Source of the DNA: Eledone cirrhosa
Lineage: Eukaryota
Reading direction: 5' to 3'
Assembly (NCBI GenBank): GCA_964016885.1
Contig: OZ024743.1
Span: 29,202,001-29,266,000 of the forward strand
DNA length: 64,000 nucleotides
The notes beneath the pieces are model-generated. The model was not told where the DNA came from and ran no database searches. It worked only from the letters and a program-made list of their open reading frames with translations. Positions 1 to 64,000 of the stretch are shown piece by piece. How positions within the stretch are numbered: position 1 is the stretch's first letter; each line of letters begins with the position of its first letter. The position numbers and the translations under genes were made by a program.

Positions 1-60
1 TTTTAGTCTTATAATGGGGTTTAGAACCCTCAGATAAATGGAAAAAGATGAGTTTTGACG

Positions 61-135
<75 letters not shown>

Positions 136-730
136 TACATTGAGTTAGAAACTCAAAATAGTCTTTTACAATTAAATACATCAAAGAAAGAAATTTTTCC
201 GAGCCGTGTAACATAATATAATTGAATATATGAGGGAGATGAACTCAGATATAAGTATATATGTGTTCCAATTGCAAAGGACCAAGTTAACTAGGTTGAA
301 AAAAAATACTAACTTAATACCATATGGTTTGCCTGATTCGATTTAAAGTAATAAATCAATACTGATACATATATATATATGTATTAGTATTGGTGCTCTG
401 AAATAACGATGTATATATGAATGTACGTTTAGCATATTTATGATATACTGTATGTTTATTTTAAAACATTTTGAAGGCCATTCGCTATGAATTTTAAAGT
501 AGTGACTAACGTCACGTACCAAGTCTCGGTAAAAGCAAAGCGGAGTAATCGTCAGTCACCGTTTCTCACTTGTAAGTGGTTATCATGACTATATACCCCT
601 TCGCTCCTGCCGAGAGTTATGGAAGCTGGATTCTTATAGAATTCCAGTAATGTTTATGAGCTGTTTAAACTCGTTAGCATACAGAGTTGTATATTATTGA
701 ATATACTATACGTATATTCATATATATATA

Positions 731-834
<104 letters not shown>

Positions 835-1540
835 GTGCACCAAACAGGCGAAATGAACTATAAATTAATATATATATATATATATATAGTTATGTAATAA
901 ACAACAAAAATTTAGGATTCTACAAAACTTGAAAGCCACCTCAACTTGCCTGAACTCCAAGACCGAGATCTTCAGATGCTGTCCTGACCTGAAATCACAT
1001 CTGATCTGTAACTGGATTGACATTCCTACGATGACTCAACCACCTTGAACTTCTTCTCTGCTCTCTACGCCTTACATCCACTACGATTTTTATTACTCTC
1101 TGAACTCACTTTCTGTACTCTTATATTCTTTTTCTCCCTTATCTCCCCTTATATTTAAACTTTTTCCTATGTTATTTATTTTCCTTATTCCCCCCTACTT
1201 TCTAGCTTACCCTTTACATACCCACCTTTTTTATTTATAGATATTTATTTCTGTGTGTATGTATGTGTTGTGTATATGTGTATATGTGTATATATATATA
1301 TGTATATATATATGTGTATATAATTATATATATCTGTATGCGTAATTACTTACAGAATGATTTAATGTTTATTTTCATTGATTATTTGCTCTAGGAATAT
1401 GTTGAGTGCTCTAAATCAGCTATAAACATTTATAACTTTATCTATTTATTCATTTATTTATTATTTGTCGTATTCCCAACTATTTGTTTACCCCTTCCAC
1501 CTTTTTATTTTTATAAATACATATAATATTTATGTATCTT

Positions 1541-1613
<73 letters not shown>

Positions 1614-2277
1614 GTAAGTATGTGTGTGTGTGTATATATATATATATATGTGTATATATGTGTGTATATATATATGTATGTATATATATATATAAATATG
1701 TATATGTGTGTGTATGTGTGTGTGTCTATGTATATATTTATATGTATGTATGTGTATGTGTAAATGTGTGTATTGCTTAGCTCATGTGTTTGTTTATTTA
1801 TTTGTATCCTTTCCTGTATCGCTGTCAACTTTATAATCATTTTTATTTTTATTTTCTTAAGTCATAAATTTTTCTTTTTTATTTTTAATTTGATGTGACG
1901 GCTTTTTGCATCATATGGTTGTCCATTGTTTTTATTTCTTTTTTATTATTATTTTTTCTTATAATTAATTGTGTGTGTGCGTATGTAGGTGTGTACATAT
2001 AACTATATATGTGTGTGTATGTACGTGTGTATATATGTATAATTATATGTGTGTGTATGTGTATATATATGTATTTATATGTATATATATATATATATAT
2101 ACACATATGTGTTTGTGTATTTGTGTGTATGTATATGTATGGATATGTATATATATATATGTATGTATGTATATATATATGTGCGTGTATGTGTATATAT
2201 GTGTGTATGTATATATATATATATATGTATATATATATGTGTATATATATATATATATATATGTATATATGTGTGAA

Positions 2278-2335
<58 letters not shown>

Positions 2336-2457
2336 CGTGTGTGTTTATCTACTTTTATATTTATTCTGTTTCCTTTCTTTCTTCCTTTTCCAGCCTCACT
2401 TTCATATAGATTATATTTTTGTTTTTAAAATCCACTGTCAATAAATACACCAGGATC

Positions 2458-2519
2458 TTTTCATTTTGATGACTGAAAGAACATTTTGTCTGCTTTCAAG
2501 AAACCACTGGTAAATGAAA
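2458..2519 (+). ncRNA. Hammerhead motif with C3->U in a solo Naiad-type pLTR
   Basis: TTTCATT-TTGATGA-(TGAAAG/CTTTCA)-GAAACCACTGGTA-AATGAAA. Downstream CTCTGTAACCTACATGGAGCACTCTT matches the tail of the 40.3-kb element. Confidence 0.75.
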
Positions 2520-2675
2520 TAATTATCTTATATTGTTTATTACATAACTATTAAGCTCTGTAACCTACATGGAGCACTCTTTTTTCCCGGTCCTTTCTGA
2601 CGGAATTACTTCATTTACACACACATATATATATATGTGTGTGTGTCTGTGTGTGCGTGTATGAGTGTGTATCTG

Positions 2676-2706
<31 letters not shown>

Positions 2707-3184
2707 TTGCATTATCTCCCTTGCTGAAATCCATGTGCGTATTTTCAGCCTGGGTTTTGTCTTTTCATCCGTTCGGACAAAAGCTCGTTGAAGAAGTAAC
2801 TCCAGTCCCCCGTTGTCTGTAAGTCTTATATTTTTATGTGAGCTGATAGAGGACGGTTTAAAGATTTACATAAACCCAAGAAGCTAGATATACCATCTCT
2901 CTAGTGGGTCCGGGTATGCTTTTTACATTCATTTCATTTATTGATTTATTGATAATTTATCTGAGTGTCCCGAATCTTCCATATCGCAATTTTTCGGTTA
3001 TTTGGTTGATTGTAGACATATTCTACGTGTGACGGTATTTTAACGATAGTTATAGCTCTGATTTATTTGAATTATGGAGCCCTCTGCCGCTCATCTCGAA
3101 TTTTGTTTATCGTGAACTCGTGCGCCGATTTTTCGATACTCGATTATTCTACTATATATATATATATATATATATATACATACA

Positions 3185-3282
3185 TACATGGTGTCTCTCT
3201 AAAATGTATATACACATTGATTACCAGGCAATATTTATCAGAATGCTGTTGAAGAGTGTATACATTTTTGGAACCACGCATA
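3185..3282. mobile_element. Tc1/mariner-type MITE relic
   Basis: Imperfect TIRs TACATGGTGTC..AAAATGTATATACAC / GTGTATACATTTTTGGAACCACGCATA, next to TA repeats. Confidence 0.55.
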
Positions 3283-3574
3283 TATACTCTTCACATTGTG
3301 GTTTTATGCTTGCTTATGTTACAGTTTATTAGCGTGTAGTTATTTCTAATTTTATCCTCCATTTTGTGCCTGATTTACCTTATCCTTAAATACTCTCCAT
3401 ATATCGTTGTAACTTTGTTTCCCATTCTGAATATTAATTATATTGCCTCTCATCACATAACTTTTCTATGGCATATCTGTATAGCATTGTTGAACTTACG
3501 TGCAATTTCAATAGGCTTTTCGGCTGTTTGACGTCACTTGCATATGGTTTGAATACAGCCTTTGTGGTCATTCG

Positions 3575-3900
3575 GTTGACGCAACACGGTCAGATGGTTA
3601 AGACGTTCGTTTTGCTATCATAATGTCCTAAGTTCGATCCTACATCGTAGAATCTTGGGCACGTGGGATTTGCCATAAATTGGGTAGACGGAATCTGTTT
3701 GGATGTCTGCCAAATGGATTCCACCTATAATTCAAAGGGTCAGCATTGTCACTGTTTCTTCATGCCGAATTTCCCTGCGTTAAGAGTACATATCTATGTG
3801 TAATACTCTCTGTATGCGAATTTCACGAGCAGGCAGGTTGTTCCATTAATTGTACAACTGGAACCCTCATCTTCAAAGAGGATTGAGGTCTATTTCATTC
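3575..3900 (+). mobile_element. Second tRNA-headed SINE family (B), old
   Basis: TGGTTAAGAC..GTTCGATCC head. Body similar to the reverse complement of 62100-62230. Confidence 0.55.
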
Positions 3901-4423
3901 CGTTCCCTGTAATCATTCGAGTTTTGATTCAGAAAATTAGTTTATTGAATGAGAGCGTTGGTTTGTAGAGGGCTATCTTATATTTGTTGTATATAGGCCT
4001 AACCTGTGTTTTGTGTTATTTTCAGTGTGTATTTATATGAATTGTTTTATTCCTACTTCTGGGATCTTTTTAGAGTATATTGTAAGTTTATTTACACTTA
4101 CTTAATGTTAGTTTTCTTTCTTCTCGTAATATGTGTGTTTAATCTTGCATGGGTATGTAATATGCGTGTTTCAATTCTAAATATTTTTTGGACCGTTTTA
4201 AATGAATTCTAGAATGATAGACGTTAGAGACAAGTGTTTTTGCTGTGTCTTAAAAGAATGACGAGCCAACGTTTTGTCATATTTGTACTTGCAATGGTGT
4301 TCAACCAGAATAGGTTGATTCGTCTTAAACCCGTCCATTAACAGCATCACGAACTGAGGCGACCCGTGCATGTTGGTAACAGATATTTGATGCAGATAGT
4401 GTCTGCCACTATCTCCACTTTAG

Positions 4424-4630
4424 AGGACCGTGGATTGGCAGTTAGAGTGTCAGACAAAGTCCCTTCCGGTATTTAATTATGAATTTTTACGTTCTATATT
4501 CAAAACCCATCGAGCTCAGTTTTGCCTTTTATCTTTCCGGGGCCGAGAAAATATAATACCAGTTAAGTACTGGGGTCGATCTGATTGACCTCAAATTGCT
4601 GACCCCGTGCAAATGTTAGAAAGAATTATC
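4424..4630 (+). mobile_element. tRNA-derived SINE family A (degenerate)
   Basis: GTGGATTGGCAG head, TTTGCCTTT..ATC body, TACCAGT..ACTGGGGTCGAT. Confidence 0.7.
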
Positions 4631-4838
4631 ACTGCTCTTGACGCTTTTCGAGTTGCATGTCATTCTTGAAAGTGATCTCGTTCAACTTACGTTACGACAT
4701 TCCTCATAATTCTTGAAATATAATTTTTTGTTACTGATTTATTGGCACATTTTATGAGCAGTGTTTTATACCATTGCTTGGTGTTTCATTATAAACCATA
4801 GATCAACAATGTCGTCTGAACGTCTGTCAAAATGCAAC

Positions 4839-5072
4839 TAATATTTAATTTCGGTTCTCTACATCTGAGTTTGAGTCATGTAGAGGTCAACTTTCAAATA
4901 ATATTTAATATTGGTTCTGTATATCTGAGTTCGGGTCCTGTAGAGTTCAACTTTGAAGTAATATTTAATTTCGCTTCTGTATATCTGAGTTTGGGTCGTT
5001 TAGGTGTCAACTTTGAAGTAATATTTAATTTCGCTTCTGTATATCTGAGTTCGAGTTCTGTAGGGCTCAACT
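4839..5072 (+). repeat. 60-bp minisatellite, ~4 units
   Basis: TAATATTTAATTTCG..TCTGTATATCTGAGTT..GTCAACTTTGAAG repeated at 60-bp period. Confidence 0.92.
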
Positions 5073-5479
5073 ATTCCTCTCGTCTTTTCCTGGGTTATCT
5101 TTAAAATGTTGTGCCAGTCAAAGTGTTTGGGAATGGATTCAATATTATGATAAAACTAGCATTCTATGTATGAATGGAATAATGTTAGGGGAGACTTTAA
5201 GTTAATTCGTGTTGTATTATGCGTCCAGTTATTATTTGTTTCGTGGGGAGGGCAAATTGTTATTTTCTATTATAAAAGATATATCTTCGGTAAAATCAAA
5301 ACAAAGTAATGCAATAAAAAGAAGTATTTGCTGAAAACATTGGGTGTCTGAATAGCATCTGTATGTTAGTTTGTTGATTTTACTTTTGGTTGATTCGGTG
5401 ACGGTATTGGTTATTTTCTTTTACTTACGAAGCGCCATGCTTCATCATCCACGCAATATCTTCCATCCCAGAGCTATTA

Positions 5480-5538
5480 TCATAATAATAAAACATAATA
5501 ACAATAATGATAATAATAATAATAATAATATAAGAGAA

Positions 5539-5586
<48 letters not shown>

Positions 5587-5655
5587 GTTGTTGTTGCTAT
5601 TTTTCTTCTCTTACCATTACCATTATTACTACTATTACTATTATTATTATTATTG
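5480..5655. repeat. Compound (AAT)/(ACT)/(ATT) microsatellite
   Basis: Direct. Confidence 0.9.
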
Positions 5656-5767
5656 AGTCTCTTCAAGCATTATAGAGGAGACATATATATAGCTTCCATA
5701 TATTTTTCTCATCTGATTTGAGCAGTAAAACTTATGTGTTCAGCGTTTCTAGCGAGGCATAAAATCC

Positions 5768-7000
<1,233 letters not shown>

Positions 7001-7017
7001 ATGTATATATATATGTG

Positions 7018-7216
<199 letters not shown>

Positions 7217-7217
7217 G

Positions 7218-7286
<69 letters not shown>

Positions 7287-7299
7287 GTATATATATATG

Positions 7300-7396
<97 letters not shown>

Positions 7397-7536
7397 GCAT
7401 ATATACATGCATATAAACATACATCCATCGATATATACATACAGCAGACACATATATACACATGTATACATAATACATGCATATATATATATATATATAT
7501 ATGCATAATACATACATATATATATATATATGCATA

Positions 7537-7579
<43 letters not shown>

Positions 7580-9817
7580 TATGTACATACGTAGATATAT
7601 ACACATGCACACATATCCCCTAAGACGCCCACACGAACACATATACGATCATACAAACATACGCTATATGTTCATTATTTCATGTACTCTTGTATATATG
7701 TATTAATGTTGTATGTATACTTTTACTTTTTCATTGTAATTTCAGAGTATATTTTGTCTGTGTATTAATGTGTATGCATGACTGTAACTATATATATATA
7801 TGCGTATCTGTATACATATAGTATGCATGTAAATAGGCATGTAGATAGGTAGGTAGATTGGTTGGTAGTTATCTATATATGTATGCAAGTATATCTGTAT
7901 GTATGTATATATGTATGCAAGTATCTCTGTATGTATGAATGCATGTCTCTATGTATGTATGTATGTATGTATGTATGTATGTATGTATGTATGTATGTAT
8001 GTATGTATGTATGTATATTTTGTATTGCAAGTATCCCTGTATGTATGTGTGTATGTATGTGTGTATGTGCCTATGTATGTATGTATATATGTGTGTATGT
8101 ATGCGTGTGTATATGTATATATGTATGTATATAAGTATGCATATATATGTATGTATGCAACTGTTAATGGGCTCCGCTCTAGCAATCTAACGTGGATATT
8201 ACACACAACCAATCCCCCTCCATCTCTGAAATAGAGAGAAAGAAGCCATAAGAATGTCGGATATATTATTTGGTTGATGTTGGCAGCTCCTGTTTAATTT
8301 GATGCTATCGAAATTTACACACGGTTAATCGAGAGGGAAATATGTTGAAACGAAATCTGATTAGATGGGCTAAATTACAACCAGTCATCAAATGAATTTC
8401 TAAAACGGAGAATCTTGTACATCATTTGCACATAAATTAGTTTTAGGAATTATGGGCTGTTTGATCTGGTAGAAACTGTCAAATGTTGATTCTTTTTTTT
8501 TTCGTGATCTAATCGAGGTGTCCATAAACAGTTTACCACAAAAAGATAATAATAATAACAACAACAACAACATCAACAATAATTATAATAATGATAATAA
8601 TAATGATAATAATAATAATAGTCATAGTAATAATAATGCTTGATTATTTTTTGCCTGTCTCTCTTAGCAAGGTAGAAATACGCCGTTGATCATAGAAATT
8701 AGTTGCTTATTAAGAAAACCTCATTATTCGCTTTTTCAGATATATAAACACATCAAATGAAAAAGCGAAATTATATTTTTTTCAAACAAAATAACTATGA
8801 AATCATTAGAGAATAATTATTAGGTTTTTGATTTTGTTTTCTTTCTATAGCAGTGATATAGTCTAGTCTATACAGCAAATATATGGATTCGACATCGCTT
8901 TAATTCTGGGATGATTTTAAGCTCTTCTCTACGACAATGATCTCGAGCTTTTTTCCTTTAATTAGTATAAATTCATGCTTCCTTTACATTGCTGTACACA
9001 TATCCGAATCTTAATTAATGGGATATGCATATTTACATTTGGTTTGGTCCTTAATTCATTGTTATAGCGAGTTCAGTGATTTATTTGCATTACATTTAGC
9101 CTTTACTTCATCCGCAGCCTGCATTTAGATCAGGAAGCAAAATGTTTGCAATGTTAAAGGTTCGGGATTTGATATTCTATCGGACGACTATGTAACATAA
9201 TAACTCTCAAGTGACTCCTGTACAACATTTATTAACCTTATTTCAACAGTAGAACCTGCCAATCTCTCTAAAGCTTTACTGTCTCTATTACAGTTAATAA
9301 TAGACTAACATTAGTTAATCATTTATCGACTCGCCGAAAATAGTCGACAGTCGATTGTGTAATCTTTTGTTGATCGTGTTCATTCGAAGAGTATACTATG
9401 CCTGTATCTAACTCTGCATACATTTCTGTTGTGTTTAATGAATGTATTTATAATATCATAATGAAGAAAAGTAAAATCAACATTATATAGGACATACAAA
9501 ATATAAAAGAAAAAGAGAAGAAATGATGAGGGGACAAATTCTTTACCACTGGCTGGACAAGATGACAAAATCTTTACCGAAGAGAACAGCGTTCGATACC
9601 CACTGTATCAACGATTTCAGTTCGTAGGCTTTCTTTAGTAGGCGTGATGCTATCGTCCAGATTTAGTGGAAAAACAGCAGTCCGAGGATTAAGGACACCA
9701 GAAATCTGAAGAGCGACCGGCACAAATTGCAAACGATTAGTTAATATTTCGTAAAATATATGTAGTCTGTCTTTTGGTTGAATAACGTAGGAATGTTATT
9801 AAATATATACATGGATA

Positions 9818-10002
9818 GGGCGGTGGATTGGCAGTATCGGTAGAGGGTCGGACGCCATGCTTTCCAGCATAGTTACGTCCCTTTACGATCTGAGTTCAAA
9901 TCCCGCCGAGGTTGACTTTGCCTTTCATCCTTACGGGGTCGATAAAATAAAGTACCAGTAATGCACTGGATAATTGCTGGCCTTGTGCCAAAAGTAGAAA
10001 CA
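9818..10002 (+). mobile_element. SINE family A with 19-bp TSD
   Basis: A-box-like head, B-box GAGTTCAAATCC. GTTATTAAATATATACATG at 9795-9813 and 10003-10021. Confidence 0.92.
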
Positions 10003-10026
10003 GTTATTAAATATATACATGCAGCT

Positions 10027-10190
10027 GTCATGGTGGCCGAGTGGGAGGGATTAAAGACCGTTGAGATCCTGGTCTGTGGTTCAATCCTGGTCAGGAGGTA
10101 CATGAACGGTGTCCTAATAATATTTTAAACAAGGACGGTGCCCCAGCATGGCCTCAGCCGGATGGCTGGAACAGGCAAAAGAGTAAAAGG
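10027..10190 (+). mobile_element. tRNA-headed SINE-like relic
   Basis: A box TGGCCGAGTGG and B box GGTTCAATCCT. No complete cloverleaf. Confidence 0.5.
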
Positions 10191-10819
10191 GTTCTTATAT
10201 ACGTCTACGCCTTAGAGGTTTGCTAACTTGAGCTTTTAATCATGTGTTGCGTAGGAAATATTCCAAAAGCCATACATATGTAATGATAGTTATATGAAAG
10301 TGTTTAAATTCACATTTAATAGATAAAAGAAACAATGAATTCAGTGATTCCGTAATTAGTTTAACTTCAATAATTACACATGAAAAATGTTTGTATTGTT
10401 ATAAATACTACTATCTGAAAATATACTCATACTTTTTGTCTCTTACAATAAAACATGTTTCTACACTCTCACGATAAAGACGATAAAGTTAAAAACACAA
10501 CAGTAGCATATTGGTTTTTGATGCTAATTAATGTTCCTGTATATTATATGTTAGGAACAACTCGATATCACCATGTCAACTGTGACTCTTGATGGACTTA
10601 TAGGGGCACTGTTATGGACACTTTAAACCCGACGGAAACCATTCCCTCTCCAAGTCTGAATACAGCTAATTTCTTCCAGAAAATGGGAGAGAGAGAAAGA
10701 GAGAGAGAGAAAGAGAGAGAGAGAAAGAGAGAGAGAGAGAGGGAGAGAGAAGGAGAAAAAGGGAGAAAGTGTGAGAGAGAAAAAGTGAGTAAGAGATATA
10801 GAGAAAGCATTGGTATAAT

Positions 10820-10965
10820 ATTGGATTGGTACATTATTTATCGACCTCAAAAGAATGAAATGCAAAGTTAAACTCGGCAGAATTTGAACTCAATGCAGAG
10901 AACTGGAATGAATACTGCAAAGCATATTATTCGAAATCCTAACAACTCTCCCAGTTCACCTCCCT
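10820..10965 (-). mobile_element. SINE family A (degenerate)
   Basis: TTTTATCGACC..ATGAAA.GCAAAGTTAAACTCGGCAGAATTTGAACTCA. Confidence 0.75.
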
Positions 10966-12878
10966 CACTTCGACTAAGCAAATCTGCATAATGGTTGCCT
11001 TTGTCCGTACATGTTTGTTTAGATATGATTAAAAATTAAATGACAGCCACAGAAATACCTCAATGCAATCAACATAACAAATGGAATGTTTTCAACATGT
11101 CTCGATATTTCAACGAAAGATTGAAACTCACATTACTAAAGCTTATTACTTTCAACAATCACATGCTTTCTCAACATTTACATCTATATATCCCACTGTC
11201 ATGAAATATGTTTGAAAACAACACTAGATTCTGCACGTAAACGTGACTATGAAATTGTTTAGGAAAACTGAGAAAGAAAAATTCAAATTCATATAAAATC
11301 TATTCAGTGCCCTTTTCCTAAGGCCTGTTTATACTTTTCAATACTATCATAGATCAAGTTATTAAGAAGATCACATAAACTACAATGCTTCACCAGTCTG
11401 TCACCGTTAACCCCACAGCAGAAAAGTAAACAAATCCAAAACAAAAACAAAAGTAGTGTTATGGTTTGCCATATTTATGACGGATCTATAGCACGAATGC
11501 ACATCAGAGAAGGGGAAAAACGCAAAACGAAATATCAAAGTTAACATCAAGTAGAAATATCAATATATTGACGTAAGAGTCTCATGTGATGAGAAGGAAA
11601 TAGATTAAAATTGGTATCTGTAACTCTTACCTTTCGAAGAAGTATATCTATAGAATTAAGTTTGATTGCAGTATACAAATAATATATTCGTCTCTGCTTA
11701 GTCTAAATTATTGGTTCAACATATTAGTTTTCTTCATTGATTTATTGGAATTTAAAATAATGCATTTTCATTTCATAGTTAACAAATACTACCTCTGTTT
11801 TGGTTAGGAAATAATCTTTGAAATTAAAAATGTATAAATAGTTTATATGTGAGTGTTATATAGCAGGAAACAAGACTGACCTGTGTAGTAGAATAACATA
11901 TTTCAGTGAATGGAATAACTGAGTTTCCATTGTCGTGTTGTAGATATCTACAACATTCGTAACTTGAAGGTGTCAGAGACTTGCTATGCAATCTTGAAGT
12001 ATGGAAGTTTTTTCAGTTTTACCTTAATAGCCGTGAAAGGGACAATTTCTAGAAATATAAAAAAGATTCACTTCATACTTAGGAGTTAATGATTTGAAAA
12101 TACGGTAATAATTTGTGATTTCAATATAAAATCGACTGCACCTTTAGTTAAAAAAACACAGACAAACTGCCGTTATGACACTAATTTTACAATCAGTATA
12201 CTAAACCGAATAGGTGAGATAAAGGGGGTGACACTTTGATCTCGATGTATTCGAATGGTGTTAATTATTTGTAGTGTGGATAAAGGGAATCTATAGAAAG
12301 CTAGGTAGAACATCTGGAATTTAACTAATCAAAATTAAGGCAAAGTCACACTTCAGTTATCGAGAATACCTTCATATAAGCAATAGCCTAGTAGTAGGAA
12401 CAATTATTTGGCCACACCTTCTCTAAAAATATGTACTACATTTACATGTTATATAATTTTCTAACTTAAGTTAGGCGTCACGACTAAGGTATTGCTGGCC
12501 TTAATATATTGTGTAAATTTGTATTGAATTTCAGAGGTTTCTAATTGAAAAATGACATCTTGAAGATACCGCGATTATATTATTATTTACATTAATACGT
12601 AATCTATTAATACACAGTTGAATTATAGAAGTAATTACTTCATTGTGTTATTACTTTCAAGTTATCCGTTTGAACAGAGCTATATCACAGAAGAAAAATA
12701 CAACAGAGGGGCGTTATATGAGATCCTACTGTTTGTATAAAAACAATATAAATCTGTTTCAAACAGTCGCTGTTTTGTTGAGTCTATCAGCAAAATATTT
12801 ATTTATATTTGCTTTGTTTTGTCCATTGAATTTAAATAATTAACCTCGTCTAAAACAGTGATGGAAAGTATAGTAGAG

Positions 12879-13838
12879 CAGTAGTCGCCAACATGGGTTC
12901 CGCGGAACCTTGGGGTTCCGTAAAACAAACTCCAGGTTCCTTAAAAAAATAAATATTTACATTACCATTAATATTTTGGGTTTTCTGAAAAAGGTGCAAA
13001 GAAAATGACAAAGGTGCAATGTATAAATGAACGAGTACTATTGTAGTGTACACAGGTTCTCCACTCCAATTCGTAGAAAACACTACTTCCAGTTTCTCAC
13101 TTGAATTAGCAGAAAAACACTGTTCTGAGATTCGTGGAAATTGAATACTTTCAATTTCACATCAATTCACATCAATTTTTTGATTTCCATGTGTCTAACA
13201 CACGTGGACATGCCCACAAAGTCAGAAAACAGCACAGTTCCCATGACTTTCGGAAACATTGTTTCATGCTCAGAGTTGCTGAAGCATGGAACAAACTGCC
13301 TGCATCGGTTGTTAGCTGTCGAGACACTGCATCCTTTAAGGCCTCCATGCTTCCCAAGATCCGCCAACACTACACCTAATGTTCCCCCTCCATACACATA
13401 CACACATGTATACCATGACTCATACACTATTCACTTCCCTGACATTTGTGTATTATTTTATGTACTATACATACACCTTTGACGAGTTGTAGTGCACCTG
13501 AGCACTTTACACAATAATTTCTTTCTTGGAAAGACATAGTTTTCTGAATTCCGAGAATTTGACTACTACTGATAATACACTAATTGAACTTAGAAATTGA
13601 CCAATCACAAACAAGTAAATGTTGGTCTGTGACAGCATAACTTTAAACTGAAAACTTCAGTTCAGCGAGGTCTCTCAGCCGAGAGACTGGGTCAGTTCGC
13701 TGTTCTCACAACGTAAGTTCACTAAAATAAATAAATACATTATTATTTTTTTTTGAAAAGTTTTGTATTGTATAGGTTCCGTGAAGAATTCAAAATATTT
13801 AGAGGGTTCCTCGGTTTTAGAAAGGTTGGCGACCACTG
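12879..13838. mobile_element. Non-autonomous hAT (Charlie-like) DNA transposon/MITE
   Basis: TIRs CAGTAGTCGCCAAC / GTTGGCGACCACTG. Perfect 8-bp TSD TAGTAGAG at 12871-12878 and 13839-13846. Subterminal GGGTTCC repeats. Confidence 0.92.
13090..13525 (+). mobile_element. 3' fragment of a CR1/L2-type LINE nested in the hAT MITE
   Basis: Translation TRGHAHKVRK...FRKHCFMLRVAEAWNKLPASVV...ASFK is typical of the CR1 ORF2 C-terminus. 3' tail GAGTTGTAGTGCACCTGAGCACT recurs at ~33530. Confidence 0.8.
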
Positions 13839-13886
13839 TAGTAGAGGAAGAATAAGAGTTTAACTGAGATCAACGAGAATAAATAA

Positions 13887-14503
13887 TGATTTTTGATTTA
13901 GGTACAATGTCAACAATTTAAGGCGAGGGGAATATTGATTAAATCGAAAGTCAAAGGTAACCTCGGTAGGATTTGAACTCAGAACATAAAGGGCCGTAAC
14001 TCTATGCTGTATAGCATAGTGTTCGACGTTCTACCGGTTCTGCCAATCCACCGCCCTATAACAAGAATAAATAATTGTTTCTACTATTGGCACAAGGCCA
14101 GAAATTACCCAGTACATTACTGGTACTTTATTTTATCAAGCCCGTAAGGATGAAAGGCAAAGTTAACCTCGGCGAGATTTGAACTCAGAATAGCAAGGGC
14201 CGTAACTCTATGCATCAAAGCATGGCGTCCGACCCTCTACCGATACTGCCAATCCACCGCCAATCCACAACAAGAATAAATAATGATTTCTACTATAGGC
14301 ACAAGGCCAGTAATTTTTTTTTTGGGGGGGGGAAGTCGATTAAATCGACCCAGTACGTTACTGGTGCATTATTTTATCGACCCCGTAAGGATGAAAGGCA
14401 AAGATAACCTCGGCAGGATTTGAAATAAGACCGCAAAGGGCCGTAACTCTATGCTGCATAGCATAGGGTTCGACGCTCTACCGGTTCTGTCAATCCACCG
14501 CCC
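13887..14503 (-). mobile_element. Three tandem SINE family A copies
   Basis: Copies ~13887-14057, ~14076-14262 and ~14285-14503, separated by AC(A/G)AGAATAAATAAT. Confidence 0.92.
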
Positions 14504-15056
14504 TACAACGAGAATAAATAATACCTACAGTAATAAATTAATGAATACATTAGTTGTATAATAATTACAGCACATTAATGATTATATTGATCTGGTCTCA
14601 AAATACTAATGAAGTTTAATCGTGGTAACTACGTTTGGATGAGTTACTCATCCTTCAGTTGTTTGAAACATATTATTTACAAGAATTTTTCACTTAGCCA
14701 ACAAATCATTATTTTAAATTTGTCAATTTCTTAATAAGTTTCCAACAAATAGTATATCCTCTAATTTATTCTAAAATCAGGTAAATACACATTTGAGTAT
14801 AATTCATTGAAGACTAATAATACAGAAACGTGTTCATGCTTCTTACCAAATATCAGATTTACAGTCAACTGTATATTTCCAATTAACCTTTCATCAGATT
14901 AAATGTCGGTGTCTTTTTCTTTCATGACCAGAGAATTGTCATTAAAACTTATGACTTTTCTTCTTAACCTGGATGTAATTTGAATTTATCAGATATTCTT
15001 TCTGGCTAACTATCTTAATTACGTTATCTTCCATTAAATTTCGAAATGCAATAGCT

Positions 15057-15257
15057 TTTAGACTATGTGTATTTGTGTCTTTATGATTTGCAAAAATATT
15101 CAGAAGAATACGAATGGCTGGTGCGTGTTTGTACAATCAGCTCCAAGAAAAATGCGTGTTGTCGCTCTGGATTATTTTTGCCGGAGTGTCTGTGTTATTT
15201 TTATGACGTCCGTTTGTGACGTCAGAGTTATCACACCACAGGTGTCGCTTCGCTACA
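15057..15257 (-). repeat. 3' LTR (~200 bp) of the Gypsy element
   Basis: Minus strand begins TGTAG directly after the polypurine tract and ends CTAAA. Its distal ~146 bp match 19821-19968. Confidence 0.9.
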
Positions 15258-15273
15258 TATAACCCTCCTCCAG
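15258..15273 (-). promoter_or_regulatory. Polypurine tract (PPT)
   Basis: Minus strand CTGGAGGAGGGTTATA immediately precedes TGTAG of the 3' LTR. Confidence 0.85.
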
Positions 15274-15519
15274 ATGACCAATCGATGAAGAAGTAAACAT
15301 ATGTAGTGAGAAGCAAGACAAAGATAGGTAATAAACAAAAGAAATGTTTGCACAAGCAGCAAACAAAAGGCACGCAAAAATGTAACAACAGAAACATGCA
15401 AAACAATCAACAAAATGCAACGAATCGTAAGAAAGACAAAAGCAAAGGGCTGCAACAAGGGCAGCTTAAATGCACACAGTTTGACACAGTTTGTTTCCAA
15501 AAAGGCTCCAGTGGCCAAT

Positions 15520-18500
15520 TCATATAATAAAAGTCTGGAAGAGTTCTTTGGGCCAGTGGACTCTTCGGCCGGAACGGGTCGTGGTCTTGTATCTTAGTGA
15601 TGGGGGGGGGGGGGGGGGGGGCAAAGAAACTGGTGTGTCTGTAAAAGCGAAAGATGCGGGTGTATGTGGCTCAGGTGTGTGAGCATCTGTATGGGCCCGT
15701 TTAAGTCTATCAACCGCAATGGTCTTTCTGGATCCCTTAATGTCTACAGTGAAATGTTTATCAGAACGAGTTAATACACGGTAGGGTCCAGAGTCCGGTT
15801 GTGTGAGCGGTGGTCTCACAGCATCGTTTCTTACGAACACATGGGTCCACGAGGCAATATCCCTCGGGACTGCAGATTTTACAGTTTGTTTCCTCGTATC
15901 CATCAGCGGCAGGTCCTGAAAATAAGAACGCAGACGGGATACGTAGGAAAGCGGATCTTGTGCAGCAAGATCGACAGGGGCAAGCATTTGCCCAGGTAAC
16001 GCTAGAGAAGCACCATACAATAATTCGGCCGGGGAGAACCCAAGGCCCTCCTTTATTGATGACCGAATCCCCAACAACACAATAGGGAGGTACTCGCTCC
16101 AACGCGTAGAGTCAGGAGAAGTCCGTAGGTCGGCTTTTAGTTGACGGTGGAAGCGCTCCACCATTCCATTAGATGCAGGATGATATGCAGTCGTTCGGAT
16201 GCGTTTAGCGCCAATGATCTTCGTCAATTCGGAGAGAGATTCGATTCAAACTGTCTTCCACGGTCCGTTGTAATCGTGGTTGGCACTCCAAAGCGGGCAA
16301 TCCATCCTGATACTAGGGTACGCGCTGTCGTTTCAGCAGTGATGTCTTTCAAGGGGATGGCTTCAGGCCATCGCGAAAAACGATCAATAACAGTCAATAG
16401 ATAAGTATGACCACCTCTGACTGGACAAGGTCCCACGATGTCCACATGAATGTGCTGGAAACGGGCTTCCGGTGTACTGAAAGTACCGAGCGGAGACTTT
16501 ATGGATATTCGATTTCTGGCAAGCGATGCAGGAACGGCACCAAGCAGTAATATCGCGCCTCATATTTGGCCAGAAGAATCTGGCTGTTATGAGCTTTACT
16601 GTGGCAGAAGATCCTGGGTGTGAAATGCTGTGTAAAGCAAGAAACACAGTACGATGGTGGTTTAGCGGGACGAATGGTCTCGGTGAATCCACGGAAACGT
16701 CGCAGAGAATCTGTCCGTCTGCGGTGGGCAATGGTAGGTATTTCAAATTACTCGTCGCAAATTCGCCTGATGTAATATCCAACAATTCCAGTGCAGGTTG
16801 GTCTGCTGCCAAGTGATTTAAATCGATGTCGTGGGATGACACAATCGAACTGATCGGCAATCGAGACAGGGCGTCAGCCGCTGTGTTCAATGAGCCTGGA
16901 ATGTGTTGGATGTCGTTTGTGAATTGCGAGATAAAGTCGAGATGCCTTGTTTCTCTGGGCGAGTACTTGTCGGATTTTGCCCTTAAAGCGAAGGTCAAAG
17001 GTTTATGGTCAGTATAGATTGTAAAACACCTTCCTTCGAGAATATGTGAAAAATGTTTCACGGAAAGGTAGATGGCTAACAGCTCCCGGCCAAAGGTGCT
17101 GTAACGAGTTTCTGCAGGCTTCAACTTCCTGGAGAAAAATTCCAATGGGTGTTGGTGATCGTCACCACTCTGTTGTAAGACTGCACCCACTGCAGTATCC
17201 GACGCACCAACACAAAGCGAAAGCTTGGCATTGGACACTGGGTGGGCCAGCAAAGATGCACTAGCCAATGCTGATTTGGCTTTTTGAAAATCCTCGAGCT
17301 GAGTCTGAGTCAAAAAGATTTCCTTGTTCTTCTTGCGGCAATTTTTCAGAATCTCAGTAAGAGAGAAGAGTAGATTAGCACAATGCGGAACAAAACGTCT
17401 ATAAAAATTTATCAGTCCTAGGAATTGTCGCAACTGACGAAGTAAGGTCGGCGGAGGCAAATCCTCTATAGCCTGAACTCGTTGAGGGAGGGGTCGAATA
17501 CCCTCGCAGTCAATGACATGACCTAAAAAATTCAGTGATTCCGCACCGAAAACACATATTGTGGGATTTATTTGAACACTGTAATCCTTGAGTTGACAAA
17601 ACAAAAGATTCAAATGACGTATGTGTTCTTCTCTGGAGGAACTAGCAATAAGTAAATCATCAATATAAGTGTAGACGAAGTCTAAACCACGAGTGACCTC
17701 ATCCATGAACCGTTGAAAGGTGCTAGCAGCATTCCTAAGTTCGAAAGGCATGGTAAGAAATTCGAATGATCCAGATGGAGTCGTAATGGCCGTTTTCGGA
17801 ATATCTTATTTCTTGACAGGTATTTGATGATAGGCTCGCACCAAATCGAGCTTCGAGAACATTTTACATCCCTGCAACGATGATGCAAAATCTTGCAGGT
17901 GTGGGATAGGGTATCTATCCGGGACAGTTATAGCATTTAACTTCCTATAATCACCAGTGGGTCTCCAGTCGCCAGAAGTCTTGGGTACCATGTGCAACCG
18001 AGAAGGCCAAGGGCTCGTAGAAGGGCGAATTATGCCAAGCTGCAGCATGTGGTCGAACTCGGACCGTGCTGCCTTCAATTTGTCCGCAGGCAAGCGACGA
18101 GGACGTGAGAACACTGGGGCGCCAGTTGTAGAGATAAACTGCTCCGTTGTCTGAGTCGGTTCGACAACACGAAAATTTCCCTGAGTAAGCTGCGGGAAAG
18201 AATTCAACAATGTATGATAGGTATTCCCAGCATTAGCGATGAAAAAGGTCGGGCTGACTGTTGGAAAATTAGCTTTCTGGCCACGAAGAGAAAAACCAGT
18301 AATGCCGTCTACTAGGCGCCGGCCACGGACGGCTACCGTCAATGCAAAATGGTGTAGAAAATCCGCTCCCAAGATCGGATATGGTAGGTCAGCAACCGTA
18401 AAAATCCATTTGAATTCTTGTCGAAGATTTCTGAATTGCAGAGGAAGCCAGATTTGTCCAAAAGTCCGTATCGGCGAATGATTGACAGCTTGTAGATACA

Positions 18501-18615
18501 TTGCTGACTCAAGAGGAGTTTCTTTAACTCAGTTCAACGGCCAAATGCTGCAGGAGGCCCCCGTATCTACGAGGAAAGATCTTCCGGACAGGAAATCCTG
18601 AATAAAGAAGTGGCG
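15520..18615 (-). pseudogene. pol: Gypsy pol (protease, RT, RNase H, integrase), broken into ORFs 17806-18501, 16384-17751, 16224-16445, 15520-16227
   Basis: Protease FLVDTGAS followed by an in-frame [24 protein letters not shown]. RNase H TDHKPL, ADALSR. Integrase [31 protein letters not shown]. Confidence 0.95.
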
Positions 18616-18637
18616 GTTTGGGTGTGTAGCACAGAGA

Positions 18638-19444
18638 TCAGCTGCCGCCTAGAGTGACTCTGGTCTGCGTTTCCCGAAGTTGAATAGTTACACGGTGGCC
18701 GGCAGTGTTTTGCTTTATCAGCGAAGGTGGCATGATACCAGCAAAAAGACGAATTGCTGCGGGAAAGCTGGCGTTACGGCGTGAAGTCGCGAAGGAACAC
18801 GAACGACTTCTTAGCCGCCTGGGAGATGGCCTACTCTCCCTACATAATTTAGCGACTTGACGCGTCAATGCACCAATCGCCTTCAACATGGCATACTCGA
18901 GTGTCGAGACGGGTTGGTTCGGAAAAGTCGAAGAGGCAACAAGCGAGTCCAACGAGGTAGCTTTCCTAGAGAATTCCACAATTCGATCAGCAGACGCAGC
19001 GATCTGCTCCACCGAGCTCGAGTCCACTATGGTAGCCAATATAATCTGTACATTGTTTGGCAAGCGAGAACAAAATAGCTTTTTGATAAATGAACTATCC
19101 TCATCGGGCGATTCACTGAGGTCCCGAATGTGGCGTAAAAATTCGGACGGCGACCTGTCGCCTAAACACTCGTCCTCCAATAATACACGAAACCTGCTTT
19201 CAGCAGAACGGCATTTTCTCCTTAATATTTCCGTCCTCAACGAATCATACGAAGTACCGGATGGCGGATCCGTTATTAAATCTTTCACCGTGATGGCGAG
19301 CGACGAAGGTATACCACTAATCCAAACATTGAGTTTCTGCTCTGTTTTAATTCCATTTGCAGCAAAATATGCATCCAGTTGCGCAAACCAGAGCTTGGGA
19401 TCACCGGAGAACGCAGGTAAATTAGGACTACTCATTATTAGCAT
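18638..19444 (-). pseudogene. gag: Gypsy gag (frameshifted near its C-terminus)
   Basis: LPAF..DPKLWFAQ and LGDRSPSEFLR motifs. CWYHATFADKAKHCRPPC knuckle lies in a shifted frame at ~18690-18745. Confidence 0.9.
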
Positions 19445-19802
19445 GTATCAGTTCCACATAAAAAATACTAATTCAAGGTAGAAAAATTAAATGTTTTTTT
19501 CTCTTTTTTTTTTTAATTGGAGAAGGAGATGGCATCACATGATGCGTCTCAGCCAATCAGATGGCTGCATTTCGGAGAAGAAAGACAATTGGCGGGAAAA
19601 TTGGTGGACCAGTGAGCCATTGTGAATTTTTTTTTTTGTGTTAAACGAACAATTTTCAATTTCGTTATTTTCGCATAGTTGCAAGAAATAAAATATTAGT
19701 TTGGTTAATTTTTTTTCTATGTTTCTCTAGAAGTGTTTAGAAGTCTTTTAGAAGTTTTTCGAATTTTTTTTTAGAAGTTTTTTTTAGAAGGCTGTGTAAT
19801 GC

Positions 19803-19819
19803 ATAATCGGAGTCAACCA
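19803..19819 (-). promoter_or_regulatory. Primer-binding site, tRNA-Trp-like (degenerate)
   Basis: Minus strand TGGTTGACTCCGATTAT one base after the LTR end, similar to the tRNA-Trp PBS TGGTGACCCCGACGTGAT. Confidence 0.7.
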
Positions 19820-19820
19820 C

Positions 19821-19968
19821 TTTAGACGACGTGTATTTGTGTATTTATGACTTGCAAAAATATTTAGAAGAATACGAATGACTGGTGCGTGTTTCTACAA
19901 TCAGCTCCAAGAAAAATGCGTGTTGTCGCTCTGCATTTTTTTTTGCCGGAGTGTCTGTGTTATTTTTA
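19821..19968 (-). repeat. 5' LTR, truncated (lacks ~55 bp of its outer end)
   Basis: Aligns to 15057-15203 with about 9 substitutions and a small indel. Homology stops abruptly at 19968. Confidence 0.9.
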
Positions 19969-21482
19969 ACTCATAGATCTATAATATTTTCAAAACTGAT
20001 TCCCACAAACCATTCTTGTTTCGTATTTAAAAGATATCTTTTATATTTAGTGTTCTTGGTGACATTATACGAAGCTCAAGTATAGCCCACTCTAAAGAAC
20101 TGTTAATATAAATGGTTTGGTGGTGGTGCTGTTACAAACAAAAATATAATGGATAGCATACATATTTTCTCCGGCTATTTATTAAAGCCTCAATTATGAA
20201 ATATCTACAATTACAGACGAATAATTTCTTTTTATCAGTTTTTCTTGTGGCTGCATTATAACTTCTTTTTGATGATATAGAGAACACACATTTTCATCAT
20301 ATTTCAAATGGCATCCTAAAATGCTCATCTCACTTGTGCTCTAATGTATTAGATATACTTCAAATAGAGATAAGACATTCGTTACTAACAGCTACCTGAA
20401 CTTATTTAAGCCGTTCTTAATCCTCCAGTAACTATAATAGCATTAATACCTCATCCAACGTTGATTTGTCTTCGTGTTGTTTAATCAGGGGAACTTTGAT
20501 CATTTAGCCAGACTTACACTAATCTGTGACCATTTCATATTTTCGAGTTTATCTATGTTTTTATAATCTAATGTATACTTTCCATTTTTAAGATAGCATA
20601 GTATGATTTGATAGGAGTGGGATTTCGGCTTCTTATTCTAGAAGGCTGAACGGACACACAGAAGTTCCTACATTGGCTAGTTAGAAATAATTAAGTCGCA
20701 TAAATATATACTATATATCCATTCCAGAATTTATTGCATTATATTTTAATGAGTATTCCTGCAAATTTTAGCCATTAATTTGTAATTTGGTTATATTACT
20801 GGGATTAATTTTCCTTGAAAAAGTAACATTTAGCTGTTATGAGCAATAGTAAAAATAGAGCGGCAAACACAAGATGTACGAAGTAGAATTGTTGATATTG
20901 AAACAGGAAGCGGTTCAATTAAAGAGCATAGAAACAGCCATATACTTAATCTGAATACAAATAGAACAAAACTCTCTGTCGTTTAATCATTATCAAGCTC
21001 TTCTGGTAAACGATAGTTACAGTTCTAATTAATGGGTTTCTTGTTTTTCTTTTCATTCTTGACAGTAATGCTAAATTAGTAAGATTGTGAATTTAACTGA
21101 CACTGGGATATAGTTTCAACGTTTTAGTATTACAAGAACAGTTAATTCTGCAGGTTGATCACTGGTTTTATCATTGGAGATCGGCCGTGCTAGGAAACGA
21201 CAATGAAACGTTTTAGTCAACTATAACCATGCTAGTACTCTGTCTTGAAATTATGTTCTCCATAACTGAAGAATGGCCCCATGAGTCGAACTGGTTAGTA
21301 CTTGAACTTAGAACGTAAAACAGTTGTAGCCAGATACAACACAGTCTTTCGTCCGACACTGAAGCAATTCTACTACATCCTTGAATTGATATATATATAT
21401 AAATAGATAGATAGATAGATAGATAATAAATGAAACAAACAAAGCACAGGAGGCAATTTTACACAGTTATATTAGAGTCATG

Positions 21483-21519
<37 letters not shown>

Positions 21520-22435
21520 TTTCTGAATTTGTTTAGCAAGATTCTTTATCTGAAAAACAAGATCACGTAGGACAGAACAAAGGAGAGGCACAAAAACAAA
21601 GAAAAGAATCCCCAGTCACCGAAGAGGTCACAGAATGTGTGACGAAAGAACTTTAACAATATATAAACAATCATCTGGTTGTGGAACCAACCAACCAACC
21701 GGAAATTTATAAATTCCTAAATTTATAAATTTATTATAATAAATTGAAGTGAAAGCAACTGGTGCGTGTGTTTCTTATTGGCAACATGTCCCTCCCAAAG
21801 TATAACAATATATATATATATGGATATATATATATATACAGTATATTCTTCTGCTGGTCATGCAGAGGCATTGCATAGATTGAGTTGATCATATCGACCA
21901 TAGTATTTATTTTCTCAATGTTTTTTTGTCGTATTGCTATGTTGTGGGGCATAAATCGCAGATTCCATCACAAACTGAAGAATTCCTGAGATCCAATCTC
22001 TTGTGCGAAACTGCATGACAAGCGATCGGAGGGCTTCCAGATAGTACTAGTCATGACCGATCTCCAGTTATCACGGTATTCAGTAACTCTTGTTTGTTGT
22101 AGTATTGAAATGAAAATGTGATCAGTAAGCAGTAAAGTACTTCACACACTGGCTACCTAACAGCAACTGACGTATGCTGTGAGCTCGCAATAAACCACGC
22201 ATGCGCATACATCTATGCAGTTCCACTCTGCATATTTTAATTTCTCTAACCTTAATTCGTCCCACGTAGAAAAAGGTAATTTATACCTATATATAACGAA
22301 GGAAGTGTGGTAAGTAACCAGTTGGACCATAACGCACATAGTACTCGATACTGGGTAGTAGAGTGGGTAATAGGAAAAGAGTCAGACCTAGCTGTCGAGA
22401 CGGCCGGAGCTCAGCCGTCGGGTCCTGACTCTTTT

Positions 22436-22507
<72 letters not shown>

Positions 22508-22545
22508 TGTATATATATATATATAAATATATATATATAAATATG

Positions 22546-22579
<34 letters not shown>

Positions 22580-22644
22580 AATATGTATATATATATATAT
22601 ATAAATATGTATATATATATATATATATATAAATATGTATATAA

Positions 22645-22705
<61 letters not shown>

Positions 22706-23236
22706 AGTAGGACCTCCTAACAACGTTTTGCACGGCGAACCACCTGTAACTGTAGTTACATACACACGCACACATACATATTAACATGGGCGACATTTGA
22801 ACTGCGAACATGACGCATTGAATATTATTAAATATCAGAAGGGCATCGCCCTGATTAAACACACCCACCGAATTGCGGTTCCATATAATGTAACCATTTT
22901 AATATTACCCAAACCAGGTAGGCAGTTGGAGAAACCTTGTTCTGAGTATGATTCCTGTGTTACAAAGATGAATTAGAACCTTTGTAAAGAATACAAACAA
23001 AACATTATTCATCAATCAGTTTACAAGTAAATATTTAAAGTACGATACGTCGTAAACAGTGTCATAAATATTCTTTCGTTTGTTTATATATTTATAACGG
23101 ATTCTAGCAGATCTATCAAACGTGATGTATAGGAAGAGAATAAACATTTCTAAAAATCATGAAAAATAGTGCGAGCAAATGGCATTATAAACACGATGCA
23201 TTTGTTTATATAAATATTCCTAATCTCAATCATATA

Positions 23237-23336
<100 letters not shown>

Positions 23337-23558
23337 GTTGAAAATTGCAAACTTGTCTGTCACCACACATTATGAACCTGAAGATTGCGAAAGCATGAAA
23401 GTACTTGTTCAATTAACACTTAACATTTAATATTCTATCATACTATTTCATTATAATACCATTATAAATTTTAAAGGATTGTAAATAAAACGAGTAAATC
23501 AGACAAAGTTGGAATTCCTCTTATTAATATAATCTTCTATACACAATCATACACACCC

Positions 23559-23630
<72 letters not shown>

Positions 23631-23844
23631 GTCTCTCTCTCTCACTCTGTCTCTCTCTTTCTCTCTCTCTCTCTATCTATCTCTCTCTATATATCATTTT
23701 TAATCAGGCCGTGCTAATGTACTGTTTTGCATGTGTTTGTACAGGGTCGACCCTGTGAAAACACAAGTGTAATTCCAGAGTAATATAACGCTGATTTAAC
23801 CTTAATAACCATTAGTAATCTCTATTTAACCGAATAATTTTAAT

Positions 23845-24018
23845 AATTGTTTCTACTTTTGCCACAAGGCCAGCAATTACTCAGTGTATTACTGGTACTT
23901 TATTTTATCGACCCCGTAAGGATGAAAGGGAAAGTTAACCTCAGAATGGCAAGGGGTGTAACTCTATGCATCAAAGCATGGCGTCCGACCCTCTACCGAT
24001 ACTGCCAATCCACCGCCC
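23845..24018 (-). mobile_element. SINE family A (B-box deleted)
   Basis: Family match. AACCTCAGAAT junction removes the segment between two CTC motifs. Confidence 0.85.
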
Positions 24019-24042
24019 TAATAATTTTAATAATGGCCCTGA

Positions 24043-24109
<67 letters not shown>

Positions 24110-24707
24110 AATAATGGAGCTGCGGCGCTGCAAATGGGTTACATATGAAAAAGTTTGTCCTCATTAGTGGCCTTCCAACCGTCGTAGGCATTTCGTCGCA
24201 TTAAAGGCCATATACCTCAGGTTGGTGCGAGCAACGGCTAAAAAAAGTCGTTGGGACACGTAAGTAAGGGGGACGCTAGGGTAAACAAACAAAATGGTTT
24301 AAGCAACAGAAAGTGATGAATAAGAAATAAGTCCCAGATTTCTATGAATATAAATTCGGTGGAATCGTGAACGAGAGAATAAAGACCATCAAACCTGGTT
24401 GAAATGTGAGCAAGGAAGGATTTTCGCACAGGTCTAACGGGAGGAAGAAGGGGTCTGATCTGCGAATTCGGTAAACATAAGTTCTGTGAAGTCGCAGACG
24501 AGAGAGAGAGAAAAAAAAATTCATACCGGCTTGGCCAAGCGCCCGCGAGAAAAGGATTACGGACAGGTCAAACGGGAAGAAAGGGGAGGAGGAGAGGTAG
24601 TGACAGAGAGTGAGTGAGTGAAAGGTGAGGAAGAGGCTAACAGAGAGAGAGAGATTGCTAGAAAGGGTAAAGACACAAAGAACGAAACAGACTGGTTCAG
24701 CGGAGGA

Positions 24708-24763
<56 letters not shown>

Positions 24764-25001
24764 CTGATATAAACAGGTGTTCTGATCCTCAACTCATTCA
24801 CCCTGTCCAGAACCCAATGAAACTTATGTACCTGTTTATATCACTGTTGTAATTATTTATACTAAACTCGTCTTATGAACTGAGTGTTCTTACCCTTTTA
24901 TATTTCTACCAAACTTTTACTATAGTATATATATGCCTATATATTTCTATTATTCGTTTCGTGTTCTAGCCGACAGGCTGAGACCGTGCTGGGGCACAGC
25001 C

Positions 25002-25076
<75 letters not shown>

Positions 25077-25257
25077 GTATATATATAAACAATAGCAATA
25101 AATGGAAAATTTCACTATCGCATCATATTTATTTTATTATACATATTTCAAGGAAACTAAATTATAGTATGCTTTCCTCATAAAAAATACAATATTTGAT
25201 GCATAAGATAGTGACATATCCAAAATATAGACCTCTCCGGTCAGCTTACAATGGATA

Positions 25258-25317
<60 letters not shown>

Positions 25318-25836
25318 TAAATATAGTGGGGTATTTAGAAGGATTTAATGCCAGAGGCACAAAAGCTGACTTAATTCTCCGACCTATCTTCCTATATATA
25401 ACTGCGCAATGGAAGCTAAGCCACGTGGGTGGATAATTCGTTTCAGAGCACATCATAGGAATACTAGGCACTTATCAACAGGTAGTCTTCCTGAAAGCCG
25501 GTCTTGTCTAGTCGACAGAGGCAAGTTTTACGACTGCTATCGACCGTTATCTGACAAGAAAAGGACCATCGGGGTGTCTGTGTGTGTATATATATATAAC
25601 TGAATAAGAACTTTTAAAACCTTTTCTCATTTTGTTGGATGTGTTAAGATACGTGATGGCCTAATTCTTCTTTTCTATCTACCCATCCATGAACTCATAA
25701 CTCTTGTTCGAGTCCTAGGGACGCAGACGTGTCTTCGGTGTTTAAACCTGGTGGATCCCATCCCTCTCCAGATCTGGACTTAACAGACTTCTTCCGGAGA
25801 AATGAAAAAGAGAGTTCTACTTAGATCCAATATTTT

Positions 25837-25951
25837 AGAAGAAGAAGAAGACGAAAAAGAAGAAATAGTTGAAAAAGAAGAAGAAGAAGAAGAAGAAGAA
25901 GAAGAAGAAGAAGAAGAAGAAGAAGAAGAAGAAGAAGAAGAAGAAGAAGAA
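25837..25951. repeat. (GAA)n microsatellite
   Basis: Direct. Confidence 0.95.
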
Positions 25952-26531
25952 GCCGACGACGAAGCTGGAAAATTATATTTCCTTTGTTTGTTATGTGCTA
26001 TCAACCAATCGGACCTTCACAATGCTTGCAATCGACCACTTGTTTTAGCCCATCAATAACTAATATATATATATATAAACACATATGCATTTGTGTGTAT
26101 GTATTGTTAAAGATAATTATTATCATATGCAACGTACACCGAGAAAATAAAGGAGTCAATGCATGTAACGGAGAATAATATTTGTTACCAATTTATTGAG
26201 AATGAGCTCGAATTTTCTCCACGTCGGTGCCAGAAAAAATACTGGACAACCTTTCTATACACATATGCATAAATAACAGTCACATTCATATTTTAACTGA
26301 TTACTTTATGATGGTCATAAAATGTTACTTATTATATAAGTGTATATGAAAAATACTTAATAAAAAGAACAAACCAGAACACAGTCGTGATTTTACTATA
26401 CATTGTGTGTGTATATGTATATGAAGAAATATATATATTTATGTATACAAACACATACGCATATTACACACTTATATACACGTACACACACACACAAATT
26501 CACACATACACACACTCACACACATATATAT

Positions 26532-26654
<123 letters not shown>

Positions 26655-26731
26655 TCGCTAAGACCTAAGACAATATTAAAAGCTAATTAAACTGTTAGTT
26701 ATCGCCATTAAACATATAGAAACGAACGAAC

Positions 26732-26856
26732 AGAAGAAGAAGAAGAAGAAGAAGAAGAAGAAGAAGAAGAAGAAGAAGAAGAAGAAGACGAAAAAGGAGA
26801 AGAAAAAGAAGAAGAAAAAGACGAAGAAGAAGACGAAGAAGAAGAAAAAAGAAATA

Positions 26857-26891
<35 letters not shown>

Positions 26892-26986
26892 AGACGAAGA
26901 AGAAGACGAAGATGAAAAAAGAAATAGAAGAAGAAGAAGAAGAAGAAGAAGAAGAAGAAGAAGAAGAAGAAGAAGAAGAAGAAGAC
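26732..26986. repeat. (GAA)n-rich microsatellite
   Basis: Direct. Confidence 0.95.
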
Positions 26987-27634
26987 GGAACAGGATAATA
27001 GCAGTAACAAATAAAACAAAAGTAAATACAAGAAAGAAAAGCAAACGAAAGAAAGATAAAAGTATCTAGACATGACTAATTCTTATCTAAGAATAAATGC
27101 GCTCGTGTTCTGTAATTACGGTGCCTTGCGAATTTGGAAAACTCAACAACTATATATATATATTGCTCTATAAATATATCAAATGCTGGGTCAGACCAGA
27201 CCAGATGGATATTGATTTTTACATCGGATTTACTTTGCAAGTTCTCTCCACGAGTTCTCTAGAAAATTACTATTGTTTTCTTTAAAAAAAAGAAATTATG
27301 ACAGCTCTTAAGACATGTTCTGACATCTGTTTTAGAAGTTGAGTTGGGAATTCCATACATGGTAGCTATTGCTAAAACACATGTTACGCCCTGCAGCGTT
27401 TTATTGTTTTCATTGATGTTGTTGTTGTTGCTGTTGCAGTTGTTTATGTTGTTTTTGGTGTCATTGGTACTTTTTTTTTCTAGCAGACATATGAAGAAGC
27501 GCATTCAAATTGTGACCACCAAACCTTTATTCTTTTTCTGACAATGGTCTCCGGGCTACACTAACCAATGTGTCCTTAATTTTTTAAAGACGATATGTAT
27601 GTGTTTGTGTGAGGAGGAGTGTGAGTGTGTATTT

Positions 27635-27679
<45 letters not shown>

Positions 27680-28475
27680 AGAGAGAGAGAGAGTTAGAGA
27701 GAGGGATATATATATATATAAATAGCTAGAGAGAGAGTGTGTGTGTGTGTGTGTTGTGTTTGAGCGCGTATGTGTATGTGACTGTGCTTTCTTTGTTGTA
27801 TGTGATTTGAGTAAGATTTGGTTGCTGCTATTTCTAAAATGTCTCAGATCCATCATTGGCACGCAGATACAATTGTTGTTGTTGCTGTTCTCTCGTTGCC
27901 GATGGTTACGTTAATCTCACACTGCTAAGTTTTACCAAATTACTCACTTCTGCATGTGACATACAGAAATTTAATCTCTTTTAATCTTTTCAAGACGGAT
28001 TACTTAAAATTTATTTTCCTTCACCTTATCTCAATCTTTCGTTTTTTAAGTAGGTTTTTATTCATATTTTCCCTCTTTCTTTCTCATACTTTGTCCCATA
28101 CTCTTCCTTTTAATATATCTCTCATTCATTCGTTTTTTCTTTGTACCACCTATTCTCTTTCTTTATTCATTTAGAATTCATTCAAAAGTTTTATTTCCAT
28201 TGCCATTCATACATTTTTTAAAATTCAATCCGTCTTCATTATGTTTCATTTTCTTTATTTTTATTCTTTCTTTTTCTCTCTCCCTCTCTTCCTGCACTCT
28301 CTTTATTTCTATATTTCTCTGTCAAACTCGTTTTCTTCTCATTTTCATATTCACTATTTAAAGCATTACAACCAATGAATCAATGTAGGAACCTACCTAC
28401 ATGTGGTCTATAAACGTGTTAAACATAGCTTTCAAAACTTCCTCAAATCACACACTATTATTTAGAAAGTTGGAC

Positions 28476-28642
28476 ACCATGCTTTGCAGCATAGAGTTAC
28501 GGCCCTTTACTGTCTGAGTTCAAATCCCGCCGAGGTTAACTTTACCTTTCATCCTTACGGGGTAGATCAAATAATGCACCAGTAATCCACTGGGGTCGAT
28601 TTAATCGACTTTCCCCCTCCCCTTCAAATTACCGGCCTTGTG
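28476..28642 (+). mobile_element. SINE family A (5'-truncated)
   Basis: CTGAGTTCAAATCCCGCCGAGGTTAACTTT..CTTTCATCCTTACGGGG. Confidence 0.88.
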
Positions 28643-29246
28643 CCTATTCTAGAAATCATTATTTAAAAAGAAAAAAAATATTGAGACGTTTTCTCTGGTC
28701 ATAGGTATTTCATGGTCAGGATGAAACACACGATAAACGAATTGCTTACTTTATTCACATCAGTATAGAAGTAATCATAGAATACCCCTTTAGATACTTA
28801 TGTAAGACATTTTCTTTTCTGGATAGAGTTGAGATGTTGATAGAAACCGTTAAGATCAACGGAACACCCAAAACACTGCATACTTCACTCACATTGTAGA
28901 AAATCTTTGGCGAATCCAGAAACGACCCGGAAAGACTCCGACATTACGGAAACTGCTTTAGTTAACATTCTTACAGCCGAGCTAGTAAGGGCTGTGTGAA
29001 ATGTGTCACTCTGAGTCAGCCCCAAGAACAGTAAATGAACATTCAATACTTTGTTTTCCGAATGTATTTATCTGATTTCACACAGAATGATAGATTAGGG
29101 GGTGAATAAAGGGGCTAAGCAGATGTTTGAGAACAGAATTAAAATGATGAGAATGACGTGCGCCCTATATACCACAACACTTGAAAGGAGTAATAAGATA
29201 TTGGTAATAAAATAACAAATATCAATACGTGATACGATGATACCAA

Positions 29247-29598
29247 AGGGCGGTGAATTGGCAGTATCGGTAGAGGGTTGGACGCCATGCTTTCTAGCAT
29301 AGTTACGTCTCTTTACAGTCTGAGTTCAAATCCCGCCGAGGTTAACTTTGCCTTTCATCCTTACGGGGTCGATAAAATAAAGTACCAGTAATGTACTGGG
29401 TAATTGCTGGCGTTGTGCCTAAAGTAGAAACAATTATTTCTATTTCAAATTGGCGGTCGATTGGGAGTATCGGTAGAGAGTCTGGGTTCAAATCCTACCG
29501 AAGTTAATTTGCCTTTCATCCTTACAGGGTCGATAAAATAAAGTACCAGTAATACACTGGGATAATTGCTGGCCTTGTGCCAAACGTAGAAACAATTA
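29247..29598 (+). mobile_element. Two tandem SINE family A copies
   Basis: Full copy 29247-29436 and internally deleted copy 29452-29598. AATTATTTCTATTTCAAATT is duplicated after each. Confidence 0.9.
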
Positions 29599-30231
29599 TT
29601 TCTATTTCAAATTCGTGTACCAGCTGACAAGCTAAGGCTATGTTGGGACAACACCATGTTTGTAAATGCAACATCTAATAATAGATTACTTAATATGTTC
29701 AAGAAAATCCCTCGAGAAATTAACCTTAATATGAAGGTAGTTTTAAGATGAGTAAATCTATCAGATCTATTAGCTGTAGATTTTACAGAGGGATCGAATA
29801 CTGCATCTCTCTGAGGCGAGTGCTTTAACCACTATGCTAATTACAATATGTGTGATGAAACATCATGGAAGCAACTTAATAAATACATCTAGTATATAAA
29901 TAGACATAATCATTAAAATAAATATCCCAATGATGAATCAACACGTTTTGATCTTAATATATAATGCATTACACTATCAAACACGAGTGGAAGAAGAAAG
30001 GAATAATATACCTATAGATATTTAGTTTATCGTTGAATAATGTCTTATGTTTTCCAGAAAAAATAACTACACTTCAGAACAAAGTCTAACACAATGTTAC
30101 TCACAACCTCCAGATATTAAATGGAAATGAATTATGAACAGTCCTCTATTTTACCAAAAAGAAGTAAAATACTAAATTAATCCTTGCCATATCTTATTGG
30201 TCTATGAATACGAATGTCTCGACAGGGCTCA

Positions 30232-30315
<84 letters not shown>

Positions 30316-30475
30316 GGCTCAGAAAAATCTCTTTCATTGAGCTATTTAATCGTAAGAGACTATTTTGAGTTTCTATCTCAATAAATACCTTTGATATATA
30401 TATATATATATATTAGTTTTGCGAGGTTTTTTATATGAAATCGTGTGTCGAAACAGATATTGTATTTTATATATA

Positions 30476-31603
30476 ACACCCCCACTAGAGAGCACTAACA
30501 AGTTTGATTTAGAACGTAGCACGATGGAAAGCATCCAGCAGATAGCTAATTCCATACACCAGAGTATAACTGTAACTATAGACTTCCCTTCCAAACACCC
30601 TAACAATAGACTACCTGTATTAGACACAGAACTCTGGATTAACACTATAGACGAGAGAGCCCAAATTCTCCACTCACACTATGCTAAACCCATGGCCTCC
30701 AAATACCTGATACTCAAAAACTCAGCAATGTCCAGTAGTGCTAAGTTTAATATTCTGATCGCAGATTTGGTACGAGTGATGAAGAATGTGTCCAGCATGT
30801 GCGACCCAACAGAAATGGAAGGACACATCCAACACTTCATCAACCGCATGCAGTTCTCTGGCTACAACCAAAGAGACAGAGTCAGAGTATACGAAGGAGC
30901 CATGGAAAAGTATAAGACCCTCATAGAACTGGACATGAAAGGAATTTGCCCACTATACAGGAGCAAATCATGGAATAGCTTAGATAGGGCTAGACATAAG
31001 ATAGGGAAGGCCACATCATGGTACGACAACCAGAGATATCAGAGTGTCATGTTTGTGGACGCCACCCCTGGAGGGAAATTAGCTAACCAGTGTAGAAAGG
31101 CCCTGAGAAAGACCCACTTAAAAATAAAGGTGGTAGAAAAGCCAGGAACCACCATAAAATCCCTGATCAGCAAAACCTACCCTTTTAAGAAAACCCACTG
31201 TACTAATAGGAAATGTATCATATGTAAGGTGAACCCCCGGATAAACTGTAAAACTAGAAACGTAGTCTATAGCATAAGATGTACAGAGGGTACTTGCAGA
31301 AACATGACAACAACATACATAGGTGAGACAGCTCGTAGCATAGGTGAAAGGATAGACCAACACTGGGGGGAACTAAAAGGACGAAAAAACGGGTCAGTAC
31401 TATACGAACATGCTAGACAACAACATGACAGTAACATAGACAACATAGAAATTAGAATAATATCTAAACATAGGAATGACCCAGCAGATAGGCAAATCAG
31501 AGAGGCCAGTGAAATAGAAATTAGAAGACCAAAGCTAAATAGAAAGAATGAGTGGAACAACAACAACACCCAAACAAACAACACTGACCTAAGAGAAGTA
31601 TAA
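30476..31603 (+). CDS. PLE RT C-terminus/thumb + Cys-rich linker + GIY-YIG endonuclease (5'-truncated open frame)
   Basis: LPVLDTELW..HYAKP; C-x4-C-x2-C-x7-C linker; NVVYSIRC..YIGETAR..ER..QH..EH..R.IREA..I..PKLN. The first ~19 codons of the listed ORF come from the inverted tail. Confidence 0.88.
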   Translation, partial: TPPLESTNKFDLERSTMESIQQIANSIHQSITVTIDFPSKHPNNRLPVLDTELWINTIDERAQILHSHYAKPMASKYLILKNSAMSSSAKFNILIADLVRVMKNVSSMCDPTEMEGHIQHFINRMQFSGYNQRDRVRVYEGAMEKYKTLIELDMKGICPLYRSKSWNSLDRARHKIGKATSWYDNQRYQSVMFVDATPGGKLANQCRKALRKTHLKIKVVEKPGTTIKSLISKTYPFKKTHCTNRKCIICKVNPRINCKTRNVVYSIRCTEGTCRNMTTTYIGETARSIGERIDQHWGELKGRKNGSVLYEHARQQHDSNIDNIEIRIISKHRNDPADRQIREASEIEIRRPKLNRKNEWNNNNTQTNNTDLREV

Positions 31604-31880
31604 ATAAGTAAATAAAATTAAATAAAATAAGATAAATAAATACATACACAAGCACAATAACAACAAGCACATAAACACACACTAGTCACCCAGCAGACAC
31701 AACACTATACACACTAGTCACACATCACACAAACACTATACACACACGCAAACGCATGCGCAAAGAAGACAAAATAAAATAAGATAAACAAACAAGCAAA
31801 TAAATAAATAAATATATAGACAGACTGAACAAAAAAAATGGCGTAGACATACAACACAACAGGAGGAACAATGAATATAA

Positions 31881-31925
31881 CACCACTGACGATGTTGCAG
31901 ATGTGCAACGAAAGATTTATGTAAA
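31881..31925 (+). ncRNA. Hammerhead ribozyme core (stems I/III degenerate) in PLE 3' region
   Basis: CTGACGA-T-GTTGCA(GATG)TGCAAC-GAAA. Confidence 0.65.
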
Positions 31926-32127
31926 TTATGTAAACTATATATATGTGTTTGTGTCTATATTGTATCTGTATTATTTTTGACCGTCGGTCAGTCAATGGCA
32001 ACATTGAGGACCGAGTAAGTTAGATCGCAGATATAAAAGACAGCGAGAAGCGAAAACCAACCAAACAGTGAGTGTGTTCTGTTATTAATTCTGGCAATAT
32101 TACGCAAATATGACCCTCCCCAAATAT

Positions 32128-32182
<55 letters not shown>

Positions 32183-33399
32183 CCTGGTTAGATAAAATTA
32201 AAATTCAATTTAAAACCTGTACAGAAAAACCATTCGTTCCTAAAACATTTTAATGAGGTTCTTATTCCATACATTATCAGAGGCATGATACCATATATAT
32301 AATTATTCAATTATTCCTTACACAACCCTACTCAAGAACTAGATGCATCACACTTAAACTTGCCCAAATAAAAAATGTGGAATGTTTATTTTTGTTTTCC
32401 TGTTGAGCAACATTTAATGAAACAAAGAATCGTATTAGCAATTATATTTTAGGGGAGAGTGAATGGAATTGTTTTATGTATGCGAGTGTGCACGATTGTA
32501 TTTTTATGTTGTGTCAATTCGCATTCATTAGAATGTGTGTATGTTTGTGTATGTGTGAGAGAAACACTGCTGAAACAATATGGATACATTCGTAAGTATA
32601 TGTCATGTTTCGACCTACATCTGATCCAACTCAGGAATACCAGCATAAAAGTAAAAGCGATAGATTTTAAACATTCCAAATTTCACTACACATTTTAATA
32701 TGAATCAAAAGTACCAAATAGAAAGAAATTAGCTAAATCATCAACCATAATAATATGCTAGTATGTTTGTATATTTATTTATATATCTGTAACTCTTAAG
32801 AATTTACACACACACCCATATACACGCGTGCATATAATGTAATTCCTATATATTTCATATTGTTTCAACTACCAGAATGGCCCGGCGTTGCTCGCAATTG
32901 TAAACATAGATTGGCATGTTTATCCTTTCTTTCTGAAACAGTTTCGTCATACGTTCACCAATTGATGCAGAAGTCCTAGTAAAAAGGGAAGTCGCCTTGG
33001 GTGAATAGGCCATTAATTTTCCAAAAGATTTTTCAAAAGCATGTAATTGCGTTCCCTCTCTTTTTCGTTGTTGTTTTTGCTGCTGTTGGTGTGATAGCAG
33101 CCGTTGGGTGCAGTCTCGTCCTTCTTCAGCCAATCGTGTATATCCCTTCTGCCTCGTCAGCAATGAGAACAATATTTGCTCTAGGGTTCTTATATATTTG
33201 ATATACGTATATTTATATACGTATATTTTGATATACGCATATTTATCCTTATCGAGCCTTGTGAAATAAATACGTTTGTTTATATTTTGTTATTGTGTAT
33301 GCAAAAATATCTGTACACGAATATATAATTATATCTATATATCTAAAACAGAGAATGCCTGTCTGTCTGTCTGTCTGACTCCCTAAAACTCTGCTGTTT

Positions 33400-33575
33400 A
33401 TACTTTAACTCTTTCAAAACCAACCCAACCTTTCACACACATGCATGTGTGTGTGTATTTCATGACTCATGCACTGTTTACTTTCCTGACATTTGTACAT
33501 TATTCTATGTACTATATATGCATCTTTGATGAGTTGTAGTGCACCTGAGCACTGTACACAATTTTCCTCATTATT
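33400..33575 (+). mobile_element. 3' tail of the same CR1-like LINE family
   Basis: Shares CATGACTCAT...CCTGACATTTGT...GAGTTGTAGTGCACCTGAGCACT with 13415-13515. Confidence 0.7.
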
Positions 33576-33577
33576 AT

Positions 33578-33765
33578 GGATTGGCAGTATCGTTAGAGGG
33601 TCGGAGGCCATGCTTTCCAGCATAGTTACGTCCCTTTACAGTCTGAGTTCAAATCCTGCCGAGGGTAACTTTGCCTTTCATCCTTACGGGGTCGATAAAA
33701 AAAGTATCAGTAATGCACTGGGATAATTTCTGGGCTTGTGCCAAAAGTAGAAACAATTATTATTA
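33578..33765 (+). mobile_element. SINE family A
   Basis: Family match ending in (ATT)n. Confidence 0.9.
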
Positions 33766-33885
33766 TTATTATAAAACCATCTCTGATTATATAAAACAAA
33801 CCATATATTTATCCTTATCGAGCCTCGTGAAATAAATACGTTTATTTTGTTATTATGTATGCAAACATATCTGTACACGAATATA

Positions 33886-33937
<52 letters not shown>

Positions 33938-34942
33938 TAACAGATTAAAGTTTAAGCGAAGAATCGCTGCTTTCATCCTTAACGGGATCTTCTGAAACAA
34001 AAAAAAACAATCTGTGAACGCAGAAGTAAATATTTCGAAAAACGTTACACACTATATATATATATGTATATATATATATATACACATACACTATATATAT
34101 ACACATATATACACACACACACACATATAGTGTCATAATGTCGTAATTCAGACAGCCAGACATACAGACAGATATTATAAGGGCGCCACGTTATATTTAT
34201 GTATCTATCTTAAAAGACAGACTAAGAAAGACAGAGAGATCGCTAACCGGAACCTAATGCGGTCCCCAGGGCATTGAAAATTTGAAATAATCTTTGCTTA
34301 AAACACTCATACGACCATAAGTAATACATGTGTAAAGTTTGAAAAAATCGGTCGGGTGGTTCTCGAGTTTTAGGGAGACAGACTGACAGAGAGACAGACA
34401 GATAGACAGACAGACATTCTCTGTTTTTGATTTATAGCTAAGAAGTTCGTTTTCCAATCACGAGGTCCCGATTCTAACCTTACATTTATCCCTGTAAATA
34501 ATTATTTCTCGAAGGTTACTCATACATTTGATGCTGTATTTCATTTGTACATATATGCTGAACTCTTCGCCGTGTCAGGGTTTCTCTTAAGCAAACCATT
34601 AATTTATCATAATGCAAATTTATTATAATGCAAATTTATCAGTTTGTATGATTGTTCAGATATCCAGTAATTTTTGTATATATGGCATACTGGTACTGGA
34701 CTTCAAATTTACAAAGGTTCTACGGTAATCTGGTCATTATTGAATTGGTTCAGTAGTACATAGATTATATATGTATATACGTATATGTTGAGCCGTAACC
34801 CGTGATGGAGTTGTACAGACATTTTAAATCAGGCGGAGCCAATCCTCGCTTCAGCTCTGAATAAAGCCGATTTCTCCCAGATAAGGAGTGTGAGGAAAAG
34901 GAACTGCGAAAGCGATATGTGAGAAAGAATCTAACACATTAG

Positions 34943-35049
34943 AAAGGATGAAAGGCAAAGATGACCTTAGCGGGATTTGAACTCTGAGTACAGAGAACCG
35001 GAATGAATACCTCAAAGTATTGTATCTAACATTCTACCAATTCACCGCC
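34943..35049 (-). mobile_element. SINE family A 5' half
   Basis: GGATGAAAGGCAAAG..GGGATTTGAACTC..CCAATTCACCGCC. Confidence 0.75.
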
Positions 35050-35427
35050 TAATAGATTTCCCTGAATTTACAATTACAAATATAGTTATTTATATCTTCA
35101 ATCAGTAATTACCACCACAAGTAAAACCACTTTAGTGTAAATTGTTTACATAGTATTTCCAATGTTCAAAATCCACCTACACACTAGGAATACAAGTAAA
35201 ACGTCTTTCTATTCCTCAATTATTAGCTTTTCCATATTCATGCTTTCAAAACTTCACCATAGAGACATACATAGGAATTTTACATTGAAACCTTTTCAAC
35301 AAGAAACGATTCACATATAGAACCTTTTCTATAGAAATTATTATACTGCCTTTAACATTGTTATATAGCCATATGTAGAATTAGTACTTGGTAATTGGGG
35401 TTAGCTGCTTAGAAGTACAACTAGAAG

Positions 35428-35458
<31 letters not shown>

Positions 35459-36301
35459 AAGAGGAAAATGCGAAGTTGTAGATGTTAGTCTTTTATTAAT
35501 ATTTCCATGACGATAGATATCGTAATTTCTTCAGACAGCAAAAATTGAGTAAAAGGTAACATTTCAGAGGCAATTTTGGGTGACCGCTCCCTTCTAAGTT
35601 TCAGAACCTCCCGACAACCCGGTGCAGACGCAGAGGTGTCGGTGGCTGATCACTCAACTACCACCCAGAATACTACCAACCTTATTTGTTCTCTCTAGCT
35701 ACTAGTCTCCCACCATCTCGGCCCGCAATACTATATGGTCAGTGCGAGTTCAAACCAGCCAAATTTGTTTACTGCTAGCTTTGGTCTCCAGCAGAATTTC
35801 AGTGCATGTGTACCTGCTACCCGTAATGGCGGCATAATATACTGACCATCAACCCAAGGTGAGAAAGTTATCCAATGCTATAGTTAATATAACTTATAGA
35901 AAATATTTAAGGTTTCACAACCCGAACTTCAGAACTGGATATCAATTTGTTATAATTCCCCCATGGAAAAAGAACTGGCCTCTTATCGAGAATGGCAGGC
36001 AAAATCTAAAATTTAAATTTTGCCTGCCATTCTCGATAAGTATCGAATGTAAAAATTAGATAATCATATAGTTGGTATCCCGGTCAATCCGGTAGAGACA
36101 AATATATACATTGATAATGACAATTTAAGGAAAAATTTTCTACAGGACTAGTACTGTTTCATTCGTATGAAATCATCAGGAATGCCATGATCTGAGTTCC
36201 CCATTTACTCCGGTTACCCCCGATTCAACTCGAGAGATACTTATATATATATTCATACGAATGAAACATTACTTGTCCTGTAGAAACCTTTTCTGTATAA
36301 A

Positions 36302-36422
<121 letters not shown>

Positions 36423-36453
36423 ACACACACACACACACAAATATATATATATA

Positions 36454-37178
36454 GGTCATATTTGTGTAATAATTTTGCCAGAATTAATAACAGAACACAC
36501 TCACTGTTTGGTTGGTTTTCGCCTCTGTGTCTTTTATATCGGTTAATTTAAGTTATTCGGTCCTCAATGTTACCATTGACTGACCAACGGTCAAAAATAC
36601 AGATACAATATAGACACAAACACACATATATATATATAGTCTAACAAAGTTCTTTCGTTGTACATCTGCAACATCGTCAGTGGTGCTATTATGTTTCCTC
36701 CCGTTGCATTGTATAACCAATACATAGTCACCCAAACACGAATACACATCAAACAAAACACTATACACACACGCAAACGCATGCGCAGAGAAGACAAACA
36801 AATAAACAAATAAATAAATAAATAAACAGACTAAATAAAGATGGCGTAAGCATACAATTCAACGGGAGGAAACATAATAGCACCACTGACGATGTTGCAG
36901 ATGTGCAACGAAAGGACTTTGTTAGACTAAATATATGTTTGTGTCTATATTGTATCTGTATTTTTGACCGTTGGTCAGTCAATGGTAACATTGAGGACCG
37001 AATAAATTGAATTAACCGAGATAAAATACACAGAAGCGAAAACCAACCAAACAGTGAGTGTGTTCTGTTATTAATTCTGGCAATATTATTACACAAATAT
37101 GAACCTCCCCAAGTATAACAATATTTGTTTCGACACACGATTTCATATAAAAAACCTCGCAAAACTAATTCATCGCCG
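36454..37178 (+). mobile_element. Fold-back pLTR-only copy of the 30.4-kb PLE family
   Basis: Inverted arms 36454-36714 and 36852-37104, homologous to ~31850-32120. Hammerhead core in both arms (CTGACGA at 36886-36892 on plus). Unpaired tail 37105-37178. Confidence 0.88.
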
Positions 37179-37281
37179 TTATATATATATAAATATAAGT
37201 ATGTATATATATATATATAAGTATGTATATTTAGGTATCAACCGTACTAAGAGTGAGAAATGAAATTTCGTTTCATTCTTT

Positions 37282-37359
<78 letters not shown>

Positions 37360-37919
37360 CATATACATACATACATGTACATCTCTCTCTCTCTCTTACT
37401 TCCTCTCTGTTGATATACTTGCTATGTAAATATTCACAAACATGCATACATATAGAGATATAAATAGAGATGTAGCTAGTAATGTTGTAATAGTGTATAA
37501 TATAATGATTAATATAATATATTGGTAAAACAGTAACTGACATAGAACTCGTAGAAATTGTTGAGACAAGTGTTCTTATTCAATATCATTCAAATTACAA
37601 ATATAGACGAAATTTATACATCATTGCCATACACAATCATACACAATGATATAAAATAAACCTACACACATACACATACACACACATATATATAATTGTC
37701 TCTGTGTGTGCGTATGTGCAATTAACTATAAAATGGATAAACGGTACGATGTGAATAGGAAATATGAAATAGAGTAGTTTAAAGCAAGGAGGAAAAAAAA
37801 TGGTTTTTCCATATATCTCATATTTCGAGGTTAACAACTCTTCATCGGGTGAGGAAAAAAATGAAGAATTTTACGAACTATCATTTGTTGTAATGATAGC
37901 CAGTGGTTGTAGTCGGTTA

Positions 37920-38789
37920 GTGATAAGGCGATATGAGCACACCAGTCACAGTAGCCAGTCGGCTCTATAAAATTCATTGTCGTACATTGTCGAGAGGACT
38001 TGATCCTTCACAAAGCACCAACATTCAACACCTCCATAAGCCCGACCTTCTGAATAGATGCTGTCGAAAAGATCCTCATCCACTGAACAATGACCTGGCT
38101 CAACGCCATGTGAACATTTGCAAAGAATTAACAAATCTTTGAAATGGCCATTTTTGGCGTTGAAGGAGGATGAGAAATGGATCTTTTTTCGAAATCATAA
38201 TAAGAGAAATCAGTGACTTCGTTCCGACCAGGCTTCAAAACCTATTGTCAAAAAAGGGGTGGTTTGAACAGAAAGTCATGTTGCGTGTTTGGTGGAATTA
38301 GGAGGTGGTGTTGCACTTTGAGTTTGTCCCATATTCTGAACGCTGACCTTTAAGCTTAACAACTGCAGCGAGTATATGCATCTTTGATATATGAGTATAT
38401 GAAGCATTGATCAATCAAAGACACGCACTCCTACAGCATGTCAATACCCTTTCACACACTGCCGATATGACCAAGCGCAAGCTTAAGGAATTTGAGGGTG
38501 GAAGTGCTGCCTCATCCTACTTTGAGTCCAAACAATCAGATTACCTCTCTTTGCCAGCCATGGTTCATTTCCTGCGCGGACGGAAGTTCAACAATATGGA
38601 TGAGGGTGAAAACAGATGCAGGGACTTTTTGCATCTAAACATCCAATTGGTATAAGCGTGGAGCTTCTCTCATAAAGATAGCAATAAAAAATAAAATATG
38701 ATAGGATATAATTTGATGAATAAATTATGTAATTTGTTTGAACTATTAATTAAAGCTCGAAACACGATAAAACGTTTGACTCAACCTGG

Positions 38790-38790
<1 letters not shown>
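37920..38790 (+). mobile_element. Decayed mariner transposase 3' part with terminal repeat
   Basis: EKWI, KVML.VWW, SDY...M.HFLRGRKF remnants. Ends TTTGACTCAACCTGG-TA. Confidence 0.75.
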
Positions 38791-39126
<336 letters not shown>

Positions 39127-39166
39127 ACAGGAGGCTGGACTGGTGTAGTTCCTTAAAAGGTTTATT

Positions 39167-39224
39167 ATACTATGATCATTTCAATGACCGGGTTCAGTAT
39201 GAATCCGGTGACATCATTAGGTAT
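39167..39224 (-). ncRNA. Hammerhead copy on the opposite strand, core mutated (CTAATGA)
   Basis: Reverse complement of 39362-39419 with a G5->A change. Confidence 0.7.
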
Positions 39225-39361
39225 TCGAAATATAACAAAGTAATATAATAGACTTGAGGGCGACCGACCGGGGTAGAAGCTGCTAAATGTTCGGTCGCCC
39301 TCATGTCTCTGATTTTCAGCCCCATGGATTTTGTCTATTATATTCCTTTGTTATATTTCGA

Positions 39362-39419
39362 ATACCTGATGATGTCACCGGATTCATACTGAACCCGGTC
39401 ATTGAAATGATCATAGTAT
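39362..39419 (+). ncRNA. Minimal type-I hammerhead ribozyme
   Basis: ATAC-CTGATGA-stem II (ACCGG.TTCA/TGAA.CCGGT)-GAA-ATGATCAT (palindromic stem III)-A-GTAT. Confidence 0.85.
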
Positions 39420-39626
39420 AATAAACCTTTTAAGGAATTACACCAGTCCAGCCTCCTGTTATCTTATAATAATTAACTCCGTACTCACACCACAAACTAC
39501 ACAAACGAAGACGGGTAAGTTGCATTAGGTTGAGTGCGCTCCATAATATTACATCGAGGTTGACCATACACAATGACCAGTTCTATCCAGTGATGAAGCA
39601 ACAAACCTAAATAAATAAATAAATAA

Positions 39627-39659
<33 letters not shown>

Positions 39660-40102
39660 AACTATTATAAAATAAGAAAGAATAATAGACACAATACATA
39701 CCTATCTTTTCGTCGTCCCGACTGTACAGCTTCGCTGGTCACTATGCAAAAATGTTATATCATAGATATGTAACATTGTTGTGAGGTAAGCCAGCTTGTC
39801 AAGGGAGCACTTCAGGGAAGAGCCCTAACTACATACGTCCGTAGCATGCCAGAAAATCTCAAAAAGGCGGAGGGAGACTCTATCACGTGATACACCGGTC
39901 AAGAAAGGGGATTAATCCCTTGTAGCAGTGAAACATATCTCAGAAGGCGGAGGGATATATTCATATGATACAGAGGCTACAGAGGGGTGGTAAGGTTGAC
40001 TGGTTAAGGTCGACAACATACAATCTCACATACTTGTGAAAAATATATGTTTATATATACATGTATATGTATGTATGCACATATATCTGTATACCTCTCA
40101 TT

Positions 40103-40198
40103 CCGAAGTTAACTTTGCCTTTCATCCTTACCGGGTCGATAAAATAAAGTACCAGTAATGTAATGAGTAATTGCTGGCCTTGTGCCAATAGTAGAAAC

Positions 40199-40203
<5 letters not shown>
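40103..40203 (+). mobile_element. SINE family A 3' half
   Basis: CCGAAGTTAACTTTGCCTTTCATCC..GTAGAAACAATT. Confidence 0.85.
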
Positions 40204-40258
<55 letters not shown>

Positions 40259-40361
40259 TAAGTGTTGAAGTTTCCGTAGAAAAAGTAAAAGGAATGAAGA
40301 GTGCTCTATGTAAGTAACAGAGATAAATATTTAATGTATATTAAACAACACAGTATATTCA

Positions 40362-40429
40362 CCTCATTACCCGAGGTTTCCCGAACAGGACGAACACAAA
40401 AGACGTCCGCATTCGTTCGTCAGATAAGG
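40362..40429 (-). ncRNA. Minimal type-I hammerhead ribozyme
   Basis: CCTTAT-CTGACGA-stem II (CGAAT..GGACG/CGTCC..GTTCG)-GAAACCTCGGGTA-ATGAGG. GUA cleavage triplet. Confidence 0.85.
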
Positions 40430-40995
40430 CAATATAACAGTGAGATATTTGAAAATAGCTTATCAAGAAAGGCTAAAATGTTTAACGGACAAAAAATATA
40501 CATAAAAGTAATACGACAAAAAATATATAAAAAATAAAAGTAAAGGAATATAGTAGGATGATGTGTGTATATGTACATATATTTGCGCATGTGTGTATAT
40601 GTACAACTGCATGGGTATAGTGAAAATATGTATGTCTAAGTACATACATGAGGGCAAATATATTGGTGTATGTGCGACCACAAACACATATATATATGTT
40701 AAAAGTAGAAATTGTAAAATAATGAAGTTTGCGTACATGCAGACGTAAATACTAAGGGCTGATATAAACACACATACAAACGTAAAAGGACGTACGCACA
40801 CAGACATATATATACACGCGACCACATACATGTATACATGTATATAATATACACAAGGAAGGGAGTGTATAAAGTCATACGCAGAGTCAGACGGAAGGTC
40901 GATACAAATATAAAATATGATGAATAAATGAAAAAATATATAAGATAAAAATAAATAATAAAAATTAATGAAATTTAAGGCAATGAGAAAGTAAG

Positions 40996-41068
<73 letters not shown>

Positions 41069-41088
41069 GCGTGTGCGTACAGTTCGTA

Positions 41089-42268
41089 CTATCCGTTAGG
41101 GTATAACGTGGGGCTGTAATACAGGAAAGTTTTGTGCAATTTATGTTTACAAGCCGAAATTGCCTCAGATTTTTTGTTTAAGATGCGGTCTTTGGCGTAG
41201 AGTATTTCCAAGGCCTCAGCAGCGCAGAGATCACATGGTCTTTTATTTCCGTTATACGATCTAGCCTTAGCTAGAATCTCCCAGTGTAACTTATATTGGG
41301 TCTGGCTGTCTTTTAGACTCCAGATATAAGCTGAAAGTGACGTCATCTTCCTTTTTAAAGGGTTAAGAAAAGAATGGGTATGCATGTAAAGACGCTGCTT
41401 GAATCTACAGGGCGTGGGTGTTTCAACCTTACATTTGTCGACAATGTTACTAGAGAGGCATTTCTCGGATAGGGGGCAGTCAACCCGATTCCTACAATTA
41501 CAGTTAGTACTAGCTACAGGGTTGCACGTGTCCCTACGGCTAGGTAGTTTAGCTAAATTTGAAGCTCTGAAGTTATGTGCAAGGTTAGGAATCGTATAGT
41601 AAGAAATTTTAATGGTATTTCTATTAAAAATTTTACTATATTTATGTGCTGAGAGGGAGGGGAATGCTTCATAATAAGGGAGAGAAATATCTTAGCTAAT
41701 GGTGTGGCCACCTCCAAATAATATGGTGGGTTATACCATATAATGCGTCGGGATCTATTTTTCTAGTTCTATTCTCGTACTCTGTATATGCTACCTTATC
41801 GACAAATCCACTCCGAACATGAGCTTCATTGTAATATGTGGAATGGTAGTTGAAAATATGCTCGTTAGTAGATAGACGGGAAAGCCTCAAAGAATAATTT
41901 CTTACCAGATTCTTGGTTATGATGGCAGGATGGTTAGAATGCTTACTTATGTAATTAAGCGTATCATTCTGCTTTCTATACAGGTAGTGCAAGCCATTCG
42001 ACAAATTGAGGGTAACGTCGAGGTAATAAACGACCGAAAGGTTTGCCTAAACCTGTATGGAGAGGTTGAAGGCTTTAAAGAAGGCTGTGAGTTCTTTTCT
42101 GAACCTGTCACAAGCACGTGGACCGCACTTTGTCATGGTCAAAAGACCATCATCACGGTACAAACCACCGCCCACGTTGGGGAATTCTTCCTTGATAGAG
42201 AAAAGAAGGAAAAGGCCGATAAGATCAGTGACCTCCGCAGAATAGCTGGCGCCCATACTCACGTCCAA
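41089..42268 (-). pseudogene. Naiad-like PLE RT/GIY-YIG coding remnant
   Basis: ORF pieces 42047-42268, 41696-42004 and 41089-41385, joined by frameshifts/stops. YIG motif is missing. Confidence 0.85.
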
Positions 42269-42275
42269 TGGGGTA

Positions 42276-42353
<78 letters not shown>

Positions 42354-42709
42354 ATATATATATATATATACACATATATATACACATACATATACATATA
42401 TTCACACGTACACACGCGACCATATATATATATATATATATATATGTATACATATATATGAAAACACATATACATAAACGCATACACACATATATATATA
42501 TACACAGATACACGCACACATACAAATGCGTTCGTATATATATATACATACACATATACGCACACATACGCATACATACCTATATAAATCAACAACCATA
42601 TCAATAATTGGGTACAAAATATACACAAGTTTACATACATCAGTACGACTCAGGGAGAACGAAAAATATTATTATATACAACGAAAAATATTTATTTATA
42701 TATATATAT

Positions 42710-42758
<49 letters not shown>

Positions 42759-42840
42759 CATATATATATACATACATATATATATATATACATACATATA
42801 TACATACATATATATATACATACATATATACATACATATA

Positions 42841-43062
<222 letters not shown>

Positions 43063-43134
43063 TATATACATACATATATATATACATACATATATACATA
43101 CATATATACATACATACATATATATATACAAACA

Positions 43135-45710
43135 TAAAAAATATAAGTCAACAGCACATAAACGACAAGTGCTAAATAGATTGTTTGCCAGAGATCCTAA
43201 ATCAGTTTATCGCAGCTTAGGTGGCAAAAGCTCAATCCCTGTAAACGACACCCCTTCAAAAGAACAGGTTGAGAGCTACAAGCTAATTGGCTAAAAGAAC
43301 TGGAACAGGACTACTGCCAACATGTCCAGACAAAACAATATGACATAGATGGGTCAATACTGGAAACAGCTCTACAGAAAATGTCGAATAGGAAATCGCC
43401 AGGCCCAGACCTCATTACAGGATACTGGTTGAAGAATTTCACTTTCTATCGTCAAGATCTCATACGGCTGTTTACAGAAACCATTAAGGGCACACAAGAA
43501 CTGCCCAGATGGTTATCAACTGCCACTACTCTCCTCATTCCCCAAAATAGCCAAACCACCCTTGCTAAAAATTACCGCCCAATTGCCTGCCAAAACATCA
43601 TGTATAAATTATATACTGGGTGCCTTACCCTGTTCTTACAGGATCACTGTGCTACCAACAACATCATAACACCTGAGCAAGCTGGTGGAAAGAGGGAGGT
43701 CTGGGGTTGCATAGATCACCTACTAACTAACAAAATGATTCAAGAAAAAACAACAAAGAATCGCAGAAACATGACTGTCGTGTGGCTGGACTATCAAAAA
43801 GCATTTGATAGTGTACCTCATGGGTGGATTATTAAGGCTTTACAGTTAGCTAAAGTCCCACAACCATTGGTAGCTGCTGTTGAACGCCTGACCAAGAACT
43901 GGTACACCAATTTGATCCTTAGAGGTGAGAAGGAGCAGGTTAAGACTGATAAGATACATTACCAGAAGGGCATCTTTCAGAGTGATAGCTTGTCAGTACT
44001 ACTCTTCGTTCTCTCACTGAATCCACTATCTTACCTACTCAGGAAACAAGGTGGACAAAGAAGTGGGCCCTGAAGTATCTCCCATCTTTTCTTTGTTGAT
44101 GACCTGAAGTTGTATGGGCCAAATATCAATGACATCAAGAAACAATTGGACCTCATTACACAATTTTCAACCGACATCAAAATGAAATTTGGTGAGTCCA
44201 AGTGTGCATATTTGGCAGTAAAACGTGGAAGAGCTGTGCCCTCCTCTAGAAATCTAGAGATGAACGGCCTGACAATACAACCTCTGCAGTCAGGTGACAA
44301 CTATAGATATCTTGGACAGGATGAGAATGTCAGATATGATGGACCCATAAATAAGGAGAGAACCAGAACTGAATACCTCAGAAGAGTAAAGAAAATATGG
44401 TCATCAGAACTGTCAGCATACAACAAATACATTGCCCACAATACCTATGCTGTGCCAATTCTAACGCTAACATTTGGCCTACTGAACTGGTCATTGCAAG
44501 AACTAAGTGAGATGGATGTTAGAACTCGAAAACTTCTCAGTGTTACTGGGAACTTTAACATCAATGGTGATGTGGATAGGCTATACTTCTCACGCAAGGA
44601 AGGTGGCCGGGGTCTAAAATCAATATTAACAACATATGAGACCCGGATAGTAACACTGAAGCAACACCTTCAACAGAGGAAAAAGGTTGGCAACCATCTT
44701 GCTCAGGTTTATGAGCATGAAAAAAGAAATATCATTAGAATAGCGACTGATCCGGAGGAGAGATATGGAATAAAGCCTGATATAAATCTCTCACCCAGAG
44801 AAATCGGAAGATCCTATTCAATGTTCAAACAAGAAAAAAAAAATTGACCAATTTACAGAGAAAGTTGTGCATGGATACTTGAGGCGTAAAACACAGACCA
44901 TAGAGGGGATAAACCAATCAAAAAGCCTGGCATGGAGTTCCGACAAGTTTATGACATCACACCTTGAGGGATATCTCTATGCAATACAGGAACAAGAACT
45001 CCCTACCAAATATCTGCTGCACAAAAGAGGAGGGCCAGCAGCTGACAATAAATGTAGGCTATGTAAAACAAAGATCGAGGATGTAAGCCACATTGTTGCC
45101 AGCTGCGAAAGAATGTCATCTCGCTACTACCTCCCATGAGACACGATGGGATAGCTAGAACCATCTGGAACGCACTTCGGAAAACAAAATTAACAACAAA
45201 CGAGGATGAATATATTGAGACAGATGGCACTAAGGAATACTGGTGGAACCTGAAAATAAAAACTGCCACCAAATTAAAGCACAACCGGCCTGATATTATA
45301 GTTTGGGACCACACATTGAAAACGTGTTCTGTTGTGGAGATCAGCTGCCCACTTGATGTAAACGTTGTCAGAAAAATACAGGAGAAGGAGGACATCTACG
45401 GACCATTGATGAGGAGTTTACAAATCCAGTATCCAAGATACACCTCTAGCTTCATACCCATCATTATTGGTGCTACGGGTTATATACCAACCCGCTTGGA
45501 CCAAAGTATGACCGAACTTGGATTTGCGGACAAAAAGCGCAGCTCCCTAATTCATAGTCTACAAATGGTTGCGATAGCTGGCACCTTCAAAATTTGCAAA
45601 ACATTCTTGCGATTCAAGGGATGACAATTTCTTTTCTTTTACAACCTTGCCACCAGGAAGGTGGCCGGTCAAAAAATATACTCGAAATTAAGAGAAAGAG
45701 AAAACATATA
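43135..45710 (+). mobile_element. Non-LTR retrotransposon with C-terminal restriction-like endonuclease (R4/Dong clade), 5'-truncated, in TA-rich microsatellite
   Basis: RT and RLE motifs. Both ends abut (TA)/(TACA)-type repeats. Confidence 0.92.
43140..45624 (+). pseudogene. R4/Dong-type RT + CCHC + RLE ORF, frameshifted
   Basis: KSPGPD..GYWLK, NYRPIAC, DYQKAFDSVPH, GIFQSDSLS, HLFFVDDLKLY, RLYFSRKEGGRGL, CRLC..H..C, RHD, NRPDII..VEISCP. Split into ORFs 43381-44073, 44110-44847, 44867-45139, 45136-45624. Confidence 0.93.
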
Positions 45711-45726
45711 TACATACATATATACA

Positions 45727-46812
45727 TGGCGGCTGCCAACTCGTTTTTCGAGTACGGCCACTACTTTATATCCATGTAGGAGAACTCCTACCGATGTGCT
45801 GAACGAGTGTGACTCTTTAGTCCAGCCAGCGACTTGAAAACTCTGGTACAAACACTACACTTGTGACAATTATTGACACAGTGCTGGGCCCATGGTACCA
45901 TGTGACGACAAGTGCAGAGAGAGCTCCAGATATAAAGCAATGCCTGTGCCGTGAAGCTTTTATAGTGAGCAAAGGCACTGCACAAAGCCAGTCCCACTCT
46001 CTTAACCAAGATAATATTTACCAAACAGAAGAACAAGTCAACATCATTGGATACCATCAGAGTTGCAGGTGTTATATCAGAGTTTTCCTTCTCCTAGAAT
46101 TCTGCCTTGACAAAGGCTAAGGGGTCATCTCCCGGTATGTATATATATATATATGGTGGCTGCCAACTCGTCTTCGAGTACGGCCACTACTTTATATCCA
46201 TGTAGGAGAACCCCTACCGATACGCTGAACGAGTGTGACTTTTTAGTCCAGCCAGCGACTTGAAAACTCTGGTACAAACACTACACTTGTGACAATTATT
46301 GACACAGTGCTGGGCCCATGGTACCATGTGACGACAAGTGCAGAGAGATCTCCAGATATAAAGCAATGCTTGTGCCGTGAAGCTTTTATAGTGAGCAAAG
46401 GCACTGCACAAAGCCAGTCCCACTCTCTTAACCAAGATGATATTTACCAAAAAGAAGAACAAGTCAACATCATTGGATACCATCAGGGTTGCAGGTGTTA
46501 TATCAGAGTTTTCCTTCTCCTAGAATTCTGCCTTGACAAAGGCTAAGGGGTCATCTCTCCCGGTGATTTTGGATGGCCATTGATTCTTAAGAGCTCCTTT
46601 GCTCTTTGACAGGTTTTGTTTTTAGTCCTGCAGGATCTCCAAAGTCACCCTCCTCACCAAGAAACCTTGGTGGGGTTGCCAGTTTAGTCACCAACGACCC
46701 GACCATGAGACAGGTTGCACTGGGATACATGTTACCAGTAGCACCAACTGGTGACCTGACATTCACCTTAGCGGATCCTCAGTTCGTAATTACCAGCTGA
46801 GGATCCGCTAAG
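45727..46812 (-). mobile_element. RTE-derived non-autonomous (5'UTR + 3' end) element with partial tandem duplication
   Basis: Units ~45727-46135 and ~46153-46562 are near-identical (period ~426 bp). GGAGAAGGAAAACTCTGA RTE-like 5'UTR motif is joined directly to a C-terminal C2H2 finger CSVCTRVFKSLAGLKSHTRSAH. Confidence 0.72.
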
Positions 46813-47226
46813 TTAAAACAATTGTTCTCGGTATGGTGAACTAACTGTTGTGTAACCACTTCTATCTATCTATCTATCTATCTATATATATATATATATA
46901 TTTATTATAAGTACAGATTACACTTTAAGCAAAGAATCGCTGCCTTCACCCTTTACGGGATCATCTGATATATTAGTTGCATTCTAATGGCCTTTAACTT
47001 TTCCCTATTATTGGATATTGGTTTTGAGCATACTTACCTTACAACCTTTCCCTGATTATATCTCGGCATTGCTGTTTCGTGGATCCTAATATTTTCTAGC
47101 TTCTTTCATGTTTTCTATGTTTCATATCTACCGTCAACAACTGTGTTTACATTCTTTACATTCTTTACATTCTATATTCCATGATTTAACTATCCTTAAC
47201 GTTATCTGCATAACATAATATAGTGA

Positions 47227-47274
47227 TTCTTCTTCTTCTTCTTCTTCTTCTTCTTCTTCTTCTTCTTCTTCTTC

Positions 47275-47342
<68 letters not shown>
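47227..47342. repeat. (TTC)n(ATC)n compound microsatellite
   Basis: Direct. Confidence 0.95.
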
Positions 47343-47389
47343 GTCGAGTTTCTTCCGACAACGTTGATAATTATACTTCTCCAGCATGG

Positions 47390-48900
47390 CTTCATGTCTT
47401 TACAAACTCCCACTAGAAACGTAACATTAGAGCGCCATCCTTCTAACTTGTATGGGTTCCCATAGACGTAACTAATGTAATGCCGCTGCTTGATCCTTTC
47501 GCCATATGTGATCTATGAGACCGAGTATTCTAGCTCTATGACGTCTGTATAACCGTATAGGGATCCGTTTGTTCTCTGCGCTCTCAAGATACATTTTACA
47601 CTTTCCTCAGTAGTCTTGTATATGTGCCATCTAACCATTTCCCCATTTTTTGTGAGTGTCCAGCACTCCTTTCCATACACAAACTCATTTTCAACTGTTG
47701 ATGGAAATCACTTAGTTTAATTTCCAAATAACATCTGTTTTGTTTGCCACTGTCGAGGTTAAGCTAATTCTAGTACTTATGTCTTTTCCTGATATGTTGA
47801 TCCACGAACCAAGATATCTAAAATCCCCAACACCTTTTAGGTAATTCCCATTTTTTGAGAAAATATTATTCTCTTTCTGGTTATGTGCAATATATTCCGT
47901 TTTCTTCTCAAGTGAAGTCCAATTATTTCAGCAGCTCATTCTACTCTCTTTAACAACAGCTGTGCTTTTCGCAGATGTCTGATAACAGTGTGATATCATC
48001 TACAAAATCAGCACTAGTTATTGTTATTTCAGGGTGTTTAATGCAATGTCGATCATGTATTGTGAACTCTGTTTGATGAGCATATGTAGCCTGTCTCACT
48101 GCATAGTCGTGTGTTAATATGAAGAGGAACGAAACTAGAGTATCTCCTTGAAAAACATCCGCTTTCACTCTGAGGAAACCCGTTTCACCGTCAGGGGACT
48201 GTTCTTTAGCTTCCGTACCGTCGTAGAGGTTTCCAACTGGAATCACAATTTACAACGCAATTCCATACGCTTCCAATCCTCGATTAGAATGTCAATGACT
48301 CCAGTTTATTTTCCGTTTTTGAAGGATTTGGTTGTCTTCAAAAGTTCATATTTTGTGAAATCCTCATTAATGATTGGTAATATATTCTCAACTACTCATG
48401 TGATATTTTGTTCTCTTATGATATGTAGTTGATTAAGAAGATTTGGTAAGTGGTCTGTCCATTTTTGTACGGGTTCTTTCGACGTCTTAGCTTTTATCTT
48501 GCATGTTGGTGTATCCTTTCTACCAGTAATTTCATTGAGAGTTGTCCAAGCAATGTTTTATCATGATTGATGGTGTACTGCGTATGATATAATATTGATT
48601 GTGTTGTTTATATATGTAGCACGCTCTTCCTTATAGGTAGCCGCATGATCATGTTTGGCTGCTTGGAAAAGATCATTTGTGCCGTTGAACTGCTTTTTGT
48701 TTGGTTTTAATCTTATCGCTTTCTCATTGTACATGTTGCTTTTTCTTCTCTAATTTTGGTATGACTTGTTCAGCAGATTCGTTATGGGTAATCATGATGT
48801 CTTTATATATTTCATCAGCATTTGTTTCTTCTGCGTTTGCCTTCAGTTTATGACTTCAGTTGTGTTTTTGACTTTGATATTCCCTCATTTATATTAGTTT
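47390..48900 (-). mobile_element. Old decayed LINE (RTE-like) RT fragment
   Basis: VFQGDTL..FLFI..DY, DFVDDITLLSD (47950-48246), FRYLGSWI (~47800), VYG.ECWTLT (~47670). Confidence 0.78.
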
Positions 48901-49570
48901 GCTTTGACTGCACAGAACTCCCTATATTTTTCAGGAATGGCAAAATAAAATGTTTCTTAAAAAACCTGAAACATAACTAGCTCGTATTTCATGCATCATA
49001 GATTCTTATATTCATTCATCATAGATTCTCATTTTCTATAAAATACTTGTTTTTAAAATATTTTCTTTAGATATGGAGAGAAAGACAGTGCAGTGTCCAT
49101 TAATCTTTTCAGGGCCTCGGTAGGAAGGTAGGAAGTTATCTAGAAATCGGAAACCGGGACCAAATGCTTGAAATATAATAAACTCTGTTTAAAGAGCCTC
49201 GAAGGCCGTGTGGTCGTTTTAAACAGGTGATCCGATTACATTTTATACTAACGTAATTTACATGAACATAATTTTTAATATATATTGCCTGAGTCTTTCT
49301 TCCATTTTTTTCTGTTTTTCTTTGTTTCTAATATGTGATAAATATATACACTCGCTTTCTATGAAAACAAAAACAAATTCTAAGATTCTACATATAGTTT
49401 GTCTGTACTGGCCAATTTAGAGTGATACAAAATGAAAGTATTGTTCCCTTGACACAATATACGTTCTGAAATAATATTGCTAAATACTATTCAACAATAA
49501 ATTTCTATTGAAAGACATAATCCTATTACTTCAATGAGCTTGTATTCAAGTAACACTACAATGTATATTA

Positions 49571-49650
<80 letters not shown>

Positions 49651-49981
49651 TGGGAGCGAGACATTTCATGTGGTTTTAATAACTTAACAAAGAATTGAAA
49701 TATTTCATGAAAAATTTAAATCAGAGACGCAACCACAAGAGATCAGTTTTCCACTTTCATTAAGAAGTGCAATCTTAATTTTCAAAATACTAATACTAAT
49801 AACTACTACATAAACAACCTACCCTCCTCTTCCTCCTTTTCCTTCCCCCTCCTTCTCTTTCACCGATAACAAATACGAAAAAATATATTAAAAACTAATA
49901 TCAGGAGATACGTTTCAAATAAAACAATTTGAATTTCAATTTATAAAACTATTATTATTAATACCATTATATTATTATTAC

Positions 49982-50017
<36 letters not shown>

Positions 50018-50229
50018 TATTATTACAATTATTATATTATTATTATTGTTGTTGTTGTTAGTATTGTTATTGTTATTGTTATTATTATTATCATGAACAA
50101 CAGTTACTACTTTCACTACGTCTACTAAAACTACTATCATTTTTCAACTAGTATCAAATATTCCATTTCTTTCGAAGTATTTTTGTTTTGTATTTAATTT
50201 TTAATTATTCTTGTTTTTCAGCATTATTA

Positions 50230-50290
<61 letters not shown>

Positions 50291-50499
50291 AAAAAAACAC
50301 TGTGGTTCTTCGATGTTTTTGAATTGAGTTATGATTGTTTCAAGTTTGAAATAATCCGAATCTGAGAGTTTGTCAATGAAGGAGATTTGAAATACGAGAT
50401 TTTGGCAGGACTTCTAACAACCTTATTGAATATTAATCTAACTTCACTGCTAGCTTCACTAACAAAAACTCCGACAGAAAAGAGCAACACAACGGCAAC

Positions 50500-50768
50500 A
50501 AAAATAACAGCTTTATCATCATCATCGTCACCATCAGCAGCAGTAGAAGTAGCAGCAGCAGAGCAGCAGCAACAACAACAACAATATCATCATCATAGTC
50601 ACTATCAGCAGCAGTAGAAGCAGCAGCAGCAGCAGGAGCAGCAGCAACAACAACAACAATATCATCATCATAGTCACTATCAGCAGCAGTAGAAGCAGCA
50701 GCAGCAGCAGAAGCAGCAGCAACAACAACAGCAATATCATCACCATAGTCACTATCAGCAGCAGTAGA

Positions 50769-50801
<33 letters not shown>

Positions 50802-50995
50802 AACAACAACAATATCATCATCATAGTCACTATCAGCAGCAGTAGAAGCAGCAGCAGCAGCAGGAGCAGCAGCAACAACGACAACATTATCATCACTATC
50901 GTCACTATCAGCAGCAGTAGAAGCAACAGCAGCAGCAGCAACAGCAGCAACAACAACAGCAATATCATCATCATAGTCACTATCAGCAGCAGTAG

Positions 50996-51044
<49 letters not shown>

Positions 51045-51165
51045 AACAACAATATCATCACCATCGTCACCATCAAACAGCAGTAGAAGTAGCAGCAGCA
51101 GCAGCAACAGCAACGACAACATTATCATCACGATCGTCACCATCAGCAGCAGTAGAAGTAACAGC

Positions 51166-51220
<55 letters not shown>

Positions 51221-51245
51221 CAGCAGCAACGCAACAGCAACAAGA
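50500..51245. repeat. (GCA/ACA/TCA)-based minisatellite, ~60-70 bp higher-order unit
   Basis: AATATCATCATCATAGTCACTATCAGCAGCAGTAGAAGCA recurs about 8-9 times. Confidence 0.92.
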
Positions 51246-51347
51246 AGAAGAACTACGTTAATGGTGACATCTGACATTTGTAATAAGCCTGAGAAGCAGG
51301 CGGATATTGCAGCAATTGCTTCGACCAAGAAACGGCAGCATTAACTT

Positions 51348-52528
51348 TGATGATGATGTGATGATGATGGTGATGTGATGATGATGATGGTGATGGTGGT
51401 GATCATCATCATGATTATGAAGATCAGCCTGATCATGATGATGATGGTGATGATGATGACGATCATGAAGATCAGTCTGATCATGATGATGGCGATGGTG
51501 ATGGTGATGGTGATGGTGATGGTGATTATGACGATCAGTCTGATGATGATGATGATGGCGATGGTGATCATGATGGAGATGGTGATGGCGATGGTGATGG
51601 TGATTATAACGATCAGTCTGATGATGATGATGATGATGGTGGAGATGGTAATGGTGATGGTGATGGTGATGGTGATTATAACGATCGGTCTGATGATGAT
51701 GGCGATGGTGATGGCGATGGTGATGGTGATGGTGATGGTGATTATAACGATCAGTCTGATGATGATGATGATGATGGTGATGGTGATGGTGATTATAACG
51801 ATCAGTCTGATGATGGTGATGATGGTGGAGATGGTGATGGCGATGGTGATGGTGATTAAAACGATCAGTCTGATGATGGTGATGATGATGGCGATGGTAA
51901 TGGTGATGGTGATGATGATGGTGATTATAACGATCAGTTTGATGATGGTGATGATGGTGGAGATGGTGATGGCGATGGTGATGGTGATTATAACGATCAG
52001 TCTGATGATGGTGATGATGATGGCGATGGTAATGGTGATGGTGATGGTGATTATAACGATCAGTCTGATGATGATGATGATGGTGATGGTGATGGCGATG
52101 GTGATGGTGATTATAACGATCAATCTGATGATGATGATGATGGTGATGTTGATGGTGATGGTGATGATGATGGTGATGGTGATGGTGATGGTGATTATAA
52201 CGATCAGTCTGATGATGGTGATGATGATGGTGATGGCGATGAGGATTATGAAGCTCAGCCTCATCATGATGATGATGGTGAAGGTGATGATGATAATGAT
52301 GATGATGGTGAAGGTGATGATGATGATGATGATGATGGTGATGAAGGTGATGACGATCATGAAGATCAGTCTGATGATGATGATGGTGATGATGATGGTG
52401 ATTATGAAGATCAGTTTGATGATGATGATGGTGATGATTATTATGAAGATCATTCTGATGGTGATGGTGATGGTGATGGTGATGGTGATGGTGATCCATA
52501 TGATAACGACTATAATGACAATTATAAA

Positions 52529-52559
<31 letters not shown>

Positions 52560-52940
52560 ATGGTGGTGATGATGATGATGGTGGTGGTGGTGATGGTGAT
52601 GATAAGGGTGGTGGTGGTGATGAAGATGATGATGATGGTGGTGGTGGTGATGGTGGTGATGATGATGATGGTGGTGGTGATGGTGGTGATGATGAGGTTG
52701 GTGGTGACGGTGATGATGAGGGTGGTGGTGATGGTGATGATGAGGTTGGTGGTGGTGATGGTGGTGGTGGTGATGGTGGTGATAGTGATGGTGATGGTGG
52801 AGGTGATGGTGATTAGGGTGAGGGTGGTGGTGGGGTGATAATGATGAGGGTGGTGGTGGTGATGGTAATGAGAGGTCGGTGGTGGTGATGGTGATGATGA
52901 GGGTGTTGATGATAATGGTGAAGAGGGTGGTGGTAGTGGT
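51348..52940. repeat. (GAT/GGT)n array with recurring ATTATAACGATCAGTCTG spacer
   Basis: Triplet-phase repeat. Spacer recurs more than 10 times. Confidence 0.93.
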
Positions 52941-53648
52941 GAAGAAGAAGAAGAAGAAGAAGAAGAAGAAGAAGAAGAAGAAGAAGAAGAAGAAGAAGAA
53001 GAAGAAGAAGAAGAAGAAGAAGAAGGGCAAGAAGATGATGTTGATATATTAAGCGCCAACAAGGAAACAAGGAAAGAGCCAAAAAAAAAAAAAAAACCCC
53101 AAAAAACCCCCCAAAAACTAAAAACCAAAAACAAAAAAAAACTACAAAACAAAACAAAAACAAAACACAGTCGAAGGCATATCACAAAACACATAAAAAC
53201 AACAGCAACAGTAATAGCAACATCAATATCAACAACAACTAACGTTAATATTAGCATGAACAAAAGCAACAAGAAAAACAGCAGCTCGACACTACCCTAC
53301 TAAGTCCAGCCCAGCCAGCCCCGAGCCTCCAGCCCTCCTTTCTTGGATGCTTAATGTTTAGATGAAGGAATGATTTATAGTTAGGCTTCATGAAATATTT
53401 GTCTCATGATTTATATCAGAGAATTAATCTAGAATATGGCTGACATTAGCGATACGTTGCATCATCAAACGATTCATTTCAACAGCACATGCGCGTGTAC
53501 AAACACACACACACAGAGAAGCACACACACACAAGCACACATGCACATACAATTTTATAAACACATGCATGCATACCTTCGTACGCACACAGATACAGAC
53601 GTGCGTACGTATATACATATAAACACTAGCTATCATTTATTTATGTTA

Positions 53649-53715
<67 letters not shown>

Positions 53716-53769
53716 AATATGTATGTATATTTATATATAATATAACAAAATCATAAATATACACATTTA

Positions 53770-53803
<34 letters not shown>

Positions 53804-54300
53804 TATATATTTACATATATATATATGTATATATACACACACACACGCACATATATATATATATATATATACATACACACACAGGCACACACAAATATAT
53901 CTATATCTATATCTATATATATACACACATCTATCTCAACATATTCTGGTGTGCGTGCGGGTTTGTGTGTATTTTCTCCTCTTTCTGCTTCTCTATGCTA
54001 ATATATACTACATAACAAGTTACACACACACACACACATAAATATATATATATATATATATATGTGTGTATGTGAGTGAGTGAGTGTGTGTATATGTATA
54101 TGTATATATGTATATATATATTAATTCATCTACGATATATAAACACATCTCGCATGCAACAATCTAACCTCTACACACGAAAAAATCAGTTTTATTACAG
54201 ATACGCACAAGCACACATACTCGCGAATATATAAACGTGTACATATACACACGTGTATATACATTGATAAACACACGCATACTGTCACCCCCCCCCACAC

Positions 54301-54355
<55 letters not shown>

Positions 54356-55405
54356 ATATACAGATTTTAAATAGTTGTTTATGTGTGAGTGTGGGCGTGT
54401 GTGAGTTATGTTGGCATTGATATAAATATTATTGCATGCTAGACAGTATCTATTACTCCCAGGGAAGAGAGTGAGAGAGAGGGATTGAGAGAGAGGGAGA
54501 GAGAGAGATGGAGTGAGAAAGAAGGAGGGATACGGAGAGATGAAGAGAAAGTGTGGGGCTGGGAAAGCGTTATACAATAACATATATGTACATGAAAAAA
54601 TTGATATATAGGAACAGAAACATTGCTATATTTAAATATATATATGCATCGACCGTGTGCCACACACACAGACACTCACACACACATACGCATATATACA
54701 CGTGAACAAATACATACACACCTTACATACACACACACAATACATACGCATACATATGCTTACATATATACGCCCATACGCATACACATTCATATGTATG
54801 TGTAGATATGGTTGGACATATAGATTCATAGATTACAAAGATAGAAATCCGCAACGAAAGAAGGTTCTGTGCTCTGTGTTTATGTGTTTCTGGCATGCAG
54901 AAGAAACACCGGTTGATAATAAGGGTTAATATTTTTGTTTGACAGGAGTCAGAACCAGGTATAACCTCAATTAGATCATGTTAACATAAAGATTAAAAGA
55001 AAGTGGCTGAGAGCCAATAATATATATGTTTGAGCATAAGGATACCCTTGGTATGGATCTCCGTACAAAATTATCAACAAAAATGATAATATAAGCACTC
55101 CTAACTTATTTATCCATGAAGAGTCTTTTGATATATTTCAGTCTGTATTGATAGATTTCGGTAACATTGCCTAATGCAAATAGGCGACTGAATAAAATTT
55201 AACATAGATAGGTGCAGGTATTCTTTTGGTTATTGAAGTTGATCCGCAATCACTTGACTTCAATTTCATTTCTAGTCTGTAGCACGTTACGCATGTGCTC
55301 TCTAGTATAGCCACGGATGGACCAATAGTTTGTGCGTGAAATTTTCTAGATGAAAACAGCAGAATCCGGTTGTGTAAATGATACATAGATGCATGCACAT
55401 ATGAT

Positions 55406-55450
<45 letters not shown>

Positions 55451-55529
55451 TAGTAAAGAGGAAAAGAAAATGCTGACAAGTTTTTTTCCAGTGAAAAATA
55501 GTTTAATTAGGAATAAGTATAAATTAGTA

Positions 55530-55722
55530 ATAAATAATTGTTTCTACTTTTGGCACAAGGCCAGCAATTACTCAGTGCATTACTGGTACTTTATTTTATC
55601 GAACCCGTAAGGATGAAAGGCAAAGTCAACCTCGGAGGGATTTGAACTCAGATCGTAAAGGGACGTAACTATGCTGGAAAGCATGGCGTCCGACCCTCTA
55701 CCGACACTGCCAATTCACCGCC
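55530..55722 (-). mobile_element. SINE family A
   Basis: Full-length reverse-complement family match. Confidence 0.9.
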
Positions 55723-55891
55723 TCTCAAAATATGGATGGAAGAACTTAATTGATCTACAAAAGATCACCTAAATTGCTATTAAAGAAGCTGATAAAGGTA
55801 ACACTGTTGTCATCATGCAGACTACTATATTGATCTAGCATCACCCAGCTACAAACAATCAAAAATACCATGAGGTTGTTTTTCATTTCGG
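55723..55891 (+). repeat. Inverted copy of 59021-59189 (PLE ADKG region)
   Basis: 169-bp near-identical reverse complement. Confidence 0.9.
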
Positions 55892-56443
55892 AAAAATTAG
55901 TAATAAATAATTGTTAGTAATCAGTGTTAGTTTTAAGTTTTTTACCCGTTGCGCATTTCAAATGCTTTTCAAAAATAATTTTGAGATAGAGCGTTCGTGA
56001 TCTGGTTGGTCACGTGAATAAGTACTATAATTTTGATTGGTCGGTAGAAGTCACGTGAATGTTCAATAATAAAAGAGGTGAAATGATGTATAGTATTGTC
56101 ATAACACCAAGGTGTGTGTGAGTGTGTGTGTCCAGATTGTACGTACTGCAAGGGACTCCATTAGGCCTTGCCGTATGGGATACTTGTGTATAGAAATGTA
56201 TGTAGGATGTATGTTGATGTAGGTATGTATGTGGACGTGTGTATGTTGTGGATTTGTCTTAGGGAGAAGTGTTTAGACGGGGTCCGTATTTGTTAATAAA
56301 GTGAGATTCCTTGCTGATGCGCTTGGTGTGGGTTTATATATAAACTCCAGAGTAACTGACTCACTATTCAGCCTTAATAAAATGAAGATTAAAACCCTAC
56401 TTCAGTAGCGAGTACTTTTTTCTCCCAGCCGTCAAACACGTAC

Positions 56444-56538
<95 letters not shown>

Positions 56539-56548
56539 CACACACGCG

Positions 56549-56579
<31 letters not shown>

Positions 56580-57982
56580 ACACATATATATATATGTTAG
56601 GTAACTAACATATATATATATATAAATGTATATATATATATATATAAATGTATATATATATATATAAATGTATATATATATACATACACATACGCACACA
56701 CACACACACACGCACACATACACATATTTATATATATATATGTGTGTATGTGCGTTTGTGCTATTGTATTTAATATATATATGGGATTGCAGTCTGTGTC
56801 TGAGGGACACAGACAATGAATAGGAATTGGTAAAAGCTGTATTTTTTGTTCGATAATTTAAAACTGGTCTTTAACAGTAGACACTTCTTCCATAGATACA
56901 TATTGGTTGTTTGGAGGGTGTATCGATTCTCACCAGATTCTTGGAATAGCTAACTTCCTGTACTTCCTGCTGCCATGAATCTAGTGTAGATTTGTAACGC
57001 TCATTGATATAAGAGAAGCCAATGTCTTGTGCTAGTCTCCATAATACTCTACGAAATAAAATATTCGACAGACATGTTTTTGGCTAATGTAATGTCCACA
57101 CACAAACAAAAGCAGCCAGCTGATATCATGATACTATTGAGAAAACATAATAACTAACAATACAATCTAATCAACAGAAAAATATGCCATGAACAGAATA
57201 TTGAAAAGCTGTAATTCTTCTTATAAATTTCTGCCCGTACAACTCTGAGTGTTTTGAAAATACAATTTGCTTGAAAACTTGTAAAACTACTCATGATACA
57301 CAATTTAATATAGAATGTTCCACAAAATGAAGCAAAACCAGAAAACACTTTACGGTAATCATCAAATATGATATGAATATGTAAGCATATTTTCTTGGGC
57401 ATGTCCGAGCAGTCTATTGTTTAATGTTCTATTAATGATATCTCATTGTTATATGGCGAATTGTCTGCATTAATATTTCAATGAGTCAGCATTAGTAAAG
57501 TCTAATACTTTTGATTCTGGAATGTTCTACATAGAAACAGAAGTTTGATATGCATGTAATTTCACCAGAAACAATGTGGCACATGATAGAAAACAATTCT
57601 TGATATAATTGACTAAAATATCGATGCTATAATGAAAAGACTTTCACTATCATGTCTATCACCTTAGAAATATATAAAGCAGATAAACAAAACAAATGAA
57701 ACAATTTTCTAGTTCATAGTGTTATAGCAAAACGGTAGCGTAGTTTCTTCATCTTCGCTCAATTCTGTAGGACAGGCATCCTTTTATTTTTTTCCCTTGT
57801 TTAAATCTTCCAGTCTAAGGCATCGAAGGGGAAATATGCGTGTGAAAACAAAAACGTTTATATATTCTTGGGAAAGAGATAAATATATGTGTATTAAGAC
57901 TGTGTTGACAAAAGAATTATTTTCTAAGTTACCTCAACCTAGACATGGTGCAGGGTTTTTAATTTCTCATACTTATGAAATT

Positions 57983-58143
57983 AGGCGGTGAATTGGCGGA
58001 GACGTAAGAACGTCGGATAGAATGCTTTATGGTATTCTTTCCGGTTCTCTGCCCTCTGAGTTCTAATCCCGCCGAAGTTAAATTTGCCTTTCATCCTTTC
58101 GAGGTCGATAAAAGATAAAAAAAGTACCAGTCTAGTACTGGGG
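57983..58143 (+). mobile_element. SINE family A
   Basis: GGCGGTGAATTGGC..CTGAGTTCTAATCCCGCCGAAG..TTTGCCTTTCATCC. Confidence 0.85.
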
Positions 58144-58379
58144 TAAATTCTTCCTCTATATCTCTTTCTCCTCTACCCTCTCTCTCCCACTTTCTATCTT
58201 TATTTGAAAGAAATCTGCTTGGAGAGGGATGGGCTCCGCTAGGCTTAAAAGGTCCAAGAGACGCCATATGTCAATACGGCGCCCCTACGACTCTATCGGG
58301 GGTTACAGGTTTTTCACCTATCTACCTACCACCTACCTACATACATACATATGAAGCATGGGGTGGCGATTAAAATGTT

Positions 58380-59390
58380 TGGAGTTATTTGCCCCAGAAA
58401 GAGATGTTTTAGTATTTTGGGTTGTCTTTTATACTTGATGATTTTGTGTGTTTCTAGAATTTTTTCCTTTTTTCATCTTCATATAAAATTGGAAGGTTTT
58501 TTTGATATTTTGGGGTTTGAAAGTAAAACATTTTCCCTGGTTGTGATATTTGCTGTCGTTAGCTCTTGGATGTTCAGCTATTTCTATTCCGTTGGTGATT
58601 ACGCCCAATGAAAATGCTCTTTCAGTGAATATATTTTTGAGTCTTTGCTCACGATTGATCAGGTCCGATACAAACGTGCAAATCTTTTTAGCTGGGTTAA
58701 AAGGAATGTTCAATTTTGTGCGTTTCAGGTGACTTGATGTAAAAAAAAGTATTGTTTGGTCTCTGCGGGTTTATAGAAAATGTCTGCTTCTTTTTTTTCT
58801 CAGACCCGATCACACAAAACAGACAACAGTTGCAATCAAAATAGCAATCTCCTTTTAGGACAAGGGTAGAAATACCAGGACACACGATGCCCCCCCCCCT
58901 AAAAAAACACAAACATACATTAAAACCCGAAGGTAACCAACCTTTCAGAGACATCATTGAGAAACACCCAAATAGATATATTAATTAAGGGACTGACATT
59001 TACACCCAAATCAAATTTCACCGAAATGAAAAACAACCTCATGGTATTTTTGATTGTTTGTAGCTGGGTGATGCTAGATCAATATAGTAGTCTGCATGAT
59101 GACAACAGTGTTACCTTTATCAGCTTCTTTAATGGCAATTTAGGTGATCTTTTGTAGATCAATTAAGTTCTTCCATCCATATTTTGAGAAGTTGGATTTA
59201 GTGTTTCCATTTCCAATGTTTTCAAGAGGGAAATTCATTATGTATTCGCAGTAGGAGTCTAGTGCTTTATTCCTTCCTTACTTGGAGCAGAAACCACTTT
59301 TATTTCTAACTAGAGATTCGTTGTCATTGTAATTGTTGTAGGAGAAACATTCTACTAGCTTTCGACAGAATTCCCTGATAAACACACATA
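58380..59390 (-). mobile_element. Rearranged, decayed Penelope-like element
   Basis: Minus strand REFCRKL...IAIKEADKGNTVVIM (59390-59040) and NIPFN.A..IC..QP..LK (58760-58400). Plus strand LIKGLTFTP at ~58980. Confidence 0.7.
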
Positions 59391-59733
59391 CCACTACTGC
59401 TGCTGCTACCTTTTGACTACATGACTTCCCTCTTTATAAAGAAGAGTTTATTCTCCAGTCTCCTTCTCAGCAAGAAAGATGAAAAAAAACAAAAACTTAA
59501 ATCTTAATTTTAAATCTTTATACACAACATTTTCTTTGGAATACACAACATTCGATAAGATGAATGTTAATAATACATCGAAACAGGTAATACTTTATAT
59601 ACATTGTCAAACTCTGTTTTAAAAGAATTGCCCCTCTCATCTTTTCAATAATGTCACTTTGACGGGAAGAAAAAAAGAAAAAGAGACCCTAAGATATATT
59701 CTCCGTGCTATTTCCAATTTCACCTTCTCTCTC

Positions 59734-59828
<95 letters not shown>

Positions 59829-59964
59829 TGTAGAAGGTGAGTTATATAATATTGTAAAACAATAAAACTATGCATATATCAGAAAAGTAGCACTCAACAG
59901 TTGGTAGAACTGGAGTATATATAATAAAGAAGAAATTAAAAGATGGTTAAAAGAGTTCCATATG

Positions 59965-60032
59965 TTTTATTATGCGCATTTCGAATACAAAATCATCCTG
60001 GGACAAAAATTGTGTTCTCATCAGATAAAATA
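59965..60032 (-). ncRNA. Minimal type-I hammerhead ribozyme (intact core, minus strand)
   Basis: Reverse complement of 60109-60178 with CTGATGA and GAAATGCGCATA intact. Confidence 0.9.
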
Positions 60033-60108
60033 AGGTAACATGATATGAGGCATGATATGAGGCACTTGTTTACAGGAAAGTGCTATTATGCCTCATATCA
60101 TGTTACCT

Positions 60109-60178
60109 TATTTTATCTGATGAGAACACAATTTTTGTCCAAGGATGATTTTGTATTCGAAATGCGCATAATAAAATA
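60109..60178 (+). ncRNA. Minimal type-I hammerhead ribozyme
   Basis: TATTTTAT-CTGATGA-GAACACAA..TTGTATTC-GAA-ATGCGCAT (palindrome)-A-ATAAAATA. 8-bp stem I, AUA triplet. Confidence 0.92.
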
Positions 60179-60211
60179 TATGGAACTCTTTTAATCATCT
60201 TTTAATTTCTT

Positions 60212-60715
<504 letters not shown>

Positions 60716-61761
60716 AGAACAGATTAAAGTTTAAGCAAAGAATCACTACTTGCACCCTTTCTATTTTCACTCACAAGCCATGGTCTATACGAAGCCATGG
60801 TAGAAGATAATTGCTCAAGGTGTCATACAAATACAATGTATTTGCGAAGAGAAATCGTAACCTCATAGCGACGCATGTATCTTCATTCATTGTATTCGAC
60901 AGTAACATATGGTTAATGTTCATAATATTCATCAGAAGTAGATTTTTTTGTAATCACGAATTTGATTACTGGTTTGTTTTATTCTAAATTGATAATGTTT
61001 TTGGTGTATTTCATGATTTGTTGTTTCTATTAAAATTTTCGGAAAAAGTTTCATATCATATTAACCAAATTACATATTATAATCACACGCTAACAAAATT
61101 GTTTTTACAACTTAAACATCATTTGCTGAAACTTTAATAGAATTGAAGTATTGGTAACTATTTATGTGTGAGATGAGTTTATATAGTGATTCGTTTCTTC
61201 TGTTAAAAGACGATATATAGTTGTAAGAGGAAAGATGGATTAAGGAAGAACACCAGACGCTAGCTGACAAACTAACTCTCAGATTACTAATGAAATTAGC
61301 AGCTTCTGAAAAAGCATGCCAGAATGTACCTTTTATTCGGTCATATTCTTCAACATGCAACACTCCCATACGACACTCCCATACACACAAAGAAACACAT
61401 ACACAAATTATATCAGGGTGGTCTACTGCAGCAACAGACAAACAATGTTTTAACGAAACATCATATAATGAATCTACCAAATACATTATTAACCTTCTTA
61501 CTTACAATACTAAATGATATAAACCAAACGTAAACAGGCTACCACATAAACTTACCACAAGCAACCAAATGGGCTATCATGTAGTTGCTTGACTTGATAA
61601 TAAAATCTTCCAAAGATGAAGACCTTTCATCTTTTAAAAGAGAGCACCTCATATTCTGTTTAAAAATATGATGAGATGATCTGTTTATCGAAGTGCCTTG
61701 ATCATAAGTCAAGTTAATCAGAGTCGACATGGCAATAAATACCAAGAGCAAAATGTCTATA

Positions 61762-61816
61762 TCATCTTATCTGATGATCCTGTGAATACACAGGTGAGAC
61801 TCCAGAGTAACATGAC
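61762..61816 (+). ncRNA. Degenerate hammerhead motif
   Basis: CTGATGA-T-CCTGTG(AATA)CACAGG-T-GAGA(instead of GAAA)-CTCCAGAGTA. Stem I is weak. Confidence 0.6.
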
Positions 61817-62039
61817 ACAGCACGTAACCATAATAAAGGGTATCTAAACTCTAATTCGGTATATCGTACAGGTTCTGATGTCTATCACTATCACACAGAT
61901 ACTTATATATATCTATATATAGAAAACTGTTCGTTTGTTTGTCTGTTTGTCTCCCATGCACTTAAAGCCCTGTGGACCAATTATGTTCAAGCTTGGAATG
62001 TGAGTTCTTTAGACTCATGAATAGTCCATGGTTTTCTTG

Positions 62040-62355
62040 ATTTGTGACACTCCCACATTTTTGATACGTAGTTGATGGCTCCCCGTGCTTGCCTTGTCTA
62101 TCCTGGTATCCACATCCTGAAATTAACATGCAAGTGGCTGCGCATTCCACAAACACGTGCATCTTTAACGTAGTACTCAGGGAGATTCCGCGTCACACAG
62201 AATGTGACATGGCTGGCCTTTGGAATTACAATTGGAACTCAGTTTTGTCAGCTGAGTTGACTGGAACAACGTGAAATAACGTGTTTTGCTCATAAAGAGT
62301 CGAACTCACGAACTTACGATCGTGAGCCGGATGCCCTAACCGCAAAGCCACGCAC
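62040..62355 (-). mobile_element. SINE family B
   Basis: Minus-strand head GTGGC..CGGTTAGGG..AGTTCGACTC. Shared body with 3720-3830. Confidence 0.55.
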
Positions 62356-62541
62356 CTTCACACACACACACGCACATACATATATACGCACATATACAAG
62401 CAACATGCACACACATATATAAGTATACACACATACACACGCACACAAGCGCGCACACACACACACACACACGCACATATATATATATATGTATATATAC
62501 ATGTGTGTGTATATATATATATATGTGTATGTGTGTGTATG

Positions 62542-62580
<39 letters not shown>

Positions 62581-62896
62581 TTTCAGATGAATATGAATGT
62601 AACACAAGGTAATTTTACATCCATCATTTATGCGTAGATATTTGTTCCTGTTTCTTTCTTCTCCTCTTCCATCCATTATAGTATGATGTTGACATGTGTG
62701 AAATATCATAAAAACTTCCATAAACGTCTATGTTCAAAGCCTTAATGCACATGATATTAATGCATTCTCTCTCATCACGTCATTTATAAAGCTTTATTAC
62801 TCAATATTCTGCATTTGTGTTGTCTTACTTACCTTCAATAAGTACGTATGTAGAAAACATTTCGTGTTTGAAGATATTTCTTTAATTGCAGACACC

Positions 62897-62938
<42 letters not shown>

Positions 62939-63003
62939 TATATACATATATATATATACATATATACATGCATATATACATATATATATACATGCAAATA
63001 TAC

Positions 63004-63048
<45 letters not shown>

Positions 63049-63053
63049 AATAT

Positions 63054-63107
<54 letters not shown>

Positions 63108-64000
63108 TGATATATATATATCACTTTCCTTTGTTCTAATACACACCGATGAGGGAGAGGGAGGGTGAGAAAAAGAGGGGAGAGAAGGAGAGAAGGAGAG
63201 AGAGGGGAGAGGGGGTAGAGGGAAAGAGAGAGAGAGAAATGAAATGGGAGAGGAAATCGGGAAAGGAGAGAGTGACGGAGCAAGAACGAGGGGTGTATGA
63301 TTTGAAGGGAATAAGAGAGAGAGGGAGAATGAGAGAAAATGAGTGATGTAGATAGCGAGTGCATGAGACAGAACGAATGAGAGGGATAGCAAGTAAATGT
63401 CTGTGTGAGAGAGGGGGCAAAATGAAATGGGAGAGAGAATGAGTAAGGGAGATAGAGAGGGATCAAGAAGTAGAGGCAATATGCGTTTGAGGAAATAAGA
63501 GAGAGAGAGGGAGAGGGAGAAAGAATGAGTGAGATAGATAGCGAGTGAGTGAGACAGAATGAGTGAGAGAGATAACAAGGGAATGTGTGAGAGAGGAAAA
63601 AACGAGGGAGAGAGAGTGGGGGGGGGGCATGAACAACTATATACACATATCGGCATTACATACACAAAGTACACAAAGCCTAAACATACATATGCACATC
63701 TATATATATAAAGTTGTATTCCTCTCTGTTTGTTTGTTTGTTTGTTTGGAGATAGACCCCCATAACCATATATATTCTGAAACTACATTCCCCAGGGTAC
63801 TTGGATAAGTATATTTCATTTTAATCAAATGCCCGGGGCACAAAAACGTCGCTGAAAAATTTGTCCCTTCGATTTATATGAAATTTAAACCATAGATAAA
63901 TGACAAGATATGATGCCTATTCACAAAATTTCAGCAAATTTCAATAATATTAAGACACGCTATTAGGGTTACCCGGAGGCTCAAACCCCACTGAAAATGT

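Follow-up and report, generated by a model that had tools for sequence, protein, structure and literature searches.

A hairpin with hammerhead motifs on both strands in the genome of Eledone cirrhosa is very probably a by-product of a Penelope-like retrotransposon

Opposite-strand hammerhead pairs and inverted copies of the end repeat (pLTR) are already published for Penelope-like elements (PLEs), and a number of described systems come close to the locus reported here. They are summarized below from the accessible text of the sources cited. (i) The Hydra clade is defined by a DKT motif, a CxCX5C linker, the lack of the CCHH cysteine pair, insertion into (TA)n, and a hammerhead (Craig et al. 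2021, 10.1101/2021.04.23.441226). Its elements are generally shorter than 3 kb with a tail of 30 to 40 nt, and inverted 5'-truncated copies and one-sided tails are given as standard for PLEs (10.1101/2021.04.23.441226). (ii) The Penelopes of Adineta vaga form inverted pLTRs with palindromes at the junctions, which have been interpreted as the outcome of self-priming with an antisense template (Arkhipova et al. 2013, PMC3846280). (iii) PLE hammerheads occur as opposite-strand pairs 100 to 700 bp apart with low activity in vitro, and a circular template has been proposed (Cervera and de la Pena 2014, PMC4209133). (iv) In vitro, the PAc protein of the Anolis element Poseidon cuts a nick into each strand of the target and extends both of them (Frangieh et al. 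2024, PMC11167929); the tail is bounded by the two internal sites from which reverse transcription sets out, and RNA left uncut by its hammerhead serves as the template (PMC11167929). (v) Non-LTR retrozymes form head-to-tail tandems of a fixed unit (10.64898/2026.07.22.740005). (vi) In the fly Penelope element, an internal promoter and a start site were mapped inside the pLTR region (PMC2377424). The formation of tandem and inverted PLE ends is called undefined in the accessible text of 10.1101/2021.04.23.441226, PMC3846280, and PMC11167929.

We analyzed a stretch of 64,000 nucleotides of E. cirrhosa (contig OZ024743.1, positions 29,202,001 to 29,266,000), referred to as the window, and all unprefixed coordinates are window positions. 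It contains a hairpin of 294 bp with a computed fold energy of -226 kcal/mol, consisting of two arms of 134 bp (59924-60057 and 60084-60217) and a loop of 26 nt between them. The arms differ at four pairs of positions, three of which are G.T on the plus strand (59946/60195, 59964/60177, and 60054/60087) and one of which is G/A (60000/60141). An 87-nt tail is present on the left side only, and (TA)n flanks the hairpin on both sides. The initial annotation had described a near-perfect hairpin of about 294 bp with 134-bp arms and four mismatches, three of them G.U compatible, set with a one-sided tail in (TA)n; the arm coordinates and all four mismatches were reproduced, the tail was placed at 59829-59915, and both flanks proved to be (TA)n. 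The individual features are as follows.

59738..59827, no strand: (TA)n target microsatellite, left flank
59829..59915, minus strand: PLE tail, which in longer copies runs on into the 5' UTR and the ORF; its outer end at 59829 would be the distal fixed end and one reverse transcription start site
59916..59923, minus strand: TATATA stretch at the border of pLTR and tail, the position where tailless arms end; putative second reverse transcription start site
59924..60057, minus strand: left, tailed arm, the 3' part of the pLTR, with the element sense on the minus strand
59963..60032, minus strand: motif of the type-I hammerhead, expected to be cut between 59971 and 59970
60039..60064, plus strand: 12-bp tandem duplication, absent from 27 other aligned copies
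60058..60083, minus strand: central loop, the native short stem-loop of the pLTR, continuous with the tailed arm
60078..60085, no strand: 8-nt microhomology that the arms have in common, corresponding to half of the native stem; putative point where two cDNAs joined
60084..60217, plus strand: right, tailless arm, the 3' part of the pLTR ending in the TATATA site, with the element sense on the plus strand
60109..60178, plus strand: motif of the type-I hammerhead, its stem III palindromic, expected to be cut between 60170 and 60171
60215..60711, no strand: (TA)n-rich right flank

The assignment of a start site to the outer tail end borrows the definition of the tail by two starts from the accessible text of PMC11167929. 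Two further observations concern the left side of the locus: the antisense of the tail carries a donor-like motif, AG/GTGAGT (59833-59841, plus strand), which is conserved in the copies and in a sister subfamily, and the sequence left of the (TA)n tract (59531-59716) is itself a multicopy repeat, as judged by read depth.

A descriptor of the type-I hammerhead matched exactly twice in the window, once per strand (cores at 60117 on the plus strand and at 60024 on the minus strand). The motif consists of CTGATGA, a stem II of 8 bp that contains one mismatch, GAAA, stem III ATGCGCAT, and AUA, followed by the predicted cut; core, stems, and cut are thus as described in the initial annotation, which had claimed a complete minimal type-I hammerhead on each strand. 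The presence on both strands follows from the palindrome, the second hammerhead being the mirror image of the first. No hammerhead family was found at an E value of ≤1 when the locus was searched with Rfam, which gave only subthreshold matches to miRNA hairpins. Like the minimal hammerheads of PLEs described in the accessible text of PMC4209133, the motif is of type I, has a helix II of 7 to 8 bp with G10.1-C11.1 and a palindromic helix III, and is predicted to act as a dimer; unlike them, it has a 6-nt palindromic insert in helix III, and an additional base is absent between its positions 9 and 10.1. The monomeric fold was unfavorable in silico (+1.1 kcal/mol). When two copies were cofolded, the dimeric hammerhead was the minimum-energy structure (-25.9, compared to -7.7 per monomer). 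Within the full hairpin, the computed pairing probability of stem II was about 1e-35, which supports in silico the earlier proposal that the ribozyme would be masked in a hairpin transcript. As a caution, a genomic hairpin may carry a hammerhead on each strand without any viroid-like RNA being involved.

Other repeat families in the flanks of the copies were seen to carry the same hammerhead core with different stems (L024:898-938; L038, L049, L067, L081, L085, L102, and L106), including one head-to-head pair 40 bp apart, and several of these families have perfect stem III palindromes, although the descriptor imposed none. On contig C1 (225137683-225137744), the hammerhead 20-mer occurs three times at a spacing of 21 bp, forming a small tandem within one arm. 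Marks of RNA-level selection or of ADAR, considered as an explanation of the G.U-biased mismatches, were ruled out, since a strand bias was absent among 203 differences between the arms of sister insertions (G.U pairs made up 54 of them when read on the tail-first strand and another 46 on the opposite strand, and the remaining 103 were transversions). Such mismatches are what transitions give and are not a signal, and signs of transcription or of ADAR editing were not seen for this copy. Sequencing runs presumed to be RNA had small word shares, and the one that was compared gave no match, which is uninformative about transcription.

The sequence of the hairpin is the pLTR of an abundant Penelope-like retrotransposon, and the hairpin is very probably a by-product of this element. 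To retrieve copies independently of the hairpin, the genome was searched with the tail only (1,463 candidates, of which 40 were scored and all 40 were inspected). Ten of these 40 tail-anchored copies continue into DNA coding for a reverse transcriptase (RT) and a GIY-YIG nuclease; in L076 and L051, the tail runs into a 5' UTR and then into the ORF. The pLTR measures about 488 nt, carries the hammerhead, and ends in TATATA, and the tail comprises the following 82 nt. The single ORF linked to the repeat encodes an RT of the PLE type plus, at the C terminus, a GIY-YIG domain, as judged by YRDD and GIY-YIG-like motifs in linked copies. The protein of linked copies has (i) DKT in place of DKG (VHSDKTNNLY in L066 and L178), (ii) YRDD, (iii) an Asn-rich stretch between RT and nuclease, (iv) a CxCX5C linker (CNCPIRTNC in L063 and L065 and CNCRIKNKC in L178), and (v) a GIY-YIG-like domain in which the stretch from GIY to YIG has a single Cys, so that the cysteine pair of CCHH is absent. 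Hallmarks of PLEs are present across the copies, namely, the pLTR, partial tandems, an inverted 5'-truncated copy, and a one-sided tail, and TA or TG repeats flank nearly all copy rows.

By motifs alone, the family has the marks of the Hydra clade (DKT, CxCX5C, no CCHH pair, a (TA)n target, and the hammerhead), with which it also shares the order of RT and GIY-YIG and the location of the hammerhead in the pLTR. It differs from that clade in its tail of about 82 nt, compared to 30 to 40 nt, in the Asn-rich stretch, and in its unit of about 3.5 to 3.7 kb (the motif spacing is 3,686 in L178), which is above the <3 kb of Hydra. An assignment to Neptune or Nematis was a first guess that was replaced by Hydra on the basis of the motifs. 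Pfam matches were weak and below the cutoff (an E value of about 0.01 for GIY-YIG and of 0.004 for RVT_1 on a homologue); the Pfam search of the query protein gave no RT match, the homologue search returned 11 proteins, none of which was named, and the search against solved structures gave only a chance match. Exact counts in the genome were 1,004 for the ribozyme 20-mer and 3,890 for the downstream motif, the latter including the sister subfamily. This sister subfamily, C, contains an uninterrupted frame of 821 codons at locus L178. It appears young, with tandem and inverted full-length copies at L178 (the whole locus), L170, and L175, and makes up most of the exact motif matches on contig C1. 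It provides material from a clade that is uncharacterized in the accessible text of the PLE literature cited.

The arms of the family have fixed ends. Among 30 rows aligned at their 3' ends, which include both arms of some insertions and were found with a query that precluded earlier ends, 15 end at positions 481 to 488 and 15 at 568 to 570, with none between; these two fixed points are the two ends of the tail. For the 5' ends, 92 of the 100 motif places that head the list for contig C1 were inspected, corresponding to 91 distinct arms. Twenty-six of them end within -1 to +2 of one A, which precedes the hammerhead cut by about 122 nt, whereas 24 end downstream of it, 5 at +4 to +20, and none at +21 to +83, and 36 run beyond. 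In a second sample (103 arms from earlier loci), 17 arms end at positions 312 to 316 and 5 within the 50 nt upstream. The exact 5' ends were preceded in 8 of 17 cases by a G where the element has a C (P = 0.013 against a baseline of 20%), and in 10 of 19 cases when two ends read by eye were added (P = 0.002); the second sample had this G at only 1 of 7 exact ends. An extra G is the mark of a copied cap. Judged from these DNA ends, the fixed 5' point is likely the capped RNA start of the element. It lies in a CATATG palindrome, which may itself favor joints and enlarge the pile of ends. Both arms in the window stop short of this point, by about 10 and about 30 nt. Arms with a 5' end at the hammerhead cut were few, with 3 exact ends (L033, L044, and L078, in which the arm starts at the first base past the cut) and 7 within positions 433 to 439 among the 103 arms and none among the 91 arms of the C1 sample, and AT microhomology blurs any cleavage footprint at the cut site. 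At L079 (reverse strand, 1875-1949), the 3' end of a pLTR fragment lies at the cut site, directly before (TA)n, which could be due to priming from cleaved RNA or to AT microhomology.

We also compared the two arms of 48 insertions, which were left of 57 pairs after the removal of 4 doubtful pairs and of 5 with fewer than 40 shared sites. Arm divergence was 4.5% within insertions and 6.6% between insertions, and the arms agree at 132 of 140 sites that are diagnostic of subfamilies. Private variants mirrored on both arms were found at 14 sites in 10 of the 48 insertions, compared to about 0.8 expected by a hand estimate. By this comparison of sequences, both arms of an insertion derive from one source or template. 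Three insertions have a tail on both sides (L013:1501-1964, L028:1411-1866, and L085:1357-1705), and private deletions are mirrored on both arms of L013 and L028.

We consider it probable that the hairpin is a noncoding pLTR insertion that arose on site when two cDNAs, each primed separately, were joined head to head, and we favor twin priming as the specific route with somewhat less confidence. In the twin priming of L1, cDNA synthesis on a single RNA is primed by both strands of the target, and the 5' part becomes inverted and joined by microhomology. In the family studied here, unlike in L1, the primers would start at two fixed nearby sites, so that the cDNAs would overlap and form a palindrome. 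The following steps are proposed. (i) The element protein would nick both strands of the (TA)n tract. (ii) On one and the same RNA, reverse transcription would be primed twice, at the end of the tail by one nick and at the TATATA site, some 82 nt upstream, by the other. (iii) Both cDNAs would pass the uncut hammerhead toward the 5' end of the RNA, a start that is likely capped and precedes the cut by about 122 nt. (iv) The 3' ends of the cDNAs, as we infer, would anneal through a short stretch of self-complementary sequence, which in this copy is the 8-nt stem of the native stem-loop, and be joined head to head. (v) Fill-in would result in a palindrome with a tail on one side. By this model, the family would share with Poseidon PAc two RT starts that bound the tail, the nicking and extension of both strands, an AT-rich target, an AC-rich start site, and an uncut RNA; its motifs place it in a different clade, and the accessible text of PMC11167929 does not address head-to-head joining or the 5' end of the RNA. 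In addition, templates that are linear and uncut, rather than circular as in PMC4209133, are suggested by the ends observed here. A search of the open full-text literature for Penelope and twin priming returned no paper on the PLE mechanism, as judged by title or abstract; subscription papers and supplements, outside its scope, may hold such a model.

A number of observations weigh against twin priming: the mirrored private variants would also fit a self-primed fold-back or a later conversion between arms, loops can invert after insertion, tails on both sides as in L013 and L028 are the expected outcome of a full fold-back, a few arms do end at the site of the hammerhead cut, the G stands at only 1 of the 7 exact ends of the second sample, and the CATATG palindrome at the start site might promote joints by itself. 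The first of the alternatives, self-priming, is an unlikely one. One cDNA, or an antisense RNA template, would fold on a short palindrome and copy itself, and the asymmetry of the tail would arise when a nuclease trims one tail or when the loop inverts later. Such a process was proposed in print for Adineta vaga (accessible text of PMC3846280), whose Penelopes resemble the present family in their head-to-head pLTRs, palindromes at the joints, optional tail, AT-rich targets, and Asn-rich inserts. It would account for joints at short palindromes and at the native stem-loop, for the private mirrored variants, and for the two tails of L013 and L028. However, a cDNA primed at TATATA would have no tail to copy, yet copies that are short on the tail side are common (L046, L055, and L058), either arm being able to be the longer one. 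Furthermore, the inverted piece in L091 and L092 is tail sequence that does not overlap the long arm, a layout that neither a fold-back of tailless cDNA nor a later inversion between arms can give, and L112, L142, and L177 have filler between two arms that each end at the fixed 5' point. Unlike in the account for Adineta vaga, the ends here better fit two cDNAs templated by sense RNA. The initial annotation had offered an extremely truncated Penelope-like fold-back as one of two options. Its Penelope-like identity holds, given the copies linked to RT and GIY-YIG and the fit to published PLE hammerheads; the fold-back is probably the wrong route, because either arm may be longer, L091 and L092 have inverted tail outside the other arm, and the 5' stop is fixed.

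The other option was a discrete nonautonomous retrozyme- or viroid-like unit, in which a hairpin of about 390 bp would be transcribed, processed by its ribozymes, and reinserted whole; we regard this as very improbable. It appeared to be favored by a search of the 3.0-Gb genome of the same organism with the whole unit (2,612 candidates, 40 scored), in which 40 of 40 scored loci were near full length. These loci are the best 40 of 2,612 in a ranking that favors query-like hairpins, and the discrete family derived from them was dropped as the product of selection after tail-only, arm-only, and motif searches, which are blind to the junction and gave scattered joints. Among the 40 tail-anchored copies, 25 have an inverted second arm (L045 possibly representing two insertions), 15 have none within the flanking DNA retrieved, and the joints range from 111 nt past the tail start to deep within the ORF. 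An identical joint in five copies and the dimeric hammerhead obtained by cofolding would also fit a discrete unit. However, the exact fold at the stem-loop of this copy occurs 5 times, compared to 65 cases of straight read-through of the same stem-loop, and in a set of 28 similar hairpins the orientation of the loop was split 13 to 11, with both orientations in 3 further hairpins and neither in 1. Short hairpins were found in two subfamilies, and in a tree of 46 rows, in which 2 of 43 branches were strongly supported, the hairpin state changed 14 times, compared to 14.8 times after shuffling (214 of 500 shuffles were as low), which weakly suggests that they do not cluster. Unlike the metazoan non-LTR retrozymes, which are likewise noncoding, PLE related, and endowed with a type-I hammerhead (PMC7229834; accessible text of 10.64898/2026.07.22.740005), the arrangement is head to head with variable joints; no head-to-tail tandem of the hairpin unit was found, and the ribozymes would be masked in the hairpin. 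The hairpin is thus very probably not a discrete unit, since its junctions vary, its fold is rare relative to read-through, its loop lies two ways, and such hairpins do not cluster on a poorly resolved tree. Junctions that differ among copies, many of them linked to the full element, are also what the initial annotation had named beforehand as speaking against such a unit. An assembly or library artifact, that is, a chimeric palindrome, is extremely unlikely in spite of 0 reads or contigs spanning this exact locus, because the arms differ from each other by four substitutions and the 12-bp duplication, both hairpin ends fall on the fixed ends of the family, dozens of loci of the same build have different joints, and raw DNA reads of a run labeled as the same species hold family sequence including arm-to-arm joints.

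With the origin from two primed cDNAs as the preferred reading, this copy is predicted to be a dead passenger, because it is without the putative start, and its ribozymes would be masked if it were read through. On its own, the locus is no more than a dead stub of an ordinary kind, and a modest importance lies with the family. We see an even chance that its insertions record the copying cycle of PLEs, comprising two nicks, one capped linear RNA with an uncut hammerhead, cDNAs extended to the cap and often bearing an extra G, and a head-to-head join. If this is true, inverted pLTRs and one-sided tails would be explained without the published circular or antisense templates, and the transcription start of the element could be mapped from genome sequence alone. 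For the in vitro system that already exists, predictions follow directly from the fixed 3' ends, the sharp 5' boundary with its extra G, and the two-way loop.

The window contains a number of other elements. Two fragments of Penelope-like nuclease domains were observed, one at 41089-41691 (minus strand) with the same CxCX5C linker and another at 30395-31603 (plus strand) with a cysteine-bearing linker of another type. Judged by eye from translations, a Ty3/Gypsy-like gag-pol in several frames lies at 15520-19447 (minus strand) and a broken non-LTR reverse transcriptase at 43273-45624 (plus strand). Beside the latter, at 45714-46557, two tandem units of 426 bp that are 96% alike follow short TA tracts, and the start of the same 426-bp unit was also found beside L022.
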